Shown: one piece after another, positions 1 to 24,355 of the stretch
How positions within the stretch are numbered: the first letter of the stretch is position 1
How the letters are laid out: every line of letters begins with the position of its first letter
Program-made: the position numbers and the translations under genes
UHGV virus genome: UHGV-0230427
DNA from: a virus
Reading direction: 5' to 3' (one strand)
DNA: 24,355 nucleotides
Notes under the pieces: model-generated
What the model was told of the DNA's origin: nothing
What the model saw: only the letters and a program-made list of their open reading frames with translations
Databases searched by the model: none

Positions 1-94
1 TGATTCAGGAAAAGGTACGCTCCATGATTTTGTCATATCTCACCTCAAATAAGTGGTTTGCTGCCTAATTTCATTTTCTGGCGACCAACACAAG

Positions 95-367
95 TCATCT
101 TGCTGTCAGTTGTTTGGATTTCCGGTAGCCTGCCGCGTAAAGAGCTACGTTCGGAAGACAAGTTGAGCCTTCATATTTTCTGGTCAACGTTGTCAGTGTT
201 ATTACTTCTGCTCTCATTGCTGGTTTGCGCTTGCATTGCAAGACCACTCGAGAGGGGGTTGGTCTGTGTAGCTTGTCGGAGCTAATCGCCTCCTGACTTT
301 GCAGGTTTGCGCGACGAGCTCTACGACGAGAAGCTGAGGTGCCTTTAAATTCTGTTTTTCTGGACAT
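95..367 (-). CDS. N: N-type transcription antitermination protein (P22 gene 24-like)
   Basis: Minus-strand ORF; C-terminus ...VALYAAGYRKSKQLTAR matches recalled P22 gp24 C-terminus; Arg-rich motif (SASRRRARRAN) directly after the proposed Met start; GGAGG RBS (rc of 373-378) 5 nt upstream of the ATG at 367. The ORF track extends to 451 but the RBS and ARM position favour 367. Confidence 0.6.
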   Translation of the reverse strand: MSRKTEFKGTSASRRRARRANLQSQEAISSDKLHRPTPSRVVLQCKRKPAMRAEVITLTTLTRKYEGSTCLPNVALYAAGYRKSKQLTAR

Positions 368-466
368 AGATTCCTCCCGAATAAACTTTGGTGATGCAAT
401 CTCGAAGCTCCTCCTGAGACGGTTGCTTCGGCATTGCATCCCACAGCTCATGTGGTTGTGTGATCT

Positions 467-511
467 GGCTTTTCAGCCACGTAGTCGAGAGTTCGACGTT
501 GTTTAAAGAGC
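467..511 (-). promoter_or_regulatory. nutL candidate: boxA-like GCTCTTTAAACAACG (rc of 497-511) and boxB-like hairpin GGCTGAAAAGCC (rc of 467-478)
   Basis: Lies between candidate pL and N; shares three blocks (GCTCTTT..AACAACG, CTACGT, GCTGAAAAGC) with the nutR candidate at 2724-2769 at nearly identical spacing. Confidence 0.5.
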
Positions 512-557
512 CTGCCAGTCTGTTCCGTTTGGCTTCCAGCGTCCTGCTGACGGTTAA

Positions 558-586
558 ATAGTACGATATGTACTTTATTGGGTAAA
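558..586 (-). promoter_or_regulatory. Candidate pL with overlapping operator (OL)
   Basis: Minus-strand reading gives -35 TTTACC (581-586), 17-bp spacer, -10 TACTAT (558-563). The spacer carries AAAGTACATATCGTACT (rc of 560-576), a 15/17 match to a site in OR (2453-2469) at the same position relative to the PR candidate. Confidence 0.4.
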
Positions 587-770
587 TACGATTTGTTCTA
601 AAATAGGGTGATTTTTATAACACTTTGTATTTAATAGTGTTGTTTTTTAGCGTGGGTGTATCGCCTCGGCGATGTAAGGAGAGATCAGAATTGCGTGGTT
701 TAGTGAGTTGTATCTATTTATTTTTCAATAAATACATTTGGTTATGTGTCTTTAGGTGGGGGCGTGAGGC

Positions 771-796
771 AAAGAAAACCCGGCGCTGAGGCCGGG
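771..796 (-). terminator. Rho-independent terminator downstream of the BRO-N/DinD-like gene
   Basis: Perfect 6-bp GC stem (779-784 pairs with 791-796), 6-nt loop, then a TTTTCTTT run on the minus strand (rc of 771-778); 9 nt after the stop of the 805-1647 ORF. Confidence 0.55.
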
Positions 797-804
797 GTAT
801 GCAT

Positions 805-1647
805 TTATGGTTTTTTTTGGTCGTGCTTTGCTAGGGCTTTATGAGTTTTCTTAATGCTGCTTCTAACTTTCTGAATTTTTTCTTGGGAAAGTTTTATGTT
901 TTCAGGGGCTGTTCCAGTGTTAGAAATCATTACATTGCGAACAGATCTCCCTACGGTCTCAGCAGCATTCTCTAGTTGAGACTGTCCCTTCAGGTTCTGG
1001 TTTCTGATTCTTGCTTCTGTCTGTGTAATTCTGAATATATTGGCCGCGAGCTCTTCGCTTCCCATGAAGTCAAGCATCGTTCCATCTTTTTTAGTTAGGC
1101 CTTTTCGAGCTTTCAACTGTGAGAGATTCATATTGTACATCCCACGGTAGCCCGCATTTTGAAATAGACCATAGTCGACTACTCCGTGTTTATGGGCTAC
1201 ATGACTGAGAGTTTTCTCTCTAGATGTAATCTCGCCACGCAAATAAACTCGATTAACTGCGTCATGGTTATGATATGTAGTGTGTATTTCTGCTGCGAGC
1301 CCAGCAAAATAAGCTTGTGCATTTGCAACTTTTTGATTGCTGATGTCACCATTCATTACAATCAGATAACAAGCGAAACGAGTTAATTTAAAGTCATTTT
1401 TCGCATTTTCTGAAGGCATCTGGATGAAGTTATCGTATACAGGGATATCGAGGCTCACACATACAGATGTAGCTTTGTTAATGGCTTTCAATATCTGATC
1501 CATGCCATTATATCCAAGCATCATCGCTAAATCAGATGCAAACCAATAGGTAACACCGTTTTCTCTAGCGAAATCATCAAATGTTAACTGTGATGTGTCA
1601 TCGAAAACAGTAATTTGCCTACTCATATCACACCCGAACTTACTCAT
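805..1647 (-). CDS. BRO-N domain / DNA-damage-inducible protein D (DinD)-like protein; accessory gene at the rex-equivalent position
   Basis: 280-aa ORF with no competing frame. N-terminus (ITVFDDTSQLTFDDFARENGVTYWFASDLAMMLGY) fits the BRO-N pattern; overall architecture recalls the DinD family (assignment from memory, unverified). Same strand as cI, immediately downstream of it, followed by a terminator. Confidence 0.85.
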   Translation of the reverse strand: MSKFGCDMSRQITVFDDTSQLTFDDFARENGVTYWFASDLAMMLGYNGMDQILKAINKATSVCVSLDIPVYDNFIQMPSENAKNDFKLTRFACYLIVMNGDISNQKVANAQAYFAGLAAEIHTTYHNHDAVNRVYLRGEITSREKTLSHVAHKHGVVDYGLFQNAGYRGMYNMNLSQLKARKGLTKKDGTMLDFMGSEELAANIFRITQTEARIRNQNLKGQSQLENAAETVGRSVRNVMISNTGTAPENIKLSQEKIQKVRSSIKKTHKALAKHDQKKP

Positions 1648-1727
1648 CGATTTTCCCTTATATTAATATAATGTGGATAGTTTGTCGCCAACTCGCTAAA
1701 GTTATTCATTATGAGGTTTGCCATCCA

Positions 1728-2387
1728 TCACCCAAACGTCTCTTCAGGCCACTGACTAGCGATAACTTTCCCCACAACGGAACAACTCTCATTGCATGGG
1801 ATCATTGGGTATTGTGGATTTAGTGGCTGTAGAAACACCTGACCGCTATCCCTGATCAGTTTCTTGAAGGTAAATTCATCACCACCAAGTCTGGCTATGC
1901 AGAAATCGCCGGGCTCAACAGCTTGCTCTGGGTCAACCAGAATTAACATCCCGTCAGGAAAACTAGGTTTGGAACCTGTTGGGGCGGTCATTGAGTTACC
2001 TTCAACCTCAAGCCAGAATGCAGAGTCACTGGCTTTTTTGGTTGTGCTTACCAATCTCTCCGCATCGCCTTTGGTAAAGGTTCTGAGTTCTGGAGAGAAC
2101 ATCCCAGCCTGAACATGAGAAAAAACAGGGTACTCATATTGTTTTTTAACTGGGGCCGATGAGTATTCGCCAACAGGTGAAAATGTCCCGTCGTGGTTGA
2201 ATGATATGTTATCAATACCAAGGTATTTAAACACCACACCAATATCACTAAGAGATGGATGACGAGATCCGCGCAACCAGTGTCCAATCCCACCCTGCGT
2301 CATACCTAGCTCTTCGGCTAACTTCTCTTGAGTTATGCCGAGCTCTTTCATTCTGGATCTAGCCAGTTCATACCATTTCATTTTCAT
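1728..2387 (-). CDS. cI: CI-type prophage repressor (lambda-like C-terminal autocleavage/dimerisation domain, distinct N-terminal HTH domain)
   Basis: C-terminal ~130 aa ([21 protein letters not shown]...[14 protein letters not shown]) matches recalled lambda CI; N-terminal domain ([40 protein letters not shown]) is a different HTH. Start placed at the ATG at 2385-2387 (an in-frame ATG at 2379-2381 is also possible); the ORF track's longer ORF to 2549 would run through the operator region. Confidence 0.9.
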
Positions 2388-2497
2388 GTCCTTATTATTA
2401 CGCTCTGTATTGCAACCATCCATGCACAATGTGTATTTTTGCTTGCATTCAAAAAGTACATATTGTATTTTTTCTTCATGGTTACTATGGAGGGCAT
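2388..2497. promoter_or_regulatory. OR region: divergent PRM/PR with operator-like repeats; PR candidate -35 TTGCAT (2443-2448), -10 TATTTT (2466-2471)
   Basis: Intergenic between divergent cI and cro. AAAGTACATATTGTATT (2453-2469) is repeated 15/17 at the pL candidate; a related copy ACAATGTGTATTTTT lies at 2426-2440; GGAGG RBS at 2489-2493 precedes the cro ATG. Confidence 0.5.
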
Positions 2498-2713
2498 ATG
2501 AGCAACCTACGAAAATATCGAGAGTCACTGAATATCTCTCAAACAACACTTGCTAAGGCAGTTGGATGCACACAGGGAGCTATCGGACATTGGGAATCTG
2601 GTCGTCGCTTCCCAGACCTTAAAACATGCCGTGCTCTTGTTGCGTGTCTAAACAAGTTAGGCGCAAAAGTAAGTCTTGATGACGTGTTCCCGCCGGAGCA
2701 CAAAGCCGCTTAA
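2498..2713 (+). CDS. cro: Cro-like small HTH repressor
   Basis: 71-aa ORF divergent from cI with GGAGG RBS; HTH-like segment ([23 protein letters not shown]); position equivalent to lambda cro. The ORF track's upstream extension (2429) lacks an RBS and overlaps the operators. Confidence 0.75.
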
Positions 2714-2723
2714 TAAGCGGAGC

Positions 2724-2769
2724 CGCTCTTTGTAACAACGGACATTCGTCCTACGTCGCTGAAAAGCGA
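2724..2769 (+). promoter_or_regulatory. nutR candidate: boxA-like CGCTCTTTGTAACAACG (2724-2740) and boxB-like hairpin TCGCTGAAAAGCGA (2756-2769)
   Basis: Between cro and cII; same block structure and spacing as the nutL candidate; the small hairpin between the boxes (GGAC..GTCC here, TCGA..TCGA in nutL) is preserved by compensatory changes. Confidence 0.5.
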
Positions 2770-2854
2770 GCCCCAAGATATCTGACCAACTAAGGCCATA
2801 TGCGTTTCCACGCATACCTTTCAACTAACTATTCACTATTGGAAATCTTAAGAA

Positions 2855-3151
2855 ATGGAACAAACAAGTTACAGCAAACTATCACAGCGTGACGTTGATC
2901 GCGCAGAAACAGATTTACTCATCAACCTGTCAACGCTTACCCAGCGTGGTCTGGCAAAGATGATTGGCTGTCATGAATCGAAGATAAGCAGAACGGACTG
3001 GCGGTTTATTGCTTCGGTCTTGTGTGCTTTCGGAATGGCATCAGACATCAGTCCAATTAGCAGGGCTTTTAAGTATGCGCTTGATGGAATCACAAAGAAA
3101 AAACGCCCGGCGGCAACCGAGCGTTCTGAACAAATCCAGATGGAGTTCTGA
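2855..3151 (+). CDS. cII: CII transcriptional activator
   Basis: 98-aa ORF; C-terminus KKRPAATERSEQIQMEF matches recalled lambda CII; internal HTH-like segment; position between cro and O. Confidence 0.9.
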   Translation: MEQTSYSKLSQRDVDRAETDLLINLSTLTQRGLAKMIGCHESKISRTDWRFIASVLCAFGMASDISPISRAFKYALDGITKKKRPAATERSEQIQMEF

Positions 3152-3183
3152 GGTCATTACTGGATCTATCAACAGGAGTCATT

Positions 3184-4083
3184 ATGACAAATACAGCAAA
3201 AATACTCAACTTCGGCAGAGGTAACTTTGCCGGACAGGAGCGTAATGTGGCAGATCTCGATGATGGTTACGCCAGACTATCAAATATGCTGCTTGAGGCT
3301 TATTCAGGCGCAGATCTGACCAAGCGACAGTTTAAAGTGCTGCTTGCCATTCTGCGTAAAACCTATGGGTGGAATAAACCAATGGACAGAATCACCGATT
3401 CTCAACTTAGCGAGATTACAAAGTTACCCGTCAAACGGTGCAATGAAGCCAAGTTAGAACTCGTCAGAATGAATATTATCAAGCAGCAAGGCGGCATGTT
3501 TGGACCAAATAAAAACATCTCAGAATGGTGTATCCCTCAAAACGAGGGAAAATCCCCTAAAACGAGGGATAAAACATCCCTCAAATTGGGGGATTGCTAT
3601 CCCTCAAAACAGGGGGACACAAAAGACACTATTACAAAAGAAAAAAGAAAAGATTATTCGTCCGAGAATTCTGGCGAATCCTCTGACCAGCCAGAAAACG
3701 ATCTTTCTGTGGTTAAACCGGATGCTGCAATTCAGAGCGGCAGCAAGTGGGGAACAGCAGAAGACCTGACCGCCGCAGAGTGGATGTTTGACATGGTGAA
3801 GACCATCGCGCCATCAGCCAGAAAACCGAATTTTGCTGGGTGGGCTAACGATATCCGCCTGATGCGTGAACGTGACGGACGTAACCACCGCGATATGTGT
3901 GTGCTTTTCCGCTGGGCCTGCCAGGACAACTTCTGGTCCGGTAACGTGCTGAGTCCGGCCAAACTCCGCGACAAGTGGACCCAGCTCGAAATCAACCGTA
4001 ACAAGCAACAGGCAGGCGTGACAGCCAGCAAACCAAAACTCGACCTGACAAACACTGACTGGATTTACGGGGTGGATTTATGA
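3184..4083 (+). CDS. O: Replication initiator protein O
   Basis: 299-aa protein near-identical over its length to recalled lambda O (MTNTAKILNFGRGNFAGQERNVADLDDGYARLSNMLLEAYSG...); AGGAG RBS; contains the ori iterons. Confidence 0.95.
   Translation: MTNTAKILNFGRGNFAGQERNVADLDDGYARLSNMLLEAYSGADLTKRQFKVLLAILRKTYGWNKPMDRITDSQLSEITKLPVKRCNEAKLELVRMNIIKQQGGMFGPNKNISEWCIPQNEGKSPKTRDKTSLKLGDCYPSKQGDTKDTITKEKRKDYSSENSGESSDQPENDLSVVKPDAAIQSGSKWGTAEDLTAAEWMFDMVKTIAPSARKPNFAGWANDIRLMRERDGRNHRDMCVLFRWACQDNFWSGNVLSPAKLRDKWTQLEINRNKQQAGVTASKPKLDLTNTDWIYGVDL
3531..3660 (+). repeat. ori-lambda: four direct iterons (3531-3618) followed by an AT-rich unwinding region (3619-3660), inside O
   Basis: Repeated units ATCCCTCAAAACGAGGGA / ATCCCCTAAAACGAGGGA / ATCCCTCAAATTGGGGGA / ATCCCTCAAAACAGGGGGA, each with internal dyad symmetry, then an A-rich tract (ACAAAAGAAAAAAGAAAAG). 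Confidence 0.85.
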
Positions 4084-4781
4084 AAAACATCGCCGCACAG
4101 ATGGTTAACTTTGACCGTGAGCAGATGCGTCGGATCGCCAACAACATGCCGGAACAGTACGACGAAAAGCCGCAGGTACAACAGGTAGCGCAGATCATCA
4201 ACGGTGTGTTCAGCCAGTTACTGGCAACTTTCCCGGCGAGCCTGGCTAACCGTGACCAGAACGAACTGAACGAAATCCGCCGCCAGTGGGTTCTGGCTTT
4301 CCGGGAAAACGGGATCACCACAATGGAACAGGTTAACGCAGGAATGCGCGTAGCCCGTCGGCAGAATCGACCATTTCTGCCATCACCCGGGCAGTTTGTT
4401 GCATGGTGCCGGGAAGAAGCATCCGTTATCGCCGGACTGCCAAACGTCAGCGAGCTGGTTGATATGGTTTACGAGTATTGCCGGAAGCGAGGCCTGTATC
4501 CGGATGCGGAGTCTTATCCGTGGAAATCAAACGCGCACTACTGGCTGGTTACCAACCTGTATCAGAACATGCGGGCCAATGCGCTTACTGATGCGGAATT
4601 ACGCCGTAAGGCCGCAGATGAGCTTGTCCATATGACTGCGAGAATTAACCGTGGTGAGTCGATCCCTGAACCAGTAAAACAACTTCCTGTCATGGGCGGT
4701 AGACCTCTAAATCGTGCACAGGCTCTGGCGAAGATCGCAGAACTCAAAGCTAAGTTCGGACTGAAAGGAGCAAGTGTATGA
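4080..4781 (+). CDS. P: Replication protein P (DnaB helicase loader)
   Basis: 233-aa protein matching recalled lambda P; start overlaps the O stop (ATGA coupling). Confidence 0.95.
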   Translation: MKNIAAQMVNFDREQMRRIANNMPEQYDEKPQVQQVAQIINGVFSQLLATFPASLANRDQNELNEIRRQWVLAFRENGITTMEQVNAGMRVARRQNRPFLPSPGQFVAWCREEASVIAGLPNVSELVDMVYEYCRKRGLYPDAESYPWKSNAHYWLVTNLYQNMRANALTDAELRRKAADELVHMTARINRGESIPEPVKQLPVMGGRPLNRAQALAKIAELKAKFGLKGASV

Positions 4782-5068
4782 CGGGCAAAGAGGCAATTAT
4801 TCATTACCTGGGGACGCATAATAGCTTCTGTGCGCCGGACGTTGCCGCGCTAACAGGCGCAACAGTAACCAGCATAAATCAGGCCGCGGCTAAAATGGCA
4901 CGGGCAGGTCTTCTGGTTATCGAAGGTAAGGTCTGGCGAACGGTGTATTACCGGTTTGCTACCAAGGAAGAACGGGAAGGAAAGATGAGCACGAACCTAA
5001 TTTTTAAGGAGTGTCGCCAGAGTGCCGCGATGAAACGGGTATTGGCGGTATATGGAGTTAAAAGATGA
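4778..5068 (+). CDS. ren: Ren protein
   Basis: 96-aa ORF overlapping the P stop; sequence (MTGKEAIIHYLGTHNSFCAPDVAALTGATVTSINQAAAKMARAGL...) matches recalled lambda Ren. Confidence 0.85.
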   Translation: MTGKEAIIHYLGTHNSFCAPDVAALTGATVTSINQAAAKMARAGLLVIEGKVWRTVYYRFATKEEREGKMSTNLIFKECRQSAAMKRVLAVYGVKR

Positions 5069-5093
5069 CCATCTACATCACTGAGCTAATAAC

Positions 5094-5125
5094 AGGCCTG
5101 CTGGTAATCGCAGGCCTTTTTATTT
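5094..5125 (+). terminator. tR2-like Rho-independent terminator
   Basis: Perfect 8-bp stem AGGCCTGC (5094-5101) pairing with GCAGGCCT (5110-5117), 8-nt loop, followed by TTTTTATT; 25 nt after the ren stop, the expected place for tR2. Confidence 0.6.
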
Positions 5126-5140
5126 GGGGGAGAGTAAATC

Positions 5141-5467
5141 GTGGCTGACTGGCAAATACCAATCATCATTCTTGCCGGAGCTTCGCTGGTTGCTGGCTTT
5201 ATCCTGCTGAAGAAGCATAAAGACCGTGATCAAAAAGTCGAAGTTCTCTATGGGTATCCGGCGAACAGCACAACATGGCTGACTATTTACCACTACCGAA
5301 AATCAGGCCGTTGGGTATTCGAATGGGATGATCTGTTTGCTGAAAAGCGACCAAAGTCATGGGGAGACATCAGCGAATGCATGATGTTTGAAGAAAGAAA
5401 ATCCGGCGCAACCCGAGAAGAGTTTAACGAAGTGTGGAGGCGATTAAGTGAGAGGGGGTATCAATGA
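5141..5467 (+). CDS. Hypothetical small membrane protein (GTG start)
   Basis: 108-aa ORF; GGGGGAGAG RBS-like run at 5125-5133; predicted N-terminal transmembrane helix (IPIIILAGASLVAGFILL) followed by a basic stretch; no lambda counterpart recalled at this position. Confidence 0.5.
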   Translation: MADWQIPIIILAGASLVAGFILLKKHKDRDQKVEVLYGYPANSTTWLTIYHYRKSGRWVFEWDDLFAEKRPKSWGDISECMMFEERKSGATREEFNEVWRRLSERGYQ

Positions 5468-5489
5468 GCAGAATTAAGTCGAGGTAACA

Positions 5490-5936
5490 ATGAAGCAAAT
5501 ATACATGCTTCGCAACGAAGCAATCAGAAACAACGCCATAGACGCAATACTCTCACTTCCGATCGACGACAAGTCACCTCACGAAGTCCACATTAAAGAA
5601 CCCAGGCGGAGCAATCCTCAAAACCGCCTTATGTGGGCGTTATTGCAGGACGTATCACGTCAGGTGCTTTGGCATGGAAAGAGACTTGCGCCGGAGGACT
5701 GGAAAGATCTGTTCACTGCCCTGTGGCTTAAGACCAAAAAACTGGAGCAACGAAGTGCGCCTGGTATCGACGGTGGCGTTGTCATGCTTGGCGTGCGTAC
5801 CAGCAAAATGCGAAAGGCCAGCATGACTGAGCTTATCGAAATCATGTTCTGGTTCGGCTCAGAGCGCAACGTGCGGTGGAGTGATGACTCCCGGCGAGAG
5901 TATGAATGGTCACAACGAAAAGGTAGGGCTGCATGA
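5490..5936 (+). CDS. ninB: NinB (Orf-family recombination mediator)
   Basis: 148-aa ORF with motifs recalled from lambda NinB (QNRLMWALLQDVSRQVLWHGKRL...WSDDSRREYEW); first gene of the nin region. Confidence 0.8.
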   Translation: MKQIYMLRNEAIRNNAIDAILSLPIDDKSPHEVHIKEPRRSNPQNRLMWALLQDVSRQVLWHGKRLAPEDWKDLFTALWLKTKKLEQRSAPGIDGGVVMLGVRTSKMRKASMTELIEIMFWFGSERNVRWSDDSRREYEWSQRKGRAA

Positions 5937-6460
5937 CTATCAAATCAAATACGCCAGCACACGACAAGGACTGCTGGCAAACGCCGCTTTGGCTTTTTGA
6001 TGCACTGGATATTGAGTTTGGATTCTGGCTGGATTCGGCAGCGAGCGACAAAAATGCTCTGTGCGCTCACTGGCTAACTGAGGCTGACGACGCGCTAAAT
6101 TCTGAGTGGGTAAGCCACGGTGCAATCTGGAATAACCCACCGTACAGCAATATCAGGCCGTGGGTGGAAAAAGCCGCTGAGCAGTGTATACAACAACGAC
6201 AGACGGTAGTGATGCTTGTGCCAGAGGATATGTCAGTCGGATGGTTCAGCAAGGCTCTGGAGAGTGTCGACGAAGTTCGTATTATCACTGATGGACGGAT
6301 TAATTTTGTCGAACCATCGACAGGACTGGAGAAGAAGGGAAACAGCAAAGGTTCCATGCTGCTGATTTGGCGACCGTTCATCAGTTCTCGACGGATGTTT
6401 ACTACTGTATCCAAAGCGGCATTGATGGCGATCGGGCAGGGCGTCAGGAGGGCAGCATGA
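5933..6460 (+). CDS. Phage N6-adenine DNA methyltransferase (Dam-like, orphan)
   Basis: 175-aa ORF with NPPY catalytic motif (IWNNPPYSN) and size typical of the phage Dam-type N6-adenine MTase family; overlaps ninB stop and ninE start; no adjacent restriction endonuclease gene. Confidence 0.8.
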
Positions 6461-6633
6461 GACGACAGCGACGAAGTTTCACCGACATCATCTGCGAAAA
6501 CTGCAAATACCTTCCAACGAAACGCTACAGAAATAAACGCAAGCCAATCCCAAAAGAATCTGACGTAAAAACCTTCAACTACACGGCTCACCTGTGGGAT
6601 ATCCGGTGGCTAAGACATCGTGCGAGGAAATGA
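6457..6633 (+). CDS. ninE: NinE
   Basis: 58-aa product [58 protein letters not shown] matches recalled lambda NinE; ATG at 6457 overlaps the methyltransferase stop. Confidence 0.8.
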
Positions 6634-6635
6634 CA

Positions 6636-6977
6636 ATGGATTATTCACAGTTAAGTGATTTTGAAATTAACAGAATGGTAGGAGACATAATTTTTAAAGG
6701 CCTTTGGGCATGTAAACCGGAAACATCAGGGAATAACACCAACAAATGGTATTACGGAAATGCTGATACAACTTTTGAGCCATTAAACCCTTTGCCTGAC
6801 TACTGCAATGATCCTAGCGCCTCATGGCCGATTATTGAGAAATACAGGATTTCTATCTTAGACCAGTTAACTGAATGGTGTGTGGATGCAAAAGGCGTAA
6901 GCCCAATATTTGATACCAGACCTCTCCGCGCCGCCATGATTGTCTTTCTCCTGATGCAGGACGCCAATAATGCTTAG
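6636..6977 (+). CDS. Hypothetical nin-region protein
   Basis: ORF with GAGGA RBS (6624-6628) 7 nt before the ATG at 6636 (alternative ATG at 6630); translationally coupled to neighbours; no function recognised. Confidence 0.6.
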
Positions 6978-7146
6978 CCCATCCCAATCCCTCCAATACC
7001 AGAAAGAAAGCGTCGAGCGGGCTTTAACGTGCGCTAACTGCGGTCAGAAGCTGCATGTGCTGGAATTTCACGTGTGTGAGCACTGCTGCGCAGAAGTGAT
7101 GAGCGATCCGAATAGCTCAATGTACGAGGAAGAAGACGATGAATGA
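6970..7146 (+). CDS. ninF: NinF
   Basis: 58-codon ORF (below the ORF-track cutoff) translated by hand: [58 protein letters not shown], matching recalled lambda NinF including the CxxC...CxxC motif. Confidence 0.65.
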
Positions 7147-7861
7147 GTTAATAAATGGCAATGCCATCAAAATGACAAGCATTGAAATCGCTGAGTTGGT
7201 GGGTAAGCGTCATGACAATGTGAAACGTACCATCGAAACGCTGGCTAAAAATGGTGTTATCCGGCTTCCTCAAATTGAGGATTGTGGAAGAATCAATGGG
7301 TTAGGCTTAAATCAAAGTTTTTGTGTGTATGTATTCGAAGGCGAACAAGGAAAGCGAGACAGTATTGTCGTTGTAGCCCAGTTGTCGCCGGAATTCACCG
7401 CTCGCCTTGTTGACCGCTGGCGAGAGCTTGAAGAAGCTGCGGTTAATATCCCCAAAACGCTACCGGAAGCGTTGCGCCTTGCTGCTGACCTTGCTGAGCA
7501 GAAAATGCAACTGGAAAACCAGCTCGCAATTGCCGCACCTAAAGTTGAGTTTGCCGATCGCGTTGGCGAGGCCAGTGGAATTTTGATTGGAAACTTTGCA
7601 AAGGTTGTTGGAATTGGTCCAAACAAACTGTTTGCGTGGATGCGCGATCACAAAATCCTTATTGCTTCAGGTTCCCGGCGCAATGTGCCAATGCAGGAAT
7701 ATATGGATCGCGGCTATTTCGCAGTGAAAGAAACAGCGGTCAACACAAATCACGGAATACAGATATCGTTCACCACAAAAATCACCGGGCGTGGTCAACA
7801 GTGGCTGACCAGAAAGCTGCTCGATAACGGAATGCTGAAAGTAACCGGGGAGGCTGCTTAA
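7139..7861 (+). CDS. Rha-family phage regulatory protein / KilAC-type antirepressor-like protein
   Basis: 240-aa ORF; N-terminus (MTSIEIAELVGKRHDNVKRTIETL) resembles the Rha HTH region, C-terminal half resembles antirepressor KilA-C/ANT-type domains (from recall, unverified); sits where lambda has ninG. Confidence 0.75.
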   Translation: MNELINGNAIKMTSIEIAELVGKRHDNVKRTIETLAKNGVIRLPQIEDCGRINGLGLNQSFCVYVFEGEQGKRDSIVVVAQLSPEFTARLVDRWRELEEAAVNIPKTLPEALRLAADLAEQKMQLENQLAIAAPKVEFADRVGEASGILIGNFAKVVGIGPNKLFAWMRDHKILIASGSRRNVPMQEYMDRGYFAVKETAVNTNHGIQISFTTKITGRGQQWLTRKLLDNGMLKVTGEAA

Positions 7862-8151
7862 TGGCTAACCTACGCAAAGAAGCACGCGGCAGAGAATGCC
7901 AGGTACGTATTTACGGCGTATGCAATGGTAATCCTGAAACTACAGTTCTGGCACATTACCGGATGGCTGGAATTTGCGGAGCGGGAATGAAGCCTGACGA
8001 CCTGATCGGCGCATGGGCTTGTAGCGCGTGTCACGATGAAATCGACCGACGCACAATGATTCTCGACAACAAAGACACCAGACTTTACCACCTCGAAGGC
8101 GTGATCAGGACGCAGGCGATACTGCTGAAGGAGGGGAAGATTAAGTCATGA
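7861..8151 (+). CDS. NinX/YbcO-like small Cys-rich protein (DUF1364-type, putative nuclease)
   Basis: 96-aa ORF overlapping the upstream stop; paired Cys/His motifs (CQVRIYGVCNG...HYR...CSACHDEID); family assignment from recall, moderate. Confidence 0.7.
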   Translation: MANLRKEARGRECQVRIYGVCNGNPETTVLAHYRMAGICGAGMKPDDLIGAWACSACHDEIDRRTMILDNKDTRLYHLEGVIRTQAILLKEGKIKS

Positions 8152-8510
8152 ACGAATATCAGTTTGTGCTTCCATACCCGCCGTCGGTGAACACCTACTG
8201 GCGAAGACGGGGAAGCCAATACTACATCAGCGATAAAGGCCAGAAATACCGAAAAGACGTTCAGCAAATCATCCGCCAACTCAAGTTAGACATTTTCACC
8301 AAATCACGACTCCGTATCAAAGTCATCGCAGACGTTCCAGACTCCCGCCGCCGCGACCTCGACAACATCCTGAAAGGTTTACTCGACTCCCTTATCCACG
8401 CCGGATTTGCGGAAGACGACGAGCAATTCGATGACATTCGCGTAATTCGCGGTGTGAAAGTACCAGGTGGGAGGCTTGGAATAAAAATCACCGAACTGGA
8501 GAACGTATGA
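8148..8510 (+). CDS. rusA: RusA Holliday-junction resolvase
   Basis: 120-aa ORF with recalled RusA hallmarks (LPYPPSVNTYW..., DVPDSRRRDLDNILKGLLDSL, GGRLGIKITEL). Confidence 0.85.
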   Translation: MNEYQFVLPYPPSVNTYWRRRGSQYYISDKGQKYRKDVQQIIRQLKLDIFTKSRLRIKVIADVPDSRRRDLDNILKGLLDSLIHAGFAEDDEQFDDIRVIRGVKVPGGRLGIKITELENV

Positions 8511-8695
8511 ACGCCACAATTCAAACGATACCAGAGCTTCTTATCCAGACACGAGGCAATCAGACCGAAGTGGCGAGGATGCTTTCCTGCGCAAGAGGAA
8601 CAGTGCTCAAGTACAACCGAGACAGCAAAGGCGAGCGTCACGTAATAGTTAACGGCGTCCTGATGGTCAAACAGGGCAAAAGGGGAAGGCCATGA
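8507..8695 (+). CDS. ninH: NinH
   Basis: 62-aa ORF; KTIPELL...GNQTEVARML.C.RGTV.KY...VNGVLMV pattern matches recalled lambda NinH. Confidence 0.8.
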   Translation: MNATIQTIPELLIQTRGNQTEVARMLSCARGTVLKYNRDSKGERHVIVNGVLMVKQGKRGRP

Positions 8696-9315
8696 GACTC
8701 GAAAGCGTAGCTAAATTTCATTCGCCAAAAAGCCCGATGATGAGCGACTCACCACGGGCTACGGCTTCTGACTCTCTTTCCGGTACTGATGTGATGGCTG
8801 CTATGGGGATGGCGCAATCACAAGCCGGATTCGGAATGGCTGCATTCTGCGGTAAGCATGAACTCAGCCAGAACGACAAACAAAAGGCTATCAACTATCT
8901 GATGCAATTTGCACACAAGGTATCGGGGAAATACCGTGGCGTTGCAAAGCTTGAAGGAAATACTAAGGCAAAGGTACTGCAAGTGCTCGCAACATTCGCT
9001 TATGCGGATTATTGCCGTAGTGCCGCGACGCCGGGCGCAAGATGCAGAGATTGTCACGGTACAGGCCGTGCGGTTGATATAGCAAAAACAGAGCAGTGGG
9101 GGAGAGTTGTTGAGAAAGAATGCGGAAGATGCAAAGGTGTCGGCTATTCAAAGATGCCAGCAAGCGCCGCATATCGCGCTGTGACGATGCTAATCCCAAA
9201 CCTTACCCAACCCACCTGGTCACGCACTGTTAAGCCGCTGTATGACGCTCTGGTGGTGCAATGCCACAAGGAAGAGTCAATCGCAGACAGCATTTTGAAT
9301 GCGGTCACACGTTAG
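8692..9315 (+). CDS. Q: Late-gene antiterminator Q (lambda type)
   Basis: 207-aa protein matching recalled lambda Q essentially throughout (MRLESVAKFHSPKSPMMSDSPRATASDSLSG...), including the zinc-binding CRDCHGTG...CGRCKG motifs. Confidence 0.95.
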   Translation: MRLESVAKFHSPKSPMMSDSPRATASDSLSGTDVMAAMGMAQSQAGFGMAAFCGKHELSQNDKQKAINYLMQFAHKVSGKYRGVAKLEGNTKAKVLQVLATFAYADYCRSAATPGARCRDCHGTGRAVDIAKTEQWGRVVEKECGRCKGVGYSKMPASAAYRAVTMLIPNLTQPTWSRTVKPLYDALVVQCHKEESIADSILNAVTR

Positions 9316-9357
9316 CAGCATGATTGCCACGGATGGCAACATATTAACGGCATGATA

Positions 9358-9392
9358 TTGACTTTTTGAATAAAGTTGGGTAAATTTGACTC
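9358..9392 (+). promoter_or_regulatory. Late promoter PR' with overlapping qut site
   Basis: -35 TTGACT (9358-9363), 17-bp spacer, -10 TAAATT (9381-9386); the stretch is the same as recalled lambda PR'/qut; 42 nt downstream of the Q stop. Confidence 0.75.
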
Positions 9393-9420
9393 AACGATGG
9401 ATAAATGCACTCGTTAAATA

Positions 9421-9452
9421 AAGCCCTGAGTTAATAGCTCGGGGCTTTTTGC
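9421..9452 (+). terminator. tR'-like Rho-independent terminator for a short PR' transcript
   Basis: GC-rich hairpin GCCCTGAG / CTCGGGGC (one G-U position) followed by TTTTTGCGTTTT, about 30-60 nt after the expected PR' start. Confidence 0.55.
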
Positions 9453-9748
9453 GTTTTAATCACGACCTTTCTGAAAGCACATCAAACCAAATACCAGACA
9501 GACAAAAATAATCACCTTATCCGCTGTGGCTACGGTGCGGTGTGCTTTGCATAAAAGAAAACCAGCGCAATGGCTGGCTTCGTGAAAGCGGGTGGCAAGA
9601 GGTTGCGCTAACAACCTCCTGCCGTTTTGCCCGTGCATATCGGTCACGAACAAATCTGATTACTAAACACAGTAGCCTGGATTTGTTCTATCAGTAACCG
9701 ACCATATTCCTAATTAAATAGAGCAAATCCCCTTATTGGGGGTAAGAC

Positions 9749-10072
9749 ATGAAGATGCCAGAAAAAAATGACCTGTTAGCCGCCATTCTCGCGGCAAAGG
9801 AACAAGGCATCGGGGCAATCCTTGCGTTTGCAATGGCGTACCTTCGCGGCAGATATAATGGCGGTGCGTTTACAAAAACAGTAATCGACGCAACGATGTG
9901 CGCCATTATCGCCTGGTTCATTCGTGACCTTCTCGACTTCGCCGGACTAAGTAGCAATCTCGCTTATATAACGAGCGTGTTCATCGGCTACATCGGTACT
10001 GACTCGATTGGTTCGCTTATCAAACGCTTCGCTGCTAAAAAAGCCGGAGTAGAAGATGGTGGAAATCAATAA
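9749..10072 (+). CDS. S: Holin S (dual-start S107/S105 type)
   Basis: 107-aa protein matching recalled lambda S, including the Met1-Lys2-Met3 dual-start motif and transmembrane segments. Confidence 0.95.
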
Positions 10073-10532
10073 TCAACGTAAGGCGTTCCTCGATATGCTG
10101 GCGTGGTCAGAGGGAACTGATAACGGACGGCAGAAAACCAGAAATCATGGTTATGACGTCATTGTAGGCGGAGAGCTATTTACTGATTACTCCGATCACC
10201 CTCGCAAACTTGTCACGCTAAACCCCAAACTCAAATCAACAGCCGCCGGACGTTACCAACTTCTTTCCCGTTGGTGGGATGCCTATCGTAAGCAGCTTGG
10301 CCTGAAAGACTTCTCTCCGAAAAGCCAGGACGCTGTGGCACTGCAACAGATTAAAGAGCGTGGCGCTTTACCGATGATTGATCGCGGTGATATCCGTCAG
10401 GCTATCGACCGTTGCAGCAATATCTGGGCTTCACTGCCGGGGGCTGGTTACGGTCAGTTCGAGCATAAGGTTGACAGCCTGATTGCAAAATTCAAAGAAG
10501 CTGGCGGAACGGTCAGAGAGATTGAGGTATGA
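10056..10532 (+). CDS. R: Endolysin R (lytic transglycosylase)
   Basis: 158-aa protein matching recalled lambda R ([51 protein letters not shown]...). Confidence 0.95.
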
Positions 10533-10966
10533 GCAGAGTCACCGCGATTATCTCCGCTCTGGTTATCTGCATCATCGTCTGTCTGTCATGGGCTGTTAAT
10601 CATTACCGTGATAACGCCATCGCCTACAAAGACCAGCGCGATAAAGCCACGTACATCATCGCTGACATGCAGAAGCGTCAACGTGATGTAGCAGAACTCG
10701 ACGCCAGATATACAAAGGAGCTTGCTGATGCTAACGCGACTATCGAAAGTCTCCGTGATGATGTTTCTGCTGGGCGTAAGCGGCTGCAAGTCGCCGCCAC
10801 CTGTACAAAATCAACGACCGGAGCCAGCAGCATGGGCGATGGAGAAAGCCCAAGACTTACAGCAGATGCTGAACTCAATTATTACCGTCTCCGAAGTGGA
10901 ATCGACAGGATAACCGCGCAGGTTAACTACCTGCAGGAATACATCAGGACGCAATGCCTGAAATGA
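10529..10966 (+). CDS. Rz: Spanin inner-membrane subunit Rz (i-spanin)
   Basis: 145-aa ORF overlapping the R stop; N-terminal TM segment plus coiled-coil; N-terminal ~40 aa match recalled lambda Rz, the remainder is diverged. Confidence 0.9.
10722..10913 (+). CDS. Rz1: Spanin outer-membrane lipoprotein subunit Rz1 (o-spanin), embedded in Rz in the +1 frame
   Basis: 63-aa ORF wholly inside Rz; signal peptide with lipobox (LLGVSGC) and Pro-rich mature part, as in lambda Rz1. Confidence 0.75.
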
Positions 10967-11002
10967 TCGGGCGATGAAAACCAAAAAAAACAGGAGCAAT
11001 AC

Positions 11003-11278
11003 ATGACTAAGCTTTATCACCGCATCTCAACTTTTCTCTCTGGTTGCTGGGCGTTTATCACGTCTATTTCGTTCGCCATCTTTAGTTTCGGTAGCACAAC
11101 GTGCTCGCTTAGTCGGGGTCTGTGGCGTGCTATTTCAGCACTAGCGCCGAAATTTTTACCTGAAAAGGCTGTTTGGCGAATTGTAGAGCGAATGTGTAGT
11201 GAGAGCGTTCGCGAGAAGATTAACGTATTTGGACGTCATCCTCGAAATACAGGCGCATTGTGCAGTCCGTTACTGTAG
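11003..11278 (+). CDS. Hypothetical small hydrophobic protein
   Basis: 91-aa ORF with AGGAG RBS (10992-10996) 6 nt before the ATG; hydrophobic N-terminal half; no homolog recognised. Confidence 0.45.
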   Translation: MTKLYHRISTFLSGCWAFITSISFAIFSFGSTTCSLSRGLWRAISALAPKFLPEKAVWRIVERMCSESVREKINVFGRHPRNTGALCSPLL

Positions 11279-11572
11279 TCATTACAAAGCCCATCTACGG
11301 GTGGGCTTGATAATGAAACCAGAATTTATTCTGGGAAACCAGTTACGGCAGTACAGCGAAACAACCCAAGCCAGAAAGTGGGGAAATAACACTGGCAGCC
11401 ACTGAAAGATGAACCTCCTGCCTTATGGCAAAAAAGATTCTTTGTGGTGGCGGACTGATGGAAAGACATCGGTTATTGCAGAGGCCATTCAATGAGTGGT
11501 CTCGACAATGGCTTATACCCTACACGGGATAACTTAACTGATATCCCTTTTAACGGATAAACGGAGCCAACA

Positions 11573-11815
11573 ATGGCAGAGATTATTCCCATGACTGAAG
11601 AACAGAAATTCCAGTTAGAGATTTACAAGCTGGTCATGAACCAGAACGCAGCCGCAGAAGAAGCATTTCAATTCATCGGCACTGACGAACTGAAGCTTGA
11701 GTTATTCAAAATTCACTTCCAGTCAGGCGGCGCTAATTCAGATATCACGATCCGCACATTCGAAGCAGTGCGTAAATCGAAGGAAGCGTTAGACCTGTTC
11801 ACCGCTGGAGTGTGA
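11573..11815 (+). CDS. Hypothetical protein (first gene of a small-ORF cassette upstream of terminase)
   Basis: 80-aa ORF with ACGGAG RBS; stop 1 nt before the next ORF's ATG; no homolog recognised. Confidence 0.6.
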   Translation: MAEIIPMTEEQKFQLEIYKLVMNQNAAAEEAFQFIGTDELKLELFKIHFQSGGANSDITIRTFEAVRKSKEALDLFTAGV

Positions 11816-11816
11816 T

Positions 11817-12206
11817 ATGGCTAAGGCCAAATGGCACAAACTCCCGGCGTTCACCATTCCGCTGTTTCAAAGTGCACACGTCTACCTCGCAACAACCAGA
11901 GAACAGTTTCAGCACGCTGATAAATTCCTTGGCGGCAGCGGGGATGAGAAGCCATTCAATCTTGGGCTTGCAAGCAACTATGAAAACACTGATACGGGTG
12001 AGCGATGCTATCTGATTGGAGTATTCGATCAGCAGATCGCTACGCTCGTTCATGAGTGCGCCCACGTCTGCTTTTACGTTTGCTCTGATGTCGGCGTGAC
12101 GACAAGCCCTGAAGATGCCAACGAGACGTACTGTTACATGCTGGACAGGATGGTTAATCACTTCCTGCCATTCATTCAGGAGAAACAAGATGTATCACTG
12201 GAATAA
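11817..12206 (+). CDS. Hypothetical protein with HExxH zinc-metallopeptidase-like motif (SprT/ImmA-like signature)
   Basis: 129-aa ORF with GGAG RBS; motif ATLVHECAHVCF contains a canonical HExxH embedded in a hydrophobic helix-like context; several further Cys/His/Asp/Glu residues downstream. Family not identified. Confidence 0.65.
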   Translation: MAKAKWHKLPAFTIPLFQSAHVYLATTREQFQHADKFLGGSGDEKPFNLGLASNYENTDTGERCYLIGVFDQQIATLVHECAHVCFYVCSDVGVTTSPEDANETYCYMLDRMVNHFLPFIQEKQDVSLE

Positions 12207-12384
12207 TCAATCCCCTTATTGCCAATGCCAACGCTGCCCGTGCTGCGGGAAGATTGTTAACCAATTTACTGGCAACAATTTCTTCAAGACTGGTTATGGA
12301 TATGGTGTTGCGGGTAGCATTAATTGCTCTGGGGCTGCTGCTGAAACGACATCAAACACAGGCAAGCAGGAAGGAGCTAAGTAA
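12190..12384 (+). CDS. Hypothetical small Cys-rich protein (possible zinc ribbon)
   Basis: 64-aa ORF with AGGAG RBS (12178-12182) 7 nt before the ATG at 12190; CQCQRCPCCGK cluster; overlaps the end of the upstream ORF by 17 nt. The ORF track's longer version (12115) lacks an RBS. Confidence 0.5.
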   Translation: MYHWNNQSPYCQCQRCPCCGKIVNQFTGNNFFKTGYGYGVAGSINCSGAAAETTSNTGKQEGAK

Positions 12385-12473
12385 TGGTAATCAAAGTTTG
12401 TTCAGGCTCTCAGGGCTTCGACAACCCATCCAAATTCCGCGATGAATGGGATAAGCAAGCAGAAGGGAAATAA
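12384..12473 (+). CDS. Possible 29-aa micro-ORF
   Basis: Hand-translated MVIKVCSGSQGFDNPSKFRDEWDKQAEGK; strong AGGAAGGAG RBS (12368-12376) 7 nt upstream; start overlaps the upstream stop (TAATG); ends 5 nt before the small terminase ATG. Too short for the ORF track. Confidence 0.3.
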   Translation: MVIKVCSGSQGFDNPSKFRDEWDKQAEGK

Positions 12474-12478
12474 TCAAT

Positions 12479-12904
12479 ATGGCGACTGAGAAAAAGAAAG
12501 GTGGTCGCCCCTCTGATTATATGCCGGAGGTGGCTAATGACATTTGCGCATTGCTTTCCTCCGGTGAGAGTCTGCGCAAAGTTTGCGAACGCCCAGGAAT
12601 GCCGAGCAAAACATCAGTTTTTCGCTGGCTGGCTGAACATCAGGAGTTTCGTGACCAGTACGCGAAGGCAACAGAGACTCGGGCCGACTCTATTTTCGAA
12701 GAGATATTCGAAATTGCTGACGACGTAATCCCTGATGCCGCCGAGGTGGCAAAGGCAAGACTTCGCGTTGATACCCGCAAATGGGCGCTGGCCAGAATGA
12801 ATCCCCGTAAGTATGGCGACAAGGTAACTAATGAGCTTGTCGGCAAAGACGGAGGCGCAATTCAGATTGAAACATCACCGATGAGCACTCTATTCGGAAA
12901 ATGA
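12479..12904 (+). CDS. Terminase small subunit (Sf6 gp1-like)
   Basis: 141-aa ORF immediately upstream of and overlapping the large terminase; N-terminal HTH-like region; resembles recalled Sf6-type TerS. Confidence 0.8.
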   Translation: MATEKKKGGRPSDYMPEVANDICALLSSGESLRKVCERPGMPSKTSVFRWLAEHQEFRDQYAKATETRADSIFEEIFEIADDVIPDAAEVAKARLRVDTRKWALARMNPRKYGDKVTNELVGKDGGAIQIETSPMSTLFGK

Positions 12905-14316
12905 CCTCGATTAATCCTATCTTTGAACCGTTCATTGAGGCGCATCGCTACAAAGTCGCCAAAGGCGGTCGAGGTAGCGGTAAGTCATGGGCAATTGCTA
13001 GGCTGCTTGTTGAAGCGGCGCGTCGGCAGCCTGTGCGTATTCTCTGCGCTCGTGAACTGCAAAACAGTATCAGCGATTCGGTAATCCGGTTGCTTGAAGA
13101 TACCATCGAGCGGGAAGGGTATTCGGCTGAGTTTGAAATTCAGCGTTCCATGATTCGTCATCTCGGAACGAATGCTGAGTTCATGTTCTACGGCATCAAA
13201 AACAACCCGACGAAGATTAAATCGCTCGAAGGCATTGATATCTGCTGGGTGGAAGAAGCGGAAGCGGTAACGAAGGAATCATGGGATATCCTGATACCAA
13301 CCATCCGCAAGCCGTTCTCTGAAATATGGGTGAGCTTTAACCCGAAGAACATACTCGACGATACCTATCAGCGATTCGTTGTAAATCCTCCCGATGATAT
13401 TTGTCTGCTGACGGTGAACTACACCGACAACCCGCACTTTCCTGAAGTTCTCCGTCTGGAGATGGAAGAGTGTAAACGCAGAAACCCGACACTGTATCGT
13501 CACATCTGGCTTGGTGAGCCAGTGAGCGCAAGTGATATGGCAATCATCAAACGTGAATGGCTTGAAGCTGCAACCGATGCGCACAAGAAACTCGGATGGA
13601 AAGCGAAAGGCGCGGTTGTTTCTGCACATGACCCGTCAGATACAGGGCCAGATGCTAAAGGTTACGCATCGCGTCACGGTTCGGTGGTTAAGCGCATTGC
13701 CGAAGGTCTGCTGATGGACATCAACGATGGTGCTGACTGGGCTACTTCGCTGGCAATTGAAGACGGCGCTGACCATTACCTGTGGGATGGTGATGGTGTT
13801 GGTGCCGGGCTACGCAGACAGACAACGGAAGCGTTCTCCGGCAAGAAAATCACCGCCACGATGTTCAAGGGCAGCGAATCGCCATTCGATGAAGATGCAC
13901 CGTATCAGGCCGGAGCATGGGCTGATGAAGTCGTACAGGGCGACAACGTTCGCACTATTGGCGATGTATTCCGCAATAAGCGAGCGCAATTCTATTACGC
14001 GCTGGCTGACAGGCTTTATCTGACATATCGGGCGGTTGTCCACGGTGAGTATGCAGACCCCGACGACATGCTGAGTTTCGACAAAGAAGCGATAGGCGAG
14101 AAGATGCTGGAGAAGCTGTTTGCAGAACTGACGCAGATTCAGCGCAAATTCAATAACAACGGGAAGCTGGAGCTTATGACTAAGGTCGAAATGAAGCAGA
14201 AGCTCGGTATTCCATCTCCTAACCTGGCTGATGCGCTGATGATGTGTATGCATTGCCCGGAGTCGGCTGCGCAACCCGACTATTCCAGTTACTCAATTCC
14301 TTGTGGTGTAGGTTGA
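12901..14316 (+). CDS. Terminase large subunit
   Basis: 471-aa ORF; Walker A-like motif (VAKGGRGSGKSWA) near the N-terminus, acidic nuclease-domain residues C-terminally; ATGA overlap with TerS. Confidence 0.95.
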   Translation: MTSINPIFEPFIEAHRYKVAKGGRGSGKSWAIARLLVEAARRQPVRILCARELQNSISDSVIRLLEDTIEREGYSAEFEIQRSMIRHLGTNAEFMFYGIKNNPTKIKSLEGIDICWVEEAEAVTKESWDILIPTIRKPFSEIWVSFNPKNILDDTYQRFVVNPPDDICLLTVNYTDNPHFPEVLRLEMEECKRRNPTLYRHIWLGEPVSASDMAIIKREWLEAATDAHKKLGWKAKGAVVSAHDPSDTGPDAKGYASRHGSVVKRIAEGLLMDINDGADWATSLAIEDGADHYLWDGDGVGAGLRRQTTEAFSGKKITATMFKGSESPFDEDAPYQAGAWADEVVQGDNVRTIGDVFRNKRAQFYYALADRLYLTYRAVVHGEYADPDDMLSFDKEAIGEKMLEKLFAELTQIQRKFNNNGKLELMTKVEMKQKLGIPSPNLADALMMCMHCPESAAQPDYSSYSIPCGVG

Positions 14317-14317
14317 T

Positions 14318-16516
14318 ATGGCAGAAAAAAAGATGACTGACTGGCATCGCAAGGTGCTGTGCAACTTTGATAATGCCTGGTCAGCAACGCAGGATATGCG
14401 TGAGCAGATTATTGAGGCTCAACGTTTCGTCCGGGTATCCGGCGCACAGTGGGAAGGCAGCACAAACGCTGGTTACTCATTTGATGAAGGCAGGTTTGAG
14501 CATTACCCGCGCTTTGAACTGAATAAGATTGCCCGTGAATGTGATCGCATCATTGGCGAGTATCGACAGAATCGCATTAGCGTTAAATTCAGGCCGAAGG
14601 ATGACAAGGCATCGGAAGCGTTAGCCGAAAAGATGAACGGCAAATTCCGCGCTGACTATCAGGAAACATCCGGTGGCGAAGCGTGTGATAACGCATTTGA
14701 TGATGCTGTAACGGGCGGATTCGGTTGTTTCCGCATGTGTGCCGATTACGAAGATGAAATGGATCCGAGTAACGAGCAGCGCCGCATCAGCCTTCTTCCT
14801 GTTTACGACCCAGCGACATGCGTCTTCTTCGATCAGGACAGCAAGCAATATGACCGTTCTGATGCTATGTGGGCTATGGAAATGTTCTCCATGACGCCTA
14901 AAGCGTTCGAGGCTGAATACCCTGATTCCATCGCGGCAGGCCTTTCTCGTGATGGCACTGGCACTCAATATGACTGGTCAACGCCAGATGCCATCTATGT
15001 TGGGCGCTACTACGAAGTTCGCATAGAGAAGGTGAAGCTCACGGCGTGGCGCAACCCTGTTAGCGGAGAAACGGCAATCTATGATGAAGATCAAATCAAA
15101 GATATTGTCGACGAGCTGACCGATGGCGCATTCGAACTGATTGGCGAGCGGACAGTGAAGAAACGCCGCGTTTATTGCGGTCTTCTGTCTGGCGCTGAAT
15201 GGCTGGAAGAACCGAAGCGTATTCCGGGTGAACATATTCCTCTCATCCCGGTATATGGGCGTCGCTCATTTGTTGATAATCAGGAGCGAATCGAAGGCCA
15301 CGCTGCAAAAGCGATGGATGCACAGCGTCTTGAGAACCTGATGGTTTCCATGATTGCAGATAACGCTACTCAGGCTGGCGGTGATGGCATTCCTATCGTG
15401 GATGTTGATTTCATTCCCGGTCCATTAATGAATCACTGGGCAGAGAGGAATAAGAAAAGACCTGCAGTTCTTCCCATGACCAGCAAGAAGGACAAAAACG
15501 GAACGGTCATTTCAGAGGCTCAGGTTGCTGGCTGGACACCTCCGACACAAATGCCTCCTGCTCTTGCCGGGCTATTGCAGTACACCGGAACGGCTATTCA
15601 GCAAATTACAGGTGCGTCGCAGCTTGAGAACATGCCGAGCAACGTCGCCACCGATACCGTTGATAGCATTTTTAACCGGATGGATACGCAGTCCTATATC
15701 TACATGGACAACATGGCTAAATCCATGCGTCGCGCTGGCGTCGTGTGGCTTTCTATGGCACGTGAGGTCTATGGCAGTGATACGCCGATGCGTATCGTTA
15801 ATGAGGACGGCAGCGATGACGTGGCGCTGATGACTGGTGAAGTGGTTGACCGTCAGACAGGGCAGGTTATCGCGCTTAATGACCTTTCGCAGGGCAACTA
15901 TGAAGTGACTGTCGATGTCGGTCAGTCGTTCGCTACTCGCCGTGATGCAACGGTTAAGTCGTTACTTTCCATGCTGGCACTTATCCCACCAGGAACGCCG
16001 AAGCACGACCTTGTATCGTCGATGATTCTCGACAATATGGACGGCGAAGGGATGGACGATCTGAAAGAATACAACCGCAATCAGTTGCTTCTGTCTGGCG
16101 TTATCAAGCCGAGAACGCCTGAAGAACAGCAGATGGTTGAACAGGCGAAACAACAACAGGCCAGTCAGCCAGATCCGGCTATGGTTGCAGCGCAAGGTCA
16201 GCTTCTTGCTGGTCAGGCTGAATTGCAGAAAGCGCAGAACGAACAGGCAGCCATTCAGGTTAAAGCATTCCAGGCACAGACTGATGCTCAGGTTGCAGCG
16301 GCAAACGTTGTGAAAATCCTCGCATCTGCCGATAGCCAGCAGAAATCTGATATCCGCGAGGCTCTGAAACTGCTCGGACAGTTCCAGCAACAGCAAGGAG
16401 ACAATGCCCGTGCTGATGCAGAGCTTGTCCTGAAAAGTCAGGCACAGGGCCATGCGCAGCGCATGGACATCAGCAGCATCCTGCAAAAATCAACCCGGCA
16501 ACAACCACAGCAGTAA
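14318..16516 (+). CDS. Portal protein (P22 gp1-like)
   Basis: 732-aa ORF; multiple blocks shared with recalled P22 portal (RRVY, GEHIPLIPVYG, PDPAMVAAQGQLLAGQAELQKAQN, QRMDISSILQ) including the C-terminal Gln/Ala-rich barrel region. Confidence 0.95.
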   Translation: MAEKKMTDWHRKVLCNFDNAWSATQDMREQIIEAQRFVRVSGAQWEGSTNAGYSFDEGRFEHYPRFELNKIARECDRIIGEYRQNRISVKFRPKDDKASEALAEKMNGKFRADYQETSGGEACDNAFDDAVTGGFGCFRMCADYEDEMDPSNEQRRISLLPVYDPATCVFFDQDSKQYDRSDAMWAMEMFSMTPKAFEAEYPDSIAAGLSRDGTGTQYDWSTPDAIYVGRYYEVRIEKVKLTAWRNPVSGETAIYDEDQIKDIVDELTDGAFELIGERTVKKRRVYCGLLSGAEWLEEPKRIPGEHIPLIPVYGRRSFVDNQERIEGHAAKAMDAQRLENLMVSMIADNATQAGGDGIPIVDVDFIPGPLMNHWAERNKKRPAVLPMTSKKDKNGTVISEAQVAGWTPPTQMPPALAGLLQYTGTAIQQITGASQLENMPSNVATDTVDSIFNRMDTQSYIYMDNMAKSMRRAGVVWLSMAREVYGSDTPMRIVNEDGSDDVALMTGEVVDRQTGQVIALNDLSQGNYEVTVDVGQSFATRRDATVKSLLSMLALIPPGTPKHDLVSSMILDNMDGEGMDDLKEYNRNQLLLSGVIKPRTPEEQQMVEQAKQQQASQPDPAMVAAQGQLLAGQAELQKAQNEQAAIQVKAFQAQTDAQVAAANVVKILASADSQQKSDIREALKLLGQFQQQQGDNARADAELVLKSQAQGHAQRMDISSILQKSTRQQPQQ

Positions 16517-16606
16517 TTAACCCATAACGTGCAATGGCTGTCTTTATGAGGCCTGGCACCCTATTGCCTTCCGATGGGCTGAACATCGAGTAAACAGGGG
16601 TAACAA

Positions 16607-17500
16607 ATGGACCAGATGGCAGAAAACACACCAGAAGTTGAAATCGAAACCGACGCGTCAGAGCAGATTCCTGATGATGTCGAACTGGCTGAAGAAGTCG
16701 AAACAGAAGATGGCAGTGAGTCCTCCGGCAATGATGCAGAGGAAGCTACTGAAACTGATGACGACGAATCAGAACAGGAATTCTACTTTGGTGATGAAAA
16801 GCTGGATTCGCCAACCAGCGAAGATAGCGCAGAGCATGGACTGGTAAAACACCTGCGCAAGACGATTAAAGAGAAAGACCGCGAGCTGAAAGAGCTGATG
16901 CGTCAGTCTCAGAAACCCGTCGAGCAGCAGCCGGTAATCACTCAACCACCGCGAATGCCAAAACTGGATGATGAGGACATCGGTTTCGATGAAGAAATCT
17001 ATCAGCAACGCATGGCTAAGTGGGCAGAGGATAACGGCAAGTACCAGCAACAGGAGATGGCTCGCAAGCAGAAGGAGCAGGAGCTTCAGGCTGCTTATCA
17101 AGAGCGATTATCCAAATATCAGCAACGTGTTAAGGCTCTCAAGGTTCCTGGCTATCAGGAAGCAGAACAGGCCGTACTCGAGGAAATCCCCATCGAGACA
17201 CAAAACGCGATCCTGTTTGAGTCAGAGAAGCCGGAAATTGTTGTTCTGGCGCTTGGTCGCAACGCTGAACTGCGCAAGCAACTGGCAGAAGCTACCAACC
17301 CCGTAGCAATTGGTCGTCTGCTGGAACGTATCGAATCGAAGGCCAGAATCATGCCAAAAGCAAAAACCACGGCAGCCACAACCCCGACAGTTAAGGGGAG
17401 CAACGGCGCAGTAATCAACAACCTCGACAAATTGAAAGCCAAGGCGCTGGAAACTGGTGACTGGACGCCGTATTTCGCCGCTAAAAAGGCAAAAAAATAA
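16607..17500 (+). CDS. Scaffolding protein
   Basis: 297-aa highly acidic, coiled-coil-rich ORF between portal and coat, as in P22 gp8. Confidence 0.85.
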   Translation: MDQMAENTPEVEIETDASEQIPDDVELAEEVETEDGSESSGNDAEEATETDDDESEQEFYFGDEKLDSPTSEDSAEHGLVKHLRKTIKEKDRELKELMRQSQKPVEQQPVITQPPRMPKLDDEDIGFDEEIYQQRMAKWAEDNGKYQQQEMARKQKEQELQAAYQERLSKYQQRVKALKVPGYQEAEQAVLEEIPIETQNAILFESEKPEIVVLALGRNAELRKQLAEATNPVAIGRLLERIESKARIMPKAKTTAATTPTVKGSNGAVINNLDKLKAKALETGDWTPYFAAKKAKK

Positions 17501-17518
17501 CCTATCGGAGCATTAAGC

Positions 17519-18772
17519 ATGACTAACCAATTAGCAAAAGACCTTGAAATCATGTTCGAAAACTACGTTGAAGGCTTTGAGGCCGCCTGCGTAGTTTCCC
17601 GTAACGCTAAAAAATTCCGTCCCGGTGATACAGCAATGCAGCGAGCAGGTGATGTTCTGTATCGTCCGCAGCATTACCACATGAACATTGAGGAAGGCCT
17701 CGATCTCAGCAGCAAAACGCCAACAGCACTGGTTCAGCGCCTTGTTCCTTCTGTGTTCAAGGAGCCGAAAAACATTCTGTACACTCTGGATGCGCGTGAA
17801 ATGCGTGACCCGGAACATAAAACTGAAGCTGGTCGAGCCGCAGGTATGCGCCTTGCTGCACAGATTGACTCTGACCTGATTTCCATGGTCACGCAGCGTG
17901 CTACTAACGTGATCACAATGGCTGACTCAACCACTGGTTCACAGGGCCGTGATTTGTGGAACTGTGCGGCAGGTATTGATGCCACCATGACGGCGATTGG
18001 TGTACCACAGGGTATCAACCGCCGCTCTTTCTGGAACCCCTTCAACTACAAAGACCTTGCTGGCGAGCTTGGTCACCGTGCCTATGCTCAGGGCGCAACC
18101 CTGACAGCATACGAAAAAGCGCAGATCCCTCCGGTTGCGTCCTTCGATAGCTACAAGACGGATATTTCTGGTCGTGTTCCGAAGGGTGCAGCAACTTCCC
18201 TGACGCTGGCGGCTGAACCTGCGCACAAGGTTGAAGCGAAAGATGCCAACGATATGCCAGTGGATAACCGACAGGGGACTATTACGGTATCTGCATCTGG
18301 GTTGCAGGTTGGCGATGCGTTCACCATTGCTGGCGTGAATTCTGTACACCAGATCACCAAAGACACCACCGGGCAGCCGCAGGTATTCCGCGTTCTGGCA
18401 GTAAGCGGAACGACAGTAACTATCTCCCCGAAAATTCTGCCGCCTGACAACGCGGATGTCGCCAGCCGACCATATGCAAACGTTGATGCTAACGCGGCAA
18501 GTGGTGCAGCAATTACCATTCTCAACAAAAATGCCGCACCGGCTAACCTGTTCTGGGCTGATGGTTCTGTTGAACTGATGTACGGCAAACTGGCGTTCCC
18601 AACTGGTCAGGGTCCACAGGTAATGACGGCAACCACCGAGCAGGGCGCTACGCTGATCATGTCTTACGCCTTCGACCACATCAAAGGTGTAACCACTGCG
18701 CGTTTCACCACCCTGTACGGTTGCTCTGTACTTGTTCCTGAATATACGGGCATCGTTATTGCCGGGCAGTAA
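17519..18772 (+). CDS. Major capsid (coat) protein, P22 gp5-like
   Basis: 417-aa ORF in the canonical position; size and scattered motifs (NLFWADGSVEL, FRVLAVSG) consistent with P22-type coat; followed by a strong terminator. Confidence 0.9.
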   Translation: MTNQLAKDLEIMFENYVEGFEAACVVSRNAKKFRPGDTAMQRAGDVLYRPQHYHMNIEEGLDLSSKTPTALVQRLVPSVFKEPKNILYTLDAREMRDPEHKTEAGRAAGMRLAAQIDSDLISMVTQRATNVITMADSTTGSQGRDLWNCAAGIDATMTAIGVPQGINRRSFWNPFNYKDLAGELGHRAYAQGATLTAYEKAQIPPVASFDSYKTDISGRVPKGAATSLTLAAEPAHKVEAKDANDMPVDNRQGTITVSASGLQVGDAFTIAGVNSVHQITKDTTGQPQVFRVLAVSGTTVTISPKILPPDNADVASRPYANVDANAASGAAITILNKNAAPANLFWADGSVELMYGKLAFPTGQGPQVMTATTEQGATLIMSYAFDHIKGVTTARFTTLYGCSVLVPEYTGIVIAGQ

Positions 18773-18778
18773 TTTTGG

Positions 18779-18802
18779 TGGGGCTTCGGCCCCATTTTTA
18801 TT
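18779..18802 (+). terminator. Rho-independent terminator after the coat gene
   Basis: Stem TGGGGC (18779-18784) pairing with GCCCCA (18789-18794) around a TTCG tetraloop, followed by TTTTTATT; 7 nt after the coat stop. Confidence 0.7.
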
Positions 18803-18813
18803 GGGAGAAGACA

Positions 18814-19002
18814 ATGGCACGAACAATGCTCTATAAGCCTGGCAACATGATCACCTGTGGCCAGTTTGCTGTCGATTACATCATTGTTGATGACGAAGAA
18901 GTTAAATCTCACCTGAAAAAAGGCTGGGTAAAAACTCCTGAAGAAACCGCAACGAAGCATAAAGTGGCTAAGGCGGAAGAAGATGGCGAAAACGAAGGGT
19001 GA
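18814..19002 (+). CDS. Hypothetical small protein between coat and gp4
   Basis: 62-aa ORF (MARTMLYKPGNMITCGQFAVDY...) with GGGAGAAG RBS (18803-18810); the ORF track's upstream extension would run through the terminator hairpin. Confidence 0.55.
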   Translation: MARTMLYKPGNMITCGQFAVDYIIVDDEEVKSHLKKGWVKTPEETATKHKVAKAEEDGENEG

Positions 19003-19444
19003 TCTCGTTCTTAAGGCTTTACGAAAAGCCGGGCTGTATTCCAATGCCACGTTGACAGATGCTGACCCTCAGGCAATTGAAGATGCCATTAATGACCTCG
19101 AAGACATGATGGCAGCATGGCAGGCTAAAGGTATCGAGCTTGGATATCAGTTTGCTGATACAGAAAACGGCATCATGCCGTTACCTGACGATGATTCAGG
19201 TATCCCTGCATGGGCAAATGATGGCGTCGCTTTGAAACTCGCTGTGCAAGTGTGCATGGATAACGTCATTCAGCCGTCAGACGCTCTCCTTACCGCTGCT
19301 GACAGCGCATATCAGACAATCTGTATCGCTTTAACCAAAATACCACCACTTGAGCGGCGAAATGACATGCCTCGCGGTAGTGGTAACAAAAGCGCGTTTA
19401 CGTGGAATCGGTTTTACATCGAGAAAGATGATCCGAGTACGTGA
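18983..19444 (+). CDS. Head-completion / tail accessory factor gp4-like protein
   Basis: 153-aa ORF; N-terminal TKGDLV..ALRK.G..S.ATLTD..PQ...DA..DLE.MMA.W and C-terminal MPRGSGN match recalled P22 gp4. Confidence 0.85.
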   Translation: MAKTKGDLVLKALRKAGLYSNATLTDADPQAIEDAINDLEDMMAAWQAKGIELGYQFADTENGIMPLPDDDSGIPAWANDGVALKLAVQVCMDNVIQPSDALLTAADSAYQTICIALTKIPPLERRNDMPRGSGNKSAFTWNRFYIEKDDPST

Positions 19445-19453
19445 GGTGAATAA

Positions 19454-20872
19454 ATGCCGATTCAGCAACTTCCGCTTATGAAAGGTGTCGGCAAAGACTT
19501 TCGAAACGCCGACTATATCGACTATCTGCCAGTGAATATGCTGGCTACACCAAAAGAAATCCTTAACAGCAGCGGATATCTTCGCTCATTCCCGGGCATT
19601 GCCAAACGTTCTGATGTGAACGGTGTATCTCGCGGCGTCGAGTACAACATGGCGCAGAATGCTGTTTATCGTGTGTGTGGTGGCAAGCTGTACAAAGGAG
19701 AAAGTGAAGTCGGTGACGTTGCCGGAAGTGGTCGCGTATCAATGGCGCATGGTCGTATATCACAGGCGGTAGGGGTTAACGGGAAACTGGTCGAGTATCG
19801 CTATGATGGCACGATTAAAACCGTCTCAAACTGGCCTACAGACAGCGGATTCACGCAGTATGAGTTAGGTTCTGTTCGTGACATTACTCGTTTACGTGGG
19901 CGTTATGCGTGGTCAAAAGACGGAACTGATTCATGGTTTATCACTGACCTTGAAGACGAATCGCACCCTGACCGATACAGCGCACAATATCGTGCAGAGT
20001 CTCAGCCGGACGGCATCATCGGCATCGGAACATGGCGAGACTTCATCGTCTGCTTTGGTTCATCGACGATTGAATATTTCTCCCTGACTGGCGCAACCAC
20101 CGTTGGTGCTGCTTTGTATGTCGCACAGCCATCACTGATGGTGCAGAAAGGTATTGCCGGAACCTACTGCAAAACGCCGTTTGCTGATTCGTATGCGTTC
20201 ATCAGCAATCCGGCAACAGGTGCGCCGTCTGTGTACATCATCGGATCCGGTCAGGTATCACCAATCGCCAGCGCGAGCATTGAGAAAATCCTCCGCTCCT
20301 ACACTGCTGATGAACTGGCTGATGGCGTGATGGAATCGTTGCGGTTTGATGCTCATGAGTTGCTGATTATCCACCTTCCGCGCCATGTCCTCGTATACGA
20401 CGCATCTTCAAGCGCCAATGGTCCGCAATGGTGCGTACTGAAAACAGGACTGTATGACGATGTGTACCGCGCTATCGACTTCATTTACGAAGGCAATCAG
20501 ATAACGTGCGGCGATAAACTGGAGTCCGTGACCGGGAAATTGCAATTCGACATCAGCAGCCAGTACGACAAGCAACAGGAACACCTGTTGTTTACTCCGT
20601 TGTTCAAAGCAGATAACGCCAGAGTTTTCGACCTTGAAGTTGAATCGTCAACTGGCGTTGCTCAGTACGCTGACCGCCTTTTTCTCTCTGCAACCACTGA
20701 CGGCATAAATTACGGTCGTGAGCAGATGATTGAGCAGAATGAACCGTTCGTTTACGACAAGCGTGTTTTGTGGAAGCGAGTCGGGCGCATCAGGAAAAAT
20801 GTCGGCTTCAAATTGCGCGTTATCACGAAGTCACCTGTCACTCTGTCTGGCGCTCAGATAAGGATTGAGTAA
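19454..20872 (+). CDS. Tail hub / head-completion protein gp10-like
   Basis: 472-aa ORF closely matching recalled P22 gp10 along its length ([49 protein letters not shown]...). Confidence 0.95.
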
Positions 20873-21720
20873 TGGCGGATTCGAATCTCAATGTGCCGGT
20901 AATCATTCAGGCTACACGGCTCGACACATCAGTCCTTCCACGCAATATCTTCTCGCAGTCGTATCTGCTTTACGTTATCGCACAGGGCACTGATGTTGGT
21001 AACGTGGCTAACAAGGCCAACGAGGCCGGACAGGGCGCTTATGATGCACAGGTCAGGAACGATGAGCAGGATGTGATTCTCGCTGACCATGAGCAGCGAA
21101 TTTCTGCTGCGGAAGCAACGCTTGTTAATCATGAGGAGCGAATCAGCCAGGCAGAATCAACTCTTCAGGAACATGAAACACGAATAGCTCAGAATGAAAG
21201 CGATATTGCGTCGCTTGATACCAGAGTTCAGTCGCTGGAATCGCAGGTTTCAGACCATGAAACGCGCATCGATGCTCTGGAGTATGCCACTACTCGCAAA
21301 AAGTCGGAGGTTGTTTACTCTGGCGTATCAGTAACCATTCCGACAGCGCCGACCAACCTTGTTAACCTGCTGAAAACGCTCACGCCGTCATCCGGCACGT
21401 TGGCACCATTCTTCGACACCGTTAACAACAAGATGGTTGTGTTCAACGAGAACAAAACCTTGTTCTTCAAGCTGTCGATCGTCGGGACGTGGCCCAGCGG
21501 AACCGCCAACAGGTCAATGCAGCTAACCTTTTCCGGCTCTGTTCCTGACACACTGGTAAGCAGTCGCAACTCGGCGACAACGACCGATAACATCCTGTTA
21601 GCTACGTTCTTCAGCGTGGATAAAGACGGCTTTCTTGCCACAAATGGCAGCACGTTAACCATTCAGTCGAATGGTGCGTCGTTTACTGCCACAACCATCA
21701 AGATAATCGCGGAGCAGTAA
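20872..21720 (+). CDS. Tail needle gp26-like protein with extended C-terminal (knob-type) domain
   Basis: 282-aa ORF; N-terminal ~70 aa match recalled P22 gp26 ([35 protein letters not shown]); a central run of five 14-aa coiled-coil repeats ([14 protein letters not shown]-like); C-terminal ~130 aa unrelated to P22 and beta-rich in composition. Confidence 0.9.
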
Positions 21721-22175
21721 TGATTCAGTTCAAACCAACGCGAAACATCGACCTGATAGAAGCCGTGGGAAATCACCCCGACATTATCACCGGGAGCAAC
21801 AACGGTGATGGATACGACTACAAGCCTGAATGCCGTTACTTCGAGGTGAACGTGCACGGGCAGTTCGGCGGCATTGTTTACTATCAGGAGATTCAGCCGC
21901 TGACATTCGATTGCCACGCCATGTACCTGCCAGAGATTCGCGGATTCAGCAAGGAAATCGGGCTGGCGTTCTGGCGATACATTCTGACTAACACCACCGT
22001 TCAGTGCGTAACATCGTTCGCTGCACGCAAATTCCGCCACGGTCAGATGTACTGCGCAATGATTGGCCTTAAGCGTGTAGGAACCATCAAGAAATACTTC
22101 AAAGGCGTGGATGACGTGACTTTTTACAGCGCCACACGCGAAGAACTAATCGACTTCCTGAATCACGGGAGATAG
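21720..22175 (+). CDS. gp14-like virion assembly protein
   Basis: 151-aa ORF in the position of P22 gene 14 between the needle and ejection-protein genes; assigned by synteny and size. Confidence 0.7.
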   Translation: MIQFKPTRNIDLIEAVGNHPDIITGSNNGDGYDYKPECRYFEVNVHGQFGGIVYYQEIQPLTFDCHAMYLPEIRGFSKEIGLAFWRYILTNTTVQCVTSFAARKFRHGQMYCAMIGLKRVGTIKKYFKGVDDVTFYSATREELIDFLNHGR

Positions 22176-22177
22176 CC

Positions 22178-22870
22178 ATGTTATATGCATTTAAGCTGGG
22201 CAGAAAACTGCGCGGCGAGGAACCTTATTGCCCTGAAAAGGGTGGGAAAGGTGGCAGCTCTGATAAAAGCGCAAAGTATGCAGCAGAAGCTCAGAAGTAT
22301 GCCGCAGACCTGCAAAATCAGCAGTGGCAGACGATCATGAAAAACCTTGCTCCGTTCACGCCTCTTGCGGAGCAGTATGTTAACCAGCTTCAGAACCTTT
22401 CCAGTTTAGAAGGTCAGGGGCAGGCACTTAATCAGTATTACAACTCTCAGCAGTATGAAGACCTTGCAGGTCAGGCTCGTTACCAGAGTCTTGCTGCTGC
22501 AGAGGCTACGGGAGGACTTGGTTCGACAGCCACAAGCAATCAACTGGCCACGATCGCGCCGACTCTCGGTCAGTCTTGGTTATCAAACCAGATGAGCAAT
22601 TACAACAATCTGGCAAACGTTGGGCTTGGTGCGCTGCAAGGTCAGGCAAACGCCGGGCAGACGTACGCCAACAACATGAGCAGCATTGCACAGCAAAGCG
22701 CAGCTCTTGCCGCTGCTAATGCCAACAAACCATCAAGTCTTCAGACAGCAATTAGTGGCGGAACGTCCGGTGCGATTGCCGGTGCAGGTCTTGCCAGCCT
22801 TTTGGGAACATCAACACCTTGGGGCGCTGGCATTGGTGCTGGTATCGGATTGCTTGGCTCGTTGTTTTAA
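22178..22870 (+). CDS. Ejection (internal virion) protein gp7-like
   Basis: 230-aa Gln/Ala/Gly-rich ORF with a Gly-rich hydrophobic C-terminus, matching the size and position of P22 gp7. Confidence 0.8.
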   Translation: MLYAFKLGRKLRGEEPYCPEKGGKGGSSDKSAKYAAEAQKYAADLQNQQWQTIMKNLAPFTPLAEQYVNQLQNLSSLEGQGQALNQYYNSQQYEDLAGQARYQSLAAAEATGGLGSTATSNQLATIAPTLGQSWLSNQMSNYNNLANVGLGALQGQANAGQTYANNMSSIAQQSAALAAANANKPSSLQTAISGGTSGAIAGAGLASLLGTSTPWGAGIGAGIGLLGSLF

Positions 22871-22879
22871 GGGGTAATC

Positions 22880-24268
22880 ATGGCTACTTGGCAAGGATCA
22901 AATGGCGGATTGTTGGCTGGTATCGGTGGCGTCAACTCAAACGCTCCGAACGTAAATGACATCGGCAATACGCTTCAGCTTATCAGGCAGAACAATGATA
23001 TTGAGCGTTCAGGCGCTAACAATGTTGGGCTGACTGCTTTGCAAGGCCTTTCAGGTATTGCGGGGGTGTTTCAGCAGGAAAAGCAGGCTCAGCGGCAGAA
23101 AGAATTTCAGCAGGCATACGCTAATGCTTATGCGTCTGGTGATCGCGGTGCTTTGCGTCAGTTGGCTACTCAATATCCAGACCAGATTGAATCCGTTCGT
23201 AAAGGCATGGGATTCATTGATGAAGAGCAGCGTAATTCTATCGGCACCTTAGCAGCTGGCGCACGCCTTGCGGCCTCGTCTCCAGAAGCAATGCAATCAT
23301 GGCTGCAAAACAACGCCAAGGAACTGACTCGCGTCGGTGTTGACCCTAATAACGTTGCTCAGATGTATCAGCAGAATCCTTCAGGATTTGGTGAGTTTGT
23401 TGATCACCTTGGAATGGCTGCTCTTGGTCCGATTGATTACTTCAATGTTCAGGACAAGATGGCTGGTCGTGAAATTGACCGAGGCAGACTGGCAGAGACA
23501 ATCCGCAGCAATCAGGCCGGAGAGGCGCTAACAGCACGAGGTCAAAACATCACGATGCGCGGTCAGGATTTATCTGCTTCTACTGCGCGACGCGGGCAGG
23601 ATTTGGCAATGCAGCGAGCGTCAACAAGAGGAACCGCTGGGAATGACGAGCGTACAGTTCAGTTATCAGATGGCAGAACTGTAACGGTAGGCGGGAAGCT
23701 TCACGGCGCTGGGGCTAATGCGTTCTACGAAGGCATCGACAACGAGGGGAATATGGTTCGCGTTCCTGCCAGTTCAATCGCAGCGCCTGCAACATCGTCT
23801 GCATCAGCACAAAACTATGCCATGAAGAAGGATATCGACGCGATCGCAAATGCAGACGCTTCTGCTCTCGATTTCATGACAGGAATGACCGGCGGTGCAG
23901 GTAACCCGGCAATTGGTGCTGATGTTCGCAGCCGATTAACAGGAAAAGAGCAGCGCCAGTTATATAACTCAGCACAACGTATTCAGGGAAGAATGCAGAA
24001 TCAGGGCGTGGCGGCAGCAAGGGACATGGGTGCCAGTGGTATTAACACCGTTGCAGAAGCGAAGATGTATTTTCAGGGGATGCCGCAGGTTGACTATTCA
24101 AGCCCGGAGGCTATGCAGCAGTCGATTCGTGAAATTCAGGAATACACCAACAATTACAACCAACAATATAACGTTAATGTTGGTAAATCTCAGCGGCAGC
24201 AATCTCAACCTGCACAGGTATCACAGCCAGCAGCCAGCAGTAACTTTTCTTCACTATGGGGTGATTAA
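22880..24268 (+). CDS. Ejection protein gp20-like
   Basis: 462-aa ORF with the position, size and composition of P22 gp20. Confidence 0.8.
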
Positions 24269-24355
24269 TGGCTAAAGCATGGAAAGATGTTATCGCCTCT
24301 CCACAGTATCAGGCGTTAGCACCAGAACAAAAAGCGCAGGCTCAGGAGCAATACT
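24268..24355 (+). CDS. Ejection protein gp16-like, 5' fragment (continues beyond the window)
   Basis: ATG overlapping the gp20 stop (TAATG); open frame to the window end ([29 protein letters not shown]...); assigned by synteny only. Confidence 0.5.
   Translation, partial: MAKAWKDVIASPQYQALAPEQKAQAQEQY

Follow-up and report, generated by a model that had tools for sequence, protein, structure and literature searches.

A DinD-family gene in the rex-equivalent slot of a lambdoid prophage, with a plausible role against superinfecting phages

A gene of the DinD family was located directly behind the cI-type repressor gene in the window, the whole 24,355-nucleotide stretch of virus genome UHGV-0230427 that was analysed. 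The prophage is the lambdoid one next to torS in EPEC E2348/69 and in a few further strains. As judged from the sequence of its two flanks, the slot occupied by the gene is homologous to the rex site of phage lambda. The best explanation of the gene, put forward tentatively, was a soluble protein that binds DNA ends or nicks, is made in the lysogen together with cI, and reduces the replication of superinfecting phages. An anti-phage role of the gene was plausible, on circumstantial evidence. The DinD family and DdrC of Deinococcus radiodurans likely belong to a shared superfamily, although the window protein is not a member of the DdrC family.

An exchangeable cassette between cI and a shared terminator

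The slot and its surroundings in the window were composed of the following features.

95..451, minus strand: N antiterminator gene (Pfam N_peptide, E 8e-32)
~540-700: pL/OL region, between N and the slot
771..796, minus strand: intrinsic terminator, a 6-bp all-GC stem (796-779) followed by TTTTCTTT at 778-771
797..1726, minus strand: exchangeable cassette (spacer and gene), delimited by blastn breakpoints
805..1647, minus strand: DinD-family gene, 280 aa (ORF, Pfam Bro-N, NCBIfam DinD, PADLOC PDC-S13)
1648..1727, minus strand: spacer of 80 nt between the cI stop codon and the DinD-family gene
1728..2423, minus strand: cI-type repressor gene with HTH_3 and Peptidase_S24 (Pfam), RefSeq WP_096246228.1, an assignment taken from the 99.9% identical E2348/69 locus

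The preliminary description had placed a single 280-aa gene, co-oriented with the repressor gene and downstream of it, at a position equivalent to rex. Both points were confirmed: the ORF lay on the same strand as cI, 80 nt from it, and lambda rexA-rexB sat between the same two homologous flanks, which aligned on both sides. The cassette breakpoints were determined by blastn against the lambda (L011), Nissle (L012), NYN (L013), and HicAB (L014) loci. On the left, similarity to prophages with other cargo ended at 796-800 (817 in the NYN locus). On the right, where lambda was among the similar prophages, it ended at 1726/1727, within 1-2 nt after the cI stop codon. The GC content of the cassette was 39.4%, compared with 49.2% for the whole window.

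The intrinsic terminator started 8 nt past the end of the DinD-family gene and lay between the cI operon and the pL/N region. It had earlier been taken for a strong terminator of the gene's own. Instead, it was a shared terminator of the slot, also located 3' of lambda rexB, since it belonged to a flank conserved across prophages with other cargo. Window positions 679-800 were 90% identical to positions 1201-1321 of the lambda locus, reaching up to the rexB stop codon; by this alignment the terminator has its homologue in the lambda sequence that directly follows rexB.

The suggested comparison of the cI-to-pL interval across prophages revealed a hypervariable slot. A slot-spanning query matched in 1413 of 5426 complete E. 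coli genomes, and the DinD-family gene was present in only 10 of the 5426, with all copies 100% identical. The cargo between the cI stop codon and the terminator was rexAB, HicAB, NYN, DUF1828 pairs, or the DinD-family gene, and one cI allele was found before three of these cargos (NYN, HicAB, or the DinD-family gene). Some of the other cargo gave weak PDC-M24 matches in PADLOC. Like RexAB and HicAB, these counted among defence modules that are either known or candidates. With its exact limits at the cI stop codon and the common terminator, the cassette site is ready for mining of lysogen-expressed accessory genes.

No terminator was found in the 1648-1727 spacer by a terminator scan and, because none separates cI from the DinD-family gene, the two genes would be co-transcribed. 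The spacer contained a weak promoter-like pair, composed of a -35 element TTGGCG (1686-1691) and a -10 element TATATT (1665-1670), 15 nt apart. The possible -10 (TATATT/TAATAT) noted previously was thus present, whereas a promoter of the gene's own was not demonstrable: a sigma-70 consensus scan, which demands 16-18 nt between -35 and -10, was negative in the spacer and likewise in two homologous loci. Extended -10-like TGnTAAAAT motifs occurred in the Yersinia, Pasteurella, and Neisseria homologous loci; as they overlapped the Shine-Dalgarno region, they did not decide on an own promoter. A TTGACT/TACAAT promoter at the Haemophilus locus was rejected, with its spacer of 19 nt.

The LexA box CTGT-N8-ACAG, searched with up to one mismatch, was absent from 1648-1727, in agreement with the preliminary description. 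The only one-mismatch LexA-like site in this part of the window fell inside the ORF, and LexA-pattern matches across the window were at chance level (7, compared with 9.4 expected). A 14-bp perfect palindrome, TTATATTAATATAA, was located at 1658-1671 and overlapped the translation start region of the gene. The palindrome was not conserved in homologous loci, and no conserved repeat or palindrome was common to those loci. It was dropped as an operator or aba-like element for this lack of conservation.

The DinD-family protein and its likeness to DdrC

The Shine-Dalgarno sequence AAGGGA (1654-1659) was located 6 nt before the ATG. This start codon was supported by the N-terminal motif MSKFGCDMS, which was conserved in homologues. 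The window protein was composed of an acidic Bro-N winged-helix-like N-terminal domain (residues ~1-118, pI 4.5), a linker helix, and a basic helical C-terminal domain (residues ~131-276, pI 10.0). The proposed combination of a BRO-N N-terminus with a DinD-like C-terminal region was borne out by Pfam, NCBIfam, and BLASTP against K-12 DinD, and both profiles suggested for a profile-HMM search were matched. Pfam Bro-N covered residues 29-110 (E 6e-8, above the gathering score), and NCBIfam DinD (PRK11525) covered residues 22-278 with 198.6 bits. As this score was below the equivalog cutoff of 242 bits, the window protein was assigned to the DinD family as a paralogue and not an equivalog. E. coli K-12 DinD shared 33% identity over 258 aa (E 9e-44), in a collinear, near full-length alignment. 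The PADLOC PDC-S13 HMM covered residues 17-279 (E 2e-86), and PHROG 8036 was also matched (E 3e-147). The RefSeq product name of the gene was 'BRO family protein'. No transmembrane segment was indicated in the protein (maximum Kyte-Doolittle value 1.11 in a 19-residue window), and no nuclease, toxin, or membrane effector domain was recognisable, with Bro-N as the only Pfam match.

An AF2 model of the window protein was obtained with moderate confidence (pLDDT 79.4, pTM 0.55). When this model was compared with the PDB by Foldseek, the six best matches were all DdrC chains. PDB sequence searches with the window protein and with the family profile gave nothing useful, and only the fold comparison found DdrC. 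In the model, the protein resembled DdrC (PDB codes 7QVB, 7UDI, and 8U0G) in its winged-helix N-terminal domain, linker helix, and helical-bundle C-terminal domain, and it was predicted to have an extra C-terminal helix (residues 255-276) that is absent from DdrC. Both proteins combined an acidic N-terminal with a basic C-terminal domain, whereas the sequence identity was only ~21%.

When a 123-sequence family alignment was compared with 22 DdrC sequences by hhalign, the C-terminal domain was matched with a probability of 88% and an E-value of 3e-6. As controls, reversing the alignment gave an E-value of 0.027, and shuffling its columns 20 times gave none below 0.083. The likeness of the N-terminal domain was structural only, and was not significant by sequence (E 0.11). 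Invariant residues Arg137, Asp193, and Glu199-Leu200 of the window protein were aligned with Arg120, Asp174, and Glu180-Leu181 of DdrC, respectively. The DNA-contacting residues Arg128 and Arg164 of DdrC corresponded to Lys145 and Lys179, which were lysine or arginine in 96 and 77 of the 123 family sequences, respectively. The contacts Arg142 and Lys170 mapped onto non-basic residues, so that two of the four contacts were mostly basic in the family. Further invariant basic residues were Arg133, Arg137, Lys182, Arg206, and Arg237.

DdrC is under RDRM/DdrO control (PMC5436757) and binds nicks or double-strand breaks in pairs (PMC11347143). It forms an asymmetric domain-swapped dimer, and its N-terminal domain alone does not bind DNA. 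The DdrC and DinD families are both induced by DNA damage. The proteins returned by a phmmer-type search with DdrC were almost all DdrC-named or unnamed metagenomic ones and came essentially from Deinococcus and Meiothermus; DdrC occurs in Deinococcota only. The link between DinD and DdrC is independent of any role in defence. It would end the status of DdrC as a protein without relatives outside Deinococcus, and it gives DinD a testable biochemical hypothesis, the paired binding of nicks or breaks.

Proposed function and rival explanations

By analogy with lambda cI-rexAB and BTP1 cI-bstA (PMC8585504), the DinD-family gene would be expressed in the lysogen along with cI, presumably from pRM and pRE as in lambda, and transcripts through the cassette would end at the common terminator (779-796). 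The basic C-terminal domain would bear the core DNA contacts, as in DdrC. The targets of the protein would be ends or nicks in DNA, or intermediates of recombination, and, as E. coli DinD is reported to do, it may also counteract RecA-type filaments formed on duplex DNA. The DNA of a superinfecting phage is linear or nicked and undergoes replication and recombination; by acting on it, the protein would lower the replication of that phage, as a single-protein exclusion or defence factor analogous to BstA in position and architecture. How binding would stop a phage is speculative, since the protein has no recognisable effector domain.

A role in defence was supported by recurrence of the family directly after prophage repressors in several lineages and by restriction or methylase neighbours. 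A Yersinia protein of 81% identity was found in four different prophages, where it followed repressor genes of at least two unrelated types. Relatives in a Pasteurella prophage and in phage Pmp14, and a Microbulbifer relative of 51% identity, lay directly after a repressor gene and co-oriented with it. Among 73 GTDB family loci, the commonest upstream neighbour was an S24+HTH repressor (7/73), and restriction or methylase genes were recurrent neighbours. Fusions of DinD with HsdS are implied by the PADLOC model PDLC03083. The family profile matched more than 3000 clusters at 50% identity, and the long family members (371-444 aa) contained no additional Pfam domain. PDC-S13 is a catalogued PADLOC defence candidate that is not validated, and no report testing the DinD family or PDC-S13 in phage defence was found in the searchable literature. 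The mentions of DinD found there concerned dinD-lacZ reporters or occurred in reference lists. Against a role in defence, DdrC circularises and protects DNA, and such a protein could as easily help a phage as harm it.

Many family members were located among housekeeping genes, and dinD of E. coli belongs to the SOS genes of the chromosome. These observations made DNA repair or RecA modulation a serious rival. DNA-damage handling was probably what the family did ancestrally. Under this rival, the protein would bind damaged DNA, restrain RecA filaments, and tune the RecA*-dependent cleavage of the S24 repressor in spontaneous or SOS induction, or raise the damage tolerance of the host as a lysogenic-conversion factor, with no action on foreign phages. 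This possibility, though doubtful, was consistent with the full-length homology to the SOS protein DinD, the contribution of DdrC to UV survival, the RecA-dependent S24 autoprotease encoded by the adjacent cI, and the wide occurrence of the family outside prophages. A passage of PMC4457935 that cites Uranga 2011 also lists DinD among RecA regulators, as an inhibitor of postsynaptic RecA filaments. A gene expressed constitutively or from pRM, with no LexA box before it, would be well suited as a permanent damper. However, the other cargo of the slot was of the exclusion, toxin-antitoxin, or defence type and did not consist of induction regulators, and the family also adjoined restriction-modification genes. 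The repressor can do without the DinD-family gene, since the same cI allele functioned next to other, unrelated cargo. Moreover, DinD reportedly acts on postsynaptic filaments bound to duplex DNA and spares the filaments on ssDNA, by which repressor cleavage is driven.

It was improbable that the protein is a BRO-type antirepressor or transcription regulator, whose Bro-N domain would bind DNA or the repressor of another prophage or satellite to control cross-induction or gene expression. The Bro-N domain and the RefSeq name would fit such a role, the structural neighbours in BFVD included KilA-N or 'regulatory' and 'antirepressor' proteins with weak E-values, and the palindrome over the translation start region could be an operator. 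However, this palindrome was not conserved, the C-terminal two thirds resembled DinD and DdrC instead of KilAC, ANT, or other antirepressor C-terminal domains, the N-terminal domain was acidic like that of DdrC, and it would be unusual for a lysogen to produce an antirepressor from the operon of its repressor. Very improbable was a passenger gene without selected function in E. coli, imported recently by recombination into a permissive site. The rarity and identity of the E. coli copies, the low GC content, and the nearest diversified relatives beyond enterobacterial and Morganellaceae homologues, which were in low-GC Pasteurellaceae, agreed with such an import. On the other hand, the ORF was intact, the family was highly conserved (40 invariant columns among 36 sequences of 49-92% identity), the position after a repressor recurred in several bacterial orders, and the identical Yersinia protein was kept in four different prophage backbones.

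If the window protein does protect lysogens, PDC-S13 would become a validated defence family, the rex slot would gain a further, mechanistically distinct occupant, and the long-enigmatic DinD family would have a biological role. An extension of this explanation, judged unlikely, is that DinD and DdrC form one widespread superfamily of sensors of DNA breaks and ends. Constitutive copies of it would serve prophages (in the rex/bstA slot), satellites, and restriction-modification loci as a nuclease-free immune module that captures invading phage DNA at its ends or nicks or blocks its recombinational repair. If true, this would be a defence principle not yet described.

Comparison with known systems

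DinD of E. coli (PcsA; NF008573/PRK11525) is an orphan SOS protein dating from the original din-gene screens. It began with a Bro-N domain like the window protein, shared the conserved motifs of its C-terminus, and also matched PADLOC PDC-S13. The two genes differed in regulation and location: dinD appears among the LexA-regulated SOS genes in PMC6590174, with a known SOS box, and lies in the chromosome between yicC and yicG, whereas the window gene had no LexA box and lay in the cI operon of a prophage. The BRO/KilAC/ANT antirepressors shared the Bro-N N-terminus with the window protein, whose C-terminus was of the DinD/DdrC type in place of their KilAC or ANT domain. A separate KilAC antirepressor gene was located in the nin region of the window.

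BstA of Salmonella prophage BTP1 was similar in architecture, as a single protein of ~300 aa with an N-terminal DNA-binding domain of the KilA-N or Bro-N type and a second C-terminal domain. Its gene lies immediately downstream of the prophage cI, presumably under a common promoter, and is followed by a Rho-independent terminator; BstA relatives are located behind repressors in many Gram-negative prophages (PMC8585504). In the BTP1 map, bstA occupied the position of the DinD-family gene, directly after cI. Homology to BstA was rejected, as the window protein gave no BstA HMM match at E-values up to 1 in PADLOC, while BTP1 BstA itself was recognised by this library at E 2e-124. Comparison with BstA by hhalign gave only a weak match of 65 N-terminal columns (E 0.08), and the C-terminal domains were unrelated as far as tested. 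BstA also has the aba self-immunity element and an abortive-infection phenotype; no aba-like element was identified for the window gene, and its homologous loci had no conserved palindrome or repeat in common.

RexAB is the classic lysogen-expressed exclusion system of this site. Lambda RexAB and the window gene occupied a homologous cassette site, from the cI stop codon to the common terminator. PADLOC gave no Rex match for the window protein, and RexAB is composed of two proteins, the sensor RexA and the membrane-embedded RexB, whereas the slot in the window encoded one soluble protein with no sequence relationship to RexAB.

Gene layout and the exchangeable cassette

A conserved, intact, two-domain DinD-family protein was encoded in the rex cassette site behind the cI repressor gene. 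The features of this region were as follows.

95–451, left of the terminator: N antiterminator gene (Pfam N_peptide, E 8e-32)
796–779: intrinsic terminator from the terminator scan, a 6-bp all-GC stem followed by the tail TTTTCTTT
805–1647, minus strand: DinD-like ORF of 280 aa (ORF call)
1728–2423, co-oriented with the DinD-like ORF: cI repressor with HTH_3 and Peptidase_S24 domains (Pfam)

The window matched the lambdoid prophage next to torS in EPEC O127:H6 E2348/69 at 99.9% identity, and RefSeq names the DinD-like protein there 'BRO family protein' (WP_000032717.1). A Shine-Dalgarno sequence, AAGGGA, was located 6 nt 5' of the ATG, and the start codon was supported by the N-terminal residues MSKFGCDMS, which were kept in the Yersinia, Providencia, Neisseria, and Pasteurellaceae relatives. 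The interval of 80 nt between the cI stop codon and the ORF start contained no terminator, and the ORF stop codon was 8 nt ahead of the intrinsic terminator. The cro, cII, O, P, and ren genes were on the far side of cI. A search upstream of the gene found no LexA box, as the preliminary description had stated, and a promoter of its own is possible, though not demonstrable. A 14-bp perfect palindrome, TTATATTAATATAA (1658–1671), overlapped the Shine-Dalgarno and −10-like region 5' of the gene. It was absent at the Yersinia, Pasteurella, and Microbulbifer homologue loci, and may be an operator, a promoter element, or a chance occurrence in AT-rich DNA. On the E2348/69 counterpart of window 95–567, RefSeq gives a 90-aa 'hypothetical protein' and a frameshifted pseudogene. 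The N_peptide match of ORF 95–451 was near-full-length, and the N gene seems to be under-annotated in that genome.

When window 600–2500 was used as a megablast query, matches were obtained in 1413 of 5426 complete E. coli genomes, and the entire interval was found in only 10. The DinD-like gene was present in the same 10 genomes only, 100% identical and in the same place each time. Lambda matched in part: its rexA and rexB genes are enclosed by the two homologous flanks, which bore out the proposed rex-equivalent position. Breakpoints were mapped with lambda and the Nissle 1917, NYN-carrying, and HicAB-carrying prophages. At the right edge, similarity to all four loci stopped at 1726/1727, 1–2 nt past the cI stop codon; at the left edge, it restarted where the terminator stem begins on its 5' side, at 796–800 (in the NYN locus, at 817). 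The exchangeable cassette was therefore about 797–1726. The terminator had been described as the gene's own, but by alignment it lies within the conserved flank and is homologous to what follows rexB directly; we take this shared terminator to be, probably, t_imm of lambda.

An identical cI protein allele (WP_096246228.1; window 1728–2423, NYN prophage L013 1996–2691, HicAB prophage L014 1766–2461) preceded three unrelated cargos in different strains, namely NYN, HicAB, and the DinD-like gene, which indicates cassette exchange within one immunity type. Across prophages the cI-to-pL slot was hypervariable and held NYN, HicAB, rexAB, a DUF1828 pair, or the DinD-like gene; further cargos were DUF2335 and hypothetical gene pairs in Stx phages. 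The common alternative cargo in Nissle 1917 (L012 993–2299), a DUF1828 protein with a 185-aa protein, gave weak hits to PDC-M24, a two-gene candidate in PADLOC (E 5e-10 for B and E 5e-4 for A). Many UPEC and Nissle-type genomes carried this pair. The GC content of the cassette was 39.4%, against 49.2% for the window, which fits import from a low-GC lineage; relatives at 66–69% identity occurred in Pasteurellaceae.

Family assignment and genomic contexts

The BRO-N/DinD-like assignment was upheld by profile search. Pfam placed Bro-N at residues 29–110 and no other domain, and the NCBIfam DinD model spanned residues 22–278 with 198.6 bits, below the equivalog cutoff of 242. The protein shared 33% identity with K-12 DinD (L010:7761–8585) over 258 residues (BLASTP, E 9e-44), and its PHROGs family was phrog_8036, of unknown function. 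The PADLOC candidate single-gene system PDC-S13 matched its full length (E 2e-86). Since K-12 DinD also matched this model (E 2e-121), PDC-S13 amounts to the DinD family. On these scores the protein is classed as a DinD-family paralogue and not an equivalog of E. coli DinD. The family profile matched 3358 clusters at 50% identity (E 1e-10 or better) in many phyla. In PADLOC PDLC03083, a 'Type I specificity subunit' HMM of 717 positions, the first ~270 matched DinD proteins (residues 29–275 of the window protein, 8–269 of K-12 DinD), and this DinD-like module suggests that DinD-HsdS fusion proteins exist. A gene with dinD and a RhuM domain inside a Type I R-M operon was listed by Milman et al. 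(PMC9881135).

A Yersinia relative, 81% identical, was found unchanged in four different lambdoid prophages, always downstream of and co-oriented with repressor genes of at least two unrelated types; an N-like gene lay just downstream in two of the four loci. The gene directly followed an S24 repressor in Pasteurella multocida prophages and phage Pmp14, and an HTH repressor in a Microbulbifer prophage (51% identity). About 3 kb downstream of the gene in the P. multocida prophage L006, an HTH gene was followed by an RVT_1 (reverse-transcriptase domain) gene and a second Bro-N gene (9646–10900). The RVT_1 match was weak; a retron- or Abi-like module is one possible reading of this segment, which shares the early-left region with the DinD-like gene. 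Among the best 80 loci from GTDB representative genomes, an S24+HTH repressor was the commonest upstream neighbour (7 of 73 loci), and Type ISP, MmeI, and ResIII restriction proteins, DNA methylases, and transposases recurred. Housekeeping genes flanked many DinD-family loci, and in streptococcal satellites the gene was flanked by the first gene of the element and by RelE toxins. The link to prophage immunity regions and mobile or restriction contexts is real, though not exclusive.

Predicted structure and likeness to DdrC

An AlphaFold2 model from a 36-sequence alignment (mean pLDDT 79.4) predicted a beta/alpha N-terminal domain that ends near residue 100 and is joined by a long linker helix to a C-terminal domain made of helices. 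No transmembrane segment was found in the protein, which is soluble. DdrC, whose sequence was taken from S1 Fig of PMC5436757 and confirmed against the PDB, was compared by hhalign. A narrow DinD-family alignment gave E 0.005, and a more diverse one of 123 sequences gave a probability of 88% and E 3e-6 over 122 columns (DinD-like residues 120–245, DdrC 103–226); the reversed DdrC alignment gave E 0.027 and 20 column shuffles gave E ≥ 0.083. Invariant residues coincided at R137/R120, D193/D174, E199-L200/E180-L181, and G221-Q222/G202-N203 (DinD-like/DdrC). Mutation of DdrC R128, R142, R164, and K170 abolishes DNA binding (PMC11347143), and two of these four residues aligned with mostly basic columns (K145, K179). 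[quoted passage not shown] Similarity between the N-terminal domains was not significant by sequence.

The profile match, the aligned invariant residues, and the charge split together make a DinD-DdrC superfamily likely; the DinD family as a whole, K-12 DinD included, appears to be homologous to DdrC. In the family collection DdrC was essentially confined to Deinococcus and relatives such as Meiothermus. Neither DdrC nor the C-terminal domain of DinD was covered by a Pfam model, and the literature search found no paper treating the two as related, so that the superfamily is, as far as checked, unreported. It would give DdrC relatives beyond Deinococcus, contrary to the DdrC structure papers, which describe a protein without homologues outside that genus (including PMC9303277). 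The connection was unexpected and is testable.

Predicted function and comparison with known systems

On the model of cI-rexAB in lambda and cI-bstA in prophage BTP1 (PMC8585504), transcripts that start at the repressor promoters would cover the DinD-like gene in the lysogen. Judging from DdrC (PMC11347143) and from the action reported for DinD on RecA filaments (Uranga 2011, as cited in PMC4457935), the basic C-terminal domain may bind duplex DNA, with the N-terminal domain giving a preference for nicks or ends; the target could be the DNA of an incoming phage when it is linear, nicked, or undergoing recombination. On the same grounds, the protein may also disturb RecA-type recombination intermediates. 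An anti-phage role is tentatively predicted as the single most likely function because of what else occupies the slot, the listing of the family as a PADLOC candidate, and the restriction-modification neighbours or putative fusions. The prediction is held at this level because the protein contains no effector domain.

The main rival, tuning of RecA, SOS, or induction, or DNA-damage tolerance, is rather unlikely. The listing of DinD as a regulator of RecA filaments (PMC4457935) accords with it. An antirepressor-type role is less likely than either. The nin region of the same prophage contained an N6-adenine methyltransferase and a KilAC-domain antirepressor (~5934–6461 and ~6800–7522), and a Rha-family regulator followed the lysis genes (~12174–12698; all positions carried over from the E2348/69 annotation). 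The prophage thus has other BRO/KilA-type regulator candidates besides the DinD-like gene. A KilAC/ANT antirepressor identity was rejected for the product of the DinD-like gene. A functionless passenger gene, for which the low GC content would speak, is likewise less likely; the ORF is intact and conserved.

The preliminary description was correct in placing a BRO-N/DinD-like gene in the cI-pL slot, and its interpretation was supported in part: it stood for the family and the rex site and failed for the terminator. The gene belongs to the already known DinD/PDC-S13 family and to the cI-N hotspot cargo. It differs from E. coli DinD, of which it is only a paralogue, in lacking SOS control. In genetic logic it comes closest to BstA, with one DNA-binding protein encoded behind cI, but membership in that family was rejected, as the BstA profile was not matched. 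With RexAB it shares its position and nothing else.

Follow-up and report, generated by a model that had tools for sequence, protein, structure and literature searches.

The window analysed here is a stretch of 24,355 nucleotides from UHGV virus genome UHGV-0230427, within which a short open reading frame (ORF) lies behind a terminator resembling tR2 of phage lambda. The question raised by this locus is whether the frame represents a genuine gene, how it came to occupy this position and what its product might do during infection. The best whole-phage matches of the window were E212, CUS-3, Kapi1 and phiv205-1 (56–71% coverage), and its late region (12479–24268) holds P22-like virion genes, namely those for the terminase, a 732-aa portal protein, the scaffold, the coat and the ejection proteins. 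Early genes of the lambda type were located for cII (2855–3151), O (3184–4083) and P (4080–4781), with ren (4778–5068, plus strand; PHROG 142 Ren-like, E 4e-42) being the last gene of the lambda-identical block. By these comparisons the window comes from a P22-like phage in which the O-P-ren block is lambda-identical.

The gene between tR2 and ninB

Downstream of ren, a terminator scan detected an intrinsic terminator at 5094–5125 (plus strand), consisting of a hairpin stem at 5094–5117 followed by a T-run (TTTTTATTT), with a hairpin folding energy of about −16 to −18 kcal/mol. Alignment with lambda showed this terminator to be tR2, base for base, and in Shigella phage Sf6 it is annotated as tR2 / boundary sequence bsq6. 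The ORF listing and homology placed a 108-aa gene of the Sf6 gene 46 / PHROG 5903 family at 5141–5467 (plus strand), with ninB beginning at 5490, which bears out the first-pass annotation of a GTG-start ORF between a tR2-like terminator and ninB. That annotation gave the feature as 5094–5467; the end is right, but the start takes in the terminator and the gene proper occupies 5141–5467 only.

In-frame stops lie upstream at 5087, 5090, 5105 and 5135, and no alternative start codon occurs ahead of residue 81, which is the next methionine, so that the GTG at 5141 is the sole start that preserves the conserved protein. A Shine-Dalgarno sequence, GGGGGAGAG (5126–5134, plus strand), lies 8 nt 5' of this GTG and, from the alignment with lambda, is the same ribosome-binding site as that used by lambda for ninB. 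A minus-strand ORF of 57 aa (5120–5293) was dismissed because the pattern of codon-position variation fits the plus frame.

A hydrophobic ninA-like ORF of 27 codons was also read from the sequence across tR2 (5065–5148, plus strand), and its counterpart is annotated as gene 45 / NinA in Sf6 and HK630, with Sf6 gene 45 being a 27-aa product annotated as 'similar to phage 21 NinA'. The start of this ORF overlaps the ren stop (ATGA) and its TGA (5146–5148) overlaps the GTG from which the 108-aa gene begins (GTGGCTGA), and through these overlaps translational coupling of the 108-aa gene to the ninA-like ORF may be possible. Lambda had been described as passing from ren through tR2 directly into ninB. 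The 108-aa gene is indeed extra in comparison with lambda, but the passage is not direct, as lambda has a ninA ORF (26–27 codons) across tR2 just as the window does. It should also be noted that in rare genomes (P0001, P0002, P0004 and P0006, and two of the 80 loci described below) a change of frame fuses the ninA-like ORF to the 108-aa gene, giving proteins of 133–137 aa with two hydrophobic helices.

The GTG start was present and the frame intact at all of 80 related IMG/VR viral loci, including three which had been missed by the pattern search (L068, L074 and L082). The ORF measured 108 aa at 79 of these loci and 106 aa at the other, so the annotated ORF is conserved and uninterrupted at these related loci. 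Across 45 distinct alleles, the variable sites at codon positions 1, 2 and 3 numbered 17, 8 and 31, respectively, with a pN/pS of 0.18. The protein matched PHROG 5903 over its full length (E 3.9e-75, residues 1–108 on profile positions 1–108 of 108), and 39 divergent relatives all matched phrog_5903 as well. A word-index search returned 58 relatives, and an exhaustive profile HMM search of 1.84 billion representative proteins returned 37 clusters (50% identity) and no domain fusions, the members being 73–133 aa in length with the exception of two longer matches. These two (3,904 aa and 380 aa) were discounted, having matched via repeated short stretches, and the 380-aa protein is a tandem repeat.

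The alternative that the frame is a chance ORF or a non-coding spacer after the terminator, to which practically no credence can be attached, could draw on the GTG start and on the lack of a Pfam family. Against this stand a conserved family which forms 37 clusters at 50% identity, the low pN/pS, the conserved start and length, a confidently predicted fold (see below) and the result of an Rfam scan, which gave nothing above threshold over the region and a sub-threshold Trp_leader match over the terminator only. The conservation data have already refuted this alternative, and by the same measures the 108-aa ORF can be taken as a genuine gene.

Copies of this gene have been catalogued before. 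The homology search found the full-length PHROG 5903 family with a near-identical member in Sf6, gene 46 (AAQ12235.1; 97% protein identity), which sits directly after tR2 / bsq6 and gene 45. Other copies are AMBK_59 of Salmonella phage vB_SosS_Oslo (97% protein identity) and a prophage gene of E. coli O127:H6 E2348/69 (WP_000796283.1, 'hypothetical protein'; 99.7% DNA identity), with the whole stretch of ren, the ORF and ninB being 99.9% identical to the E2348/69 prophage. The products of all three are 97–99% identical to that of the window gene, of the same length and from the same GTG start, and all three genes likewise open the nin region immediately behind tR2 / bsq6. They differ from the window allele at residue 98, which is V in the window and A in the three copies, and the next gene is ninB in the window, Oslo and E2348/69 but gene 47 in Sf6. 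This placement of the lambdoid PHROG 5903 members, as the opening gene of the nin region behind tR2, was found in the window and at most of the 80 loci, so that comparison of the ren–ninB interval places the gene consistently in its relatives.

The gene is carried by 108 of 5,426 complete E. coli genomes (~2%), where it is always annotated as 'hypothetical protein', and a literature search on the family by accession, PHROG number, ninA/ninB/tR2 and Sf6 gp46 found no functional study. From these matches, the gene appears as one already known, a catalogued accessory gene with a long-standing 'hypothetical' annotation. Some genomes (P0033, P0038, P0039 and P0049) carry frameshifted or truncated alleles, which indicates that the gene is dispensable for the prophage. 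In E. coli ZY22049 (NZ_CP103329.1 1458141–1458259, H135), the initial 119 nt of the gene run directly into sequence annotated as a 'packaged DNA stabilization gp4 family protein', apparently by a large internal deletion of the prophage.

Predicted membrane anchor and cytoplasmic domain

Hydropathy and AlphaFold2 both point to a transmembrane anchor at residues 6–23 (IPIIILAGASLVAGFILL; 5156–5209, plus strand), followed by the sequence KKHKDRDQK. The mean Kyte-Doolittle value of this segment is 2.5–2.6 and the AlphaFold2 helix spans residues 5–27. The N-terminal flank, MADWQ, has a net charge of −1 and the C-terminal flank is basic. Among 25 anchored relatives, the N-terminal flank was net positive in none, while the C-terminal flank was the more positive in 20, with the remaining five being without bias. 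By this charge bias, the topology would be N-out/C-in. The prediction of one N-terminal transmembrane helix with a cytoplasmic C-terminus is therefore supported by the hydropathy, the AlphaFold2 helix and the flank charges.

The C-terminal part had been described as a charged cytoplasmic tail. The cytoplasmic side agrees with the present analysis, but rather than a mere tail this part appears to be a folded, conserved domain, which was modelled by AlphaFold2 at residues 32–105 (5234–5455, plus strand) with a pLDDT of 91.6 and a pTM of 0.80. In this model the domain, of about 75 residues, begins with a three-stranded antiparallel beta meander, from which a long loop leads to a fourth strand and then to a C-terminal helix. 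Among close relatives YGYP, WLT.YH.R, FEWDDLF, RP and E94 are invariant, all of these being present in the window protein, whereas conservation of at least 90% across the 39 divergent members is limited to GYP, DDLF..RP and the initial Met. The DDLF...RP motif (residues 63–71; 5327–5353, plus strand), found in the loop after strand 3, is thus the most conserved motif family-wide, and in the model this loop is likely to represent an interaction surface.

Comparison with known families gave little. Pfam, NCBIfam and PADLOC scans of the 108-aa protein returned nothing significant, the best Pfam matches (FG-GAP_3, E 0.08; DUF2627, E 0.18) being under the cut-off and taken as noise. Pfam scans of the 39 divergent relatives gave single weak matches only, to DUF1660 (0.0025) and a RING finger (0.0087), both within a Cys-rich subfamily. 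A sequence-profile search of the PDB gave no matches at E ≤ 10, and Foldseek against the PDB with the full-length and domain models reached a best E of 0.8–0.9, over a 33-residue beta meander only. Foldseek against BFVD gave E values of 6e-8 and 2e-5, both to uncharacterised proteins of the phages Goslar and IME207.

Relatives of the domain were found outside the lambdoid phages, in the jumbo phage Goslar, the 112-kb phage KookSpook and the ~45-kb siphoviruses IME207, C1 and seszw. The homologues from the virulent phages Goslar (Goslar_00199), KookSpook (CDS0038) and IME207 (ANW46780.1) share GYP, WLTIY, FEWDDLF..RP and the C-terminal helix with the window protein, at 40–54% identity over the domain, although they lie in genomes and gene contexts unrelated to those of the lambdoid copies. 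They also differ in having no transmembrane helix; instead, a short, basic, amphipathic N-terminus is present with a hydrophobic moment of 0.65–0.72. It could be the domain, rather than the membrane, against which these amphipathic helices pack. The occurrence of anchor-less homologues in virulent phages indicates a cytoplasmic target.

In the Cys-rich subfamily (P0068, P0071–P0074, P0076, P0078, P0080, P0082 and P0086 in alignment A3), a CxxC replaces the YH.R hairpin and the N-terminus carries the motif C..G.HK. This arrangement suggests a small metal (zinc) site which would tie the N-terminus to the sheet. A further homologue was present in one of 185,579 species-representative genomes, on a scaffold of Pantoea gossypiicola (L096 2926–3243). 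This prophage copy lies in an early-left accessory region, by a gene with a Lar (restriction-alleviation) domain and genes for a LexA-like repressor, an excisionase and an integrase.

The orientation of the domain also bears on whether the N-terminal helix might be a cleavable or releasable signal, with the domain acting on the periplasmic side, where cell-wall or receptor functions could be among its targets. Signal-anchor-release segments carry several Gly, Ala and Ser residues, and so does this helix (LAGASLVAG). The positively charged n-region of Sec-type proteins is absent, however, with no positive charge ahead of the helix and a positive cluster after it, the homologues of virulent phages have no hydrophobic N-terminus at all, and the single cysteine (C80) is not invariant in the family, so that no disulfide pair is available. 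A periplasmic domain is thus regarded as very improbable, and the cytoplasmic placement is retained in what follows.

Mosaic surroundings and expression

Alignment of window positions 4001–5134 with lambda 39503–40636 showed 98.8% identity. This identity stops exactly at 5134, 7 nt ahead of the position of the lambda ninB ATG, which places a mosaic junction at 5134/5135 with the final lambda-shared bases lying within the Shine-Dalgarno sequence. The downstream ninB (5490–5936, plus strand; PF05772, E 4e-48) is a non-lambda allele and gave no blastn match to lambda ninB. The view that the gene had been inserted into the lambda arrangement was therefore not upheld, since the resemblance to lambda goes no further than 5134 and the next gene, ninB, is present as another allele. 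From the alignment, everything to the right of 5134, the ninB allele included, belongs to a different mosaic module.

The 80 IMG/VR loci also served as the sample for the mosaic comparison. Their homology to the window typically begins at 5064/5065, at the ninA ATG and the end of the upstream replication gene, and on the right it ends at 5461, 5477, 5500 or beyond. At least eight unrelated upstream gene ends were present, among them ren and several helicase or primase types, and these are separated from the GTG by a tR2 spacer of 72–77 nt. The 108-aa gene is nearly always the first after tR2; at eight loci, a gene for a 68-aa two-helix membrane protein lies between tR2 and the GTG. The downstream neighbour was an Sf6-gene-47-like gene at about 43 loci, a 78-aa gene at 23 and ninB at 11. 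In the window, a mini-ORF of seven codons, MSRIKSR* (5464–5487, plus strand), shares an ATGA with the stop of the 108-aa gene, and comparison with the downstream ORF MSRIKSGYPGNG... of 23 of the 80 loci identifies it as the 5' remnant of the 78-aa gene, a recombination scar ahead of ninB. Diverged homologues (58–66% identity) occupy the same place in other lambdoid prophages. Given the varied neighbours, the homology end points and the non-lambda ninB, the 108-aa gene can be described as an independently shuffling unit in a known mosaic hot spot. In line with this description, an analysis of neighbour conservation showed that the neighbours of the gene family are not conserved, and it provided no guilt-by-association clue.

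Other genes are found in the slot between tR2 and ninB. The 52/68-aa two-helix protein ending in VAVAKMAWRFVS (WP_000229807.1; HK630_052) fills it in HK630, E. coli E2865 and many Stx-type prophages, and was located at L005 1864–2070 and L003 1621–1779. This protein and NinA (26–27 aa) resemble the 108-aa protein in their slot, small size and hydrophobic helices, but their sequences are unrelated and they consist of membrane helices only, without the folded soluble domain of the 108-aa protein. Genes for small membrane proteins seem to accumulate in this slot.

As the gene directly follows replication genes in lambdoid phages (O/P, DnaB-type or primase-helicase), its product could be an accessory factor, tethering a component of the replisome or of recombination to the membrane or modulating it there, perhaps via DDLF. 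This would agree with the IME207 copy, which heads a helicase/exonuclease operon beside a primase/helicase gene, and with the copy on a 148-kb contig, which comes after DNA polymerase A. On the other hand, the upstream replication module varies freely, with at least eight types, so that the gene is not co-inherited with a particular replisome; the Pantoea copy is found in the early-left region, with xis/int and a Lar-like gene nearby; and the neighbours of the Goslar and KookSpook homologues are all unannotated. Replication genes are also simply the most recognisable of the early genes. The beta-clamp-binding consensus is QL[SD]LF, which DDLF recalls loosely, but DDLF has neither the Q of clamp-binding motifs nor their second hydrophobic position, and its reading as such a motif is weak speculation by analogy. 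A replication or recombination factor is for these reasons considered improbable.

With regard to expression, the N antiterminator gene was identified at 95–451 (minus strand; PF25694 N_peptide, E 8e-32), and what we take, from its resemblance to the lambda nut consensus, to be a nutR-like site lies between cro and cII (2725–2769, plus strand), with boxA CGCTCTTT and a boxB-like hairpin TCGCTGAAAAGCGA. The Q gene was located at 8692–9315, and the genes between tR2 and Q include those for NinB, Dam, NinX and a RusA-type protein. The 108-aa gene therefore lies between tR2 and Q in the pR operon of an N-encoding phage. No sigma-70 promoter-like site was found on either strand of 4600–6100 with a simple consensus scan, which a weak or activator-dependent promoter could escape. 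In lambda, transcription past P/ren is limited by tR2 in the absence of N (Cheng et al., 1995, cited in PMC8022706).

Owing to the tR2 identical to that of lambda, the N gene and the lack of a promoter-like site, the 108-aa gene should be delayed-early and silent in the lysogen. The pR transcript would reach it only once N lets RNA polymerase pass tR2, and translation would then proceed from the conserved GTG via the lambda ninB Shine-Dalgarno sequence, possibly coupled to the ninA-like ORF. Expression mainly after N-mediated antitermination, as put forward in the first-pass annotation, is thus well supported by inference from these elements and the nutR-like site.

This pattern of expression, as well as the structure of the protein, has to be considered with respect to superinfection exclusion, which the first-pass annotation had raised, together with host takeover, as a generic possibility for small single-pass membrane proteins of early operons. 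The early Imm protein of T4 blocks the DNA entry of phages arriving after infection has begun, and the anchored 108-aa protein might act similarly during the lytic cycle, being a small single-pass inner-membrane protein made early from a slot which repeatedly holds small membrane-protein genes (ninA and the 52/68-aa two-helix protein). In addition, the window phage is P22-like, and P22 SieA is a prophage-expressed inner-membrane protein that blocks injection and acts on the conduit formed by ejection proteins (PMC10461980). The 108-aa protein shares with SieA its inner-membrane location and its carriage by P22-like/lambdoid temperate phages (PMC10461980), but the sequences are unrelated and the conserved part of the 108-aa protein is cytoplasmic. 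SieA is moreover expressed from the prophage (PMC10461980), whereas the window gene lies behind tR2 in a repressed operon and, with no promoter-like site, should be lysogen-silent. The promoter outside repressor control that a SieA/SieB-type gene would use in the lysogen was not detected by the consensus scan, the gene being downstream of both pR and tR2. This position argues against prophage-expressed exclusion. As to exclusion during the lytic cycle, it is the cytoplasmic domain and not the anchor that is conserved, the homologues of virulent phages have no transmembrane helix, and no sequence match was obtained to known exclusion families or to annotated exclusion PHROGs, with a PHROGs scan at E ≤ 1 giving phrog_5903 alone. 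Lytic-cycle exclusion is accordingly judged unlikely.

Possible function and significance

On balance, and with moderate confidence, we favour the reading that the locus is a genuine accessory gene, not essential to the phage, within the rightward operon of the delayed-early phase, and that its product is a membrane-tethered cytoplasmic binder serving lytic growth and not prophage exclusion. The N-terminal helix would be inserted into the inner membrane, leaving the short acidic N-terminus on its outer side, and the domain of ~75 residues, made up of a beta sheet and a helix, would be held in the cytoplasm at the membrane surface. As the domain occurs without an anchor in virulent coliphages and the gene shuffles independently of its neighbours, it most likely acts alone, and it would bind a conserved enterobacterial (or phage) cytoplasmic partner via the DDLF..RP loop. 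Such a function would be of the host-takeover or counter-defence type of accessory function rather than prophage-expressed exclusion.

As it stands, the finding is one of routine lambdoid mosaicism, with one more accessory gene of the nin region. What is unusual is that the family is narrow (37 clusters among 1.84 billion proteins, all of them small) and has a confidently predicted fold without a solved relative, and that temperate and virulent enterobacterial phages share it while using alternative N-termini for membrane targeting. Other families of this kind have sometimes proved to be host-takeover or anti-defence effectors, which makes the 108-aa gene a reasonable, though not outstanding, candidate for functional screens. 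More tentatively, and with greater doubt than the reading favoured above, the domain may be an undescribed fold that acts at the membrane as an effector of host takeover or counter-defence, with a single conserved enterobacterial protein as its target, and is brought there by a transmembrane anchor in temperate lambdoid/P22-like phages and by an amphipathic helix in virulent T5-like, jumbo and Shuimuvirus phages. If this is the case, the identity of the target would define a new class of small phage effector.

Follow-up and report, generated by a model that had tools for sequence, protein, structure and literature searches.

Two tiny reading frames ahead of the packaging gene in a P22-like Escherichia coli prophage appear to be protein-coding genes

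Bacteriophages encode very small proteins with defined roles: the T4 Stp peptide (26 aa) is an anti-restriction peptide, and lambda CIII (54 aa) is a helical inhibitor of FtsH. Both are products of early genes and have known targets. The 29-aa micro-ORF described here resembles them in its size class, in encoding a soluble charged peptide with a single predicted helix as its putative functional unit, and in belonging to the kind of gene that short-ORF thresholds hide. It differs in having no sequence similarity to either and in being a late gene, located after the lysis genes and before those for packaging. A review gives general context on phage peptides of this kind (PMC11323111).

Several described arrangements share features with this locus. 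The HK620 hkbN/P22 orf59c gene (59 aa) and P22 orf25 occupy the same mosaic hot spot, which lies between the DUF2560 gene (orf80/hkbM) and the gene for the small terminase (TerS), and they are promoterless and coupled to their neighbours, as the two small ORFs considered here also appear to be. All of these sequences are unrelated to the two small ORFs. Annotations exist for hkbN and orf59c, but RefSeq lacks both the micro-ORF and the 64-aa ORF that precedes it. Coupled gene pairs of phage late operons (ATGA/TAATG, termination-reinitiation) have in common with this locus the TAATG overlap, the 5-nt gap and a weak downstream Shine-Dalgarno sequence (SD) embedded in the upstream gene, and TerS and TerL overlap in the same way here; this architecture is generic, however, and coupling leaves the conservation of a peptide unexplained. 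Morons are likewise extra genes between conserved late genes, patchy in distribution and with synonymous divergence below that of their flanks, but the cassette at 12190-12473 lacks a dedicated promoter and terminator and would rely on the late transcript and on coupling.

The analysed stretch of DNA (the window) is the 24,355-nucleotide virus genome UHGV-0230427. The features discussed below are the following.

11817-12206, + strand: gene for a 129-aa protein with an HExxH motif (VHECAH), annotated by PGAP as 'hypothetical protein', directly 5' of the 64-aa ORF
12178-12183, + strand: SD of the 64-aa ORF, AGGAGA, 6 nt 5' of its ATG
12190-12384, + strand: gene for the 64-aa Cys-rich protein, including the stop (ATG at 12190; TAA at 12382-12384)
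12254-12445: competing frame present in the sequence, 63 aa, TTG start
12368-12376, + strand: SD of the micro-ORF, AGGAAGGAG, within the final codons of the 64-aa ORF
12384-12473, + strand: 29-aa micro-ORF, including the stop (ATG at 12384; TAA at 12471-12473)
12409-12478, + strand: 70-bp block comprising micro-ORF codons 9-29 plus TAATCAAT, ~97% identical in ~200 complete E. coli genomes
12470-12520, + strand: RNA hairpin around the micro-ORF stop and the TerS AUG (12479-12481), predicted by folding
12479-12904, + strand: Sf6-type TerS gene (PF20901, E 1e-44)

The product of the 64-aa ORF begins MYHWNNQSPYCQCQRCPCCGK and that of the micro-ORF is MVIKVCSGSQGFDNPSKFRDEWDKQAEGK. The start of the 64-aa ORF overlaps the end of the 129-aa gene by 17 nt, with its SD in the last 11 codons of that gene; base 12384 is common to the 64-aa stop and the micro-ORF start (the TAATG overlap), and 5 nt separate the micro-ORF stop from the TerS start. 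An earlier sequence-only reading of this DNA had placed both ORFs, their SDs, the overlap and the competing frame exactly here. It had also predicted that the two genes would be missed by default, and this is so: RefSeq/PGAP is blank over 12207-12478 in every prophage inspected, and where the micro-ORF region matches E. coli sequences (~200 matches), the annotated features read 'none'. The exact locus is carried by E. coli LSC52, which shows 100% identity to the window over 11800-12483, and by MLI106K1. For annotation, this means that many P22-like prophages would have coding sequence in the 'intergenic spacer' ahead of the small terminase.

Members of the micro-ORF family are all 23-31 aa long and share the core NP-x-K-F-R-[DE]-E-W-D-K, or more fully GFDNPSKFR[DE]EWDKQ. 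Among 14 divergent members (91 pairs), mean pS in the core is 0.72 and reaches ~1.0, with synonymous sites saturated between distant members, while mean pN is 0.15 (range 0.03-0.28); most members of the family came from protein-level or back-translated searches, which are biased toward conserved peptides, and the profile query consisted of two natural variants joined head-to-tail. Third positions vary in 15 of the 16 core codons and second positions in only 6. The micro-ORF of a related genome (L012) was reached through the 64-aa ORF and thus gives an unbiased comparison, in which every core change from the window is synonymous and at a wobble position; likewise, 32 unique copies picked via a downstream non-coding anchor contain no frameshift and no stop, and synonymous alleles predominate in their core, with the unbiased comparisons resting on few substitutions. 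Despite unrelated flanks, an ATG precedes the core by 4-10 codons in all copies, each of which also has its own purine-rich SD and a stop 3-9 codons past the core W-D-K/x-x-T. The tail after W-D-K-x-T is 2-8 residues long and variable in sequence. In the window, the core motif occurs once against an expectation of zero. These patterns point to a protein-coding gene under purifying selection. The sequence-only reading had named frame conservation in relatives as a check, and both small frames are indeed kept there under purifying selection; judged by their sequences, both appear to be protein-coding genes.

Natural variation in the micro-ORF preserves the peptide frame. One variant (P0007) carries an in-frame duplication of four codons, others are in-frame fusions to the Cys-rich ORF (P0003), to Rz1 (P0017) or to DUF2560 (P0024), and there are also an N-terminally truncated 23-aa form and K-to-R substitutions. 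These variants define the change that is tolerated, and with a length that can be synthesised and an invariant core motif they make the micro-ORF a concrete and easily testable case of a phage microprotein.

The sole curated model that touches the micro-ORF is DUF2740 (PF10872), to which the core DNPSKFR[DE]EWDKQ repeatably matches at profile positions 19-32 of 43. Five micro-ORF variants reach 12.6-17.3 bits where the gathering threshold is 27, with only a third of the model matched, and by Pfam's criterion the micro-ORF is not a member. Beyond this sub-threshold match, Pfam, PHROGs and NCBIfam returned nothing for either small ORF, and searches of PDB sequences found no relative of either protein. 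No paper mentioning 'DUF2740' or the peptide motif was found in the literature, and the peptide is absent from the supplements of an Enterobacteriaceae smORF survey. The family of 23-31 residues appears to be undescribed, although the global phage small-gene survey of Fremin et al. (2022) may list it.

This strongly conserved peptide gene, missed by RefSeq and by curated families, is present in ~4% of complete E. coli genomes and in many Enterobacteriaceae prophages, and it was found on >150 viral contigs from Escherichia, Salmonella, Enterobacter, Cronobacter and Atlantibacter. Each complete phage genome has a single copy, and the family is placed at five or more different late-operon sites: 5 nt ahead of TerS genes from two different families; in overlap with the 5' end of a 110-aa or a 172-aa gene; behind Rz1, with a terminator module following; on the 5' side of the DUF2560 gene, where HK544 and Emek show a clean ~117-nt indel; and between Q and holin (ES2, L235). 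TerS genes of two unrelated families follow the 70-bp block, with the mosaic junction lying at their start codon. Because the family also occurs at Rz1, at DUF2560, between Q and holin and at unrelated genes, its peptide has no fixed association with the terminase.

In a 32-aa member, residues 13-25 are predicted by AlphaFold to be helical (core pLDDT ~83); in the micro-ORF the predicted helix spans PSKFREEWDKQTQ. The 29-aa product would be a soluble, charged microprotein with a D-N-P cap followed by S-K-F-R-D/E-E-W-D-K-Q, its core forming a single short alpha-helix in which F and W make up an aromatic face and salt bridges link residues i and i+4. Most likely, such a peptide would act in trans, on a protein of the host or of the phage, late in infection.

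Together, the results are best explained, with a probability of roughly 0.6, by two genuine small genes of the late operon that lie in a coupled chain, the second encoding a trans-acting helical microprotein and coupling to TerS arising as a side effect. As parts of this reading, the SD and micro-ORF would constitute a single-copy mini-cassette that sits at differing late-operon sites in differing phages, and the 64-aa gene would be a rare, lineage-restricted accessory gene of the P22-like prophage late operon. A more specific proposal, to which we give slightly less than even odds, is that the 29-aa ORF is one copy of a mobile, single-copy mini-gene, not recognised before and consisting of an SD and 23-31 codons, that moves among at least five late-operon sites in P22-like and lambdoid phages (Escherichia, Salmonella, Enterobacter, Cronobacter and Atlantibacter). 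Its product would be a one-helix effector (NP-x-K-F-R-E-E-W-D-K) that binds some conserved machinery of the host or the phage late in infection, such as a factor in defence, packaging or the timing of lysis.

The 64-aa gene is of less importance, being a rare accessory ORFan with an invariant cluster of five cysteines. Its homologs have the same length and 63-97% identity. In the window and two relatives (L012 and L016), the ORF is 63-64 aa long, its ATG and SD are unchanged (the SD is identical in both relatives) and its indels are in-frame. The pN/pS of this frame against the two relatives is 0.26-0.56, compared to 0.32-0.53 for the neighbouring DUF2560 gene, whereas the other two frames across the ORF give ~0.9 and >1.3 and contain stops; the test covers three diverged genomes only, with pS of 0.65-0.84 in the flanking genes. 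Constraint is strongest over the N-terminal 29 codons (pN 0.07 vs pS 0.33), which encode the conserved segment NNxSPYCQCQRCPCCGKIxxQFTGN. The competing frame 12254-12445, raised earlier as a candidate for the conserved one, evolves neutrally (pN/pS ~0.9), is interrupted by a stop in L012 and comes into use only in two variants with a 1-bp deletion; it is the 64-aa frame that is conserved. An 89-aa version of the Cys-rich ORF starting at an ATG at 12115 was also rejected, as the upstream start is unconserved: L012 and L016 instead have a TTG, placed elsewhere.

All five cysteines are invariant in the three genomes and fall in one 9-residue run (C11-x-C13-x2-C16-x-C18-C19). The suggestion of a zinc ribbon found no support: there are no two separated CxxC knuckles, the zinc-ribbon models of Pfam and NCBIfam are unmatched, no relative was found in PHROGs, and comparison to PDB sequences gave no significant match (E 0.12 and 2.4). 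From its sequence, the cluster is possibly metal-binding.

We considered whether the 64-aa ORF could instead be a young or decaying ORFan with no selected function, any translation of it being due to the coupled operon. Searching 5.8 billion proteins, with a profile query as well, brought its family to just six clusters; at least two independent 1-bp frameshifted variants exist (A10, P0006); the Gly/Ser/Thr-rich C-terminal half is variable and relaxed (pN 0.28 vs pS 0.46); AlphaFold gives no confident fold (mean pLDDT 39, pTM 0.16, from an alignment of four sequences); and the 129-aa gene occurs without the ORF in other prophages. The few clusters, the frameshifted variants, the variable C-terminal half and the low pLDDT suggest that the ORF may be dispensable. 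A functionless ORFan is nonetheless unlikely given that frame, length, start and SD are kept across three genomes whose flanking genes have diverged at synonymous sites, that the N-terminal codons are constrained and the cysteines invariant, and that the alternative frames look neutral.

Since a search for internal promoters and terminators found none, both small genes are most likely carried on the polycistronic late mRNA common to the lysis and packaging genes. Over 11000-13000, promoter-like matches are about as many as chance would give (2 vs 2.4 expected) and terminator-like matches lie ~1.6 sd above chance (5 vs 2.4 expected); within 12190-12473 there are no terminator-like sites, and the sole promoter-like match lies on the minus strand (12231-12203). 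The putative coupled chain would run from the 129-aa HExxH gene through the 64-aa ORF and the micro-ORF to TerS, and geometry suited to coupling, with overlaps or short gaps and downstream SDs inside upstream ORFs, is present at all three junctions. SD strength was expressed as the duplex energy with the 16S 3' end and ranked over 28 genes. The micro-ORF SD ranks sixth (-8.0 kcal/mol), so that its description as one of the strongest in the window was slightly overstated, and that of the 64-aa ORF ranks ninth (-7.4 kcal/mol). The TerS SD is weak (-5.3 kcal/mol, 24th of 28) and consists of AAGG at 12463-12466 (-16 to -13), inside the last codons of the micro-ORF. Relative to shuffled sequences, the window is not enriched in the AAGGAG hexamer.

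The local hairpin has stems at 12470-12476/12514-12520 and 12481-12487/12503-12509, with a dG of -19.3 kcal/mol (z -3.4) in the window and -22.3 kcal/mol (z -3.7) in E. coli 55989. TerS synthesis is probably coupled in part to micro-ORF translation, because the TerS SD is weak and the start lies inside this hairpin; ribosomes terminating on the micro-ORF would be delivered 5 nt from the TerS start, as a positional side effect in this phage. For phage genetics, this suggests that TerS expression in such phages may depend on translation of the upstream micro-gene. The hairpin is absent where the same micro-ORF precedes a gp3-type TerS, and coupling is thus not conserved across the family. For the micro-ORF, there is weak support for the role in packaging regulation that the sequence-only reading proposed: TerS could plausibly be coupled to it here, yet the family also occurs away from the terminase. 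The alternative proposed there, small anti-defence proteins, is conjectural.

The same arrangement could be taken to mean that the micro-ORF is a cis-acting upstream ORF whose translation opens the hairpin, passes ribosomes on to the weak TerS start and so sets the dose of TerS, its amino acids being irrelevant. TerS is only 5 nt away with its SD in the last micro-ORF codons, the hairpin sequesters its AUG, and the junction TAATCAATATG is identical before two TerS families. We regard this account as quite improbable: the peptide core is kept while synonymous sites are saturated, the hairpin is not a constant partner, and the micro-ORF is found ahead of unrelated genes and also with no coupled downstream gene at all (TAG, then the hairpin/terminator module). 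A TerS-specific leader is unlikely because the micro-ORF is single-copy, always has its own SD and occupies five or more late-operon sites.

Regulation could alternatively reside in the nascent chain, the micro-ORF being an arrest or leader peptide whose signal-dependent stall controls downstream translation or the Enterobacter-type terminator. The conserved aromatic/charged core lies 4-18 residues from the stop, a placement comparable to that in the arrest peptides TnaC and SecM, and many Enterobacter-type copies have a hairpin right after the stop and an intrinsic terminator 60-90 nt later. However, the family shows neither a fixed distance from core to stall site nor a constant downstream gene or terminator: the core-to-stop distance varies, the last residues vary (AEGK, TQGK, TENK, TEGDK, TEGGKQ, KPASA and others), and the downstream partner is inconsistent. 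The hairpin/terminator module and the micro-ORF are not a unit either, since the module follows Rz, Rz1 and other genes without a micro-ORF; a leader-peptide-plus-terminator attenuator in Enterobacter-type phages was rejected on this independence. Control by an arrest peptide is very unlikely.

Lastly, the stretch could be non-coding, its frames fortuitous and its 70-bp block conserved as a linker for recombination, or as a signal in DNA or RNA, at the module boundary ahead of the terminase. This would fit the near-identity of the block in ~200 genomes, its placement right where the mosaic switches from one TerS gene to an unrelated one, and the lack of PGAP calls. It is highly improbable, given that distant copies differ mainly at wobble positions while start, SD and stop are kept, that the SD and micro-ORF unit also occurs far from any terminase, and that the two ORFs contain no promoter or terminator signal, no Rfam match (none in the window) and no significant global RNA structure (folding energy vs shuffled sequences, z +0.18 for 12355-12520 and +0.81 for 12150-12400), the local hairpin at the TerS start being the one structure to stand out.

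The 129-aa gene upstream of the two small ORFs is the start of a ~590-bp stretch that is missing in the common DUF2560-spacer-TerS arrangement. A RiPP-like idea, in which the HExxH gene and the Cys-rich ORF would form an obligatory pair, was discarded because the former is found without the latter; the weak TIGR04267 match behind it covered the HExxH motif alone. The 129-aa gene itself matches PHROG 1365 (E 3e-37) and has a pN/pS of 0.07 compared to L012.

The sequence comes from a P22-like (Lederbergvirus-type) E. coli phage or prophage, whose early-to-late region makes up the window: its flanks share 87-97% identity with HK620, Kapi1, Sf6 and CUS-3, and genes for the large terminase (TerL), portal, scaffold and coat lie downstream of the small terminase gene (TerS). 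Positions 11800-12500 are present in 16 complete E. coli genomes at 98.7-100% identity; 11817-12408 is covered by no isolated phage. The relevant features are:

11573-11815, DUF2560 protein, counterpart of P22 orf80 and HK620 hkbM
11817-12206, 129-aa protein with HExxH in a Cys/His-rich stretch (VHECAHVCFYVC), matching PHROG 1365 (unknown function)
12190-12384, 64-codon Cys-rich ORF, Shine-Dalgarno (SD) AGGAGA at 12178-12183
12384-12473, 29-codon micro-ORF, SD AGGAAGGAG at 12368-12376
12479-12904, Sf6-type TerS (Pfam PF20901, E 1e-44)

Both short frames are as the sequence-only reading gave them, with a TAATG overlap connecting them, and 5 nt separate the micro-ORF stop from the TerS start. 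Ranked among 28 window genes by the energy of pairing with the 16S 3' end, the SD of the micro-ORF is 6th, that of the 64-aa ORF 9th and that of TerS 24th. Default annotation does miss both ORFs, as anticipated: RefSeq/PGAP is blank over 12207-12478 in every prophage inspected, and the last 70 bp have about 200 E. coli matches, none of them with an annotated feature.

The slot between the DUF2560 gene and TerS is already recognised as a hot spot. In most IMG/VR matches, as in E. coli 55989 and phage APC_JM3.2, it holds just a 79-bp 'spacer' (the common arrangement), whereas HK620 and P22 carry an unrelated 59-aa gene (hkbN/orf59c) in the slot; in phage 720R6 the same GGAGCATAAACATG is the direct start point of TerS. 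Relative to the common arrangement, the window has ~590 extra bases (11817 to ~12408) that hold the 129-aa HExxH gene, the 64-aa ORF and a new micro-ORF 5' end. Because the 129-aa gene is found without the 64-aa ORF in other prophages, with homology stopping at ~12171, 12172-12408 is a separate piece with its own SD. Between the window and two relatives (L012 and the Atlantibacter prophage L016), synonymous divergence (pS) in 12172-12478 is 0.18-0.41, versus 0.64-0.84 in the flanking DUF2560 and HExxH genes, and this low pS suggests recent horizontal exchange of the small-ORF module. In prophages of E. coli A10 and CUVM3, window-like sequence starting at 12144 or 12336 directly abuts a truncated Rz or lysis gene; the accessory region from lysis cassette to micro-ORF is deleted, and micro-ORF and TerS are intact. 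The 129-aa gene is itself under strong constraint (pN/pS 0.07 versus L012), shows only weak SprT-like and HExxH-hydroxylase motif matches, and in other prophages, where the Cys-rich ORF is missing, has TerS or a 'putative metallopeptidase' as its neighbour.

The 64-aa ORF is represented by only 6 clusters in 5.8 billion proteins, and a profile query returned the same 6; among them are near-identical copies from E. coli, one of which its GenBank submitters term 'hypothetical protein'. L012 encodes a 63-aa homolog (63% identity), and L016 has a further copy, 64 aa long, in the same gene order. Frame conservation, the proposed check, held across these three sequences: start, SD and length are kept, indels are in-frame, and pN/pS is 0.26-0.56 (0.32-0.53 in the neighbouring DUF2560 gene). 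Constraint falls on the N-terminal 29 codons (pN 0.07 versus pS 0.33); all five cysteines are invariant, and the Gly/Ser/Thr-rich tail is loosely constrained. The competing +1 frame (12254-12445) has pN/pS ~0.9 and is interrupted by a stop codon in L012; the +2 frame has stops throughout. The cysteines form a single tight C-x-C-x2-C-x-C-C run, which is not the architecture of the zinc ribbon first suggested; metal binding by this cluster is possible. Searches for a family, a PDB relative and a confident fold of the 64-aa protein yielded none. The main rival explanation makes this ORF a dispensable ORFan; one protein variant (P0006) is frameshifted, strain A10 carries another 1-bp deletion, and a further variant (P0003) is fused in-frame to the micro-ORF.

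For the micro-ORF, the common-arrangement 'spacer' contains an ATG with its own SD (GGAG inside the last DUF2560 codons) that opens a 23-codon ORF, MATQGFDNPSKFRDEWDKQAEGK, in the frame of the window's 29-codon ORF, which thus has two unrelated 5' ends. Protein and back-translated DNA searches recovered a family of 23-31-aa ORFs in phages and prophages of Escherichia, Enterobacter, Atlantibacter, Salmonella and Cronobacter. Because most members were recruited through protein-level searches, which favour conserved peptides, we also sampled Enterobacter-type loci by a non-coding anchor 3' of the ORF. About half of the 88 unique loci carried the micro-ORF, with no copy frameshifted or interrupted; synonymous wobble alleles prevailed in the core, and non-synonymous changes were K-to-R plus a few singletons. 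Comparison with the L012 micro-ORF (MTIKNCSGADGFDNPSKFRDEWDKQTEGDK, SD GGGAGGTGA) is likewise unbiased, since L012 was located via the 64-aa ORF, and its core differences are 100% synonymous, although few substitutions underlie these unbiased comparisons. In 14 divergent members for which DNA was available, the 16-codon core is saturated at its synonymous sites (mean pS 0.72, maximum ~1.0), with pN at 0.03-0.36 (mean 0.15); third positions vary in 15 of 16 codons and second positions in 6, and every copy has its own purine-rich SD. The peptide frame is kept in four natural in-frame variants (a 4-codon duplication and fusions with the Cys-rich ORF, Rz1 and DUF2560). Judged from sequence comparison, coding by the micro-ORF appears settled short of direct detection.

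The micro-ORF unit occupies at least five sites, all in the late region from Q to terminase:

5 nt 5' of TerS, Sf6-type or gp3-type
overlapping the 5' end of a gene of 110 aa or 172 aa
overlapping the Rz1 end, followed by a hairpin/terminator module
in HK544 and Emek, 5' of the DUF2560 gene as a clean ~117-nt indel that the window lacks
in the Q-holin interval of Cronobacter phage ES2 and of L235

The HK544/Emek insertion, at window ~11470 (11425-11570), comprises an SD and a 23-codon micro-ORF paralog (MSAEGFNNPSKFRDEWDSSVKSK); a 22-aa homolog of annotated P22 'orf25' lies at window 11492-11560. Each complete phage genome, like the window, has one micro-ORF copy. AlphaFold predicts one helix over PSKFREEWDKQTQ (core pLDDT ~83), in which, by inspection, F18 and W22 share one face and K17/E21, R19/D23 and D20/K24 form i/i+4 pairs. 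A 70-aa protein from Logan/ENA contigs (P0021) joins the first 17 residues of the 23-aa micro-ORF to a P22 gp7-like ejection-protein C-terminal part (PF25688); its origin is prophage rearrangement or else chimeric assembly.

Because the micro-ORF is single-copy and position-independent, comes with an SD of its own and shows constraint on its amino-acid sequence, we infer that a trans-acting microprotein fits best. The only curated model touching it, Pfam DUF2740, reaches 13-17 bits where the cut-off is 27, which excludes membership; no paper in the literature collection searched contained the motif or 'DUF2740', and the family is absent from Enterobacteriaceae smORF survey supplements. Since phage small proteins are well recognised as a class (review PMC11323111), this is a new family within that class, not a new type of system.

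The micro-ORF might instead be a pure uORF for the downstream gene. A local hairpin at 12470-12520 spans its stop and the TerS AUG (-19.3 kcal/mol, z -3.4 versus shuffled controls); E. coli 55989 has it too (z -3.7), but it is absent with gp3-type TerS. Together with the weak TerS SD, it makes termination-reinitiation coupling plausible in the window phage specifically. A pure uORF, however, leaves the peptide conservation unexplained, and micro-ORF copies exist without a coupled gene downstream; with a trans-acting product, TerS coupling would be a by-product of position. Folding of the region gave z +0.18 and +0.81, showing no RNA structure on a global scale; promoter and terminator signals are missing from the two small ORFs, and no Rfam family matched in the window. 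The TerS stop and TerL start overlap as ATGA (12901-12904), TerL has the weakest SD of the 28 genes (-2.6 kcal/mol), and the packaging block as a whole appears to depend on translational coupling.

An arrest peptide is disfavoured, as tail length and downstream partner both vary across the family and the Enterobacter terminator module is independent of the micro-ORF. A non-coding linker is contradicted by wobble-only divergence.

That terminator module is non-coding and conserved in an Enterobacter wuhouensis prophage (L017, ~5735-5830) and 115 IMG/VR contigs, lies 3' of many different genes (Rz, Rz1, micro-ORF and others) and has no Rfam match; its order is ATAGARCCTCATCCCTGAGGY, then TCTGACAC.GTCTCTCCTCTGG.CTTTAA, then an intrinsic terminator. 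At 3648-3882, just 5' of the lysis cassette, the same prophage carries an isrJ-like sRNA (Rfam RF01393, 68.7 bits) and two tRNA genes.
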